Source of the DNA: Strigamia acuminata
Lineage: Eukaryota
NCBI GenBank assembly: GCA_949358305.1
Contig: OX442314.1
Span: 15,686,001 to 15,750,000, forward strand
DNA length: 64,000 bases
Reading direction: 5' to 3'
Shown here: piece after piece, positions 1 through 64,000 of the stretch
Layout: each line of letters starts with the position of its first letter
Position numbering within the stretch: the stretch's first letter is position 1
The notes under the pieces: generated by a model
Told to the model about the DNA's origin: nothing
Seen by the model: only the letters and a program-made list of their open reading frames with translations
The model's database searches: none
Made by a program: the position numbers and the translations under genes

Positions 1-624
1 GGAATTCTCCCAAATATAATCCTACTATGATATATGATCGGCTGTTGTCGTGTCGTATTATAAGCAAAACCATAAACTTAAATCAATTAAAAATTCGATT
101 GCAACTTTTAATGTGAAATGTTTAAAACATTTCGTTACATTTGACTGATCTTACCGAAAACGTGCCAACAGTCGTCACCAGACCATTTTTTTAAAAATAA
201 ATTTTATTGGCACTATCAAGGTAAACTTAAACCTCAACCATAAAATGTCGTGATTATTATAAGCACACAAAGTAATTATTTCCCAGTCAAAACGAATTCT
301 CCCAAAGCGAGAAATTCACATTCGCATTAGCAAAATTGATGCCAATTTCTCAGCACACATAGCGTCAAGCCGAATGACGTCAAAGCCTTCACTTAGGGAT
401 GAACTTGTCACTATGTGAGAAATGAGGCAAGCGGAGCTAGGCATGCGAAGCAAATAAATAATAAAACGTGAGACGCAAAGCGCTTGATGGCGGGGGTCGA
501 ACGTATACCGCGCCCGCTGCAGCCATTAGCACGCATATTACGTTACTGCTGATAACACCGGGCTTTCCGTCTCAAAACATCAGCACACATTTCTTCATTG
601 CTACGTCGACTACCTTCTGCACTT

Positions 625-1242
625 TGTGGTGACCACGAGGTCACAGAAGTGTTTAATAATTTTATAACATGGTAAAAAGTGTTTTTAGTATTTACAATAA
701 TTAATCGCCAGATTATTACGGGAAAACTAGCAATACTAGTTTTACCGTTTCTGCGGAATCAACATGATGACGTCAGCCATTTTGCATAATTCTCCGAATT
801 TATGCAAATACGTCATTTCCGGTCATTAGGGGGTATTTAAACCCGTGTTTTGACCGGAAGCGCCACACAGATATATCGCAGCAACAGTAGCATCACACCT
901 CACCTTTCAGGCCGAACACCACGGATTGATAGAGGACCGATGCCAGTTGCCCAAGTCATCTGTAACACCAAGCCAAAGATATTTGTCGTAGCAAAACTAC
1001 GACCGAAATATCTCACCATCGCTGAAGCGTTTTGCGAACACGTGTTTTGCCAGGACGCCATTAACCCTAGACAACCAGAAGCCACGTGTAAGACTGCCGT
1101 GCAGCAACAAATCGTATCCGCCGACAAGGATCCGAGACCACAACATTGTTAAGTATTATTATTATATTACAAGTGTGAAATAAAAAGGTTATTTGTAAGA
1201 TATTTGTGTAAAGTTTATTTACCGGAAACCAAGGTTACGACA
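625..1242 (+). repeat. 5' LTR (618 bp) of the truncated element
   Basis: TG...CA termini identical to the 36395/47177 LTRs. The interior is clearly homologous but diverged. Followed by CG and the PBS. Confidence 0.95.
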
Positions 1243-1244
1243 CG

Positions 1245-1262
1245 TGGGGGTCTGTCCGGGAT
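1245..1262 (+). promoter_or_regulatory. Primer-binding site, tRNA-Pro type (degenerate)
   Basis: TGGGGGTCTGTCCGGGAT; 15/18 match to the complement of the tRNA-Pro 3' end (TGGGGGCTCGTCCGGGAT). Confidence 0.85.
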
Positions 1263-1327
1263 AGTTTGACTAATCAGACTATTTAAATAAACATATCTTA
1301 CGGTTTGGAATTTACAAACTATCGAAA

Positions 1328-3064
1328 ATGCCGAAAAGCGGAAAGAATCGAAATCCTTCGACCGCAAGCGCCCGAAGAAAAGCCATGGAATCAGCCAAGG
1401 CAAGGGCCGAAGCATTGGCTAGCCCAGCGTTAGATAAATTACCGCCGGAATCGACGAAAAGAAATACGATTGGAAAAACACCAATCGATAAAAACAACGC
1501 CGATAAATTACCGCCGGAATCGACAAAAAGAAATACGATTGGAAAAACACCAATTGATAAAAATAACGCCAAAAAAACGTCTGTCGGACAAACACCGATT
1601 GGAAAAACTCCAAACCACGCCGGAAAAACGTCTATCGGACAAACACCGATCGGAAAAACGCCGAATCACGTCGAAAAAACGTCTGTCGGCAAAACACCGA
1701 TCGAAAAAACTCCGAAACCATCGAACAAGAATACGCAACCCGACTTTACGGAAACGATAGAAGAAGAATCCGACAAGGATGAAAATGGGTTTAGCCTGTT
1801 CGATAGAGACGACGACGGAACTCAACGCAATCGAGTAACCATTCAACACGGCTATAATTCAACGCGATCCCAGATTAATCGATGCAGAGAAGCATACGAA
1901 ATCGCCCGATTAATGGGAATCCCGTACGACGAAGAAGGGGATCCGCTGGCCCAATTGGACATGGTACTCCGGCTGACAAGAGAACGGGCAGAAAAAAGAG
2001 CTATCCGACGAGGGAAGAAGGCCGTCAAGCGTCAAAAAACGAATGATCAGACGACCGACTCGTATGACTCGACCCGAACCAGTTCCGACGCGGACGACGA
2101 AAGCGAAGCTGATTCGCTCGATTCGAAAGGAATTAACGTCCAAGGATGGGCTAGTATCGTAGACGAGCCCGTCGAAGTGCAGAACGAATTCTTGGAAGCT
2201 TTTCAGCAAGACAGTCGCAATAATCGCGGGAGACACTCGTGGGCATTCGCACAATCTTTCGCCGCTAAAGCTGGCAATACCAGCCAAACACCAAACGACC
2301 CGAATTCTGAAATGATACGATTAATTAATCAGAAAAACCAGGTCAGAAATCAACAGGGACGAGATAGGTTGGCAATGCCAAGCCTCGATGACATACGAAC
2401 AGTTAAAGCTAACGTTGACGCAGCTAACGAAGCCGCAAAAGCCAAGATCAAGACCGCTAACGACGCCGATAAGGAAGCCGCGAAGATTAATTCGCAACTA
2501 TACGGAGGGAGAAAATCAATCGTATTATTAAAACAAAATAACGGGATCCTGAGCGGAACAGCCGTAAATGGAATCTTCCCCTCCGGAACGCAGCTGACTG
2601 CGACTTCCCCAACTTTAACTAATCAGAATTCTCCTCAACACCAGAATTCTTCGCAAAATAACCAATTCCTTCCTCAAAATGGAAATACATCCCCGAATTA
2701 CGGAAGCCAGTATCAAGCCGATCCCATAATGGAAGCTCGACTAAGGGCACTCGAGGAACGAGCACGCGCCGACTCCCAAGCCAATCAAAATCGAAATTTA
2801 AGAAATCGACCGAGACAAAACGAGAGCCTCCTTCGAAAATATTCTGCCGACCAGTGGGCCTTAGAACAAAAAGATCGAAACATAAAGTGGTCACAATTGC
2901 GACTAATGAGGTTCGACGGAACTTGGAGAGCCGGAAATAAATTCCTAGACGAAGTGGCACTCACCATTTCACGGCTCGGAGCCGAACCCGATGAAATGGT
3001 AGCAAAAGGGTTACCCGAAATGCTAGTAGGAGAAGCTAGAGCCTGGTACGTAGAGGCGATCTAG
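1328..3064 (+). pseudogene. gag: Truncated gag ORF (578 aa), open up to the break point, lacking the capsid C-terminal part and the zinc knuckle
   Basis: Colinear with gag 37094-39634 (e.g. identical QNESLLRKYSADQWALEQKDRNIKWSQLRLMRFDGTWRAGN). The last codons and the stop come from non-element flanking DNA. Confidence 0.9.
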
Positions 3065-3175
3065 TTGATCCTATGCGAAAATGATCCCCTTTCGCAATTG
3101 ATCGACTTTACCTATCAAACAATACAGCTGTCGTGTAATAGAAAAACGTATTTTTATTTCTACAAAATACGGAGT

Positions 3176-3233
3176 AAATAATTTAAACCCGTTTAAATTC
3201 GATCAAATAATTTAAACCCGTTTAAATTCGATC
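3176..3233. repeat. Perfect 29-bp tandem duplication
   Basis: AAATAATTTAAACCCGTTTAAATTCGATC x2. Confidence 0.9.
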
Positions 3234-4889
3234 CCAACCAAAAGGTAGAGTGGTCCACCTTTTCACTTTCTCATTAGTGACGAAATCAGAGGCCCGAGAC
3301 AGAGTACAGACCGCCCAACTAAAGATAACTGGACAATCAATACATTCCATGGAAAGAACTTGATAAGAAACGTATCAAACGGCCTTGTTAGTGAAGTTGC
3401 ACTAGAGAAGTATACAGTTGCATTCGCAGAAAGGTTTTCGGAGGTGGGAGGAGAACGAGCGGTTGCCAGTGAAAAGTTGCAATTGTACACCGACAAACAG
3501 CCATCAATTTCATTCACCGGGCAGAGCGCTACAATTGCCAATACTTCAACTGAACTTTTCAATTCCCCAAGTGAAAGGAGGGTCAGAAGTAAGAACATTC
3601 TGTGGAAAAAAGGCAGTAGAATTTAAGACTGAGGTTTATGTCAGTCGTAAATAGATGTTTAACAAATAAGCAGAGTAGTCAATCATTTTAAAATGTAGTA
3701 AAATATTTTTTTATAACTCGTGCTGAATTTAACGATGTATTTTTTAATGGTTTCCCTGAAGCTGTAATATCTACGTGCCGAAATGATTTATGTAAAGTAT
3801 TTTTCGATAGCGATAAACGTTAACAAAAATGCTCGCAAAAATGCCAGTGCCCAATCCAAATATTATTTGTGTTTACCATCTTTTGTCTCTTAAATATCTT
3901 CTATAATAAAAACTTGATGGCAGAAAGCTATCACCGACATAAAAAGTGCAAAACTAAAAGACAGCTGCACTAAATAGGTGTTTCGTGTAGATAACACTAG
4001 GTGCAATACTATTATCTGTCATTCTACTAAAGCTTAATACGACTTTTAAATGTTTAAGCCATTCTTAGGTTTAGAAGAATCCTTAGAAACGGTTATCTTG
4101 AGTTGGGTTATACTATTGACATGTCCTTTAACTGCTCCTGTGCTTAGGGTTGTATACTCAAGGGTAAATTCAGGAAGTAACCCGTAGACTGAGTCAAGCA
4201 TTTATATTGGCAGTTTGGTGAATCCAGACTCACAACCAAACAACCTTATCTGCAAGAAGAACAACAACAATCGAATCTAAGCGAAAAACATAATTGAAAA
4301 TAATAGTGATTAACGTTTAGAATTTAGATATCTTTTTTTAGCTTTATATTTCACGATTTTTTTTATTCCACCCAAATATGCGATAATTATCAATAAGTTC
4401 ACTAATATTCATTAAAAGAATACCAACTCAACGGCTTGGTTTTCGCTTTTCAATCACTATAGCTGCATTCGCAAAGCAAGTTTAATTGGAAGTTACATAT
4501 GTTTTGCAGTTTAAATGCTGTGCGCATGCCGAATGTTAACTCTAAGACTAACAAGGGAACCACATGAATAAGTCATTTTAGATTTTGGCCAAATTTTGGC
4601 CAAATGATGTCTAAAGTGAGCTTAATAATTGCCTAAATTTTTAAATCTCCATGGTCAGCTGATTAACCATGGTAATTATCCCAAATCTGTACTCTTTTTG
4701 GGCTCTAGTAGACATTTTGAGTGAAAAGGCTGTGTGTAGGGATATGGTAAACAACTGGTTGCTGAGCAACAACTCCAGGAAAATAGTTCTGGAGCACTAA
4801 TCCAGAACTATTTTTTCTGGAGTTGTTTTCTGGTCACATGGTCACATCCAGGAATTTTATGACTGTCTTCATGAAGACAATAATAGTTT

Positions 4890-4952
4890 GTAGTTGTGGT
4901 CCAGTGGTTAAGGCAATGGACTAGGAATCTTTCCACACAGGTTCAAATCCTG
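4890..4952 (+). pseudogene. tRNA-Ser(AGA)-derived sequence in the left arm of the foldback element (mirror copy on - strand at 5143-5869, interrupted)
   Basis: GTAGTTGTGGTCCAGTGGTTAAGGCAATGGACTAGGAATC...CACAGGTTCAAATCCTG versus the recalled tRNA-Ser consensus GTAGTCGTGGCCGAGTGGTTAAGGCGATGGACTAGAAATC...CGCAGGTTCGAATCCTG. Variable arm shortened and 3' acceptor strand missing. Confidence 0.8.
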
Positions 4953-5173
4953 GTGTGTGTGTGAAAATTTTTACTTTTATTTTTTAATTTTTTTAGCAGT
5001 AATTTTAATGTTTGTAATTTTATGTTTGTTAAAAAATTAAATTAATTAATTAAAGTTTTCTAAAAACAAACATAAAATTACAAACATTAAAATTACTGCT
5101 AAAAAAATTAAAAAATAAAAGTAAAAATTTTCACACACACACCAGGATTTGAACCTGTGTGGAAAGATTCCTA

Positions 5174-5835
5174 CCGTCTTCCCCCGAACATAACGTCATG
5201 ACGTTATATTCAAGTTTTTTCGAAAATCGCTGTTTTCGAAAGTTTTAGCGATTTCTCGAATATAACGTCACTTCCAATATAACGTCATGACGTTGTATTC
5301 GAATACAACGTCATGACGTTATATTCGAGTGCATTGACGGGTGCGATGCCGGGAAGCATTGCAGGTGCGCTTTTAACGGGCGCAATGCCGAAAAAACGAA
5401 TTCGACACGAATTTTGACAAGAATTGGACACGAATTGGATACGAATTAAACACAAATTATCAGGGCCGTGTCGACCTATGAGGCGAAGAGGCGGCCGCCA
5501 GGTGGCCATGCCGTGGTATGTAAATTTACCAAGGCATGGCCACCTGGCGGCCGCCTCTTCGCCTCATAGGTCGGCACGGCCCTGCGAATTATACACGAAT
5601 TGGACACGAATTGTAAAACGAATTGTACACGAATTGTAAAACAAATTGTACACGTATTGTAAAACAAATTTGGCACGAATTGTCCAATTTACATGCTCAA
5701 TTTCTGATTTTTCTGATTTTTCAAAAGTTGCATGAAAAAGTACGAATATAACGTCATGACGTAGTGTTCGAATAAAACGTCAGGTGTCGTTGTATTCGAA
5801 CACAACGTCATGACGTTATGTTCGGGGGAAGACGG
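5174..5835. mobile_element. Tc1/mariner-superfamily (Tc2/pogo-like, CCGT ends) MITE, TA TSD, nested in the foldback element
   Basis: TA|CCGTCTTCCCCCGAACATAACGTCATGACGTT ... AACGTCATGACGTTATGTTCGGGGGAAGACGG|TA. Subterminal AACGTCATGACGTT repeats and internal ~11-bp CACGAATTG tandem repeats. Confidence 0.9.
5461..5584. mobile_element. 124-bp hairpin hAT-like MITE nested in the Tc2-like MITE
   Basis: CAGGGCCG...CGGCCCTG termini; ~52-bp near-perfect inverted arms; 8-bp TSD CAAATTAT/CGAATTAT (7/8). Confidence 0.85.
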
Positions 5836-6355
5836 TAGTCCATTGCCTTAACCACTGGACCACCACTACAAGCTATTATTGTATTAAAATTCCTGGATGT
5901 GACCATGTGACCAGAACACAACTCCAGAAAAAATAGTTCTGGATTAGTGCTCCAGAACTATTTTCCTGGAGTTGTTGCTCAGCAACCAGTTGTTTACCAT
6001 ATCCCTACACACAGCCTTTTCACTCAAAATGTCTACTAGAGCCCAAAAAGAGTACAGATTTGGGATAATTACCATGGTTAATCAGCTGACCATAGAGATT
6101 TAAAAATTTAGGCAATTATTAAGCTCACTTTAGACGTCATTTGGCCAAAATTTGGCCAAAATCTAAAATGACTTATTCATGTGGTTCCCTTGTAAATCAG
6201 CCGCCATCGAGATAACAGTCAGTCAAACATTTGAAAAAAGTTTAGTCTAAATGACTTTCCGAATGCAGCAACTGGAAAAAGCTAACAACTGGCAAACAGT
6301 ATATTTGAAAATAGCTAATAACAAAAGAAAATCGAACAAACAAAATGTTAGTTGT

Positions 6356-6974
6356 AGTTCATAGGTCATAGGAAGAGAAAAATAAAAATTGACAAGAAGA
6401 TAACTTATGTCATTATTAGACCAAATCCGATGTTTTTACTTGTTCAATTGTTTCTAGATTTTTATGTCGTTTGTTTAAACTTTGCAAAATTGTTAAATCT
6501 CCTCCATTTTTAGTTTACAAAAGTTTCCAAAAGTTGTCGTTGGTGGCGCTTTTGATGACGTCATTGGCAACAAACAAACAGCTTTTTAGCATGGGCTTGG
6601 CTTCATTTAAGAGCTATGAAATTTTTTTTCCATCAATTTGAGAGTACTGTTAGGTTATTGGGTTTTTAATATTCAGTAAATATTCAAATTTGCTATTTGG
6701 TGCATGTGTATAGGTTCAAAATAACTAATAAAAAAATTTCATAGCATGAAGCCAAGCCCATGCTAAAAAGCTGTTTGTTTGTTGCCAATGACGTCATCAA
6801 AAGCGCCACCAACGACAACTATTTAAAACTTGTACACTAAAAATGAAAAACATTGAACAATTTAGCAAAGTTTAAACAAACGATATAAAAATCTAGAAAC
6901 AATTGAAGAAGTAAAAACAACGTATTTGGTCTAAAAATAACATAAGTAATCGTCTTGACATCTTCCTATGAACT
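6356..6974. mobile_element. Palindromic foldback/MITE element (family also at 49303-49596)
   Basis: ~250-bp inverted arms (e.g. GGTGGCGCTTTTGATGACGTCATTGGCAACAAACAAACAGC / GCTGTTTGTTTGTTGCCAATGACGTCATCAAAAGCGCCACC). Ends approximate; TSD not resolved. Confidence 0.8.
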
Positions 6975-9900
6975 TTAATGATACTTATGAAAGCTGTGTG
7001 CTGATATCATTGTTATTGTACGCGCTATACACTGTTGCGTATGACAACAGTTGTTCCCTTTGTATTGTACCAAAGATGGAGTAAATACTAAACTCGTTTA
7101 TTTCTTCCTCATCTCATATCTCTTATTCCTGATACAACACAAACATAAACTAAAAATTTTATCTTGCTCAATTATTCATGCATGCCGTACCTTCCTAACT
7201 CGTAAACAAAACTTCAGTTCGATTCAAGAAAATGTATTTCTTTTTGTTTCTTGAACAAATAAAACTTATCATTGTACAGAAAAAATACTAAATATTTAAC
7301 AACATCAAGTACTTTTCCTTGCAACCTTTCCACCTGTAACCTTTAAAATGCCCATTTTGCTATTTAACAAACAGTATATTTTTTATCTTTTACAGGAAAT
7401 ATCATTAAAAATTCAGTGCACTTAAAACGCCAAAAAGAAAGAATTTCGATAACAAAAAGAAAAACCCATTTGGATAACAATTTTATTTCTTAATAATAAT
7501 TTATTATTCTATTTTTATTTCATCCTTCTCAATGCTGTCTCAGAAAATCAAGTCCATTAGTGTAAATCTCGTTAAAAGTTAAAATAAAAGTATAAATATT
7601 TACCCACAAAAGTTTTTGTTTAAATCATTTGCAAATATTTGCGAACAATTATGAAACTATAAATTATGAAATAGTGACTTCTCAATCTCTTGCAGTAGGC
7701 CTACCAAACATGTTCACAATTTTTTAGCAAACAACAATTATAATCTGAAAAGCTTATAGCAAAACAAATGCCTCAAAGAAACAAAGGAAAAAAGAAGTCA
7801 TAGAGACACAAAAGGCAACCAAATCTAAGCTAAGATCCCAAATCGAAACCAGGAGGCCAGAGTTCTCGTTCAACACCATTGGATGCCCAGTCTCCTAGAA
7901 GGCAGAGATGGATTAACCACCCCTACACACGGTAGTCTCAGATCCAAGCAAATAGTTGAATAAAAAAGAGTTTCAAATGAAAGCCGCTGGGCTGGCTCCC
8001 AAAGAGTCTCGCAAGATGTCGTATGCACGTTCCCATTCCCCGTGCACAGAATCTTGATGTCAAATTCAAACTGCAAATGTCTTTTACCAATAAAAACACA
8101 ACAATCATAAAAAAAATTTCCAAATAAAAAGAAAAACAGGCTATAAATACGGTTTTCTTGGATTTACATAAAAGATTCAAAGCGCGGAATATATTACACA
8201 ATTTTTTCCAGCTAATTATATACGTATTGTAAATAACATCGATTTCGTGTAAGATCACACAAATGAACTCGAGATTTCGCACAAGATTTGATACAAAGCG
8301 TGAAATTTTTAAAATTAATACTTTATATACCAAATCTTGATTAAGCTCGCGGCACGAGATTTGATATAAAGTTTGATGTTCACAACACGAACAGTTGCAG
8401 CTCAATTAAATGCGAAACTAAAAGTAACGCCTTAAAATTCAGACTATCACTTCAGCAAAAAAAACTCACACGTGGGGATGAACATCATTTGTTGATATGA
8501 AACAGGTTTCAAATATCCACAATTAAGAGAAGCGATGCAGACTACATCTGTATTTTTATTTCAGTAATACTTGGTTTATACCGCTTTCTAGAACAACAAA
8601 ATCTTGTTTGTGTGTATTGCACTTGACTCTTTTTCGAGCGAAAAAATGATTTTTATTTTCTACTTTAATTGGAAACAAGATTAAGACTTAAGTGCAGCAG
8701 ACCTTTAAAATTTCCAACTTCACATCAACTTCAAATCCACTTAGAGAAAATGTGCGCACTTGTACAATTCCCTTGATCCAAAAGTTCCCCTTAAAAATAT
8801 TAACAAAATGCAACGGAAGAACTTTCTTAAAGTGGTCACGTACGTTTCAATCATCAAATTAGAAGACAAAGCTCATCCAGCCAAAGAGTAAATCCTACAC
8901 CAACAATTTTTCTTATGTCAGAGGATCCTTAATCAAAGGCTTAAGCAGTGACGCAATTAATGAGGCTCCAGAATAAGACTTCGCATCCCTCTTGCTACAC
9001 AGTTCTTCTCCATCAGCACCCTAAACAAGATTTTCATTAAAACTTAACTAATTTCTTCTACTTTACGCATTGAGACACTTATTGCACTTAAAGCCAGGAG
9101 ATTAGTGAAATGGAATAAATTTCTTGACAAAGATCGTTGATGAGAATCTTGCTCTCGCATGAGGTAAACCAACACGCTACACGCGAATACTTTTGCTTTC
9201 ATACAATAAATCCCCCTAGCATAACTTAATACTATTTGCGCTTGATGTTAACTAATGAGAACATTCTCTGTGCTCCAACACTTGCTTGTGCCAAGAAATT
9301 CTATTTAAGATGTGCAGGATTGGATAACAAAAAGATATAACTTTGCTTCAACTCACATTACGCACTCGGCGAAACTTGAAATGTTTCTATAATGCAAATA
9401 TGCATTATAAAAAATTTACAACCTTAGCGATGTGTAAATGTCCACCGTTTTGCACATTACTGTTAAGCCGACTAAGCACATGTTGAAATCGCATAGTTTG
9501 ATTACATCCACACTGATTATGTGCGAATTCACGGTTCAGAGTTAAGGCTATAGTGTCAAGATAAATGTGTCGCACGAAAGGTCCAAGTTGAGTTCCATTT
9601 TAATAAATCATTCTAAAGAGACGAACATATTAAGCAGTAATTTAAAAGCGTTTTCAAAACTCCTATAGGTCAATAGTGCATCATATTACATACATTTAAT
9701 TTATGAATAGTTTTTGTTTAAATAAACGTTGCCATTTGAAATATGGATGAAACTGAAACCATAGTAACAACATCATCCAGTGCAGTAACAGATCTCTTCA
9801 TACAGAAAAAATTACGCCCAGTGTTGTTGCCAAACTAGAAACGGAATGAAAAAAATCAATCAATTGGTATTAACTTTGAGGGCCAACCGAGCAGTCATTA

Positions 9901-12900
9901 TCCCTTGTTTTCTATGCATGCGCTATCGTTTTCCCTAAATATCATGGCCATCACTACGCGAATTGACTGTAACGAGAGTTTTTAGTTCTTTTGAAAGAAA
10001 AACTGAAATATCTAATCTCAAAACATCATTTGCGGAACAAAATACGCCCAATCCCTTTCCACCGAAAAATAAATCCCCGGAAATTTTAGACAAAACCAGT
10101 AATTGGAAAAGTTTTAATGACTTTCTGTTTTTATAAGTTTATTTATTTCTCTTCGAAATGAATACCGTAAAGGGAGCACAGATTCCACAGAAATAATAAA
10201 AACTACATTAAAACAGACCCGGATTAAAGCATCCTCAAAACAAGCAGCTGTTTCTAAGGCACGGCCCAGTACCTGAGAACTCCCAATGTGAGCCGTTAAA
10301 TATGTTGTGTGTGAGGCTCAGAAAATCTTAAATCGACCGTGGATTTAAAAAAAAAAAAAAAAAAAATCTGTGCAGCCGGCGCAGAGCCATCTTGTTGCGA
10401 AAGTGTGCGTTGATTGGCAGTTCACAATTAATTCTGCTTTTTCTACTAAAGTGGCGCTAAAGTACATTTCCACAAGTCAAGAATTATTAGTTGTCCGCTT
10501 TAACAGTTTGTTTGTAGATGTCATTACGTAAGAATGAATTTAAATTGCCATCAAAAAGTGGTATTTCATTATGCACAGAAGCCTGAAAGAAACCGTCTGA
10601 AGAAATAGTAATATAAAACCTTTCATATCTTCACTCCTAATCTAAACACTTAAAGAAGACAAATCGCAATTTTTCTAAACTTTTTATTAAATCTCTCCTT
10701 TTTTCCGATCCTAAGATAAGCCCGAACTTTTCTTCGTTCTTCGTTACCTGCTACACTATGGGACACTTTATCAGTTACAACCCAACCGAAAGATAAAAAT
10801 ATAAATTACAAACAAAATTATTCCCTTCTTATCTATTCCTAAATTGGACAATCCGACGCTTCCACGTGTTAAACACGTAGGTTTGGAGCAGTTAAACGCA
10901 GCGTTTATTTTACAAGCAGACAACACAGCGATGGTCGCCAATGTCAATCTTATCTGGGCCTAAACATAACAAAAAGAAATAAACTTCACTCCACGCCCTT
11001 ATCTCAAAGTTACTACCTATTGGCAACAGCCGACACAATTTTCCTTCCCAAGTCATTCTTATCTTTTCAACACAAGGGAGCATTCTATTCATAAACTGGA
11101 GACCTCCAGTGGCTTCGCCTCTTCTACCTTTCGATTATCGTTTGCAAAGAACTGGCAACCGTGGTGTGGGTGTCGTAATTGTCAATGGCAGCGCCATACA
11201 ACTCCACCTGCAGGCCAACTGAGGCCCATCTGATTTCACTAGACCTGATCCTTATGTGAGAAATGCCAACCCCTTTCTCCTTTTCCCTCTAACCCAGCTT
11301 CAATCCTGTTCAAGGGTCTGGAAAAGACGACTTTTCCAGCATTTCCATTCCCTCTAGACTATCTGGCAGTGTACTTGAACTGGGTGAAAATCGTCTTATT
11401 TCTCCATTCAATATGACAAAAATTTGACAAATATCTCTTCATTTCTCCCAAAAGACATTTCAAATCCCACTGAAAATAAATGATTCGCTGGAAATTCTGC
11501 GAGAAACTGCTCATTGCTCAAATATTTTCTCTATGTTAAATCTAAAACGTTTTGTTTAATTTATTAAGCGTTTACTGTTTTCTTTGTTTTCCTGTAAATT
11601 TTATTTCTTAAACTGCAGTTCGCGCCCGGTATCTTAATGCCGGGCTTCCCATTCTGCGCAGATCATTTCCTAATTCCTGTCTTTATTTACCAGTATTAAT
11701 ATTAGACCTGATAATGTTAAAAATAGAAGTAAATAAACAACAATAAACTCATTTATAAAAGCAATTATCAGCGTGGTACCAAAATATTGTTGCTTTATTT
11801 CCTGTGTGCAACAAGCTTGACAATTAAATGTGCAGTTTGAATTGGGCTTTCCTCTTTCCACATGTTATGTTATCGGAAAATAAATAATTTACAGTCGTTC
11901 ATTTACTTAGTGTCGTGAACATAATAATTATTTGAAAAACAACTGTCTCGTACTGAGTATCTTGTTCTTTTATATAAAGAAATCTATTTTTTGCCAATTT
12001 AAATACGTTTTTTAAAAAATATATAATTTATTTAGATTTGAATCAAGTCATTAATTCCTGTAAAAAAATAACAAGTCTGCAGAAAGTTGTTAAGCAATGT
12101 TGCAATGAAAAAAAAAATTGAAGCGTTGGGCCTTAATTTCTTTTTTATTACCTTTCTCTAAAAGAAAAAAATCTAGAAGGCAGTTCAATCTGCAATGTGA
12201 GTGAAAAAAGGATAGAGAAGAAAACTAGGTCCTTCTTACGATTCCGTAGAGCAGCTCTCATTGCTTCACCGGTAAGCCATCGGCATTTCCGTGACCATCT
12301 CATCACTGCCAATTGCGAGGGAAAAAGAAACTCAATAAGATAAGTTTTTTTCACCCCATCCCTTTTTTCAACTTATCCTTTTCAAGCCCGAGTGAAAAAA
12401 AACCTCACGTAATTGCTGAATTAATTGACACTGCTGTGATTTATAAATCCCAAATATAATTAATTTTTTTTATACTTTACGCCCGGTAGAGATAATTTTT
12501 TTTTAGTACCAATCAATTGAATTTACTTAAAAACAGTTGGACATAAAACATGATTGATGTTGAAATCTAAAATTTACTTCCCATAGAAAACCGAGCTATA
12601 AATTAAAATTTAAGCCTCACATTCAATCAAAATAGACATGTGATAGTTCTTTTCAATATTTCAAAAAAAAATAAAAGATTTTTGTCTCCGTAAGATTAAT
12701 TTCAAACTGAAAATCCAAGAAACGACGATCCTTTGTCATAACATAACAAAAAAAATCATTTCCTTACACGACAGCATCGTATTGGAACTGATCAAAGGCA
12801 TCATCATCCATTATTCGATGTACTTCCGCCAATTCTTTTATGCTATTTGCTTCCAAATCCAAATGATAATTATCTGCCTTTTTTCGTGTGTGCAAACTTA

Positions 12901-13439
12901 ACCAGAAAAAAAAATCTAATTAAGATAATTCTCTTCAAACTCAACTTTTCAGGTAGTGCTGATTCGAAATAAAAGATATTTGCCTTCCTAATCAAAAAAA
13001 GGGGATAAGATATGCAAGTACCCTACCCACAAAATTGTTTAGAAGTTGATGAGAACCCTTTAAAAAAAATCCGTGGCATCTCAAAGATGTGCTTGGCAAG
13101 CAACTCTCTTGCTCGCTTCTACTACGTTATGATGTCATTAATTCTAAGCACCATTCCGAAAGCCAATCTTTCCTGATGCTTGTAATTTTCAATCGATATT
13201 TCATTCCATGTAAAATACTTGAAAAGTTATTGAAAGAAGTTGAGCATGAGCTTTTGACTTGACATGAATCACCAACCAGTCTTTACAATTTAATTAAATC
13301 GTATTCCCACAACACACAGGAAAATAATGTAAAGCAGAATAGAACGTTCTGACCGTTGCATGTCGACGGAGATGTTTGATAAAATTGCAGATTTGCATTA
13401 TTCGTAAAGCTACAAGGCGTGGTTATGTACAAGTTTTTC

Positions 13440-13990
13440 TTTATGTAGGTTGGTCCAACTTTCTGGTTTAATAGTGATGGATACCGTTCAGCTTCTAATT
13501 GTCCATGTGTGACCAGCTGCCCCTTGCGCACTGATCACTGCCCTGCAGCGCAAGGCACTTGCCGAAGCTCTCACGCCTCTCGCGATTCCCCGCAACCAGG
13601 TGGAGCTGCGGGCCCTTGATTGTCCAATTGGGCCCCAAAAGTGACCCTTCCGGAAGTGGGTGAGCCCTGTAGCGACCAACGAGTTGTTGCACAGCCAGCA
13701 AGGCAAACGGTTGTATTCTGACCGTCTCCCAAACCTGATTGCGATGGCGACCCGACTGATCCGCGTGGCAACTCCGTCACCCGCCGGGACCTGAGTGTCC
13801 GTGTAAGTCGCGTCTGTCGTACGTTCTCCATGAACGTTACGACGGCGCGACCAAAATAGCAATACTGACCACATGTGTCGTGCGGTCAATGCCCGTTGTG
13901 CCACTCGATCTGAAAAGGGATGGCTGTTATGCAGCCATCGCATTGGGAAATACACTGGAAACACCATAAATCGCCTAGACAACAATAAAG
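13440..13990 (-). pseudogene. Ancient, degenerate Ty3/Gypsy pol fragment (RNase H end to integrase zinc-binding region)
   Basis: GC-rich island. LLSRRFMVFPVYFPMRWL resembles YLLGRxFxxxTDHxPLxWL, and HFRKGHFWGPIGQSRARSSTWLRGI...RCR resembles HxGHxG...RARxSxWWPGI...CxxC. Confidence 0.55.
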
Positions 13991-16900
13991 CCATATTATA
14001 TAACATAATACTTGTTTCTCTTGTATTTCAGGGTAGTTTTGATAGTGTGTGTTGCATCCAGCGCCTCGTGACCCTCCCCTCACCACGTGGTCTGAACACA
14101 GTAACACACACATAGGCCTCTATTACCATTACACACGGGTGCACAATTAGAAAATATACGACGGTAGTATAGTTTTTGTTTTTGTTTGTTTGTTTGTCTT
14201 TTTGCGTTTGATGTTAAGATGAAAATTGTATAAAATTAATTAAAATTTGTTTTCACTCATTTTTCACTAGCTGCATTAGAAATGTCGTTTACATTATAGA
14301 TGTAAATTTTGTTTCTGTTTGATCTGGTCCGCTTAATTAGAGAGTTTTATCGTTTTTAAATGTTTTCCATTTAAAAAGCCATTAAACAACTTATAGCGCA
14401 TAAATGGCTGTCTAAAAATAAAATTTTGACTGCTTTGAAAGAAGATAACTCTTCAAATGCATATACTCTTTTCTTAACTTACAATTTTTATCTTTTTTTA
14501 GAAAAAAAAAATCCAACTTCACATCAATCAAGAATGAAAACACAATCGTACTGAAATTGACCAAGCACGCTGATAAATGACCAAACCAAATAAAAAATAT
14601 CTTTTGGAAATCCGCACGCAACAGTACAGCTTGCATCGCATTAAATTTCTTCCGAATACAATGCATACTTTTTATTTAGAGGTTGTCTGCCGTAACAAAC
14701 TGAATTCTCCACAGTCATCCAATGACGGAGATCATAAATATTTAGATGATGTTTTAATCGTATGGCGAAGGGAGTGTCCAATACTGGTGTAAAATAGTAG
14801 AGATAATTACAAACAACAGATAAAATGACTTTTGCACTTCATTAATTGGCTAAGTGGTTTGTTTAAGTTGATGGTGCAATGGCTAACCTCGAGCGTGGAC
14901 ATATTTCACCGTGATAGTCATTTGATCGATCCTACAAGTACAACCAGTGGTTTTGATTTCGACGAGCACTGACCACAAATGGCAGTCCAATTTATTGACT
15001 CCATAGATGAAGCTGTCACTAACACACAATGTTCTTTTAATAAACTTGTTTATATGAAATAGGGAGACAAAAAATCGTCATCTTCCTAGTTCCTACAGTT
15101 TTCTGCATTAATTTTTTTTTAGCTGCACTTTTTTGTTGCTCAAACATAATTAAGTGGTTCGAGAAACGGGGATTAGAATTTCCAGGAAAGAAAAAAATCT
15201 AAAGCTTGCAAACTTTGAAAAATAAATGAAGTTACCACCGGGATGACAGAATTCCTTTACACGTAAATTGCTTTTTAGAAAAAAAAAGAAAAGAAAATCC
15301 CAACATTTTTCAAGTACAATGAATGATACATGAATTATAAATAAAAAAATAAATAAATAAATAACATGACTAGACGATTTTCATTTTCATTTCATTTTAA
15401 GAACTTCTTTGCAAATTGAAAAACTATCGACCCAGCTTTTGTCTTTACGTGAACCGAAAAAAAAGATGACAAAAAAAACCAACTAATCAATTCTTTGAAA
15501 AAGTGTCAGACATCATTTGCATTAATTCAAACGAAGCACAACAAAATCAAATATCTATCGGAAACATTCAAAACTTGTCTTAAATAACCAACACGCGTGT
15601 GATTGACAGTAAACTAAGCCTCGAGAGTGACACTGATGTACTAACACTCGCAACAGCCATTTTCCAATATGGCAAAGTGCCATCATGCTGTTTATGCACC
15701 CATAACATCGAAGGAAACAGGTGGCCAGATACAATACTTTTATGGTCAATAAGTTAACCACAACATGGGCCAAGGAAGAAATGACAACAAGAGAAAAATG
15801 AGGCCACTTTTGACAACGCTCCAAGCTCAAGTCCCTCCTTAATGTTCGACTTTAAGCTCGAAATAAGTGAGTGGATGTTTTTCTATACGAGCTTCAGAAA
15901 TTGTAATATAAACTCGTTCCATTAACGTTTAATACGAGCTAAGCTTTAAGAAACTATTCTTCCTACACCATTACCAATAAAACTTTAAATGGATACTCTC
16001 GCCAAAAACATCACACGTGTTCTATGTCGTGTGACTAACAAAGAAAAACCAGCATTCTCATTGGAATACGCCAATGTCGAGTCAAGTAACAAACCAAACA
16101 ACATTGAAAAACGTTGCATCCAAATGACTGCTTCATACAAACAAGTCTACGCTACACCGTCCCTCCAATACAAACAAACGTACACTAACAGTTGAAAGCC
16201 ATGACCATTTTTTGCTCACTGCTAGTCCTAATGGAATGGTCTTAATAGCTTACGTTTCTAATTTTAAAAAGAAGAAAAAAAGATTTTCCGAAAAAATAAA
16301 GTACAAATTTAAGTGCTCTATAGTTTTTAAACATTTGGAATGGAACTGTCCCCATTCTGTCCTTTAGTACTAAGTTAAGATTCTATCAGCTTAGCACAGA
16401 TTTCATTTATTATTGATTTTGATTTATTGCACTCAATTTATACTATTACGTTATCTACGCAGCAATTACTTTTAAAAATACAAAAATGATCGACTATAAA
16501 TCATCCCAAGAGTTCTTTCCGATGATAATAGACAAATTTCGAATTATATATTTAATGAAGTGGAGTGAAATCGTAAGTGCGTTCAAATTAGTTACAGTAA
16601 GATAACCTAGTTTTACTTTTAGCATTTGTTTAACCAACTTGATAAGAATATTATTAAATGCAACATAAATATACCTTTAAATGAGCTAAGATGCAGAATT
16701 TTTATTTTAGAAATTTCAATGCCATCAACTTAGAAGTTGACAGTGAGACAATCCTATAATCCTCAAAAAGAAAAAAATGCATCAATTTGTGTGCATTTGC
16801 ATAAAAAAAAGAAAATTTTTAAGACTAAAATTTATAAATTCACTGTAAAAAAACTCACAAGAAAGCAAGCCTTAAATTCTCACTTTTCTAGAATTTATAA

Positions 16901-19512
16901 AAAAAAAAATAACTAAATGATATAATTCAATACCAGACGAGAGAATAATGCAGGTGCGTTGTTTCTTCTGGGAAAGGCACACGATTTTGCATTTAAGTAA
17001 TTATAAAAGAAAAAAATCTTGATTACATACTTTAAAAAAATATACATTTTCAAAGTTTTCAACTAAACAAGTAAGTAACAACGACGAAACAAAAAAAGCT
17101 AAACTGCAACAACTAATCTGCAAATCCTTACATTTCCCTTGTGCACCACAAGTCCAAATGCTAAAACTTTATTTTAACTTTCAAATGCAGCAACCTAAGC
17201 CAACCTTGTGTCATTTTTTACTCTTTTCCAAGCTTTTAACTAGCAAATAAGTGCGTTACATTGTGTTTTATTAAATTAAGTAATCTTATAAACCTCGGCT
17301 AACAAATTTAATAAATACCCTTCGAGAAAAGATGTTTTATAGATTAAAATTTAAATTTACCCCAGCAAGGCCTTACGAAATGGTTAAATGAATGACTTAA
17401 AGCCACATAATTTGCACCGTTGAATTCTGTGCAAATCTCCAAATTTAGGTATTAAAAACTTATTGTTCAGAAAGTTTTAAAACTCTAATTATGTTTGCAG
17501 ACGTCTTTCCCGCATGGCATTAACTAATTAGCAGCCAAAATACCCACAAATCTACCAACAAAGAAATTAATTCATTCACGCATTAAGTAATTAATTATTA
17601 TTAAAAAATTACGTATTAGCACAATTACTGTAGGCATGTAAAACTCGTGGTGAATGATGAAACACGATTTACTGATCGCCATTACATATCAAAATTCGAT
17701 ATTAAAACGATATTAAAAGGATACAACAACGATAAAAACGATATAAAATAAAATTAGGTTTCAATTTCCACAATTACATAATTTGTAATACTATTAAGCT
17801 TCAAAATATTATTTGAGAAGTTCTTTAAAACTTTATAAAAAGCAATGGTCGGATTTAAGTGAAGGAAAAAAAAATAGAAAAGAAGAAAGCAGAAGAAAAA
17901 GGAAGAAGAAAAAACTGCCTTTAATAAAGGCATATATAACCTATTTTCGAACCTCGCGAAGAAACAGGTCTAATATCGCCAAACAACCCTGCAGTTTCGG
18001 GTTCCAATGCTGCATGGAGATAGCTGCTTACAACTAAGACTGCGCAGCTTAGATGCCAGATGCATCCATCCATCCATCTCTAACTTCTAGAAGTCGTTTA
18101 CTCACTTGCATCCTTCGAGTCTGAAAGTTTCCACACCTGTGACTCTTTTAACAGTCTTCTATTCTAAAACTTAGCGAGATACAGACAAATCAAATACAAT
18201 TTCTAAAACCATTTTTAAAACTTTTTAAATGTAATTTTGTGTCTCTCACACACACTCTCTCTAAATTTTAACCGTAGATCAGACACTTGCAGTAAATACT
18301 GGCCAATTTTTCACCGTGTTTGTCTTTTAGCCAAAGCTTAGCGAATTGAGATTCATATCAGCTTCGCCGCCTTCTGTCAATTCTCACACACACTTTATGA
18401 TGTCATAAAATGGTACATCCCGTCTGCGTTGGATTTTAAAATTCATCACTCTTCCTCAGATTTATTGCCATCAGATACAATCAAAGGATAACCTCCAACT
18501 CTAAAATAGCGGCTAATATGAAGCATTTGACAGCGACTTATGGGTCCGAGAAATTGTGATGAACGTCTAAAACGTGGCCAAACTTTAAATGCCGCTTATT
18601 CCGTGATTACATCCGAGAAAATGACCATTAAACAACACAAGTTGGCTCTAAGTATCAATTGTAAACTTTCCTATCCTACTATATACTTTAAATATAATGA
18701 TCAAGCATTATATATTAAAACTAACACCTCCAGACTTTCACCAGATGCTGCATTTCCCACCACTATCTAAGCCTGATGCATCCCGAACCCAATTTTCAAC
18801 ACTTCTCTTTAAGCAATTGCCTACTGGAGGGCAAATATTGAGGAGCACAAGGATCATAAAAAATATTCTCAACCGTTTACGTTTAAATTTGAAATGCTTC
18901 TCCTCTTTCTGTATACGGAATGAGAAGAAGAAAAAAAATTGCTTCTTCTTCTTCCGAACTGGCTTAAAGTTGCTTCGAAAATCCTTCAATTAGTAGTTTA
19001 TTTGGAATGCGTGAAGCTTTTCAAAACTCAACTCACATCTCAAACTCGCTCCGCGTCATGAGGGGAATCACATTTAATCTCAATTCATTCCTCACGTCTT
19101 GTTGAGATTGGTCAAGCGAACAAATCGAAATCTGTGACGTCTTCAATTAAAAAGATGGAAGGAAGAGTGAAGCATACTCAACAGGACACTTCTTTAAACT
19201 TTAATTAAGGCGCCTGCCATGCGCAAGGGAAAGGGATTTAGTGCACAAGTTTCATGCTGCTTGAACATCAGCCTTCTCCATATTTTTCTTAATTTTTTCC
19301 CACTTTTCCAAATACGTTACACTTGTGCTAGGATGAAAAATAAATCTACTTATTCAAATATATTTGGCACACACGCACCATTACTCTCCCACGCGCTAAT
19401 TGGAGTCCGCACAACAACCCCAAGTGAAATACCGTATGAAAAGAAAAAAATTCGATATACTGTAAATGAAATTTTTTTTTTGTCCTTAATTTGGCTTATA
19501 GATCAAAACACT

Positions 19513-20243
19513 AGGCGCATTCGAAAAGTAATTTGCACTAAACGACCAGTGCAACTGGTAGTGTAAATTTCAAGTTAAACGACCCAATTTTCGAGTTTCA
19601 AAATAAATTTCTGTGTAAAATTCAGTAGTGTAAATTCAAGTGTAAATATTAAATTAGTCCAAATAATAACCATAGTCATTATTGTTGTTGTTTACTCTAA
19701 AAAAAAAACAGGAGATTATAAAAACATGATTATAAAATGTAAATTTATTTTAATTATTTGTATTATTAATATTTATTTCCGAACGGGAATCGGCTGAACA
19801 TCCGCCTCAATCGCACAAATGCGGCCGAACACCGGCCGCATCAGATCGCACAAACGCGGCCGAACGTCGGCCGAACGTCGGCCGCATTCGATTGTACAAA
19901 TGCGGCCGAACGTCGGTCGAACGTCGGCCGTATTCGATCGTACAAATGCGGTCGAACATCGGCCGCATTCGATCGCAAGAATGCGGCTAATACCTGCTAA
20001 AAAATTGTTCTTGCGATCGACATCGTTCCAACCGATCTAACGAAAATCCAAGATGGCTGCCAGCAAGACCCGATTTCAACGAGAAAACTCGTTGCACGGA
20101 GATTTTAAACGGAAACGTGGCGTACAGGCCGTTTCCGTTTAACCAGTTTACACGACATTTACACGAATTAATTCGTGTAAATGTCGTGTGAAAACGAGTG
20201 TAAACACGTTTACACTCGTTTTAATGACTTTTCGAATGCGCCT
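19513..20243. mobile_element. ~730-bp non-autonomous TIR element with an internal GC-rich minisatellite
   Basis: AGGCGCATTCGAAAAGT...ACTTTTCGAATGCGCCT. Flanks read as a 3-bp TSD ACT (or TA if the ends are 1 bp shorter). Internal tandem units ~CATTCGATCGCACAAATGCGGCCGAACGTCGGCCG at ~19795-19990. Confidence 0.8.
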
Positions 20244-22215
20244 ACTAAACAAGTGTTGTTGTCTAGTGCTAAATGCACTGTGAAATAGCAATTTGGTCGG
20301 TATTTCATGTATTTCATACTACATTTAGCACTAAATGTCTGGTACAGTAACAAATAGTACAGCGAACCCCTAAATATCCACGCCACACTGTCAGACCCAC
20401 ATACAATTGAAAAAAAATCACTAATTGAAATCTACACAACAATCGTGCTTTTTACACACACATTTAATTAATTGAAGATATAAATTTCCAATCGTTTAAC
20501 ATTTATTGAAATGTTTGTGTACAGATGGCCTTTCTTACACGATTTGAACTCGGACGTACGTTACTTCACCACAACGTTTCGCTTTAAATACCCACAGGCA
20601 CAGACAGCAATATCGTACGATTTTTCCAAGTAACTAAAACCCAGCTTTAATAATAAAAAAAAAAATTTAATTCTGCGATCAACGAATAAAAGGACTTTTC
20701 TTAGAACAATGCAAAATACATATCTAAATTACTCTTTGCCGACGATATACTATCAGCTTAAAAAATTCCAATATACGAGAATTCCCAAGTCACCTTTGAC
20801 AAAACATTGTTGTTTCAACAGCATGATTGAAAAATTCTAATTAAAAAGTTAATCCAAAAGATAACCTTTAAGTTCGCTGTGCCGTTCACTGGAGGATTCC
20901 AATTTGTCAATATGAATAGCAAAGTCACTACTATCTTTTACTCAATGTCAAAACAGAACTACAGATTTATAAACATCTTGGTGATCGATTGTTGTTAACC
21001 TGCACCAAAAAGCAATCAGTCGTGAAGATAACATTAGCATAGAAATAGAAAAGAACAAAACCATTCCCGTATTAATATGAATTAAGAAATGATAAATAAT
21101 AAATTGAAAAAATAATAATAAACCCCAATTTGATTACTTCAATTTGAGGACTGGCTGAACGTTAGACAATTTCGTACTTCATCCAATTTTATTCCTTCTT
21201 TCTCTTTCTCCGAATCGACTGATTGAAAGCAGGCACACACTCGCATACATCACTAGCTGTAGTTGCCAAAAGGAGACTCGAGATCTCACTATTAGACGCC
21301 TGTAGGCCATGGTATCGAAAGTACACCGGAAAACTGTTGAGAGATTGAAGTATGATTTACGACCTGCATCGACGAAAAATCTTTGACTCAGTCGCCGTAA
21401 AAATGCAGCGAATTTGCCATAGCAATCTAAACCAATCGTTCAAGAAATTCCATCTTGGATACTAGAAAAATAAAATAACTAAGAGTTCGCTTCCCAAATT
21501 TTCCCTACTTGGACCTAAATAAAATTGCTATTTGCGAATGTGAGTATATTTTAAACGGTCACACTTTAATGACAATGATTGAGGCGAGAGGATGTTGGTG
21601 ATGCCAGTGGTTACTATGTGTGTCGTTAGAAGTGACAGTCTTTCCACTACACTAGCCAAACAAACTCCGTTCGCTTAACGACTGCAATAAAGCACGCAAG
21701 CGTCAGAAGTTAGTGAGCAAGTCATAATCAATGAGGCTTAGGTATAATTAGGGGTTTGTCCACCGAGAAAAGCATCACAAAATCCTCTGCCCGCTCATGC
21801 TTTCTCAAATTCTAATGAGATTGACGAGAAAATTTGACATTTTCTTACGACGCCTTATAAAGAGTGACTGGATCGAATGGATTATAAACTTAATTAGTTT
21901 TTTATTGAGTTTCAAGAGCTTTTAAGAAACGATAATAAAATTGTATAATCAAATTTAATCCTTTTTATCAGTTTTACTACCGAACCTGATGTTACAACTA
22001 CAAGAAAATGGAAGAAATTTGTTCGTGACAGTGCGAGTATTTGAGATAACATTTACATAGTCGATTATATGTCACTTTTATCCAGAAATGGCTTCGTTTA
22101 TTATCAAAGATAATTAATTAAATTCCAGGTGGTATTAACTGTTTATGTTCCAAGACTAAATTTCTCTAAATTAGCAAAGTAAAAGTTGCTTCATTCTATA
22201 AGTAAAGTAAATAAA

Positions 22216-22986
22216 TAGAACAGTCATTTGCGAGGGGTGCGACAATCAGAATCTGCTTGTCAGAGATTCGAATCTTCTTTGGGATTCGAAAGATTCGGAT
22301 GGGATTCGGAAAGATTCGGAAAGATTCGGGGGATTCGGCTGGGATTCGGGGGGATTCGGATAGATTCGGGGGATTCGGGGGGATTCGAATGAGATTCGGG
22401 GAGATTCGGATGGGATTTGGTGGGATTCGGCGGGATTCGGTGGGATTCGGATGGGATTCAGAAAGATTCATATGATTTTTTTCAAATAAATTTAGTGAAG
22501 TGGAAATTTTTTTAATTTTAATTTTAACTCTAGTGAAATGTGGTAAAATACGAGGTAAAATAACACGCAATCAAATGCAATCACAATTGCGAACAATGAT
22601 GAATTCCGGGCTCGATTCCGGGATTAATTTGAAGTTCGCGCTAAATCATAAATGCGCATGCGCAGATACCGCGCAGCGAGGTGCGCAGGTATAATTTCTT
22701 CCGATGATGATTTTACTGATGATTTTACGGACAATTTCAAGGACAATTTCAAGGAAGTTTCTTGTAAAAATATTATTACATTTTTTAATCATAAATTTTG
22801 TTTTTATTTTTCTCGATTTGTATACAACTTAAAGATTCGAGATTCGAAGATTCGGTGGGATTCGGAAAGATTCGGGTGGGATTCGGAAAGATTCGGGTGG
22901 GATTCGGAAAGATTCGGGCGGGATTCGGAAGCCATTGTCAGAGATTCGGTCGAATGTCGCCCCCCTCGGTCATTTGTTTGTTCGTA
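22216..22986. mobile_element. Degenerate TIR element carrying two GATTCGG-based tandem arrays (~22263-22470 and ~22833-22950)
   Basis: Imperfect inverted ends GAACA..CGAGGGGTGCGACA / TGTCGCCCCCCTCG..TGTTCGTA; 10/11-bp GATTCGG repeats. Confidence 0.7.
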
Positions 22987-24114
22987 CCCACTTCCCCATG
23001 AGAAGAATTCTTTTCGTGCCGCAGTCAACGAAAATGGAGTGTGGAAGATTCCTTGTAACTCCTAGGAGCATATTTTCATTACCTACAGAAAACCCGTTCT
23101 TTTCCTTCAAAATAGAGCAGCTTTATACACGATTACAATTTTTTCACCAATCCAAAGCAATTTTAGCAACATTTCGTTTTTTTGTTTTACATGCAATGCA
23201 CGTGGGTCGTTTTTAAAATAAATCTCGAGGTATTTCAAGTCCCATTTCTAGTATTAACTCAAGGTCTAATGTTCCCGTGCACTAAACTCCACTGAATTTT
23301 AAAACAAGCACACAAAGACTTTTTTAAAAAAATACCTTAATTCAAATGCAAAATGTCGTGACACAAGAATAATTTTTTCGGCTATTTCCCATCCCTTTCC
23401 AACGTTCTCCACCCATAAACGTGCAAATTCGTCAGCAATTACAGAAAATTGCTGAATCATGACTTTGCATATTATACGTCATTGCAGTTACGTAAATTAG
23501 AAAACGAAAATAAGAAAGAAAGAAAAACTAATCTGATAATTAAAATTTCAAGGTAAATGAACACATTCATAAGCAATTATGATCCAAAATCTAATTCATA
23601 CGGCCTCTTTAAAAAACCGCTAAGAATTCAATACTTTCATCTTGAAATGCAATGCGAAATAAATCATATAGGTACGTTTCTTCCACTTAAATTATAATTC
23701 TAATCATTGTGGTTCGTTTCGTTTGCATGAGATTGTCTCTTTTGTGAAATGTTTTCGTTCCCATAGAAACCAAACCATGAAATTAAAATACACAAAACAA
23801 AATTTGAACTACATCCGCAGTTGAGTTCCTACAACTAACGATTTTATCAATTTGTTTGTTTATATATTCCCTTATCTCCATGACATCTTTAATAACCGAG
23901 TTTAAAATGTCAATTGCAAAGTTAATCAGATCTCAAACCCATACTCGTTCAAAAATTCAATTCCTAACAACTATTATTAGCAAAAAAAACAGTAGGTATT
24001 TTTATAAATATTTGGAACATTCAAATGTACTTACTTTTAATCATAATATTTATTTCAATGTATTCTGATCAATTTTATCTGGTCGCAAACTCAAAACTAC
24101 AAAAATAAATAATA

Positions 24115-24373
24115 CCGTATTTTACCGAATAAGAGTCGCCCTCGAATTGTAGCCGCCCTCGAATAGTAGCCGCGGCCGAGATAGGCGACTTGATATAAGA
24201 GCCGCCCTCGATTAGTAGCCGCGGCTATATACGTTCAATAAACGTAATAGTTAGATATTGGCCACTATTTAAAATAAGAGCCGCCCCCGAATTGGAGCCG
24301 CCCCCGAATTAAAGCCGCAGCTCAAAGTGGTAGTTTTGAATAAGAGCCGCGGCTCTTATTTGGTAAAATACGG
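24115..24373. mobile_element. Tc2/pogo-like MITE, TA TSD
   Basis: TA|CCGTATTTTACCGAATAAGAG ... CTCTTATTTGGTAAAATACGG|TA; internal GAATxxxAGCCGCCC repeats. Confidence 0.9.
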
Positions 24374-25808
24374 TAATAAAAAAACAATTTTTGACTGGTG
24401 TACTGTAAAGCATCACATTATGTGTACATTTGCCCAACTGAAAGCACTACCGTACCGAATGCAGGCACATTTAATATTGAACAATATATCAGCTTTTAAT
24501 AACAAATAATATTTTTTTGTTTTCAAATTTTAGTCAAATTCTTCCACCAAAGCTCCAAATTCAACTGCACTTTTGCGGAATAAGGGCGGCTTTGCGGTGT
24601 GCCTTTGGGGTGAAAACCTATTACTTTTCTTGCCGTTTTTTCCAAAGGTTTTTTTGAGCTCAGAGACAATGAAAGACGATCAAACGCACAAAGACAAAAG
24701 AAAAAAAAACATACATAAAAAGAAACACACAAAACTCGATCCTTTACGCCAATGAAAAGCAATTGCTTTGCTCTTCTGTTATGCTTAAAGAAACGCATTA
24801 AAAGCCTTTGAGTTCATTTATCCACAACAAATAATTATAATACAATGTATTTGCCTTTAAAAAGAAAGGATTTAAAAATTTCCTACCTAACTGACATATT
24901 TTCCAAAAATCAATATATTTTCACTGGATTCAAGTTTTCGTCTTTTGCAGCTTATCATTAAAAATCTGCTTATCATGAATAATAAAAAATCAAAAGGAAT
25001 GAGTTTATTTTATGTTTTCTCCTTTCTTCTTCAGTTTCAAGCAAAGAAATTCGTTTTATTTTTTTTAAAGTTTTTTCTTTCAGTTTAGCAAGAATTATGT
25101 GCTGCAGTTTTTTTCGATAACGAATTTTACAATTTTCTACATTACCGTCCCGTCTCCAAAATTGTGAAGTTTATATATTGAATCGAATGTAATTTAAAAA
25201 ATAGTCGTTCATCTCTTTTCTCGTAAGAAATTGCAAACTTTTTTCGTTCAGTACCAACACTTTTTTATGACTACAAAACATGTGTTCATGAGTGCTTATT
25301 TCCATCATATTTCAAAATTTTATTAGGCAGTACTGTACGCATGCAGCTCAACAGCAAAAGGTGTATCTGCTTTTATTTGTTTTCCTATCTCTCAGACGGC
25401 ATACAGTCATACAGACCTTCAAACCCAACGTAGTCACCTTTTACACTATAAAACAAATTTAACTACTTTACATTTAACTTTTACATATTTCTGCCACATT
25501 TTTATCCGATTTGTAATTCCTCAACATATAATTTTACTAATAAAGCTAATAGTTGGCTTCTAATTACGAAAATGCAAAAAAAATACCTCAAAGCAAAATT
25601 TTAGCGAAGCTAATTTTGTTTGTTAGTGGCTCCAACTCTGCCAATAAACGATATTCACGATTCACCAATAAAATTAATAGCAATGTGCTAAACAAACCGA
25701 TTGTGTTAAAAAGATTAGAACAGAATTGTCCAATCAGTTTTAATTACCCCATTTGAAATCTTAAATGTCAACTTAACTAAAAATATTTTTTTTTTCATAT
25801 TCACTCAC

Positions 25809-25860
25809 AAAAATGCCTCCACATGTGCTGTAAATGAGACTGAACACAGAGCAGCTGAGC
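25809..25860 (-). other. Putative spliced exon (possible alternative first coding exon, MWRHF + phase 1), preceded by a 71-nt intron 25861-25931
   Basis: CAG|GTAAGG donor at 25932, TTCTTTTTCAG acceptor, ATG TGG AGG CAT TTT T|GTGAGT donor. Confidence 0.45.
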
Positions 25861-28179
25861 CTGAAAAAGAATAAAAAATAATTATACAAAAAATAAGTAA
25901 ATATAATTACTTTTCCTTCATAATTCCTTACCTGGGTGCGTTTACAGTAACAATTTTATGAAGTAATTTTCTTTACTTATTTTAAATATAATTCATTTCA
26001 ATTCTTTTCCAAGCTCTGCTGTTCTGCTGTCAGTCTCACGTGTCTCGTATTGTATTCGTGTGTTGTTCTCCCATTCTCTAGGCCCATTTCGAGCACAAGT
26101 AGAAAAAATGTTAATATAACTTTATTTTAATACTAGAAGCGCCGCAGGTTTCAAGGCAAAACCAAAATAACTAAAATTAAATTACTACTTAATACACATT
26201 TTAAAATATTTTTAAAAACAAATTACAAATAAAATAGAAATATTCCATCGCTATTTACTAATTACTCATTTCCCTTACGATCAATTTCCGTTTCATTTCC
26301 AATTCTCCTTGAAGCAAAACAACCACATTTGCCCCTTTTTCTTCCATCGAAATCCTCTTCACTTTCCTCACCTTACTCGTAAAACGACCTCCACCTGAAC
26401 CGCCTACTTTATTACGTGCAGTTACAGATTTTTAGCACCTGTTATTAAACGACTTAATGTCTAATCGTACCAGCCATTAAAAACGTTTCCAGCGGGTACA
26501 CGTTCGATTTCTATCAACTATATTGTCAGTGCACCTTCAAACTTTTTATTTCTTTATTTCTTATTTCTAAAATAAAAATTAAAAACAATAAAAAAAAAAA
26601 TGCTGTGAGAATTTAACCAAAACCTCATATGAATAAATTTCAGTGTAATGGCAATTTCAAATCTAATTTTAAAAAAATTATTTTAAAACATCAGAATGCA
26701 TTAAGATAATGGAACCTACTTCTAAGAATTGCAGGTTTTATTGACCGATTAATCAGCGAATTATATTCCACTAAGCGAATAAATAATTAAAACATATAAA
26801 AAATAAAAGTTAAATCCCATTTATCTCAAATTTCTAAAAAAAAAAAATTTGAAAACTTTTATATAAAAAAAATTGTTTTAACGTCTCCTATTTCGGTCCT
26901 TCCCTGCATTAGCTATTCTCATTGCAGAGAAGCCATCGGCTAATCTACAAAGTAGCCTAAAACCACGAGAAATTGAACCGCCTCACTTGGATGCCTATGA
27001 AAAGCTCATTCCCCATGATAAACGATTTCTTCATCAATCAACTATACCTCCAACGATGTCACACCTTAAGAAAACGGATAAGACGATACTTTTTCTTCAT
27101 TTTCACTTTTTTCTTTCTCTTTTACATTTTTTTTCTTAATCTCTCCTCCATTTCCTGGTTAAAAAGCGTGATTGGAAACAAGAAACCCATTTACTTTTCA
27201 ATTTAAAAAACAAAAAAAACCTCTCATTAAACTATCATTTTACAAAATAAATAAAAAATTAAGCAGTTTAGTCTGACAGATTAGAGAAAGAAACCCCTAG
27301 TAAAGCTGATGTTGGTCAAAATTGTACAAAATCCCAATTGCTTGCTATTTTTCCCCCAAAACTACCCAACTTTAAACTTCATAATGTTCAACATCAAAGT
27401 TGAAAATGTTGAAAGTGAAACTGTTTTTTGGATCTTTTCGCATCCTATGTGTTTACAACTTTTAACTGGAAATGGAGCAGAAGGAATAGATGACCTGTAA
27501 GGAACGGCGGTCTTTTAATGATGAATGATAGGAAAAGATTAAAGGAAAGAAGAAAAATCAAGAAGCCATTATGTATTTTTTTCCTTTTTTTAATTTTCTA
27601 TTGCCAACATCGCATATCTAGTTTTTCTGTTTATTCTCAAGAGACAAACTTGCAGCACTCACATAAATATTTGTCATTATCAAAATTATTTATATTACAA
27701 TGAATGTCCCTTATCTTGTTACACCGATGCAATAAAACATTCCAGTTTAAAAAAAAATTTTAAAAAATTCCAAAAGAAAGAAGAAGCAATATTAAAGCAA
27801 AGTGGAATGTAAACTACCTCACAACCATTAATAATAAATTTGTATAAACAAATTAGAGATTTACTCAAGAGAGGAAAAAAACCTTTTAATGTGTTCAAAG
27901 ATCTGAAAATTTAAATAAATAAATAAAACACTCCGTAAGTTGCTTCAATTTCAGGAACGGAAGCAAGAAATTCGATCGCTATTCAAATCCCCCAGAAATT
28001 CGAAAATAAATAGGTGTTGAAAAAGTGTAGTGATGTTAAGTTTAAACTCAAAAATAAAACAAATTTTTTTTTAAATAATAAACTCAAAAAGAAAACAAAA
28101 ATTGCTTGCAAACTAATTTAATTTAATTAGATAATAAAAAGTGTTTTAAAAAAGAAAAAGAAGAAATAAATTTAATTAC

Positions 28180-28368
28180 CTCTTACAGCAGCTACGCAGC
28201 CAACATAACACAAAATTATCCACGATGTCATTCTTGTGTCCATTGCAGGTGTCAGCGTTAACGATATGGCAACGACGCGTCCCAGATGGCGTCTCCCGCC
28301 CAACTGTTCGTGCTGGCTGAGCACGCGGCAGGGAATCTTGCTTATCATGTGACCACAATTTGTTGCTC
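28180..28368 (-). CDS. Putative exon ending in a signal-peptide-like sequence (MDTRMTSWIILCYVGCVAAVRG, phase-1 intron); first coding exon of a large-intron secreted or cell-surface protein gene
   Basis: TTTTCTACCCAATAG acceptor, AGAG|GTAATT donor, GC-rich island in AT-rich DNA, hydrophobic core followed by small residues. Confidence 0.5.
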
Positions 28369-28791
28369 CTATTGGGTAGAAAAAAATCAATGAAGGGGTT
28401 GTTCTCAAATCGCATCAACCTGACATCATAACTAAGTAGCAGTAACCATTATAGATCAAACTGTTTTGACTGTCTAAATGACCAGCCATATAATGTAAAT
28501 AAATCATTAGTTAAAGCCATCAATTGAGTCAACAAACCTTATAAACCGAACGTATGTAAACACATTTTTTCGATAAAGCTTGTTTTTAATGTCTTTCTGC
28601 ACTGCGCACAGCCATTATCGAGATAATAAATATTTATTTATATTGTTGCTAATGATTAAAATGTTTGACAAACTTTCTTGCACGCGAGTGCCAACAGGAC
28701 TAATCATTTGATTATTGTAGAAACAATTTAAGTGGTGGGCTGGCTGCGTTGATGAACTATATTCAATTTTGGTAAAAACGTGTTCCAAAGG

Positions 28792-29034
28792 CAGGCCTGG
28801 GCTTGCAGTGTTGGAGGCCCCGGGGCAGACATGTGGAGGCTCCCTGCTAAAAAAAATTGAATTGTCAAATGAAGAAATAAAGGGGAAAAAATAGGAAAAT
28901 TCAGAAAATCTGAATTCAATCTTCATTTCATTCATTTAAAATTGTAACTGATATTGATTGGTTTCGGCGAAGGCCCCTACTTGACGGGGGCCCACGGGCA
29001 GTGGTCCCGTTTGCCCTCCCTTAAATCCTGCACT
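28792..29034. mobile_element. Degenerate hAT-like MITE
   Basis: CAGGCCTGG... left end, ...TAAATCCTGCACT right end, GGCCCC/GGGGCC subterminal motifs; imperfect 8-bp TSD TCCAAAGG/ACCAGAGG. Confidence 0.5.
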
Positions 29035-30275
29035 ACCAGAGGTACCTTTTACAAATTCTTCAAACTAATTTTCCCTAAAAAAATGAACTACTTTTCACAT
29101 TTGTAATGCGTTTCTTAAATTTACACTTTTTGAAAATAAGACCAACTTCACCAGAGTTTGGATTTCTTTCATTTGTTATTGGTATTTTTGTTGACGATGA
29201 CGACATAAATTGCAGCTAATCAGAATCGAGCAATTGTGACTGCAACATGAGCTGTAAATGTCATGAAAAATTGTTTCAATTAATTTTCTGGCCTAAGTAA
29301 GGCCAAAATTAACGAGAATTTTAAAACCGTCTTGTAATAAATGGCAAAATTGTTTTAGTCAAATAAAAGAGTAGACGCATTCAAACTAGTTTATATTGTT
29401 TAAACCAGTCTAAATTTAAAAATTTTAGTTCTATGTTGTAAAACGTGCAGTGTTAGACCAGAATGATCCTTTACCATTTACCAGTATGAAAAACAAGCTT
29501 AGCAAACCTGAAAATAGATTAGATATATATATTTTTTTATTATTATTTCCCTCTCTTTTAAGAAATTAAACCTCGAATCCACCACTTTGAAGATTAACTT
29601 TCACAATGCTAGTTCAGTTCCTGAAAGACTAAAAAGAAAAGGAACCTATGTGACGCTCAAAATCCAACCATTAATCACCATATAAGACACTCAAATCCCC
29701 ACTCGCTCTAACAGGGTCCAAAAATATAAGAGTAAAACTCATTCTCAATTTAACTAACGAATGAAATTTAAAAGTTAAAGCGGCAATGACTTCAGCAACT
29801 GTAGTCGGAGCGCACAATTCAAAATTACATATTAATTGTATTTTTCCTTCAAATATTCATGCAAAAGTCAATCAAATGTGTAATAATGACCAATTAATGT
29901 TTAAAATCTATCAAATAGTCACTTAAAAAGTAAGACAAAACAAAATAAAATAAAAAATTGAAAACTCTTCTATAATAATATTAAAGAAACGTAGAAAAAC
30001 TGAAGTTATTTGCAGTCGTGTTGAAGAATTAAGTAAATTACAATTGTCACTTCATTGGTTTAATGCACCGTACCAGTCCCCAAGACAGATACGACATGAT
30101 TAGTCAATTTTATTACAAAAGAAGCCGCTCGCTCAAATTCCAGTTTCAATCAAGTGGTCCAATCCTAATCAAATTCCATATCCCATTCTGTAATCTCTTC
30201 TATGGCTTCTGACATAAAAAGTTGTGCAACTCCCATCTTTACCTGAATTGACATCAAAAACTGTTTTAATTTCAA

Positions 30276-30306
<31 letters not shown>

Positions 30307-33300
30307 CTCTAAAGATATATAAATATACATATATTCACATACTACATGCCGTTTTTTCTTCCTTCTTTTGCCCACAACCAACAAAATTGTGTTTACCACA
30401 GCTTTTTTATTCTCAATTTTTTAAAAATTGTATTCTTTTTTATTTTGAAGAGTTCCGAGTCTCAAATAAGAAATATTTTTTTCATATTATTTGCTATGTT
30501 TTTTTATTCTTTTAATAATAAGATTTTTCAGTCTACATAAGCTTAGATTAAAAAAGTCAAAGCTCACAATTAAATATTTAAAATAAACTAAAAAGGAAAT
30601 TATTTAGAAAAAGAAAAATACACGCTTAAAATTTGCTAGGATTGCTAAGAAGCCAACCAAACTTGTATCATAAATCCACACAAAACAATCAAAATAAACT
30701 AAAAATTCCTTAGATTTTTACCACAATAAATTTTTTTTATCAATTCATAGTTTATTAAAACCGTACTATTTGATAAATTAGCAACACTTTTCTACCTCAA
30801 TTTCTTCAATCCCATCTGTTACCTCAAAAAACGTCTTTAAACTCTAATTGTTTTTTAATTAGAATTATTGGAGTGTGCCTATCATTTCTATTAATCACTG
30901 CTTTTTAAATCACTAACAGAATCACTCCAACTCTCTTACGGATGGTAAAATTATCCAAACAAAATTCGATGGTTAATTTAACAAGATTAAACGTCAAATT
31001 TGACGTAACAAAACTTAACTAATTTTCGTTACTACTCGATGGTCGACATCTCAACAAAATGGATATAGATACAACAAAAAAAGGGTCAACATCCGAACAG
31101 CAAATGCAAATGAAGCCACCAGAGGCCATTGGTCAAAAAATACAAAACTTAAACTAAACAATTTTACTTAACACAATTAAAATATATAATAATATAATTA
31201 AATCGAATTGAGATTTTTACTAGATTGCAACTAGCACATGGATTAATGTCCATGTGCCAACATCTTCCTGGACATCAATTGAAAACTTCCATCTGCCGTG
31301 TTCTTAATAAAGCAACGAAAAAATGTAACTTCAAAAGTGTTTGATGGATTGGAATTAATCCAAAATCCATGTCAAAAAATATACACTAAAGGATTGATTG
31401 CAATCACTTGGCATTTAGATTATCGCCCCTTTCCAACGTAATCGAATTTGTATCCTATTTATCATTAATTCTCGAGTCACTGTTTTGCAATTTTAATCTC
31501 GTCTTCAGAAAACATCATTAATCTATGCAATTGCCGTTTCTCTCAAAACTACTTTTAAATTATTTTTTAAAAAATAAAAGAAAGCAGATTCGTTCTCGTC
31601 AATTTATCTTGATTTAACACCACCACAGCTACTCGCCTTGGCACTTGCGCATAATCAACAACGTGACAACTTGAAGTCTTGAATAGCAACCTAATTTGAC
31701 AGTCATAAGATGCGCTCGGCTTTGATAATTCAAATCTCAGAAAAATAAAAATAGAAAATACATTACTGCAAGCAAATGATGTACAAAAAGGACTCAACCT
31801 CTCTTTCCACACCTAACATACCAGCTCAATAAAGTTTCGGGTGTGTTTGTTTTACATCTGTCATGTCATGCCATTCCGGTAGTTTGCGCTTCCCGTCTTA
31901 AAACACAAACAATAGGCCCATGTTATTACACAGAATTTTAAGGCAGGCGCTTAGGAAGAAGTACCGAATCATAAAATCGCAAGTGTAAGATTTAGGGGTT
32001 TTGTCTGGGCCGTTAATATTGCCGACATTTTTAAAGATATGGTCTAAATTACTTAGAACTCAAAAAAGAACTTCAAATACAAAAAGGAGCTTTACAACAA
32101 AAATATAAAAAAAAAAACACTTAAAACAGTTCCCCAGTGGTCTTGAAAAAGATCTTTGAAAAAGCTCGAGTCGGATTAGCTAGTAGTTATTGGAAACAAA
32201 AGAACGGAAGAGGAATAAATGTTGAAACGAACGTGCAACTTGGTTACGTTTAAATCCTACTCTATCCTTAAATCAGGAACCACTTGGACAATTTAATGGT
32301 GATGGCCACTAACACCGGGTCAAAAGAATAACATGAAAAAACACTAGGCTCTCGTTTCACGGATCATAAAGGTAGCCTTTCTAATACAACATGCTGATCA
32401 AGATTTTTTTGTTAAAGCTTTTACGAAATGTAATAAAAGTAACAAAATCTCCAAATAAAATATAATTTTGGCTCTTAAGTTTCAACTACCGTAGCTTCTT
32501 CTTGCATTCCATCAAACTACCTTCCTGGAGCTGTGGAATTATGTCCGTTCTACTAACAGAATACAAATTACAAAGGATGTTTACGAATTATGGAAAGATT
32601 ACCGTACCGATAAATTAGATTAAATTTAAAAATTTAAAATATAAAATGTAAAATATAAAGATATGAAACTTTACATCTCCGACTAAATTGATAATAAGTT
32701 TCCAGATAACCACTTTAATTTATATCAAATGAAATCTGCGTTTCTAAAAACCGTGTCAATCTATTCTCATGTTAAAACAAACATACACACCACCGGTGAA
32801 AGTTCGTGCAATTACAAAATTACACAATTAAAAATCCTTAAAAGCTTTTAAAGCTAAATCAACTGCGTGTGTTTATTTTTTATTTCTAAAAATTAATCTA
32901 TTCTATAAAAAAACAAAAAAACAAAAAAACAATTGTCATACCGGTAATCATAAAATATAAATTCTCTACAATTAATATTTCAGGTCGGAAATAATTGAAA
33001 CTTTAATTCCATTTTCTTACAAAGTTAGAATGCCAGTACCGTAGTTAATTTTGAAACTTGAACGTGATGAGCTACTCTTGGATGCTTAATTAATGGTACG
33101 TGCATTAAAATTAAAAAGCAATCTTCCCCCACTTATACAAGAAATCGAGCGCTATCGTTAAAATTTTTTTTCCGTTAAAACAAACCAACAACAATTACAG
33201 CTACCTTAAATAGATACTTAACATTTGCAGAGAAAAAAATAACAAATCGTAATAAATCCCAAGACCTAATGCCATTTTCCATGTGTTAATTTTATCTGTC

Positions 33301-36300
33301 CATTGTGCCCCCCCAAGCCCATCAAAAGACTACTTCTTTAACCCTATTTTTTTTAAACATGTATCAGTATGCAGCTGCCATTTCCTGCTTCACCGTTCAG
33401 AACAACCTTACGAGATTCTATTATCGTACAATGTCACTTCTAAGTGGAGCACAAGACACCACTAGAATTTTTTATACAACTTTTTCCTTGTTTTTACCCG
33501 CTACCCTGATAATGGCTGTAAAAAAAGTGTGCGTATTCATTATACAATAAATCTGGACTCAGTCGCAGCAACCAACACAAATCTGACTACACTACTCCTT
33601 TTCTCATGAATCCAAGATCAAAAGGAAACTTTCCAAACTTCATCATCATCCTTGCAAACAAGGTGCTGAATCTTACGTGCTTTGCCTTCGAACATGTCTA
33701 CTTACCTTTTATTCAACCAAATTCGATAAGCCTTCAAGCGCACTGCAAGGATTCCTGCAAGGATTCCGAACTTTGTCAAGTTTTAAACCATTCGCGTCTG
33801 GCTTTATCTCATTAATATTCCATTTTTATTTATTAATATTTATTGTGCAATTTTACATATTGATGTCGAAAAAAGAAACACTCGCACGGCCCTAAATCCA
33901 ATAACATTAACGAAGCTAATGTTCTTGTGTTACAGTGACAGCCCACAGGAGAAATTACCTTGTTTGTAAAAGATTACAATAAAAGTGTAACGGGGAAAAG
34001 AAAAACAAAAGCTGAAATTCCCAAATCCCTAGCCTCATTCGCTGCATAATACCCACAGGGACTATGTGCATATTTTATCCAACTGTACACAAAAGCACAA
34101 AGCCCAGAAACTTAATCATTAAAATTTCATACAACAAAAAACAAATTCGCAGTCGCAAAATAAAAATTGAAATGCTGTAATTAGCAATAGAATCTCACAA
34201 AGTACGGTATTAAATTAGCTTTACACCCGTAAACACTTCAATAAACTATTCAAGTATAATGACATTCAATCTCCTCGATTGCGCACTAAGAGAAAATTGG
34301 GAAAAGTGCCGACGTTTCACACTAGTGAAACCCCACTGATAGCCCAGTGAGAAAGACCAATGTGTATCCAACACGATTATGTCAAAAATGCCACTTAATT
34401 AAGCCAGTGTTGGCTTTAAAATAGTATGAAGCGGTAGCAACTCAACTCTAATCGAGATTTTAAGCATTTGCTTTATCAATTAACGCCTTTGTATGTGTAT
34501 GCACCGCCAACAACAAGTGTCAAACACAGGAAAAACCGATTGGGCCAATGTCCTCAACACAACACAGGTTTGCACTATGTTCGTGCGAATTCTGAAACGA
34601 GTGTAGCTCTTTCCCTAATTCCCCTATTTTCATTTCAATTATAAAACAATTTTCCACTGTTAAATTAATGGATATTTTTCATGTTGCAGTTCCTTCCAAC
34701 CAATTTATTTTGTATACGAACCGTAGGTGAATGAGATTTTAATTTCATTTGTTTGTCGCCTTTTTTCTCATTTTAATTTCAATCCACGAAATATAATTCC
34801 AGCAAATATCATTATACATTTTCTGCCTCTGCCGTCTTATTTATAAGCTAGCAGCGCGCCATTACATTCTGTTTTGATGTAATACCATTTATAAAATAAA
34901 TTTCTTTGCCCTCAAGTAACGAAAAGCACTCACCTAAACAAAGTTTCAAATAAAGAAGAGAAGACAATTGTTGAAATGTCAGGCGCAGCTATTCAATTCC
35001 AATTCACCGGATCCAGGTTCCCCCAAGAGAGATTTAAAGAAATCATACCTTCTGACAAAACCCAATTGTAACATAATAAAACTGTTCATTTCAGCTCACC
35101 GATGTAGAAAAATAAACCTTCCAGTAATCAGTCAATTAATTAACGCGAGTTAAACTTTCACTGCCTTCGATTGCACATTAAAACACACATTTGTCATTGC
35201 CAATCCTAATTTATTGAAAATGCAAATAACTCTAATCTTTAATTAATTCCTGATTTAATCATCAACTATCGATCAGAAACAAATTTATGTGTTTACCCAT
35301 TCACAACTCGCCACAATTTTATAACGTTTTCACATTGCATGGAACATTACCTCGTTCTAATGCATTCAGCACGATTTAATCAAAAAATGTAGAACTTTCC
35401 TTTCGTCAAACATAGACAACAAACTTATCTCGACCTCGATGAGGAGTTCAGTTACCAACCTGGAGTCAAGAAATGTACCTTTTATTCGGCGTATGCAGAT
35501 AAATGTTCGATAGATTCGTGATCATCCATCAATCCATCGAGTCAGTCATGCAATACCATTTACTAATTGAAAATCTGCATTGCCATCTGATGTTTAAGGG
35601 TGAATGCTCGTTCCAGATAAGTCATCATTCTTTTTTTGTCCTGTAAATAATTTAAATTAGATTTTTTAAGTAAAATAGAAAAATTTCCTACAAACATATT
35701 ATTTGAAATAAAAATAAATAAAAAATTCAAAATTCGAATACCGTATAATTTTCTAAAAAACACAGTTACATCGCTCTACGTTCATGATTTACAAATTTAT
35801 TAGTTGGATGCAATTTATCGGCTAGGCTCGCGAGTTTGTTACGGTGTATAATGATAAAGAATGCCACATACATTAGTGCAAATTCAAAAGCTGCATTACA
35901 GATAAATTAGTCTCAGAACACTGCAAGTTTGTCCAATAAATCATGCGGGAGTATACGTTTTCTAGATTCTAACTTCATTTGAATTTATTCAGACGTAATC
36001 AAATTCAAAAAAATGTTAAACCTACTGCACCGTATCGCTTCGATTTCCCCGCGCGGCGGCAATTTTTTTTTCAACGGCAATCCAACTTTAACGGCGGTCC
36101 TAAATAATCTTGACAATTCTTTTCCGTAAATTTATGCAAATACAGTGCTATTGATTTGGCCCGCAGCCCGTATTCAAGGGCGCCTCTAATTTTTTCTTCC
36201 GACCATCGACTGTGTTGTCAAATCAAAGAGTGATAGAAATTCGAGAAAAAAATCAGAAAAATTACGAATTACCGAAAGCGCATTCGAAAAACCACTTTAA

Positions 36301-36394
36301 ACTAAAGTTTAAACACATTAAAACTTCTTTATTGAGGATTGTTTACCGATTTAGTCTGCTTTGTCGCTGTGCACAACATATACATAAAAAACAT

Positions 36395-37007
36395 TGTGGT
36401 GACCACGAGGTCACAAAAGTGTTTTAATAATTTATAATTCAATAAATAATGATTTTAGTATTCATAATAAAATATTGTCAGATCATTACGGGAAAACTAG
36501 CTATACTAGTTTTACCGTTTCTGCGGGACAGACGTGACAACGTCATGAATTTGCATAATTCTCCGAATTTAGGCAAATACGTCATTTCCGGTCCAGCCAG
36601 TATTTAAACCCGTGTCTGACCGGAAACCCCCCACTTTATAGATACCAGAGCAACATTAGCATCACCACCTCACCTTTCAGGCCGAACACCACGGATTGAT
36701 AGAGGATCGATGCCCGTTGCCAAATTCATCTATAAACCACAGTCACAGATATTTATCGTAGCAATACTACGATAGTAATATCTACCGAAGCGAAGCGTTT
36801 GCGAACACGTGTTTCGCCAGACGCCATTACCCTAGACAACAGAAGCCACGTGTAAGACTGCCGTGCAGCAACAAATCGTATCCGCCGACAAGGATCCGAG
36901 ACCACAACATTGTTAAGTATATTTGTATTATATTACAAGTGTGAAATAAAAGGTTATTATTGTAAGATATTGTGTTAAGTTTATTTACCGGAACCAAGGT
37001 TACGACA
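36395..37007 (+). repeat. 5' LTR (613 bp)
   Basis: TG...CA termini; TATA-like TATTTAAA at 36601-36608; AATAAA at 36945-36950; direct repeat of 47177-47789. Confidence 0.98.
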
Positions 37008-37009
37008 CG

Positions 37010-37027
37010 TGGGGGCCCGTCCGGGAT
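37010..37027 (+). promoter_or_regulatory. Primer-binding site complementary to the tRNA-Pro 3' end
   Basis: TGGGGGCCCGTCCGGGAT, 17/18 to TGGGGGCTCGTCCGGGAT (the MLV-type tRNA-Pro PBS), 2 nt after the LTR. Confidence 0.93.
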
Positions 37028-37093
37028 AGTTTTGAACATTCAAACTATTTTAAATAAACATATCTTACGGTTTGAACTTTGCAAACTATCGAA

Positions 37094-39634
37094 ATGACGA
37101 AAAGCGGGAAAAATCGAAACCCTTCAACCGCAAGCGCCCGAAGAAAAGCCATGGAATCCGCCAAGGCAAGGGCCGAAGCATTAGCTAGTCCAGCGTTAGA
37201 AAAGCAGCCACCGGAGCCGACGAGGGAAAAGACGACTGGAAAGACACCAGTCAACGAAAACCACGCGGAAAAACCACCCGAGAATGTGCCGACCGGAAAA
37301 ACGCCGGCTAGTAAAGTACCCGCTAGCAAAAACCCAACCAATAAAACGCCGATAAATCAGCGAATCGAAGAAGAAGTCGAAGAAGAGGAGGAAGAATCCG
37401 GACAAAGTCAGAACGGGTATAACCTATTCGACAATCGGGATAATCGCCAGAGTAATCGTGTCACGATCACACACGGTTATAATTCGAAGAAATCCCAGAT
37501 CGATAGCTGTAAAGAAGCGTACGAACTCGCTCGACTGGAGGGAATCCCTTACAACGAAGAAGGGGACCCGCTAGCACAGATGAACATGATCATTCGTCTT
37601 GCCAAAGAGCGAGCGGAAAAACGAGCCCTTAGAAGAGGTCGAAAAAACGTAAAACGTCAAAAAACGAATAACCAAACGACGGACTCCTATGATTCCACCC
37701 GAACATCCGACGCCGACGACGAAAGCGAGGCCGATTCCCTCGGCTCGAAAGGAATCAACGTTCAAGGATGGGATAGTATAGTGGACGAGCCAGTCGAAAT
37801 CCAGAACGAATTCCTGGAAGCCTTCCAGCAGGACCGTCGAAATAATAAGGGTCAACAGTCGTGGGCAATCGCCCAATCCTTTGCTACGAGAGCTGGCCAC
37901 ACCAGTCAAACCCCAAAGGATCCTAACGCAGAGATGATTAGACTGATAAATCAGCGAAACCACCTCAGAAACCAGCAAGGACGGAACAGGTTGGCAATGC
38001 CAAGCCTCGAAGATATCCAGACGGTACAAGCCAACGTCGAAGCAGCAAACGAGGCGGAAAGAATTAAAATACAAGCCGCCAACGAAGTCGACCGAGAAGC
38101 CGCAAGACTAAAGACACAACTTTACAGCGGGAGAGGGTCGACCATTTTGATCGGACAGAAGAACGGGGTCCTAAATGGAACAGCCATAAACGGAATTTTC
38201 CCCCCCGGAACACAACTGACCGAGTCGCAGCCAAACTCGACAACACCGACCTTGACCGACCCGAACTCAACCAACGGTAATTTCCAACGATTTGCGCCAC
38301 AAAATGGAGCTACGTCCCCGAACTGTGGGAATCAATACCAAGCCGATCCCATAATGGAAGCTAGATTGAGAGCACTCGAGGAACGAGCACGCGCCGACTC
38401 CCAGGTCAACCAAAATCGAAATCTGAGAAATCGCCCAAGACAAAACGAGAGCCTTCTTCGAAAATATTCCGCCGATCAATGGGCCTTAGAACAAAAGGAC
38501 CGAAACATAAAATGGTCACAGTTGCGACTGATGAGATTCGACGGAACCTGGAGGGCCGGCAATAACTTCTTAGACGAAGTGGCACTCACCATTTCACGAC
38601 TCGGAGCCGAACCCGACGAGATGGTAACAAAAGGGCTACCCGAAATGTTAATAGGGGAAGCCAGAGCCTGGTATGTGGAAGCAAAATTAAAAACTTGGGA
38701 ACAGTTTGTCGTCGCTTTCAACAGTCAGTACGGCGAGACCCAAAAAGAAATTAGACAGAGAGTCAGTCTCATGCTACAAGCCGCAGGAGAAGAATTACGA
38801 GCCTATTTCCGACGAGCGAAAAGTTTGTTCAACGAGTTGGATACGCCACTCGACGAATATGCGCAAAACGTGATTTTCGAAAAGGGGTTAAACGACACCT
38901 CAAAGAAAGTACTGAGAGATATGAACGCTCCCACAGCAGATAGTTTCGAACAGCTGCTAAAATTTGTAAATGACTATCACGAAGAAGTAGACGATCGTTA
39001 TACGGAAGCCCTGACGCCCGAACAGAGGACACAAACGCAACTCCGCATACAGCGTATCCATGCAAAAAATCATGACGCAGGGAGACTGATCCAGTCGCGT
39101 AGCTTCCTGAACGGGGAAATCGAGGCCGCACCTCCGAAAAAGGCGAACGATAAAGCCACCTCGAACCCGATACCGGCTCCAAAAGCTTACAAAGCCAGTA
39201 CAAACTCCGACGCAACTAATCTCGAAGAAGGGAGGGAAAGTGAAGACAATAACTCCGAGCAAAACTCAGGAGGGGATACCAGCGATAGCCAACAAGAAGA
39301 AGAGACTCTCCACGCTAACATGGGGAAAGAAATCGCCCCAAGCTACCGACCCCGAATGAAGACCGCGAATAAAACGGAGCACCACAATCCAAAAAGCGAC
39401 AAACCCTACGAGAAAAAAGAGTTCGTGAGACGACCGTACCCGAAAACAGATAACTCCACCACAAAACCTTGTAATTATTGTAACGAGGTGGGACACTGGA
39501 GAAGAGATTGTCCAAAACGAAAGAAGAGGAAAGAAGAGAAGGAAGCCGCCAAAAACGACGCATTGTTAGAAAAGCTAACAGCCAAATTCGAAGAACTGAC
39601 AAAAAACTGGTTAAAGCAGACAGAGAAAAAATAA
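37094..39634 (+). CDS. gag: Gag (846 aa): long low-complexity N-terminus, retrotransposon capsid region, one CCHC zinc knuckle
   Basis: LIGEARAWY...TWEQFVVAFNSQY...QAAGEELRAY capsid-like motifs; CNYCNEVGHWRRDC knuckle; ATG position conserved with the copy at 1328. Confidence 0.95.
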   Translation: MTKSGKNRNPSTASARRKAMESAKARAEALASPALEKQPPEPTREKTTGKTPVNENHAEKPPENVPTGKTPASKVPASKNPTNKTPINQRIEEEVEEEEEESGQSQNGYNLFDNRDNRQSNRVTITHGYNSKKSQIDSCKEAYELARLEGIPYNEEGDPLAQMNMIIRLAKERAEKRALRRGRKNVKRQKTNNQTTDSYDSTRTSDADDESEADSLGSKGINVQGWDSIVDEPVEIQNEFLEAFQQDRRNNKGQQSWAIAQSFATRAGHTSQTPKDPNAEMIRLINQRNHLRNQQGRNRLAMPSLEDIQTVQANVEAANEAERIKIQAANEVDREAARLKTQLYSGRGSTILIGQKNGVLNGTAINGIFPPGTQLTESQPNSTTPTLTDPNSTNGNFQRFAPQNGATSPNCGNQYQADPIMEARLRALEERARADSQVNQNRNLRNRPRQNESLLRKYSADQWALEQKDRNIKWSQLRLMRFDGTWRAGNNFLDEVALTISRLGAEPDEMVTKGLPEMLIGEARAWYVEAKLKTWEQFVVAFNSQYGETQKEIRQRVSLMLQAAGEELRAYFRRAKSLFNELDTPLDEYAQNVIFEKGLNDTSKKVLRDMNAPTADSFEQLLKFVNDYHEEVDDRYTEALTPEQRTQTQLRIQRIHAKNHDAGRLIQSRSFLNGEIEAAPPKKANDKATSNPIPAPKAYKASTNSDATNLEEGRESEDNNSEQNSGGDTSDSQQEEETLHANMGKEIAPSYRPRMKTANKTEHHNPKSDKPYEKKEFVRRPYPKTDNSTTKPCNYCNEVGHWRRDCPKRKKRKEEKEAAKNDALLEKLTAKFEELTKNWLKQTEKK

Positions 39635-42600
39635 TAAATCTGTCTGCACGCCCGGAAGACCAAACCCCAAAATTTACCACGAATACGACAATTGACCAGG
39701 CAATTAACGAAGTAATTACGGAAGAAGTAGTCAAATTAAAACTCGAATTAAAAGAGAAAAAATCGAAAGAAATTGAAACAAATAATAAAGAAATTAGCGA
39801 CTCAAGTTCGGAAGACGAATTAAAAGCCAAATGGATAAACACCAATTGGTTAGAAAAACAAATAAAAGAATTACAGAAAAAGGTCGTTTATTTCACTACG
39901 GCTTACTTCACCACAGAAAAACGCGAATATAGTGGCCCAACCACTAATACGGCGAACGGCGAAAAAATAGCCGAAACATTCCAAGAATTACCTCACGCCT
40001 ACGAGGAGGCCCCACCTCGAAAGAAACGCATTTTACATTGTAATTTGGTTAAAGAGCGGAAGGACTCACTCGCAATGTTAACAATCAAGTTTAACGACAA
40101 AAAATTCATCGGTTTGTTGGATTCGGGAGCCGACCGGTCCTTTATCTCTTCAGATCTATACGAGTCGTTGGACAAAAAACAACGCGACAAACTACGGGGA
40201 ATAAGCGAAAATGTGGCCGTAAAAACCGCTGCTGGAGAAGTGCGTCCAGTAGGGGTACTGACAACAAAAGTCATATGGGAGGGAGGCGTAATAACCCACC
40301 CTTTCATCGTTTTACCAACCTACGACACGGTCCTACTCTTGGGTATGGACATCATGGCCATAATGGAGATCCAGCCCAACCCCATAACGAGGTCCTGGAA
40401 CTATATCGATAAACGCGAGGACCCCCGACTAATGACAGTACCTACCGAACTCCTAGATTCAAACGACGAAGAGGACGAATGGAAGGGCGGAAATTTGAAG
40501 CAATTCGTACAAGATTACGATTTCAAATCTTTTAACGCCCGACTCCAAGAAGGAAATTTGGCTCACAATTTGGCCATGGACGCGAACCTAGGAGAAACCC
40601 AGACTAAATTACTTGAAGAAATGCTACAAAAACATCGAAAAATCCTGACTAAAGAACCGGGAAAGACAAATTACGTAAAACACGAAATAGAATTAAGTAC
40701 GGATAAGCCAGTACGAGTTCCATTCAAGGGCATGAACCCCCAAAAACGCGAAATCGTCAAGACGATCTGTCAAGACTTACTGGACAAGGGGATAGTGTCC
40801 GAGGCATTAGGAGAATATGCGATGAGAATCGTACTCGTCATGCGTGCAGGATCGGAACCCAGACTGTGTATCGATTATCGACCTCTAAACGCCATTACCG
40901 TTATCGACCCCGTCCAGATGCCATCAATCGAAGCTATTCTTCGAGAACTAGCCCCATTTAATTGGGTAACAACGATGGATCTGTCGAAAGGATATTGGCA
41001 GGTCAAACTCCGTGCCGAAGACAAAGAAAAAACCGCTTTCTGGTCCCCAATGGGCAGATTAATGTTTAACGTCATGCCATTTGGCCTAGTAAATGCCCCG
41101 GCAACATTTCAACGATTAATCGAGAAGGTTTTGGGCGACGCGCTACATAAATACGCCTGGGCTTACCTGGACGATATTATTATTGTTTCCCAGACTTTTG
41201 ACGAACACATCAAACATATCGACGAAGTAATACGTCGTTTAGCAAAAGCCGGACTCCACATACACCCCGGAAAGAGCCAGTTTTGCCGAAAAGAACTTGC
41301 GTTTCTTGGATACAAAGTTGGAGTCAATGGCTTATCCATAGACCCAAAGAAAGTACGAGCAATCACCGATTTTCCAGCACCTACGGACGTGAAAGGGGTA
41401 CAACGTTTTTTAGGAATGGTAAATTTCTTCGGCCGACTCCTGCCACATTTAGCAGAAGTCGCGGCCCCAATCACCGATCTTTTAAAGACTGTCCAGAAAA
41501 TAAATCCAAAGGAGGACCCGCCGAAAGACCCCGAAATCAAATTTAACTGGACCAGCCATTGCGAAGCAGCGTTTGACAAAATCAAACAAATGCTAATCGA
41601 CACCAAAACCATCCCTCTCCCCGACTTGAATCGCGAATTTATCTTACATACGGATGCGAGTAAAATCAGATTGGGGGCTGCGTTGATGCAAATGCACGAA
41701 ATCGACGGCATACATCAAGAAGTACCCACGATCTTTATCAGCCGGAAAATTCAAGCCGCCGAGAAAAATTACTCAGCAACAGAGCTTGAATGCTTGGCAA
41801 TCGTATGGGCAGTTCGTAAATTCAGGCCTTACCTCGAGTTTACAAAATTTACCGTCCAGACCGACCATCAGGCATTAAGGTGGTTCATGGGCCTGAAAGA
41901 ACCTTCGGGCCGGATGGCTCGATGGCAATTAGAGCTCATGGCTTACGACTTACAAATCGAGTACAAGCCAGGGAAGTATAACACAGTCGCCGACGCGCTC
42001 TCTAGAGCTCCCGCCTCAGAACCCGACGAGCCAGACGACGACGGCGACGACGATTCTCGGATAGCTTACTGTCCCACCCCGATCAGGAAGTGGGAATTCA
42101 GAAAACAGAATGAACTGCCGAAAGAAAAGTTGGAATCTTCCGATGAAAAATACGTCGGATATTGGATGAGGGCATATCAATCGGCAAAAGATGCCAGACC
42201 AAATTACGACTTATCCATCGAACCCAGAGTCTCGGATAAATTTGTGCGAGCTTTCGTTACGCACGTGAGTAAAGGCACGAACTGTGTCCCACCTACTCGC
42301 GAGGAACTCGTCGAAGCTCAGAAGAACGACACCGCCTTCTGTAAAAGGTTCTATGACTACTTGACCAACGAGACTTTCCCTGGCGACGTCTACAGCAAAG
42401 AATCCAGAGAAGAGTTCAAAATTAAGGCTTCCGCTTATCTGATAGACGATGGCCTACTTTTAAAGTACCATCCGAACTTTCGGGACGACTTGACAGAGTC
42501 AGGGAGTTCAATTAAAGTCGTAATTCCGAGAAAAGTTCGAACACAAATTCTGTGGATGGTACACGGCCACCCTCTAGCCGGACACGCCGGCGTGGCAAGG

Positions 42601-43935
42601 ACTCTCTACCGGGCCAGTCAACTGTACTATTGGCCCGAAATGAGAAGGGACATCGTACGATTCATACGACACTGTCCACGATGCCAAGCCTGCAAGCCTC
42701 GGAATAAGGCTAACTACGAGAATTTATCACTTGGACCGTTCGCCCCTTTTGATTGTTGGAGCGTAGACCTTATGGGTCCTAAGATAACAAGTGCAAATAG
42801 CCACAAATACATACTCGTGATCATGGATGTCGCAACAGGATGGCCAGAGTTGTATCCGATGGCCCACCCGACTAAGCAGAAAATAATCCAGTGCCTCTAC
42901 GAAGTCGCGTTACATTTTGGCTTCCCGCGGAAATTAATTTCCGATAATGGCCCACAATTCGCATCAAGGTTATACAAGGATTTCTGCAATCAATTCGACA
43001 TTCAACCATCATTTACTTCAACGTATAACCCACGGGCTAATCCCGTGGAGCGACTCAACCGCGACATAAAATATGCGCTTGCTATTTTCACAGACGTACA
43101 TTCCAAGTGGGACGAGTTCCTTAAAGAAATAGCATTTAGCATCCGAACGACCATTTCGAGAAACCGCGGCTTTTCCCCGGCTTATCTCAACTTCGCTCGA
43201 GAGCTACGAGTGCCCTGGGATCCACGCATCCCAGAAGGAATTCGAAAAGTCGATCCAAAAAATCCTCACATTTACGTACATCAACTAGAACAAGCAATTT
43301 CGGCAACCTACCAACATATGATGTCACACGTGTTTGACATGCGCGAACGAGTGAAAAAGTCTGAAAAGAACACACAATTTTGTAATTTCAAAATCAACGA
43401 TCTCGTATGGAAAGACACTCACATTTTATCCAGTGCAGATAAAGGGATTCATGCCGGCTTAGCCGACAAACGAGACGGCCCATACGTAATTACCAAGGCC
43501 CACGGCGGGAACGCATTTTCTCTGCAACGTTTGGCCGATAATGTAAATTTTCGATCAATCCACGCTCGAGAACTGACGCCTTACTTGCCGGAATTTCCAC
43601 AAGAAGAATGGGCCGAGGACCAAACGCAGCCATCTCCATCGCCCACAATACGAGATATGTTCGACGACATCGCCACTGTTTCAGACTTGAACGAAAATAC
43701 GACTCACGCAACTCCAGACAGCGCCGAACTAACTAGCGCCCCAGATGGAAATTTAGGAGGGGAGGAAGCAGCAGTTAACGAAGAAACTCCTAAAACTCCT
43801 GAAAAAGAAAAAGAGATTACTAAAAGATCCACACGATCGAGAAGTAAAATACCGAAACCTATAACACGACAAAGTACAAGAAAAAAGGCACCAAACCCGT
43901 TTATAAAGGACGGTAAAATCACCGGGAGGACATGA
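39508..43935 (+). CDS. pol: Pol polyprotein (protease, reverse transcriptase, RNase H, integrase), translated as Gag-Pol after frameshift at ~39607
   Basis: LLDSGADRSFI (PR); RLCIDYR, DLSKGYWQ, MPFGL, YLDD (RT); TDAS, ELECLA, TDHQAL, ADALSR (RH); HGHPLAGH...CPRC, DLMG, SDNG, PVERLN (IN); GPY module. Confidence 0.98.
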   Translation: MSKTKEEERREGSRQKRRIVRKANSQIRRTDKKLVKADREKIINLSARPEDQTPKFTTNTTIDQAINEVITEEVVKLKLELKEKKSKEIETNNKEISDSSSEDELKAKWINTNWLEKQIKELQKKVVYFTTAYFTTEKREYSGPTTNTANGEKIAETFQELPHAYEEAPPRKKRILHCNLVKERKDSLAMLTIKFNDKKFIGLLDSGADRSFISSDLYESLDKKQRDKLRGISENVAVKTAAGEVRPVGVLTTKVIWEGGVITHPFIVLPTYDTVLLLGMDIMAIMEIQPNPITRSWNYIDKREDPRLMTVPTELLDSNDEEDEWKGGNLKQFVQDYDFKSFNARLQEGNLAHNLAMDANLGETQTKLLEEMLQKHRKILTKEPGKTNYVKHEIELSTDKPVRVPFKGMNPQKREIVKTICQDLLDKGIVSEALGEYAMRIVLVMRAGSEPRLCIDYRPLNAITVIDPVQMPSIEAILRELAPFNWVTTMDLSKGYWQVKLRAEDKEKTAFWSPMGRLMFNVMPFGLVNAPATFQRLIEKVLGDALHKYAWAYLDDIIIVSQTFDEHIKHIDEVIRRLAKAGLHIHPGKSQFCRKELAFLGYKVGVNGLSIDPKKVRAITDFPAPTDVKGVQRFLGMVNFFGRLLPHLAEVAAPITDLLKTVQKINPKEDPPKDPEIKFNWTSHCEAAFDKIKQMLIDTKTIPLPDLNREFILHTDASKIRLGAALMQMHEIDGIHQEVPTIFISRKIQAAEKNYSATELECLAIVWAVRKFRPYLEFTKFTVQTDHQALRWFMGLKEPSGRMARWQLELMAYDLQIEYKPGKYNTVADALSRAPASEPDEPDDDGDDDSRIAYCPTPIRKWEFRKQNELPKEKLESSDEKYVGYWMRAYQSAKDARPNYDLSIEPRVSDKFVRAFVTHVSKGTNCVPPTREELVEAQKNDTAFCKRFYDYLTNETFPGDVYSKESREEFKIKASAYLIDDGLLLKYHPNFRDDLTESGSSIKVVIPRKVRTQILWMVHGHPLAGHAGVARTLYRASQLYYWPEMRRDIVRFIRHCPRCQACKPRNKANYENLSLGPFAPFDCWSVDLMGPKITSANSHKYILVIMDVATGWPELYPMAHPTKQKIIQCLYEVALHFGFPRKLISDNGPQFASRLYKDFCNQFDIQPSFTSTYNPRANPVERLNRDIKYALAIFTDVHSKWDEFLKEIAFSIRTTISRNRGFSPAYLNFARELRVPWDPRIPEGIRKVDPKNPHIYVHQLEQAISATYQHMMSHVFDMRERVKKSEKNTQFCNFKINDLVWKDTHILSSADKGIHAGLADKRDGPYVITKAHGGNAFSLQRLADNVNFRSIHARELTPYLPEFPQEEWAEDQTQPSPSPTIRDMFDDIATVSDLNENTTHATPDSAELTSAPDGNLGGEEAAVNEETPKTPEKEKEITKRSTRSRSKIPKPITRQSTRKKAPNPFIKDGKITGRT
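39601..39647 (+). promoter_or_regulatory. -1 programmed ribosomal frameshift signal (gag to pol)
   Basis: Slippery heptamer A AAA AAC (39601-39607) in the gag frame, 8-nt spacer, then a 9-bp stem GCAGACAGA (39616-39624)/TCTGTCTGC (39639-39647). Pol is in the -1 frame and has no ATG in the overlap. Confidence 0.88.
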
Positions 43936-44181
43936 TAAAGCAAGAAAAATCCAAAATGGTTGGCATAACCAATCAAAAGCGATAAAACAATATGACGTAA
44001 TTACCCCGACCTCCTAGGGACAAAAACAATCACAAGGAGACTCCAACAATCAACTACGTATTACATACGAAAGCCAATCAAGATACTTAACCTCGACTAC
44101 CCTTTCAACTTTGCACTCCGCGTTCTGTCACGACGACAACAGGTGCTTGACAAAAATCGCAACCAACAAATTGAATCAAAA

Positions 44182-47097
44182 ATGCGAAGAAACTGGAAGC
44201 AATCACCCGACAACGAAGAGGAAGAAATGGATCGGGACCCAAGCGAAGACGAATGGAACGATCCCGCAAGATGGGACGAGGTTGAACCGGAAGAAAATCG
44301 GGAAAAGCCCGATGGAAACGAAAAGGTAAAAATAACAAAGAATTTAATTTGTGGCTAAACCACGAAAATACGTGAAACAAGATTCATAAAAGAAAACATC
44401 TTTATGTCAACAAACGAAAAATGACACGAGCCATTATTTAAGATTCAACACGTGTAAAAAGCACATGGTCGACCATGGCGCCATCTTGAATTCAAATTCG
44501 GAATTTAACAAAAATCTAATTTTTATGTATTCATTCCTCAGCCGGAACACCAACTTACGTGGGGACCCATCGATCCGCAAAACGTGTCTTCGGGTACACT
44601 CTGGAGAAGCGAAATTCCGACCCCATTTCGAAGAGCGTTAGAGGACGACGTCGACACCGGACCATGGAAAATTCGGCTCACTTCATCCCGAGCCCGATCG
44701 CGATTTTGGGCAAGTCAGGAGACCCTGATACACTACTTCCCAGAAAAGATGCGCGACGCACTGAGGACTGAAATTCCAGAACGCGACGACGCACCAGCAC
44801 CACTCCCAAACAAGTTTTTGGAAAAGGACTACCCAAGCGAGCCCGAAGAGTGGGCTGTCCTCGAGAGGTGGCAAAACGCCGCTACAGACGAAGAGCGCCG
44901 ACAAATACACAGAGACTATTACAACGAAGTCAGACGGACGGCGTATCGAGATCTCTTCAAAATACTGAAACCAGCAGGGTATTCGACAGATGAGATAAAA
45001 ACTTGGTTAAGCCAGGTTCGAGGAGAAAGACCAGACGTTCCCAACTGGCGACCCGAACACGGATTTATCACCTCACAGAAAGCAATGCACCAGCTCCACT
45101 ACCTGGGCATCTTTGGGCGCAAGCGACAAAAAGCGGAGAAGCGACTCTCGAGCGAGTTGTTGAATAACACACACGACAACAAGCGACGACGCCTGGATCA
45201 GCCAAGCACGTCGTACAACACGCAAGATCGATCGCAGTCACATCCTCGAGTTTATTACCGACACGCTCGAGAACCCTCACCGCGACGAGAACCCAGAGTC
45301 GAGAGACCACGAGAGGTTGAGACTTACCGCTACTCCAGGAATCGACCGAACCAACGCGGATGCCTCAGGTTATCAAGACCACGAGCGGAAACATGGGGAC
45401 GCTTTGAGAGATCACGTGAAGTCGATGAGGTAGAGACTCTGCAAGTGGAAGTTCGACAAGAAGTGCCAATAACGATCGAACACGAACAATCGGTAGAGCC
45501 GATGATCGTACCCGAACAAGAAAAACTTTACACCGAAGCCGATATGGTAGCAGCCGTCCTGAAAGTCAAGAACGAACAGGCGAAACCCGTCTATCGGCCG
45601 ACCAAATCAATCGAGATGAGTGTAACATCGGTACCAAGCGCATTCATCAAGGCGCCAACAAAACCAGTTAGTAGCGTACCTTCTAGTCTGCCCAGCGCAT
45701 TCCGAAAGACTGTGATTATCGGAACCCCAACATCGCTGAGTCCCTTTGAACAACTTAAACGACGACAAGATCGTTTTGGACCCATTTTCCCGGCCGTACC
45801 GGAAGAAACGCGAAGCGAAATTTCCACGTCAAGAACGCCGATTGTTTGGGATGAGCCCGAACCCGACATTCAACGAGTTTTAATTAATTCAAAGCAAGTG
45901 GCCGTGGCTAAAACCGATAAGAACGACCAAACGCCTTCAAAACCAACCTCCAATAACCAGTCTTCGGAGGTTCGAGCCACGATCCAGTTCGACCCAACGC
46001 CATACGATTTACAGTCGTTTCTCGACACAACCACGATCGAACAAGCGAAAGAGATGGTGTCCGACGTTGACGAATATCAAGCCAGGACCATGCGGATTGC
46101 GGTAACAAACATCCAAAGTGCAGCCATAGAGTTCATCAAGAGCCCTGGACGAGATCATCCGTCACGAACAGCGCGCACAACGGTCGTACTCACGGACATG
46201 ATGTCGCTCGTATTGGCCGCGTCCACATTTAGAAACGCCCGTGTAGCGTTGGCAGCCTGGGCAGTCGTCGCACATGAAAGCTTTCTGTTGCCTCCCGCTC
46301 TCATCGAACGATGGCTAAAGTTAGTCCCTTCCTGTATCCAGGTTCGCACACAGTTAGTTGCGGAGGACGTCGACCCGGAGCAATCATATCAAGCGGTCCG
46401 AACTGTGGCTTTACCACAGAGCAAACCAGTCGTATTAATCAACGAACCTCTCCCTGAGACTCCAGCAAACCAGACAGTCCCGGCAGCCGCTCCAGAGGAG
46501 ACGATAAAGTTCCCCGAAGGACTGGTCCCGATCGAAGGCGTGAAAGCAGTCGTCCGAAAATCAAAAGCGAAGCCGAAGATCCTGCGGCCCAAGAAAAGGA
46601 CGGAGCCAAAGCCGTTGCCTCCAATCGATGCACATCTGAAGACGTATTATCCGAGCTTGACCATGACCAAGGGAACGAAGGATAAAATTAAGAAATCAAG
46701 CGATCATGGTCATTCGCTTTATGTGTGGATGGAACGCACCCTCGAAGCAGGTCCGGGCGTCGATTTCATTCAACACCAACGTCTATTGCGCGCCCACCGT
46801 GCCCCAAAGACTCCAGCCGAGGCCCAGAAGATCCACCACACGAATCAAGGCCTAGCTCCCTTCCTTTCACGTATTTGGATACACGAACGAGTCGGCGCCG
46901 CATACGAACCGGTTGGCGGCCACGATCGATATTTTATCGGAGAATTTGAAGATCCAAGCGACCGCTCGTCCCGTCTTACCTCCACTCCGCCGATCAGTAA
47001 ACCCACAACTCCGAAGATGGCTGAACCATCCGTAACTGAAGAACTACCTCCACCTCCGCCTCCGGATGTTCCCCAGGGATCACCTGAGAAGAAGTAA
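44182..47097 (+). CDS. ORF3, unknown accessory protein (~899 aa), predicted join(44182..44325,44542..47097); not env-like
   Basis: 851-codon open frame with no ATG near its 5' end. An upstream 48-codon ATG exon joins in frame via AAG|GTAAAA ... CTAAT...TTCATTCCTCAG|CCG. The ORF ends 67 nt before the PPT. Confidence 0.75.
44326..44541 (+). other. Predicted 216-nt GT-AG intron within ORF3
   Basis: Donor AAG|GTAAAA, branch-point-like CTAAT at 44516-44520, pyrimidine tract and CAG, phase 0 at both ends. AT-rich and contains in-frame stops (first TAA 44356-44358). Confidence 0.7.
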
Positions 47098-47164
47098 AGT
47101 GAAATCTAACTTTGAGTTTTCGCAATGTTTGTTGTTTTATTGTAAATCCCCCAACAACATTGCT

Positions 47165-47174
47165 GAGGAGGGGA
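47165..47174 (+). promoter_or_regulatory. Polypurine tract
   Basis: GAGGAGGGGA, 2 nt (CG) before the 3' LTR. Confidence 0.9.
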
Positions 47175-47176
47175 CG

Positions 47177-47789
47177 TGTGGTGACCACGAGGTCACAAAA
47201 GTGTTTTAATAATTTATAATTCAATAAATAATGATTTTAGTATTCATAATAAAATATTGTCAGATCATTACGGGAAAACTAGCTATACTAGTTTTACCGT
47301 TTCTGCGGGACAGACGTGACAACGTCATGAATTTGCATAATTCTCCGAATTTAGGCAAATACGTCATTTCCGGTCCAGCCAGTATTTAAACCCGTGTCTG
47401 ACCGGAAACCCCCCACTTTATAGATACCAGAGCAACATTAGCATCACCACCTCACCTTTCAGGCCGAACACCACGGATTGATAGAGGATCGATGCCCGTT
47501 GCCAAATTCATCTATAAACCACAGTCACAGATATTTATCGTAGCAATACTACGATAGTAATATCTACCGAAGCGAAGCGTTTGCGAACACGTGTTTCGCC
47601 AGACGCCATTACCCTAGACAACAGAAGCCACGTGTAAGACTGCCGTGCAGCAACAAATCGTATCCGCCGACAAGGATCCGAGACCACAACATTGTTAAGT
47701 ATATTTGTATTATATTACAAGTGTGAAATAAAAGGTTATTATTGTAAGATATTGTGTTAAGTTTATTTACCGGAACCAAGGTTACGACA
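47177..47789 (+). repeat. 3' LTR (613 bp)
   Basis: Identical by eye to 36395-37007; followed by TSD ACAT. Confidence 0.98.
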
Positions 47790-49302
47790 ACATTTATTTC
47801 AAATGCGCCTATTGTAATTTCATTATTTTTTAAACCTCGGAGGCATAAGGGTAAAATGTGCCGTTCTGGTATAAGGCATTACAGATTTATGAACAATTTT
47901 CAGGTCAATTAGTTAAAGCGCCGTTTCGATTTTTGAACGTTCGCAACTAATTTTATAGAGGGTGCTAGTTGTGAACAAAATCACAAATTTTCAGCAAATT
48001 AAATGGGTAGGAAAAAAAATTTTCCTATTCAACAAGGAGCTTGTGCATATTTATAACAAAATTGAGATTGCACTTGATCTTTAAGCCAAATTAATATTGT
48101 CGTTGAAAAAAATGTATTCCACTTCGATTGATTTTGAATAAATAGTTCAAATGTACTGGAAACACTAATTTCGTTTCTGCCATTAACGCTGGAATTTGAA
48201 ACAGGTGCTAGAGAGACGCGCTGGATTGTGTTAGTTAATAATTACACAACTGAATCTGATCGCTTGCAAATCATCCGAATTAGCTTGCCTTGCAATCAGG
48301 CCTTTTAAAAATAAATAAATAAAATAAATAAAACTAAACTATAAGCACCACAGATTAAAAAGTGAAACAAAAGACAATTTTCCAAACGTGACAAAAAATA
48401 GTCAATAAACTAGACTTACTTGTTACTATAGGCGTGTCAGGAGTTTGTCAGGCATCAAAAATAAAGAGGAACGAGCCGTGCATTCTCGATGAGGAAATAA
48501 AAAGCTTTCTGGTTCATAATATGCATTATTAACTGCAATACAAAAACGTATTATGAATAAATGAGTTTGCTATTAAGAACTTCACTCAAGTGCATGATAG
48601 CCAACAAATCACTCAAAATTCATAATAAAGAACTAAAAACTTGATGTACTGTATATCCCAAAAGAAATTTGTTTTTAATATTGCAATAGAGTACATTCCC
48701 GTCACATCACTTCGATGTTTGTCATTTGAAGCACCACTCAAAGTAATTACTTCTCGTTATAATTAACTTATTTTCAAATGATACCCGAATGTCTTTCTAA
48801 CTACGTTAAAAGACTCGTTTACAGAGTAAAGAATTATAGTTTTAGCAGAAAGTTGTGGCGACCTCAAAATTCAATTCCGGTTGGTAGAACATTTTCATGA
48901 AACATGAGAAACAATTTATAAAAAAGTAAAAACTACTTTTTTATTTGTTGTCATCATCCTACTGGGGTTGGCAGGCAAAGACGTTGCCACGGTGAAAAGA
49001 GTACAAGCCTCAATACTACAGAATGTGAAGCCTCAACCAGAGGTATATTGAGGCGACAGATTCTTATTTATTTTATCATCATTAATTTTAATATTAGTCA
49101 TTTTATATTCTATGCGTATATTCCATTTTGGATATGACACTTCTTACATCTTTTCTCAAGTCAAAGAATAAAAATTTCATTCTTTTATAATATTGAAAAT
49201 ATTATAGTTTATTTATTGAATTTTAATAATTAGTTTGCTTATATGTAACTGCATGTAAGGGACTAATAAGACTAATATAGCATCGCCTATTGCCGACCGC
49301 TG

Positions 49303-49596
49303 GTTTAAACTTTGCAAAATTATTAAATGTCTTCCATTTTTAGTTTTCGAAAGTTTCAGAAAGTTGACGTTGGTGGCACTTTTTATGATGTCATCGGCAA
49401 CAAACAAACAGCGCTTTAGCATGGGCTAATGACGCCAATGACGCCGATAACGTCATGAAAAGCGTCACCAGCGTCAACTTTTTGAAACTTTCGTAAACTA
49501 AAAATGGAGGACATTTAACAATTTTGCAAAGTTTAAATAAACGATATAAAAATCTAGAAACAATTTAACAACTAAAAACAACGAATTTGGTCTAAT
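49303..49596. mobile_element. Internally deleted copy of the palindromic element family at 6356-6974
   Basis: Shares GTTTAAACTTTGCAAAAT...GGCAACAAACAAACAGC...AGCATGGGCT and the right-arm AAAATCTAGAAACAAT...TTTGGTCTAA. Confidence 0.8.
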
Positions 49597-52500
49597 TCCC
49601 CTCTTGATTTCATTTATTTCATATTTATTTATTTACTTCCACAACCCTTGACATGTTTGTTCAACCTCTTACAAATTAGAATGATGGAAGTACTAACATT
49701 GTACTATTGCAACCCACAAAAAATCTATGGTGTATATAATCCGACTAATATTTGAGGTTGCCACAATGTGTTGTTTTCCATTTTCAGATTCGTCTATTAA
49801 TGAGTCCTAACACAAAATCGGTTACACATGACACAAAGCACAAGAAAAAAGCACCTGTCGCACAAACCCTATTAGAAGTAACTTAAGACATCCGCAATGA
49901 CGCAAATTGCGCTCAGGAAATGTTATTTGTTCGGTGCAATATGCAGAATAATTGAACATCCTTGCTGCTTTTATCTAGATGTACAAAAAATATGCATAAA
50001 TCATATTTTAATATCCAATTAAAATTATTTACACTAACTTGATTCTGTATAAACTGTTTAAATTGTTTTTAACCACGCTAATGAACAAGTAAAAGCTGAC
50101 ATGAAACGAGTCGCAAATTTTGTTACATTTGGCTGAGGCGGGTGAACCCATTACAAACTCGGCTTTTGTATGTGAGAAAGAGGTTCCATCCTTGCAAACC
50201 TGGCAAATGTCAGTTGTTGGGCTCTTAATTTATGACACCCAAGATAAGTTCTAAGAGGGTATTCGCCCAACGTTTGTGGTTATGGCTCGGAATATTAAAG
50301 AAAATTTAAGAAAAAAATAATAAAAAATATAAAAAGTTTAACGTCTCTAGACAAATGTATGATGTATGCAAGCTTAGCTAAAGTAGAAAATATGTGATTT
50401 GCTAAAACGTCACCCAGCCTAATTTGACTTCAATGGCCTTCTGTGAAAGAGCAATATAAAACTATAATTTAAGTTGTACAGTTTTAAATTTTACTTTTCT
50501 GCTTTTATGATTTTAACTGCACCATGGCATGAAGCTTTAATGGTTCCATTCTGCAGATATAAACATCATGTTAGCGAGACTCAAGACAACACTTCTAAAT
50601 AATGCAAATTTCATTATATGACGATACCAAAGTTACTTCAAATGCTATTCTTCATACGACAATTGTTGATAAAATAAAAATTAATACGAAATTAAGTTTC
50701 CGCTAAATTGATTTATATGGATTTCAAGCGCATCACATTTGGAAGCGAATTAACCGAGCTTTCTTCTAAATCTCCTCCACCAAACCTTCATATTTGCAAC
50801 AAGAATAATAATGCGACAAACTAAGAGAAGTTTAGTAATAATAATAATTAAAATTAAAAAATAATAAAAACAGCAGGAAGCTTGGGTGGGATTTAGGCCA
50901 CTAGGACAACGGCACATCGCTTTTGAGGACCCAACCTTGCATTTATACTGAAAACAGGACAAACAGTCGGAGGTGGGAGAAAGAAACATTATCTCAATAA
51001 AAAAAATAAGAAATAACTGGGATTCCCAATGGGATCTGACCATTTCGTTGCCATTTTTTCGCAACGAAATGCTTATTAGTTTGATTTATTTCACTCTGTT
51101 TTGCTTTGTTTCTCCCAGTTAAGACGCAGTGAGTTCAAACTGAGCAGAAGACTTGCCCACTATCATTAACAATGCTCTGAAAAGGCTACAAAATGATCGG
51201 CGACAAACTGAACCAATCTCGTCCCAAGTACTGACCAGGAGATCTCAACCATTGCTGTTTAACTTGTGTGGTAACATGATAAACCGTTTCTAATGTTCTG
51301 TGAATTTTTTTCTTCCAATTATTATCTTCTGTTAGTGTTTATTTACACACATTTGTGGCCTATAAATATTCACACTATCTGCCAGTTATTGGAAACGGGG
51401 GATAAGGGAGATTACAAGGAACAGCCCTAATTACCAAGTTGTGTTAATTAACTCTTGCCAGAAAATCTCCCTGGAGTTGTACATGGAAGTGAAGAACACA
51501 CAAGTTATATTAAATATTTCTCTCCATTTGCATTCCACTAATAAGGTTGGAAAGCAATTTTACTTTTGTTAATAAAATTAGCCCATTTCCACTAAGCAAA
51601 GTTTGACCACTGAGGTGTCCTATTTCATATCTAATTCAAATTGCTTTTCACGAATGTATCTCTATTACCACCAAACTTTCTCATGTCATGCCCTCTTTAA
51701 AACTTTCCACGTTTCACTTTTTTCATTCTAATTTCTCAACTTCACTTACAGAATGCTTTCACCTAAAGAAAAACCTCCAACTGCCATAAATTTGAAATGT
51801 GACATGTGTCATTGGACGAAGTACGTTTTAGCCTAGACATCTCTTGAGTAAGTAGATGCATCCTCCAGACTACACTTTTGAAGTCAATTTTTCGAATAAT
51901 GCAAAATACTGGCACCTTTATCCTAAAAGTGGAGTAAACAAAGATCGGGCTTAGAACTGAAAAAATTCGTCAAACTTTTCATTACAATTTATAGTGCTCG
52001 AGTTAATTTTTTTTAACATACATGATTTCATAGAAATGGCAGATCATGTGGTGAAATTTAATATTATGTAATTCGTTTCGTTCTGGAGAGATCAGTTACG
52101 CCTGTTAATAAGCTAATGTTCAGAACTGAGTACAGGTGGCGTTAACAGTCAGTTGAATCTTCAAAAAGCGCGTTCTATTTGAAATGGAAACTATGGGCGG
52201 AAAATCTTTCGTTTTCTATTTTTGTCAGAAAATGTAATTGTGAATGAACAGACCTAAATCGTTGTCACTTTTTATTTAGTCTCGTGTGCAAAAGGTAGAA
52301 AAGTGACTCAATAGTCACTTTTCTTACAATCACCATTTGGCAGGCTCTCTCAAATGTTCAATGATACCTGACCACATTCATTATTTTAGGTCCTTTCATT
52401 CCATTTTTTTTTTTTTTTTTTTTTACTATTTAGCACCTCTGATAGGAAAACACAAACTGAAACTTCACATGACGGCACCTCAAAACCCTGTTCATGCGAT

Positions 52501-52979
52501 ATGAGACGGCTTCTGAAATTATTAATTGTGTGATTTGAGAATATTTTCCAGTTTCGGCCGTATTCATTTTATTTTGTTGTCTCGTTAAGAACAAAAAATG
52601 TAGCCATTTTGATTATCGTATTTATCAACATTCAGGAAATTACTCCATTTATCAGCATCAATCAAATATTAATATTTGTAACATACCGTAATACGATGCA
52701 CAACTGAATACTTAAAACAATTTCTACGAAAACTTAGTTGCATTTTCAACAAAGCAACCAAAATTTTATCGGTACATGTGCGTACAGAGACCGACACTCA
52801 CGAAACGATCCTTTGTTCCCAACTGGTAGAAATAAGCCTAACCTATTCAATTCAATAAGCTTTAATACTACAGTAGCTGGTGTTTGTTTCATTTCAATCA
52901 TGTGAAATGATCAGTTACAGTAGTCGATAGCTTGCAAAAAAATACTACAATTAAAAAAATAGAAGCAGCTTCAACTTAC

Positions 52980-53112
52980 TTAACTTGCCTTCGTCGGTTT
53001 ATCTTCATCTGCCGTTAGACCCGTACCATGCCCGTACGTATAGTTACTAATTCGGTCATTGTGCAGCGTCATTTTAGTTGTAAATAAAGTCCTCGATCGT
53101 GTTTAAAGTTAT
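52980..53112 (-). other. Putative 5' exon of a minus-strand gene (30-codon ORF MTLHND...KAS*), preceded by a 57-nt intron 53113-53169
   Basis: AAG|GTAAAA donor, CCGTTTCAG acceptor, AAAATG start at 53072, perfect GTAAGT donor directly after the stop; TCACGTGA and TGACGTG motifs upstream (~53280-53330). Confidence 0.45.
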
Positions 53113-53577
53113 CTGAAACGGTGACTTGAACGTATAATGAGCTTGTACGGTTTATATTTTTTATTTTACCTTTACAGTAATTGCATTGAACGGTTGAAAT
53201 GAAACATTTGGAAGAACAAAAGATGACGTAATTTTAAAATCTGTCACCAGGCTAACTTATTAACTGTTCCCCAAGCGTCATATGACGTGTGCTTGGTGTA
53301 CAGGCAAATTGGCGGATGGTTATCACGTGACCGTGCAGTGCATTGCAGATCAGCGATTGTTTAGCAACACAATAGTATGGCAACACGTTCAATAATAACA
53401 TGTTATAATTTTTTTTTAAATTTTCGACTTAAAAATTTAATTACTTTGTTTAATTATTTTGTTCTTTATTTATTTAAGTAACAAACATATGAAACTATAT
53501 ATATTCTGGTTAAATAGGCTCTTCCAAACTGTAATCGTCTGCTAAACGTTTTATTCCAAATTGTAATAATCTGCTAT

Positions 53578-53803
53578 ACTCTTTCCGCACTCAAGAAGAG
53601 CCCTGGAAGCTGGGCTCCCATTGGCCAAGCCATATCACTTGTGTAGTGATACATAAAAAAAGACCCAAAACACCAGAAATGCATTATAGGGAACTACTTT
53701 TCCTTGTAGTAGAGCTACAACTATAACTATATACAGTTCTGAGTAATCAGACTAGGCCAATGGGAGCCCAGCTTCCAGGGCTCTTCTTGAGTGCGGAAAA
53801 AGT
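53578..53803. mobile_element. Hairpin MITE-like element with ~48-bp inverted ends
   Basis: TTTCCGCACTCAAGAAGAGCCCTGGAAGCTGGGCTCCCATTGGCC and its exact reverse complement; TSD unclear. Confidence 0.8.
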
Positions 53804-53941
53804 TTACACATTTTATTAAGTACCAGCTTTGTTGTCGCCTCCAACAGACCTGCTGCACAGTCGTATCTTTTTTAAACTTTCTAATGGCAAACAATTATTC
53901 CTATTACATTCAAGGACTGAATGACAATGCTAAGCACTGAT

Positions 53942-54076
53942 CAGGGCTGGACTGGGTACAAATATAGTTTTGGGAAATCGGGATGAGTCGGGCCACAGGG
54001 ACAGGTTAGGATGGACAGGGACAGGCCACCAGGCCACGGGAAATTCCCGGTAGCCTGCTGGGCCAGTACAGCACTG
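53942..54076 (+). mobile_element. 135-bp hAT-like MITE with a perfect 8-bp TSD
   Basis: GCACTGAT|CAGGGCTGGACTGG...CCAGTACAGCACTG|GCACTGAT. Confidence 0.9.
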
Positions 54077-54208
54077 GCACTGATACATCAAAAAACTTAA
54101 ACTTATCACTGATGTGGATCTCTATGCAGTACCGAAAACTGCTTTTAATCAAGAAACAGGCATACTACCCAACTTAAACTTTAATGATATCGTATATTAC
54201 CTTGTTAA

Positions 54209-54610
54209 CCTTCCCATAGCCATGGTAGGTCCAAAAAATTACAGAAGTGGAAAAATCACTGTAATTCTTTTTTTTCTGATAATTAATTAATGAGGTTAAC
54301 TTGTATTCCTCAAAAACTTTTTTTTCTTATTTTATAATGTCTAAATACAAATAGTTTTTCAATTATTATAAAGATAATTTAATATTTATAACATAAAACA
54401 CCCTTAATGGGAGCGCCGTACACTGCTTTGCCATCTGTTTGCACTAGGTGGCGTATTAAAATTAGTCCTAAAACATGTGCTTTTACCAGGAAAAATGCGA
54501 TTGCACCAGGAAAAATGTGATTCTGCACATGCACAGAAGCATTTTAAAAGAAGGCCGATTTGACCGACCTTAGCTAGCAATGGTGGAAACTAGGCTTGGC
54601 TATGGGAAGG
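54209..54610. mobile_element. piggyBac-like MITE, TTAA TSD
   Basis: TTAA|CCTTCCCATAGCCA...TGGCTATGGGAAGG|TTAA. Confidence 0.85.
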
Positions 54611-55186
54611 TTAACACCACAAATACTGCAACAAACAAAAAAATGAAAAAAAAAAATCACTGGACGGCTATAAAAGTTTTTTGAATGGGTGAGTAAAGAA
54701 TATAGGGTATATTCAGCACATAACCTTGCGTTGTAGTATGGGTAAGGTTTGCTTAGCTACCCTTGTAAATAAATTATGGCGGCCATGTTGGTGTATTAGC
54801 CCCTACGTAAATCCGCCCCTGCTAGGATACTTATCAGGTCAAAGCTGGAGGAGTCGCTTCAACGTCTGATTAAATTAGGTTTTTTTAAAAATGTGTGTAG
54901 TTATGCGAGTGAAATTCTTGCATATTTTCAAAATTGTCTCACAACCCCGACAATGGGGTGTAAAACAACATCATCAAAATGGTACCCACAAGCACGACCT
55001 ACATAAAATGTAAACAATATCTCTATTCTTCTTGTGTCAATTCCGGTTTCACACCAAACGCAGCACTTATGATTTTCATTCTTCATTTCATGTTACGAAA
55101 AGAACATTAACAAATAAGATTGACCGTGTTTATTAAATGATTGATGAATTCTACAATAGCGATTAATAATGTACACAAAGTTATGC

Positions 55187-58100
55187 CTATACAAGGTAAA
55201 TGTTAAAATGTTCTTGTCTAAATGACATTTGAGCTTCTTGTAAAATGCGCATTCGTGGTCCCATTGGTATTCCTATTTTCTGAAGCCGCTCTTCAGTCAA
55301 GTAAGGTAACTCAATCATGCCAATTCTCTCGTTTTCAAAATTGGACGCATATTTCTAAAGAAAACAAATGCTGTATTTTAATCATTCATCAACATTCCCT
55401 TACGTCAACTTTACCTCATATCCCAATTTCTTCAGGAAAAGCCTTAGTAAAGGAGGTTCATCCCCAAAAAATCTAAAAATAAAACAATTAACCAACAAGG
55501 AAATTCCTACACGAATTAAATAAATCCATACTTTGCTAATTTCTTTATTCTCGTCGGATTAGTCATTGACGGAATTGAAGACCTGAAATTATCCCATTCA
55601 CTCGCTCCCCCTCCTCCTCGTGCAGGTTTCCCGCCTCCACCGCCGACATTCAGTCTCAATGCCATGCATTGGTCAGTTAATTGATTAACTTCTCGACGAA
55701 GTCCTTCAATCTCCTACATGATTTTAAACATTCATATTTGTCACAAGAGTCAGTCAATCAAAAAATTAATTTAGAACCTTACCTGAAACATCACATGCTG
55801 AGTCCTCATTTCAGAACTCAAATGAGCCACACTCCGAGCCAAAGTCACTACATGCGATTCAAGCCGTTGAAACCGTTTAGTGACACCTCTAGAAATTGTA
55901 ATAAATAATTCACTCGTAAAAATGTTCGTATATTATGCACGTAATGAAAACTTACTTGGTCTCGGGTCCTGTTCGCCTTTTATCGTGAGCATAACGTTTG
56001 TCCCCGTAACCCCTTGATTTACTAGCGGAGCTAATGTAACCTTTTCCGGTAAGCGATGACAAACTGCCGTGAACTTTGCGTTTGCCTTTGGATTCAATTA
56101 AAGACTTCTGACTTAACTGGCCATTCCGTGATTTAACTCCAAGCATTTTAAGAACCTAGAAATTGAAAAATTATAATATTCTATTTTTCAAAAATATCAA
56201 AAATATTTTCGAATCACCTCCGAGTACATTTGCTCCAATCCTTCCAGTTGTCTTCTTAATTCGTGCACATCACTTGATGGACTGGCTACACCATCAGTAG
56301 TTTGACTACTGCCATCACTTACGTCATCTAACAGACTTTCCATATCCAAACCTGTAGTTGTAGATGTCAAATCGCCGTCACCTACTTCGTGCAATCGAGT
56401 TAAACTGGGATTTAGCACTAAAACAGGAAGAATGTTATTTAAAATTTCAATAATATCTTCTAATTTAATTTATTACTTATCGGTGCTCTTGATTTAGCCC
56501 TTATTTGATTTGGTGTCGGTATGCTACCATTTCCACTTCCCGAGGATCTGCCGTTGCGTGTGTAACGCGGATCTTGCATTCGGTTTTGCCACTGACCCAA
56601 CCGTTGTGGAGGCCTTTGCTGAGCAGACCATTCTGTTGATTCTGGAAAATGGCCACCAGGTGACTCATTCAACATTGGAGTACTAAAAAATAAAACAATA
56701 TTGTTTACAAAAATTGTACAAAATTGAATAACAATAAATAAATTAAAAAATATATATATATATATATTTTCACCTTAATGACATTTTGTATTTCGATGGT
56801 AATTTTGATGGTAACTTCGATGGTAATTTCGACGGTAATTTCGCTGGTGATCTTGAAGATGACGGGTTCGACTCGGAAGAATGTTTATTCGGAGATAAGG
56901 GAGGTAGTGGAGGAGTGACGGATGTGCTGTCGCTGACAGTCGACTCCATACTTCGGGATAAAGCCAGTGTAGATGCAGACTGATTTTTCATTATTTGATG
57001 CAATTCTTTCTCCTGCTCATCTTTACGGCAAGATTGTAACGGCGAAGCATCGGATGACTCCATGCTGGAATCCAACGTACCGCTGAGCGAACTAGATTTA
57101 ATTGAAGGTGCCATTGTGCCTCGACCAGAATCAGACGCTGTTTGCGTATGCGCATTTTTGTCATAATCCGAACTGCTACCCGAAGTGTGACTATTCGGAG
57201 TCACGTTGTAAAATGAATCTGGCAGCACCCCCTGACTAAATTTCAACTTATCATTGAACATAGTCTTTTGTGGAAACTTGACATCAGTCGGCAAAATTAA
57301 CCCTTGTTGGTAGTAGTATTGAATGTCAGTTGGGTTTTGATAATGATTATGCGGCGCACATTTGTTTGGTTTCGGACTCACATTGAAACTTTGGCTGCTG
57401 GCATCATTTATCTTTGGTTCAGTAACTGTTGCTAACTGAGATTGATCGAGCCCCTCTCTTGTTGGTTCGTCAGTTTCTCTGTCCTCGTGTTTCAATTTAG
57501 CACCAGTCTCTGGGCTGTGTTCGTATCTGTGCGGAAGTCCATTAGTTGACCAATAATGCTGCACCGTTTCTTGTGATTGTTGCCTCGCAATAGTTTGTCC
57601 ATTTGATGGCCAATCGGGAGTAACCCTGGAATATAATTGCGCCTGTTACATCTAATTATTTTCCGTATCAAATTATCTTACCGTTGCTGATTGTGGCCAT
57701 CAGCAATACCACCATTTGGTAGTATTGGCATGGCGTGGTAAGTTCGAGGACTCATTTGAGGTTTGTTTTCGAGTAAAACCTGTCCACGAGATCCTTCGTT
57801 GCGTTGGTTAGGAGTAGATGGCTTTATAAAAAAATAATTTATCAAATAACGTCACTATTAAATTATTAGAATTAATATAAGATACCACATATCCTTCTTC
57901 TTCAAGACCAGGATTACTGATACCGTCGGGATACGATATTGCCCTTCTTGAATTTGGCAATAACGGTTCGCCGCTTTCTAGTAACATCTGAATATAAATA
58001 AATAAAATTGCTTATATAATTTTAAAAAATATTAAAAATAATTAAGTTTACTCGATTTCTGTCTTGTTCGCGTTTTGGTTGATTTGGATCGTCGGTTGTG

Positions 58101-60542
58101 TGGTTTAATAATGCTCTCCATCTGTATTGGAGGACGAGTTCTTTATTTGACGCGTTCTGCTAAAGAAACAAAAATGTGAAAATAGAACGTGTGTTTAATT
58201 ATAAATTAGCAGCAAAACAAACATTTTTTTCGAAACAAACATTCATTACAGTTGCATTAGGCAACACTTGAGGCGGTTATGGAAATGAGTTTCAACCAAA
58301 TTATCTACATACCTTTTTTTCACTCACCCACATTTGGGTTCGAGGCGGCGGGACTCCTCGTTCCGGCGCAACTGCTCCGTGAGAGGTGCGTGACCGTTGA
58401 GTTAATTCAGCCAACTTGGGAATTCGTGGACATGGCGTGTCAATTTGCTTGTCACTCCACTCAGTTTCCTTTCTGGGCTGAAAACAAGAAGAATTTGGAA
58501 TGTATCACGCCTTCGCATCGTTTTACATTCCCAACTGGTTATTTATTTAAATTAAACACCACACATAAAGTGACATTTTTAAGTAACAATTTATCTCGAA
58601 AACTTGTTGTTGAAATCTAAAACCATGAAAATGTCTTAAAGGCATTTTAGGTCATTCCTCTGGTCCCCTTTGACACCAACTCTCATAAACTCGCTTACAC
58701 GTGACACATCTGACACACCTGACGTATCATTTTTCCGTTTCTGTTACATCATTACAACATTCAATTAACAACACTCACTGGTGGTGGGTATTTTGATGAG
58801 TACATGTGCAATGGAACTGCCACTTCACTCGTAGTCCCCGGCAGGAATGGCTCGCTGCCAAACTTCTGATATGTTTCAGGTGGGATTGGAGGCATCCTAT
58901 ATGGAGGCGGATAATACGGACGAGGCGGAGGAACCGATTTGTATGCAGAAGACTCTAAAAAAACGAGACAAAAAAAAATACTTCAATATGGCAAAATAGC
59001 AACAGACGGGCCCCGAATTATTCAAACACCTGCTGCAATCACAGCTGAATCTAAAGTTGTAAAAGCATGTGCCCTTTGACCTCGCTGCAGACAATAACCC
59101 CATTTATTGTACCCTCCCTAATTTCCCTGGAATGAGTAATGCTAGCTTCAAGCGCATGGGTAATTGGTAGGGGCAAAAACTACATTTCAAGTTTATGCGA
59201 AAAAAAAATTATAAGCAGGTGTTGGTAAAATGGTAAAATTTTCTAAACAGAACACCCAACATCCTATTTCTGATCGATAAGTTGCAGGATGTAGAGAAAC
59301 TAATCAAATTCACGAATGTTTTCAAAAGAAATTTCAATCACGTCCGGTGCTGCTTTAAAACTAGTATTTTACAACGGTCGTGTTTTAACTTTTTTTTAAT
59401 GTTTTCTTTTCAATTTTAATTAATATCCGTTAAGTTTCACAACCAGGAGCTGCGTAGCCACACTTTAAAAAAAGCAGCGGGGTATTTTCCACTTACCTGG
59501 CATTGCTTATCCCTCTTTAATCCTCTCACTCGGCATTAATTTACCGAGGTGGTTTAGGGCAACTACACTAAAACCAAGAAACTAACCTGCTAGCTATAGG
59601 TTGTTGATCCAAATACGTAGAGAAGAGGGTAAGAAGTCAGACAAGCAAAACTAAAACTACAATCCAGGTCTGAGAAAAAGGGCTTGTTCAGTTGTTAATT
59701 CAAGGTCAGAGACAAGACGAAGATACAAGTCTTTCCCCTACATTGCACTTTGGTTCAGTGAGGTAGACGATTAAAACGAACGCCTGGAGGGGGACAGGCA
59801 GGGTTTGATAATAGAGGCTTTATTTTTTCATTGTGAATATTTCCATATTAAAAAAAAAAGAATATTTTTCTAGAGCAACTCAATGCAATCTTAGATAAGT
59901 TATAAAAGTCTGGATTACTAAGTGGAGTGTGAAATAAGGTGTTTTTGTTTTTTTTCTCAAACGCTTTTCAATAAACGTCAAAACCGCACTGAATTAGAAT
60001 AAAATGTGTGCGGATTAATATCTTTCACCTCTTGATTAGGTGGAGGAAACGAGCTGGATATCACGCACATAATATTTCAACTCGCAATTAAAGTTTGAAG
60101 AAAAACATGCAAAAACATCTCAAGAAAATTTTTTTTTTTTTTACTACTTCCTACTTCGATAGCCTTATAAATTCTGTTATTCACATGAATAAAAACTCGA
60201 AAAAGTTATGATAATCGATTCAAAAGGGTAAGAAATAAATATATTTTATAATTTTATGAAATTAAAAAATAAAATAAAAACTACCTGATGTGTTATTTGC
60301 GAGCATAAGCGATGGAAGTGAATTAATCCTATCAACAATCATGCCTGGACAGTTCGAACTGAATGAAAATAGGTAAGTTTTCTTGTCCTCTTACCTGGAA
60401 GCCTCAGGCAACTCGGTCCATGAGGGTGGGATCGTTGCAGTGCAGAGAGCCGTGGGGGTAAGGGCGGAGCTTTGATTTCCGAAGTTGATGGGGATGCTTG
60501 TGATTGTTCGGTTGATTCGGCAACTGGCTGTTGATCATCCAT
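55187..60542 (-). CDS. Host gene, ~931-aa proline/serine-rich protein with a coiled coil and a C-terminal SAM domain. Exons: 60542-60395, 58954-58779, 58477-58328, 58159-58052, 57987-57886, 57821-57682, 57625-56774, 56682-56477, 56417-56218, 56155-55956, 55888-55783, 55713-55532, 55472-55415, 55354-55187
   Basis: All 13 introns are GT-AG with consistent phases (2796 nt = 931 aa + stop). Coiled-coil-like ELRRQLEGLEQMYSEVLKML and RFQRLESHVVTLARSVAHLSSEMRTQH; SAM-like LRLFLKKLGYEKYASNFENERIGMIELPYLTEERLQKIGIPMGPRMRILQEA. Further 5' exons are possible (e.g. 61257-61192). Confidence 0.88.
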
Positions 60543-63500
60543 CTGACAGTTAGAAACAAATTAATTTTGAATAAACTCCGTAAACAAACTATTAACGTTT
60601 TTGCTCCAAAGTTCATATTCCTGTTGATTAACTCGGAAAAAGGAATGTGTATGTGATCTACATATTTTTGCATTCAAATCTCTTGAATTTCATCTATAAT
60701 TAATTGCAAATGAGGTAAAGAGTGGTGGCGAGTCACGATTGAGGTTAAAATGTAATTAAATTGCTCCCGGTTTCTTAGTCAGAGTTTTTGTTGTTTATTA
60801 TTATTATTATTATTTTGAATTGTACGTAATCGTGACGATCGAGTTTTTGAAGCAATTTTTGTAAAGAAAACGTTTTTTAGTTATTTAGGATATTCAATCC
60901 GCATCCTGAGCTTTGTTTATTGATTATACATTTGCCGTATAATTTCTGAGAAATAAAAATGGAATAAATGATAGATGGCTGCAGTGCCATAAAGGTGATG
61001 ATACAAATGGCAAATTCCAAGGTGACTGACATCTAGATCATCTCCCTTCCAAGATAAAGTGATAAAACAGCTTAGCTAAATATCCATATAAATAATATTT
61101 GCATATATAAATAAATTATAAACCCAACAGCACTCAAATTGATCTCGTTTTAAGTGAACCATTAAAAAAAATTGAAATTAACTCCACCCACTTCAGGATT
61201 TTCTCGAGGAACGTTGACATTTTTTGTCTGCATCCAAACTGCGTGAACTTTTTCAATCTGTAATAAAAGATATAAAAAGTTAAATTGTTGTTTAATTATG
61301 AAACCCTTTTTTTTTACACCTTTCAAATGATGCTTGATTAGCTGAAAACAAAAATAATTATATAAACTTATTTTTCCTTCATCTTGTGAACTTTCTTAAA
61401 GCGTTTTTTCGTGTAATTTTGCTGGGGAATAATAACTGTAATTAAACCTTTACAAAACAACCCTTTTTGGATCCAAAGGTGGAAGAAATTAATAAGTTTG
61501 CTACGAAAATAATCAATAGGATTCTCTTTAACATAATCCCAAAAAAAATAGTTGGCATTTTTTCACTAAATAATTCACACCTGAGGGGCTAAATTCCAAT
61601 GTAAAAAAAATAAAGTAGGGGAAATTCATATTCAGAACATACCTACTGATAGATTTTCTATTAGTTTTACTTAACTCAGCACAAAAATTTAACTTTACAA
61701 CCTAAAAAAAAATCAAACGAATGACTTTGATTCGTGTCATTGCATGTTATTACGCAGTTTTTCACAGGCTCGTTGTGTTCTCTCATAATAAGAGTTTGTA
61801 TGGGAATAAGTTCACAGTATATTATTTTCCAGGTTTTCTAAAACCCCAAATGGCCAAGCATGAGAAACATGATGATAATTGAACTGTTAATACATCATTT
61901 TATTATAACTTTCTCGAATTTCTCTCTCTTAATTTATTTCTTCAAATTAACAGAAGCTGTATTTCTTCAAGGTAATATTGCAAAACTCGTAAACAATAAA
62001 CATAACGTCAAGTATTTTCTAACTCAAGTGTGACTTACATTTTCTCGTGGGAAAGGATTTTAGTTGTTCAACAAAACTCCAAATTAAAAAAAAAAATATT
62101 AAAAAAAAAAAAATTAAAATTCCTCTCGAAATAATTCAATTTATTTCAATCGAAACCGTCCGATAAAAATCCCGAAAACAATTCTTTTAACCACGGCCTA
62201 ACGACAATCTACTTATCTTAATAGCAGCAAAAACTCCACTATTTTTTCCTCCCCATCCACCAAAAAAAAAGAAAAAGAAAAAGAAACACAACAACGTAAA
62301 GCCGAACCCCGTACTTACCAAATCCCAGCCTTCGAATCACTAAACATCCTTCCAAAACCGAGTGAAATAAAACGAATCCAAACGAAAATGTGCGCTGTTG
62401 ACAATAAGTTACCGTCGGTGCATGTGTTGAACAAAACCAGTGCAACACAAGACACAAAGGTGGGAACTTTGTGTTTCCGCTTCTATCCCTATGGGGCTGA
62501 TTAATCCCTGCGGCAATTTTCAGTGATGCCGTCTCGAAGACCCAACTCAAACAGTCAAAACCTAAACGACGTAATAAAGTAACAACTGTTCCCCTTAACC
62601 ATTCAATAGAAATATGTTGGAAAAAATATTTTCAGGTGCGTCACGCATCACCTTACTACATAATATAAATTTCGATAGAAAATCAGCCACCTGGAAGCTC
62701 TAGGTTCTATGGGTTCACACAGGAAGCAGGTGTGCGCCCACATCCGGATGAAGACATCCTCACTGCCCAGCTTAGTGACAGACTGGTCAGTGGTCAGGAT
62801 TTATTTGAAAATTAAACTGAAGTGACGACAGGAGTTGTAAATTCCTCTCCGAATCTCGAGATTAAGTGTTTCATGATCCAGTGTATTTTTTTTTATTCAA
62901 AAAATTTATTTCATTGCAACGAATACAATTAGAAATAATTGGTTAATTACCAGAACAAATTAATTTGGTAATCTTTTATACTTTTATATGTTCATTTTAT
63001 TAAATGTTTTGCCAAATAATTAATGGTTTTAATCAATTGGAATGTTTTGCACTGATTTTAGTGCAAATCAAAATAAAAATAATTAAAAATAGTTTAAATA
63101 TAATCGTAATTTCGGCACAGTATAGAAAGAAAAAAATGAAAGAAAAAAACTGACTTGGTCAGATTGAAAAACCAATCAAACGTAAATATTCCTACGAACG
63201 TCCCAATTTATCCAATATGTTCATTCCCTTTTCTAAGTATTCTTCTCTCATCAACCAGAAGAAATCGCGGTCTTTCATCACTTCGGCCAACACGGCACCA
63301 CCAATGAACACCATATCTTTCCGGCCTGGTGGATCCTCAATTCGAATTTTAAATTTCTGCAAAAAAATAAAATAATTAAATTAAAATGGGCGCATTTAGA
63401 GTCGCGAAAAAAACAATCGCAAATCCAGAAAGCGCGATTATTTTTGCTGCAAGACAACATAACACGAATCCTGTAAATAGGCAAAGTATCTGGAATCTGG

Positions 63501-63830
63501 ACTGCCGCAAATCCGTATATTGCGATTCACGATTTAATTGTACACGCAATTAAATCGCGAATTTTAAATTACTAAAAAAAAAAACCTTTTCTTTATTTTG
63601 GTGAAAAAGGTTCGCGGTTTATTTAACTTGACCTCGCACGTGTGATTCCGTTCGATGCTGAGTCCGTTCAAGGAAAAGGAAGAAAAGGAAAAACAGACAT
63701 TTTTCTTTTTCCGTTTTGTTTCCATAAGAATAATTAAAAATAGGAAAAACGGTATTTTTGCCGTTTTCCTGTTGATTTTTCCATCCTGAATAATAGCAGT
63801 AGGCCTCAGTGCGTGATACTATAACGGCGG

Positions 63831-64000
63831 CAGAGCTATAGACTGGACTGGCCTGACGGAATACTGTAAATTTCCCGGTGCCCCGTGATAGGGTGAATTT
63901 TTTTTCATTTCACTGGCCTGATCCCGTGGCCCGACCTATCCAGATCTTCCGATATTAAATGTAGCTCGATCTATCTGATACTAAATTTGTACCCAGTCCA
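63831..64000 (-). mobile_element. Second, inverted copy of the 53942-54076 hAT-like MITE family, cut by the window end
   Basis: TTTGTACCCAGTCCA is the reverse complement of TGGACTGGGTACAAA; shared AATTTCCCG and CCCGTGGCCCGAC-type motifs. Confidence 0.7.

Follow-up and report, generated by a model that had tools for sequence, protein, structure and literature searches.

A young Ty3/gypsy element with a large, very probably spliced, non-envelope third gene and a possible role in RNA export

A complete Ty3/gypsy retrotransposon lies at 36395-47789 of the window, the whole stretch of 64,000 nucleotides of Strigamia acuminata DNA that was analysed here. Its third open reading frame (ORF3), located between pol and the polypurine tract (PPT), is supported by its sequence as a real gene that has long resided in the element, is no envelope and is very probably spliced. 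By analogy with CERV of the C. elegans element Cer1 and with Rev, we propose that ORF3 could be an independent helper for the nuclear export of unspliced RNA, with a probability of roughly 0.35.

Paired TG...CA LTRs, a target duplication, a PBS, a PPT and gag followed by PR-RT-RH-IN place the element in Ty3/gypsy (Metaviridae), and its parts are as follows.

36395..37007, plus strand: 5' LTR, 613 nt, TG...CA, identical to the 3' LTR; target duplication ACAT upstream at 36391-36394
37010..37027, plus strand: PBS, with a sequence pattern also common to many retrovirus-like viral contigs
37094..39634, plus strand: gag, 846 aa, with a Retrotrans_gag domain and one CCHC knuckle (zf-CCHC E 1.7e-5)
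39484..43935, plus strand: pol, PR-RT-RH-IN in gypsy order, in the -1 frame relative to gag
47165..47174, plus strand: PPT, 5' of the 3' LTR
47177..47789, plus strand: 3' LTR; target duplication ACAT downstream at 47790-47793

The first-pass annotation had described an intact young Gypsy element, and the identical 613-nt LTRs, the 4-bp target duplication and the presence of gag and pol bear this out. A slippery heptamer is found at 39601-39607, with a stable RNA fold just 3' of it (z -4.7). Gag (846 aa) is unusually long, as is the RH-IN linker, and about 140 charged residues stand ahead of the protease in pol (39640-40060). The flanks of the element are AT-rich and show no CpG depletion. Public DNA contigs came from two runs of one study, possibly the source of the assembly itself; they span each of the 30 bins, those of ORF3 and its intron among them, in identity bands ranging from >99% to <90%. 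Among the data sets listed with the element there was no RNA run, which is uninformative on its expression. Contigs of both runs also join 36389 to 47789 across the element, and given this empty-site allele the insertion looks polymorphic. The identity bands and the empty-site joint together indicate that the insertion is recent, in a family with young and diverged members.

Within the window, a truncated sister copy at about 625-3060 comprises an LTR, a PBS variant and the 5' part of gag, at about 67% protein identity. Comparison of its codons with those of the main copy gave 167 synonymous and 127 non-synonymous differences, with 231 codons the same, and the N-terminal region of its gag contains tandem 51- and 69-nt repeats. 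This copy stops in gag, and no second ORF3 copy is present in the window. A large nested palindromic element at 4546-6198, with 314-nt arms that are 98% complementary and tRNA-like fragments within, is probably of foldback or MITE type. On the minus strand, at 56197-57645, a Ser/Pro-rich frame of 291 aa and a short frame resembling a coiled coil, neither with a Pfam match, are probable host gene exons.

The reverse transcriptase is closest to that of Ty3 among solved structures (E 2e-38, against 6e-15 for foamy virus RT and 6e-7 for MLV), and the best full-length pol relative shares 37% identity. Matches to pol occur in animals. In an RT-RH tree built from the 120 matches listed among 3,988 significant ones, the element forms a long branch with at most 45% identity, and its pairing with P0001 may reflect long-branch attraction. 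No named references are among these 120 matches, and for both reasons we leave the clade unnamed. The lineage of the element is poorly sampled. Viral contigs contained no sister elements with flanks; two distant pol loci were found on short metagenome contigs. A scan with the PBS returned mostly retrovirus-like genomes, none of them matching ORF3.

The gene model of ORF3 consists of two exons and a short intron, both exons being located after pol.

44182..44325, plus strand: ORF3 exon 1, 48 codons from ATG 44182, acidic (net -12 over the first 50 aa), with three Trp
44326..44541, plus strand: predicted intron, 216 nt, phase 0, AAG/GTAAAA ... TTCCTCAG/C, 31% GC, four in-frame stops
44542..47097, plus strand: ORF3 exon 2, 851 codons and a stop

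The coordinates given in the first-pass annotation for the 851-codon stop-free frame between pol and the PPT, and for a 48-codon acidic, Trp-containing exon joining it in frame across a canonical 216-nt intron, proved exact, and the joined exons would encode 899 aa. Exon 2 has 0 stops in its own frame against 23-33 in each of the five others, and the longest open frame in 2000 shuffles reached 255 codons, so that an open frame of 851 codons arising by chance was rejected. Without splicing, the frame from ATG 44182 ends after 58 codons, and the four in-frame stops of the intron exclude read-through. Among the splice sites of the element's plus strand, acceptor 44541 ranks first of 768 AG and donor 44326 fourth of 443 GT, in a rough score whose donor weights are textbook frequencies. 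The GC content is 31% in the intron versus 51-52% in the exons, and an unsupervised search for GC change-points in 44182-45000 returned a low-GC segment at 44316-44535, whose ends differ from those of the predicted intron by at most 10 nt, a result matched by 0 of 42 shuffles. The splice prediction is thus strong, and removal of 44326-44541 by splicing appears likely. In the DNA, the intron is present in several contigs of both runs, as shown by variants at 44442 and 44492.

The intron also contains two motifs of potential regulatory interest. One, at 44479-44488 on the minus strand, has the sequence CAAGATGGCG, which occurs once in the window against 0.06 expected; we take it to be a YY1-type motif. 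The other is a 9-mer at 44449-44457, presumably of E-box type, which is common to all three LTR copies; 5 occurrences were found for 0.44 expected, of which 3 are the LTR copies.

The first-pass annotation left unexplained what makes ATG 44182 the first start codon, which requires either a splice upstream of it or an internal promoter. Two candidate sites could provide the splice.

36852..36857, plus strand: candidate major donor in the LTR, CGT/GTAAGA, rank 9-10 of 443
44096..44142, plus strand: candidate upstream acceptor, with a branch-point-like CTTAAC, a pyrimidine tract and CAG at 44140-44142, rank 13 of 768

Acceptor 44142 is in phase 0 with ATG 44182, with 13 open codons between them. 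The LTR donor lies 3' of a TATA-like box (36601) and 5' of AATAAA (36945), and according to the accessible text of PMC3694450 a donor placed between promoter and poly(A) signal in the LTR is the arrangement of foamy viruses. The donor is identical in the diverged (about 80%) sister LTR, at 1088, inside the best-kept block of that LTR (95%, 92 nt). This 92-nt block (36840-36931, 47622-47713 and 1076-1167) shows 95% identity between subfamilies, most other aligned LTR blocks being at about 80-86%, and it may be a cis element. RNA folding of LTR windows is well above that of shuffles (z to -5). On this sequence evidence, we see an even chance that transcription starts from the 5' LTR and that a first splice joins a donor near 36852 to acceptor 44142. 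The 36851-44143 and 44325-44542 splices together would yield a doubly spliced ORF3 mRNA devoid of the PBS and hence uncopyable, whose predicted leader has one upstream ATG, at 36710.

Alternatively, an internal promoter may be used, or exons derived from gag, and ORF3 might accordingly be a real gene whose splicing has been modelled wrongly or incompletely. In that case the AT-rich segment, which holds transcription-factor-like motifs, would act as an internal promoter, or exons derived from gag would be used as in CERV; indeed, gag contains phase-0 donors, of which the one at 39488 has rank 2 and that at 38624 is conserved in the sister copy. Exon 2 had been said to have no early ATG, and while its first 69 codons are open without one, codon 70 (44749) is an ATG from which 782 aa could be produced unspliced. 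Of the 22 joints in DNA contigs 15 were listed, and the 44325-44542 joint was absent from these, as is expected with or without splicing. Against this alternative, the open frame begins 33 nt upstream of the element's best acceptor and runs for 69 codons before that first ATG, and exon 1, coding-like and in phase, runs up to a strong donor where GC drops. We therefore regard a faulty splice model as quite unlikely and retain the two-exon gene.

Concerning the predicted protein, exon 2 would encode a helical block 1 (about 44686-45177), a basic and Arg/Glu/Ser-rich linker, a helical bundle 2 (about 46009-46410), a block 3 (about 46624-46866) and a Pro-rich tail. Three globular-looking blocks had been reported; single-sequence AlphaFold models give blocks 1 (about residues 97-260) and 2 (538-671) as helical with moderate confidence, whereas block 3 has a pLDDT <50. 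A PIP-box-like QxxLxxYF at 44716-44739 (residue 107) is reached by 1.3% of shuffles, one of 14 patterns scanned, and is therefore weak and only putative. All three NLS-like clusters previously noted are present, yet K[KR]x[KR] is found twice, versus 1.07 times in shuffles (p 0.29), and with 2 occurrences in gag and 3 in pol the count of ORF3 is not unusual. Because these motifs stand at chance level, a nuclear location of the protein is a weak prediction. ORF3 also has 14 SP/TP sites and four loose NES-like patterns, the latter given as a raw count.

The hydropathy scan showed an acidic, non-hydrophobic N-terminus, a Pro-rich, hydrophilic C-terminus with no anchor, and a highest 19-residue Kyte-Doolittle mean of 1.49 at residues 618-636, in the middle of the protein. 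The only 2 Cys, at residues 322 and 646, are 324 apart, and no RxK/RR furin motif was found in ORF3. The lack of a signal peptide, of a Cys-rich ectodomain and of a C-terminal TM anchor, as first described, was thus confirmed, and identity as an envelope was rejected. The accessible parts of PMC13524379 and PMC3383448 describe errantivirus envelopes of F and gB type, in contrast to which ORF3 is without signal peptide, TM anchor, furin site and cysteine bridges; as to an F- or gB-type fold, the fold searches used low-confidence single-sequence models and gave no significant match.

The comparison with errantiviruses made in the first-pass annotation was itself misplaced. The Gag of our element has a CCHC knuckle, and its PBS is of a type which we take to be tRNA-Pro. 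By contrast, Drosophila errantiviruses have a Gag without CCHC knuckle and a PBS for tRNA-Lys or tRNA-Ser, as stated in the accessible part of PMC3383448.

The codon usage of exon 2 correlates with that of gag and pol with r 0.63 in its own frame, 0.41 and 0.47 in the other frames, the value between gag and pol being 0.44. Its CpG observed/expected ratio is 1.27, as in gag and pol, while the flanks are at about 1.0. Such element-like codon usage and CpG suggest that ORF3 is a long resident and not a fresh capture from the host. In the DNA contigs of the two runs, pieces about 84-89% identical cover exon 1 and the start and end of exon 2, and ORF3 is therefore common to diverged family members. 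One diverged contig per run is without 44262-44685 (exon 1, intron and parts of exon 2), which is consistent with a decayed copy. A dN/dS comparison had been suggested, and the variants available for it are sparse: in exon 2, 6 are synonymous and 6 non-synonymous (12 of the 40 rows listed of 838), which does not differ from the neutral 33% (p about 0.2). Among the rows listed, 3 of 7 are synonymous in pol and 8 of 12 in gag, a sample that cannot discriminate. Thus, presence of the gene in diverged members holds, whereas purifying selection is not apparent.

These variant counts, together with the position that an envelope would occupy, could fit a decayed envelope or a passenger fragment of host DNA with no role for the element. 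This is very improbable in view of the 851 stop-free codons, the element-like codon usage, the presence in diverged members and the lack of signal peptide, anchor, furin site and cysteines. We thus keep ORF3 as a gene of the element.

Searches for relatives of ORF3 returned no significant match by sequence or by fold, in line with the earlier remark that the family was not recognised. For exon 2, a word index supplied 7,998 candidates of 468-1490 aa, with no homologue at E 0.001, and 4,293 candidates of 30-467 aa, with none at E 0.1; this index search thus covered proteins of 30-1490 aa. Against 1.84 billion representatives, exon 2 gave 0 matches at E 0.001, and the ESM Atlas gave no usable match for either exon 2 or block 2. 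Searches of ORF3 against Pfam, NCBIfam and PDB sequences yielded sub-threshold matches only, and Rfam none at E 0.1. Fold searches relied on two low-confidence models of ORF3 (mean pLDDT 52 and 39) that barely cover block 3. With these, all Foldseek matches had E >0.1, so that the proposed Foldseek check disclosed no known envelope or fusogen at this model quality; in another fold search the best Z were 3.7 and 7.5, in the range of generic helical bundles. Five rows of the BCL-2 family (Z 5.5-6.0, rmsd 4.5-4.9) were not accepted as a match. These blank searches establish neither a new fold nor an absence of relatives. A description of the ORF3 family was not found in the literature, most subscription papers, Repbase and the supplements of PMC13524379 being outside the scope of that search.

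The closest known system by layout is CERV of C. elegans Cer1, itself a Ty3/gypsy element, which the accessible text of PMC10309623 presents as a spliced orphan non-envelope ORF after pol needed for nuclear export of the genomic RNA. CERV is a protein of 517 aa from five exons, of which exons 1-3 follow the reading frame of gag, and it possesses a Cys loop as well as a G-protein-like domain (same part of PMC10309623). Here too, a large orphan non-envelope ORF separates pol from the 3' LTR. However, ORF3 has 899 aa and apparently its own ATG exon followed by a short internal intron after pol, although phase-compatible gag donors exist. The C4-type Cys-rich loop that CERV needs for export is absent, the 2 Cys lying at 322 and 646, and, as regards the G-protein-like domain, the modelled blocks are predicted to be helical, block 3 staying at pLDDT <50. 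CERV is made from a spliced mRNA, whereas splicing of ORF3 is a strong sequence prediction. Since the Cys loop is absent and no sequence link between CERV and ORF3 was found, ORF3 resembles CERV by layout and is not a CERV member; function is demonstrated for CERV and an export role is proposed for ORF3 by analogy.

The accessible texts of PMC5408684 (bdelloid Juno and Vesta) and PMC7264820 (plants) describe other ORFs located after pol, in sense orientation in plants, which are family-specific and usually spliced, and encode DEDDy exonucleases, GDSL esterases, TM or coiled-coil proteins. ORF3 resembles them as a family-specific extra ORF after pol, and no DEDDy exonuclease or GDSL/SGNH esterase family was found in it by Pfam at E up to 1-5; a TM or coiled-coil domain like theirs was not detected either. 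An extra non-envelope ORF after pol is thus already known, and what the sequence adds here would be an orphan gene in a divergent young element. Foamy viruses (Tas, Bet) and lentiviruses (Rev) have accessory genes that are spliced and located at the 3' end. In its LTR our element has a candidate donor ahead of the poly(A) signal, a further likeness to them, while the retroelement family differs, sequence similarity to Tas or Rev is lacking and ORF3 is far larger than either.

A retroelement copies its unspliced RNA, and an intron spliced from the packaged genome is lost permanently. The intron of ORF3, which bears the strongest acceptor of the element, has been kept, implying that its splicing is controlled or that it has a cis role. 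In the mechanism that we propose, transcription would begin in the 5' LTR, the LTR donor would join acceptor 44142 and a second splice would remove 44326-44541, so that ATG 44182 would open the frame of a soluble 899-residue protein on a spliced sub-genomic mRNA which, without PBS, could not be copied. Default splicing would yield ORF3 first; the protein might then bind element RNA via its basic and Arg-rich parts and switch production over to unspliced RNA, to supply Gag/Pol and packaging. As with Cer1 CERV or HIV Rev, unspliced genomic RNA would escape splicing and leave the nucleus. The basic clusters, the Arg/Glu/Ser tract, the NES-like patterns and the SP/TP sites are compatible with such a role. 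No stable RNA fold was found in the spacer (z -0.45), that of the intron is modest (z -2.28, 4/200 shuffles) and the windows of exon 2 have a mean z of 0.08; for these reasons, no response element is obvious near ORF3. As the accessible text of PMC10309623 recalls, many simple retroviruses retain introns through cis elements alone, so that a trans factor is not strictly required. The first-pass annotation had read ORF3 as a nuclear accessory or regulatory protein of a complex-retrovirus-like element; the non-envelope orphan gene, very probably spliced, agrees with this, but the NLS-like motifs at chance level do not add to it.

ORF3 could also be a spliced nuclear transactivator, similar to Tas of foamy viruses, or an anti-silencing factor similar to plant VANC, with exon 1 as an activation module. 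Acidic sequence with aromatic residues is the pattern of acidic activation domains, and exon 1 has both. The intron, moreover, carries the only YY1-type motif of the window and the 9-mer common to the LTRs, and the LTR donor 5' of the poly(A) signal recalls the foamy viruses of PMC3694450, as far as its accessible part describes them. Nevertheless, Pfam detected no DNA-binding domain, the intron motifs were chosen after inspection of the sequence, and a VANC-like anti-methylation role is unlikely as the host flanks show no CpG depletion. Overall, we find a transactivator or anti-silencing factor, although the chief competitor of the export reading, somewhat doubtful.

Alternatively, a spliced and functional ORF3 might act outside RNA export and transcription, as a particle-associated, integration-tethering or Bet-like host-factor-binding protein, possibly touching membranes via residues 594-636. 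The protein is large and linker-rich, its tail is Pro-rich, the helix pair 594-636 would make a borderline hydrophobic hairpin, and a PIP-box-like motif is present; according to the accessible part of PMC5408684, the ORF3s of other Gypsy elements are captured enzymes or fusogens. This reading is unlikely, since no catalytic or late-domain motif was found and the PIP-like motif falls in a predicted long helix.

An export helper thus remains our preferred reading. Tentatively, this divergent Ty3/gypsy lineage may carry a self-contained, intron-bearing regulator of a new protein family, which would switch between genomic and doubly spliced RNA as Rev does. Gene control of the complex-retrovirus kind would then have a second unrelated origin among animal retrotransposons besides CERV, the only Gypsy third-ORF regulator with a shown function that we found in the literature. 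If true, a second, sequence-unrelated regulator would mean more than one origin of Rev-like control of unspliced RNA among retrotransposons, and such control would be no peculiarity of retroviruses or nematodes. As the element is young, intact and multi-copy with an empty-site allele, its expression, splicing and selection are directly testable in the host. Surveys baited with envelopes, such as that described in the accessible part of PMC13524379, would miss such elements, which may therefore be under-counted.
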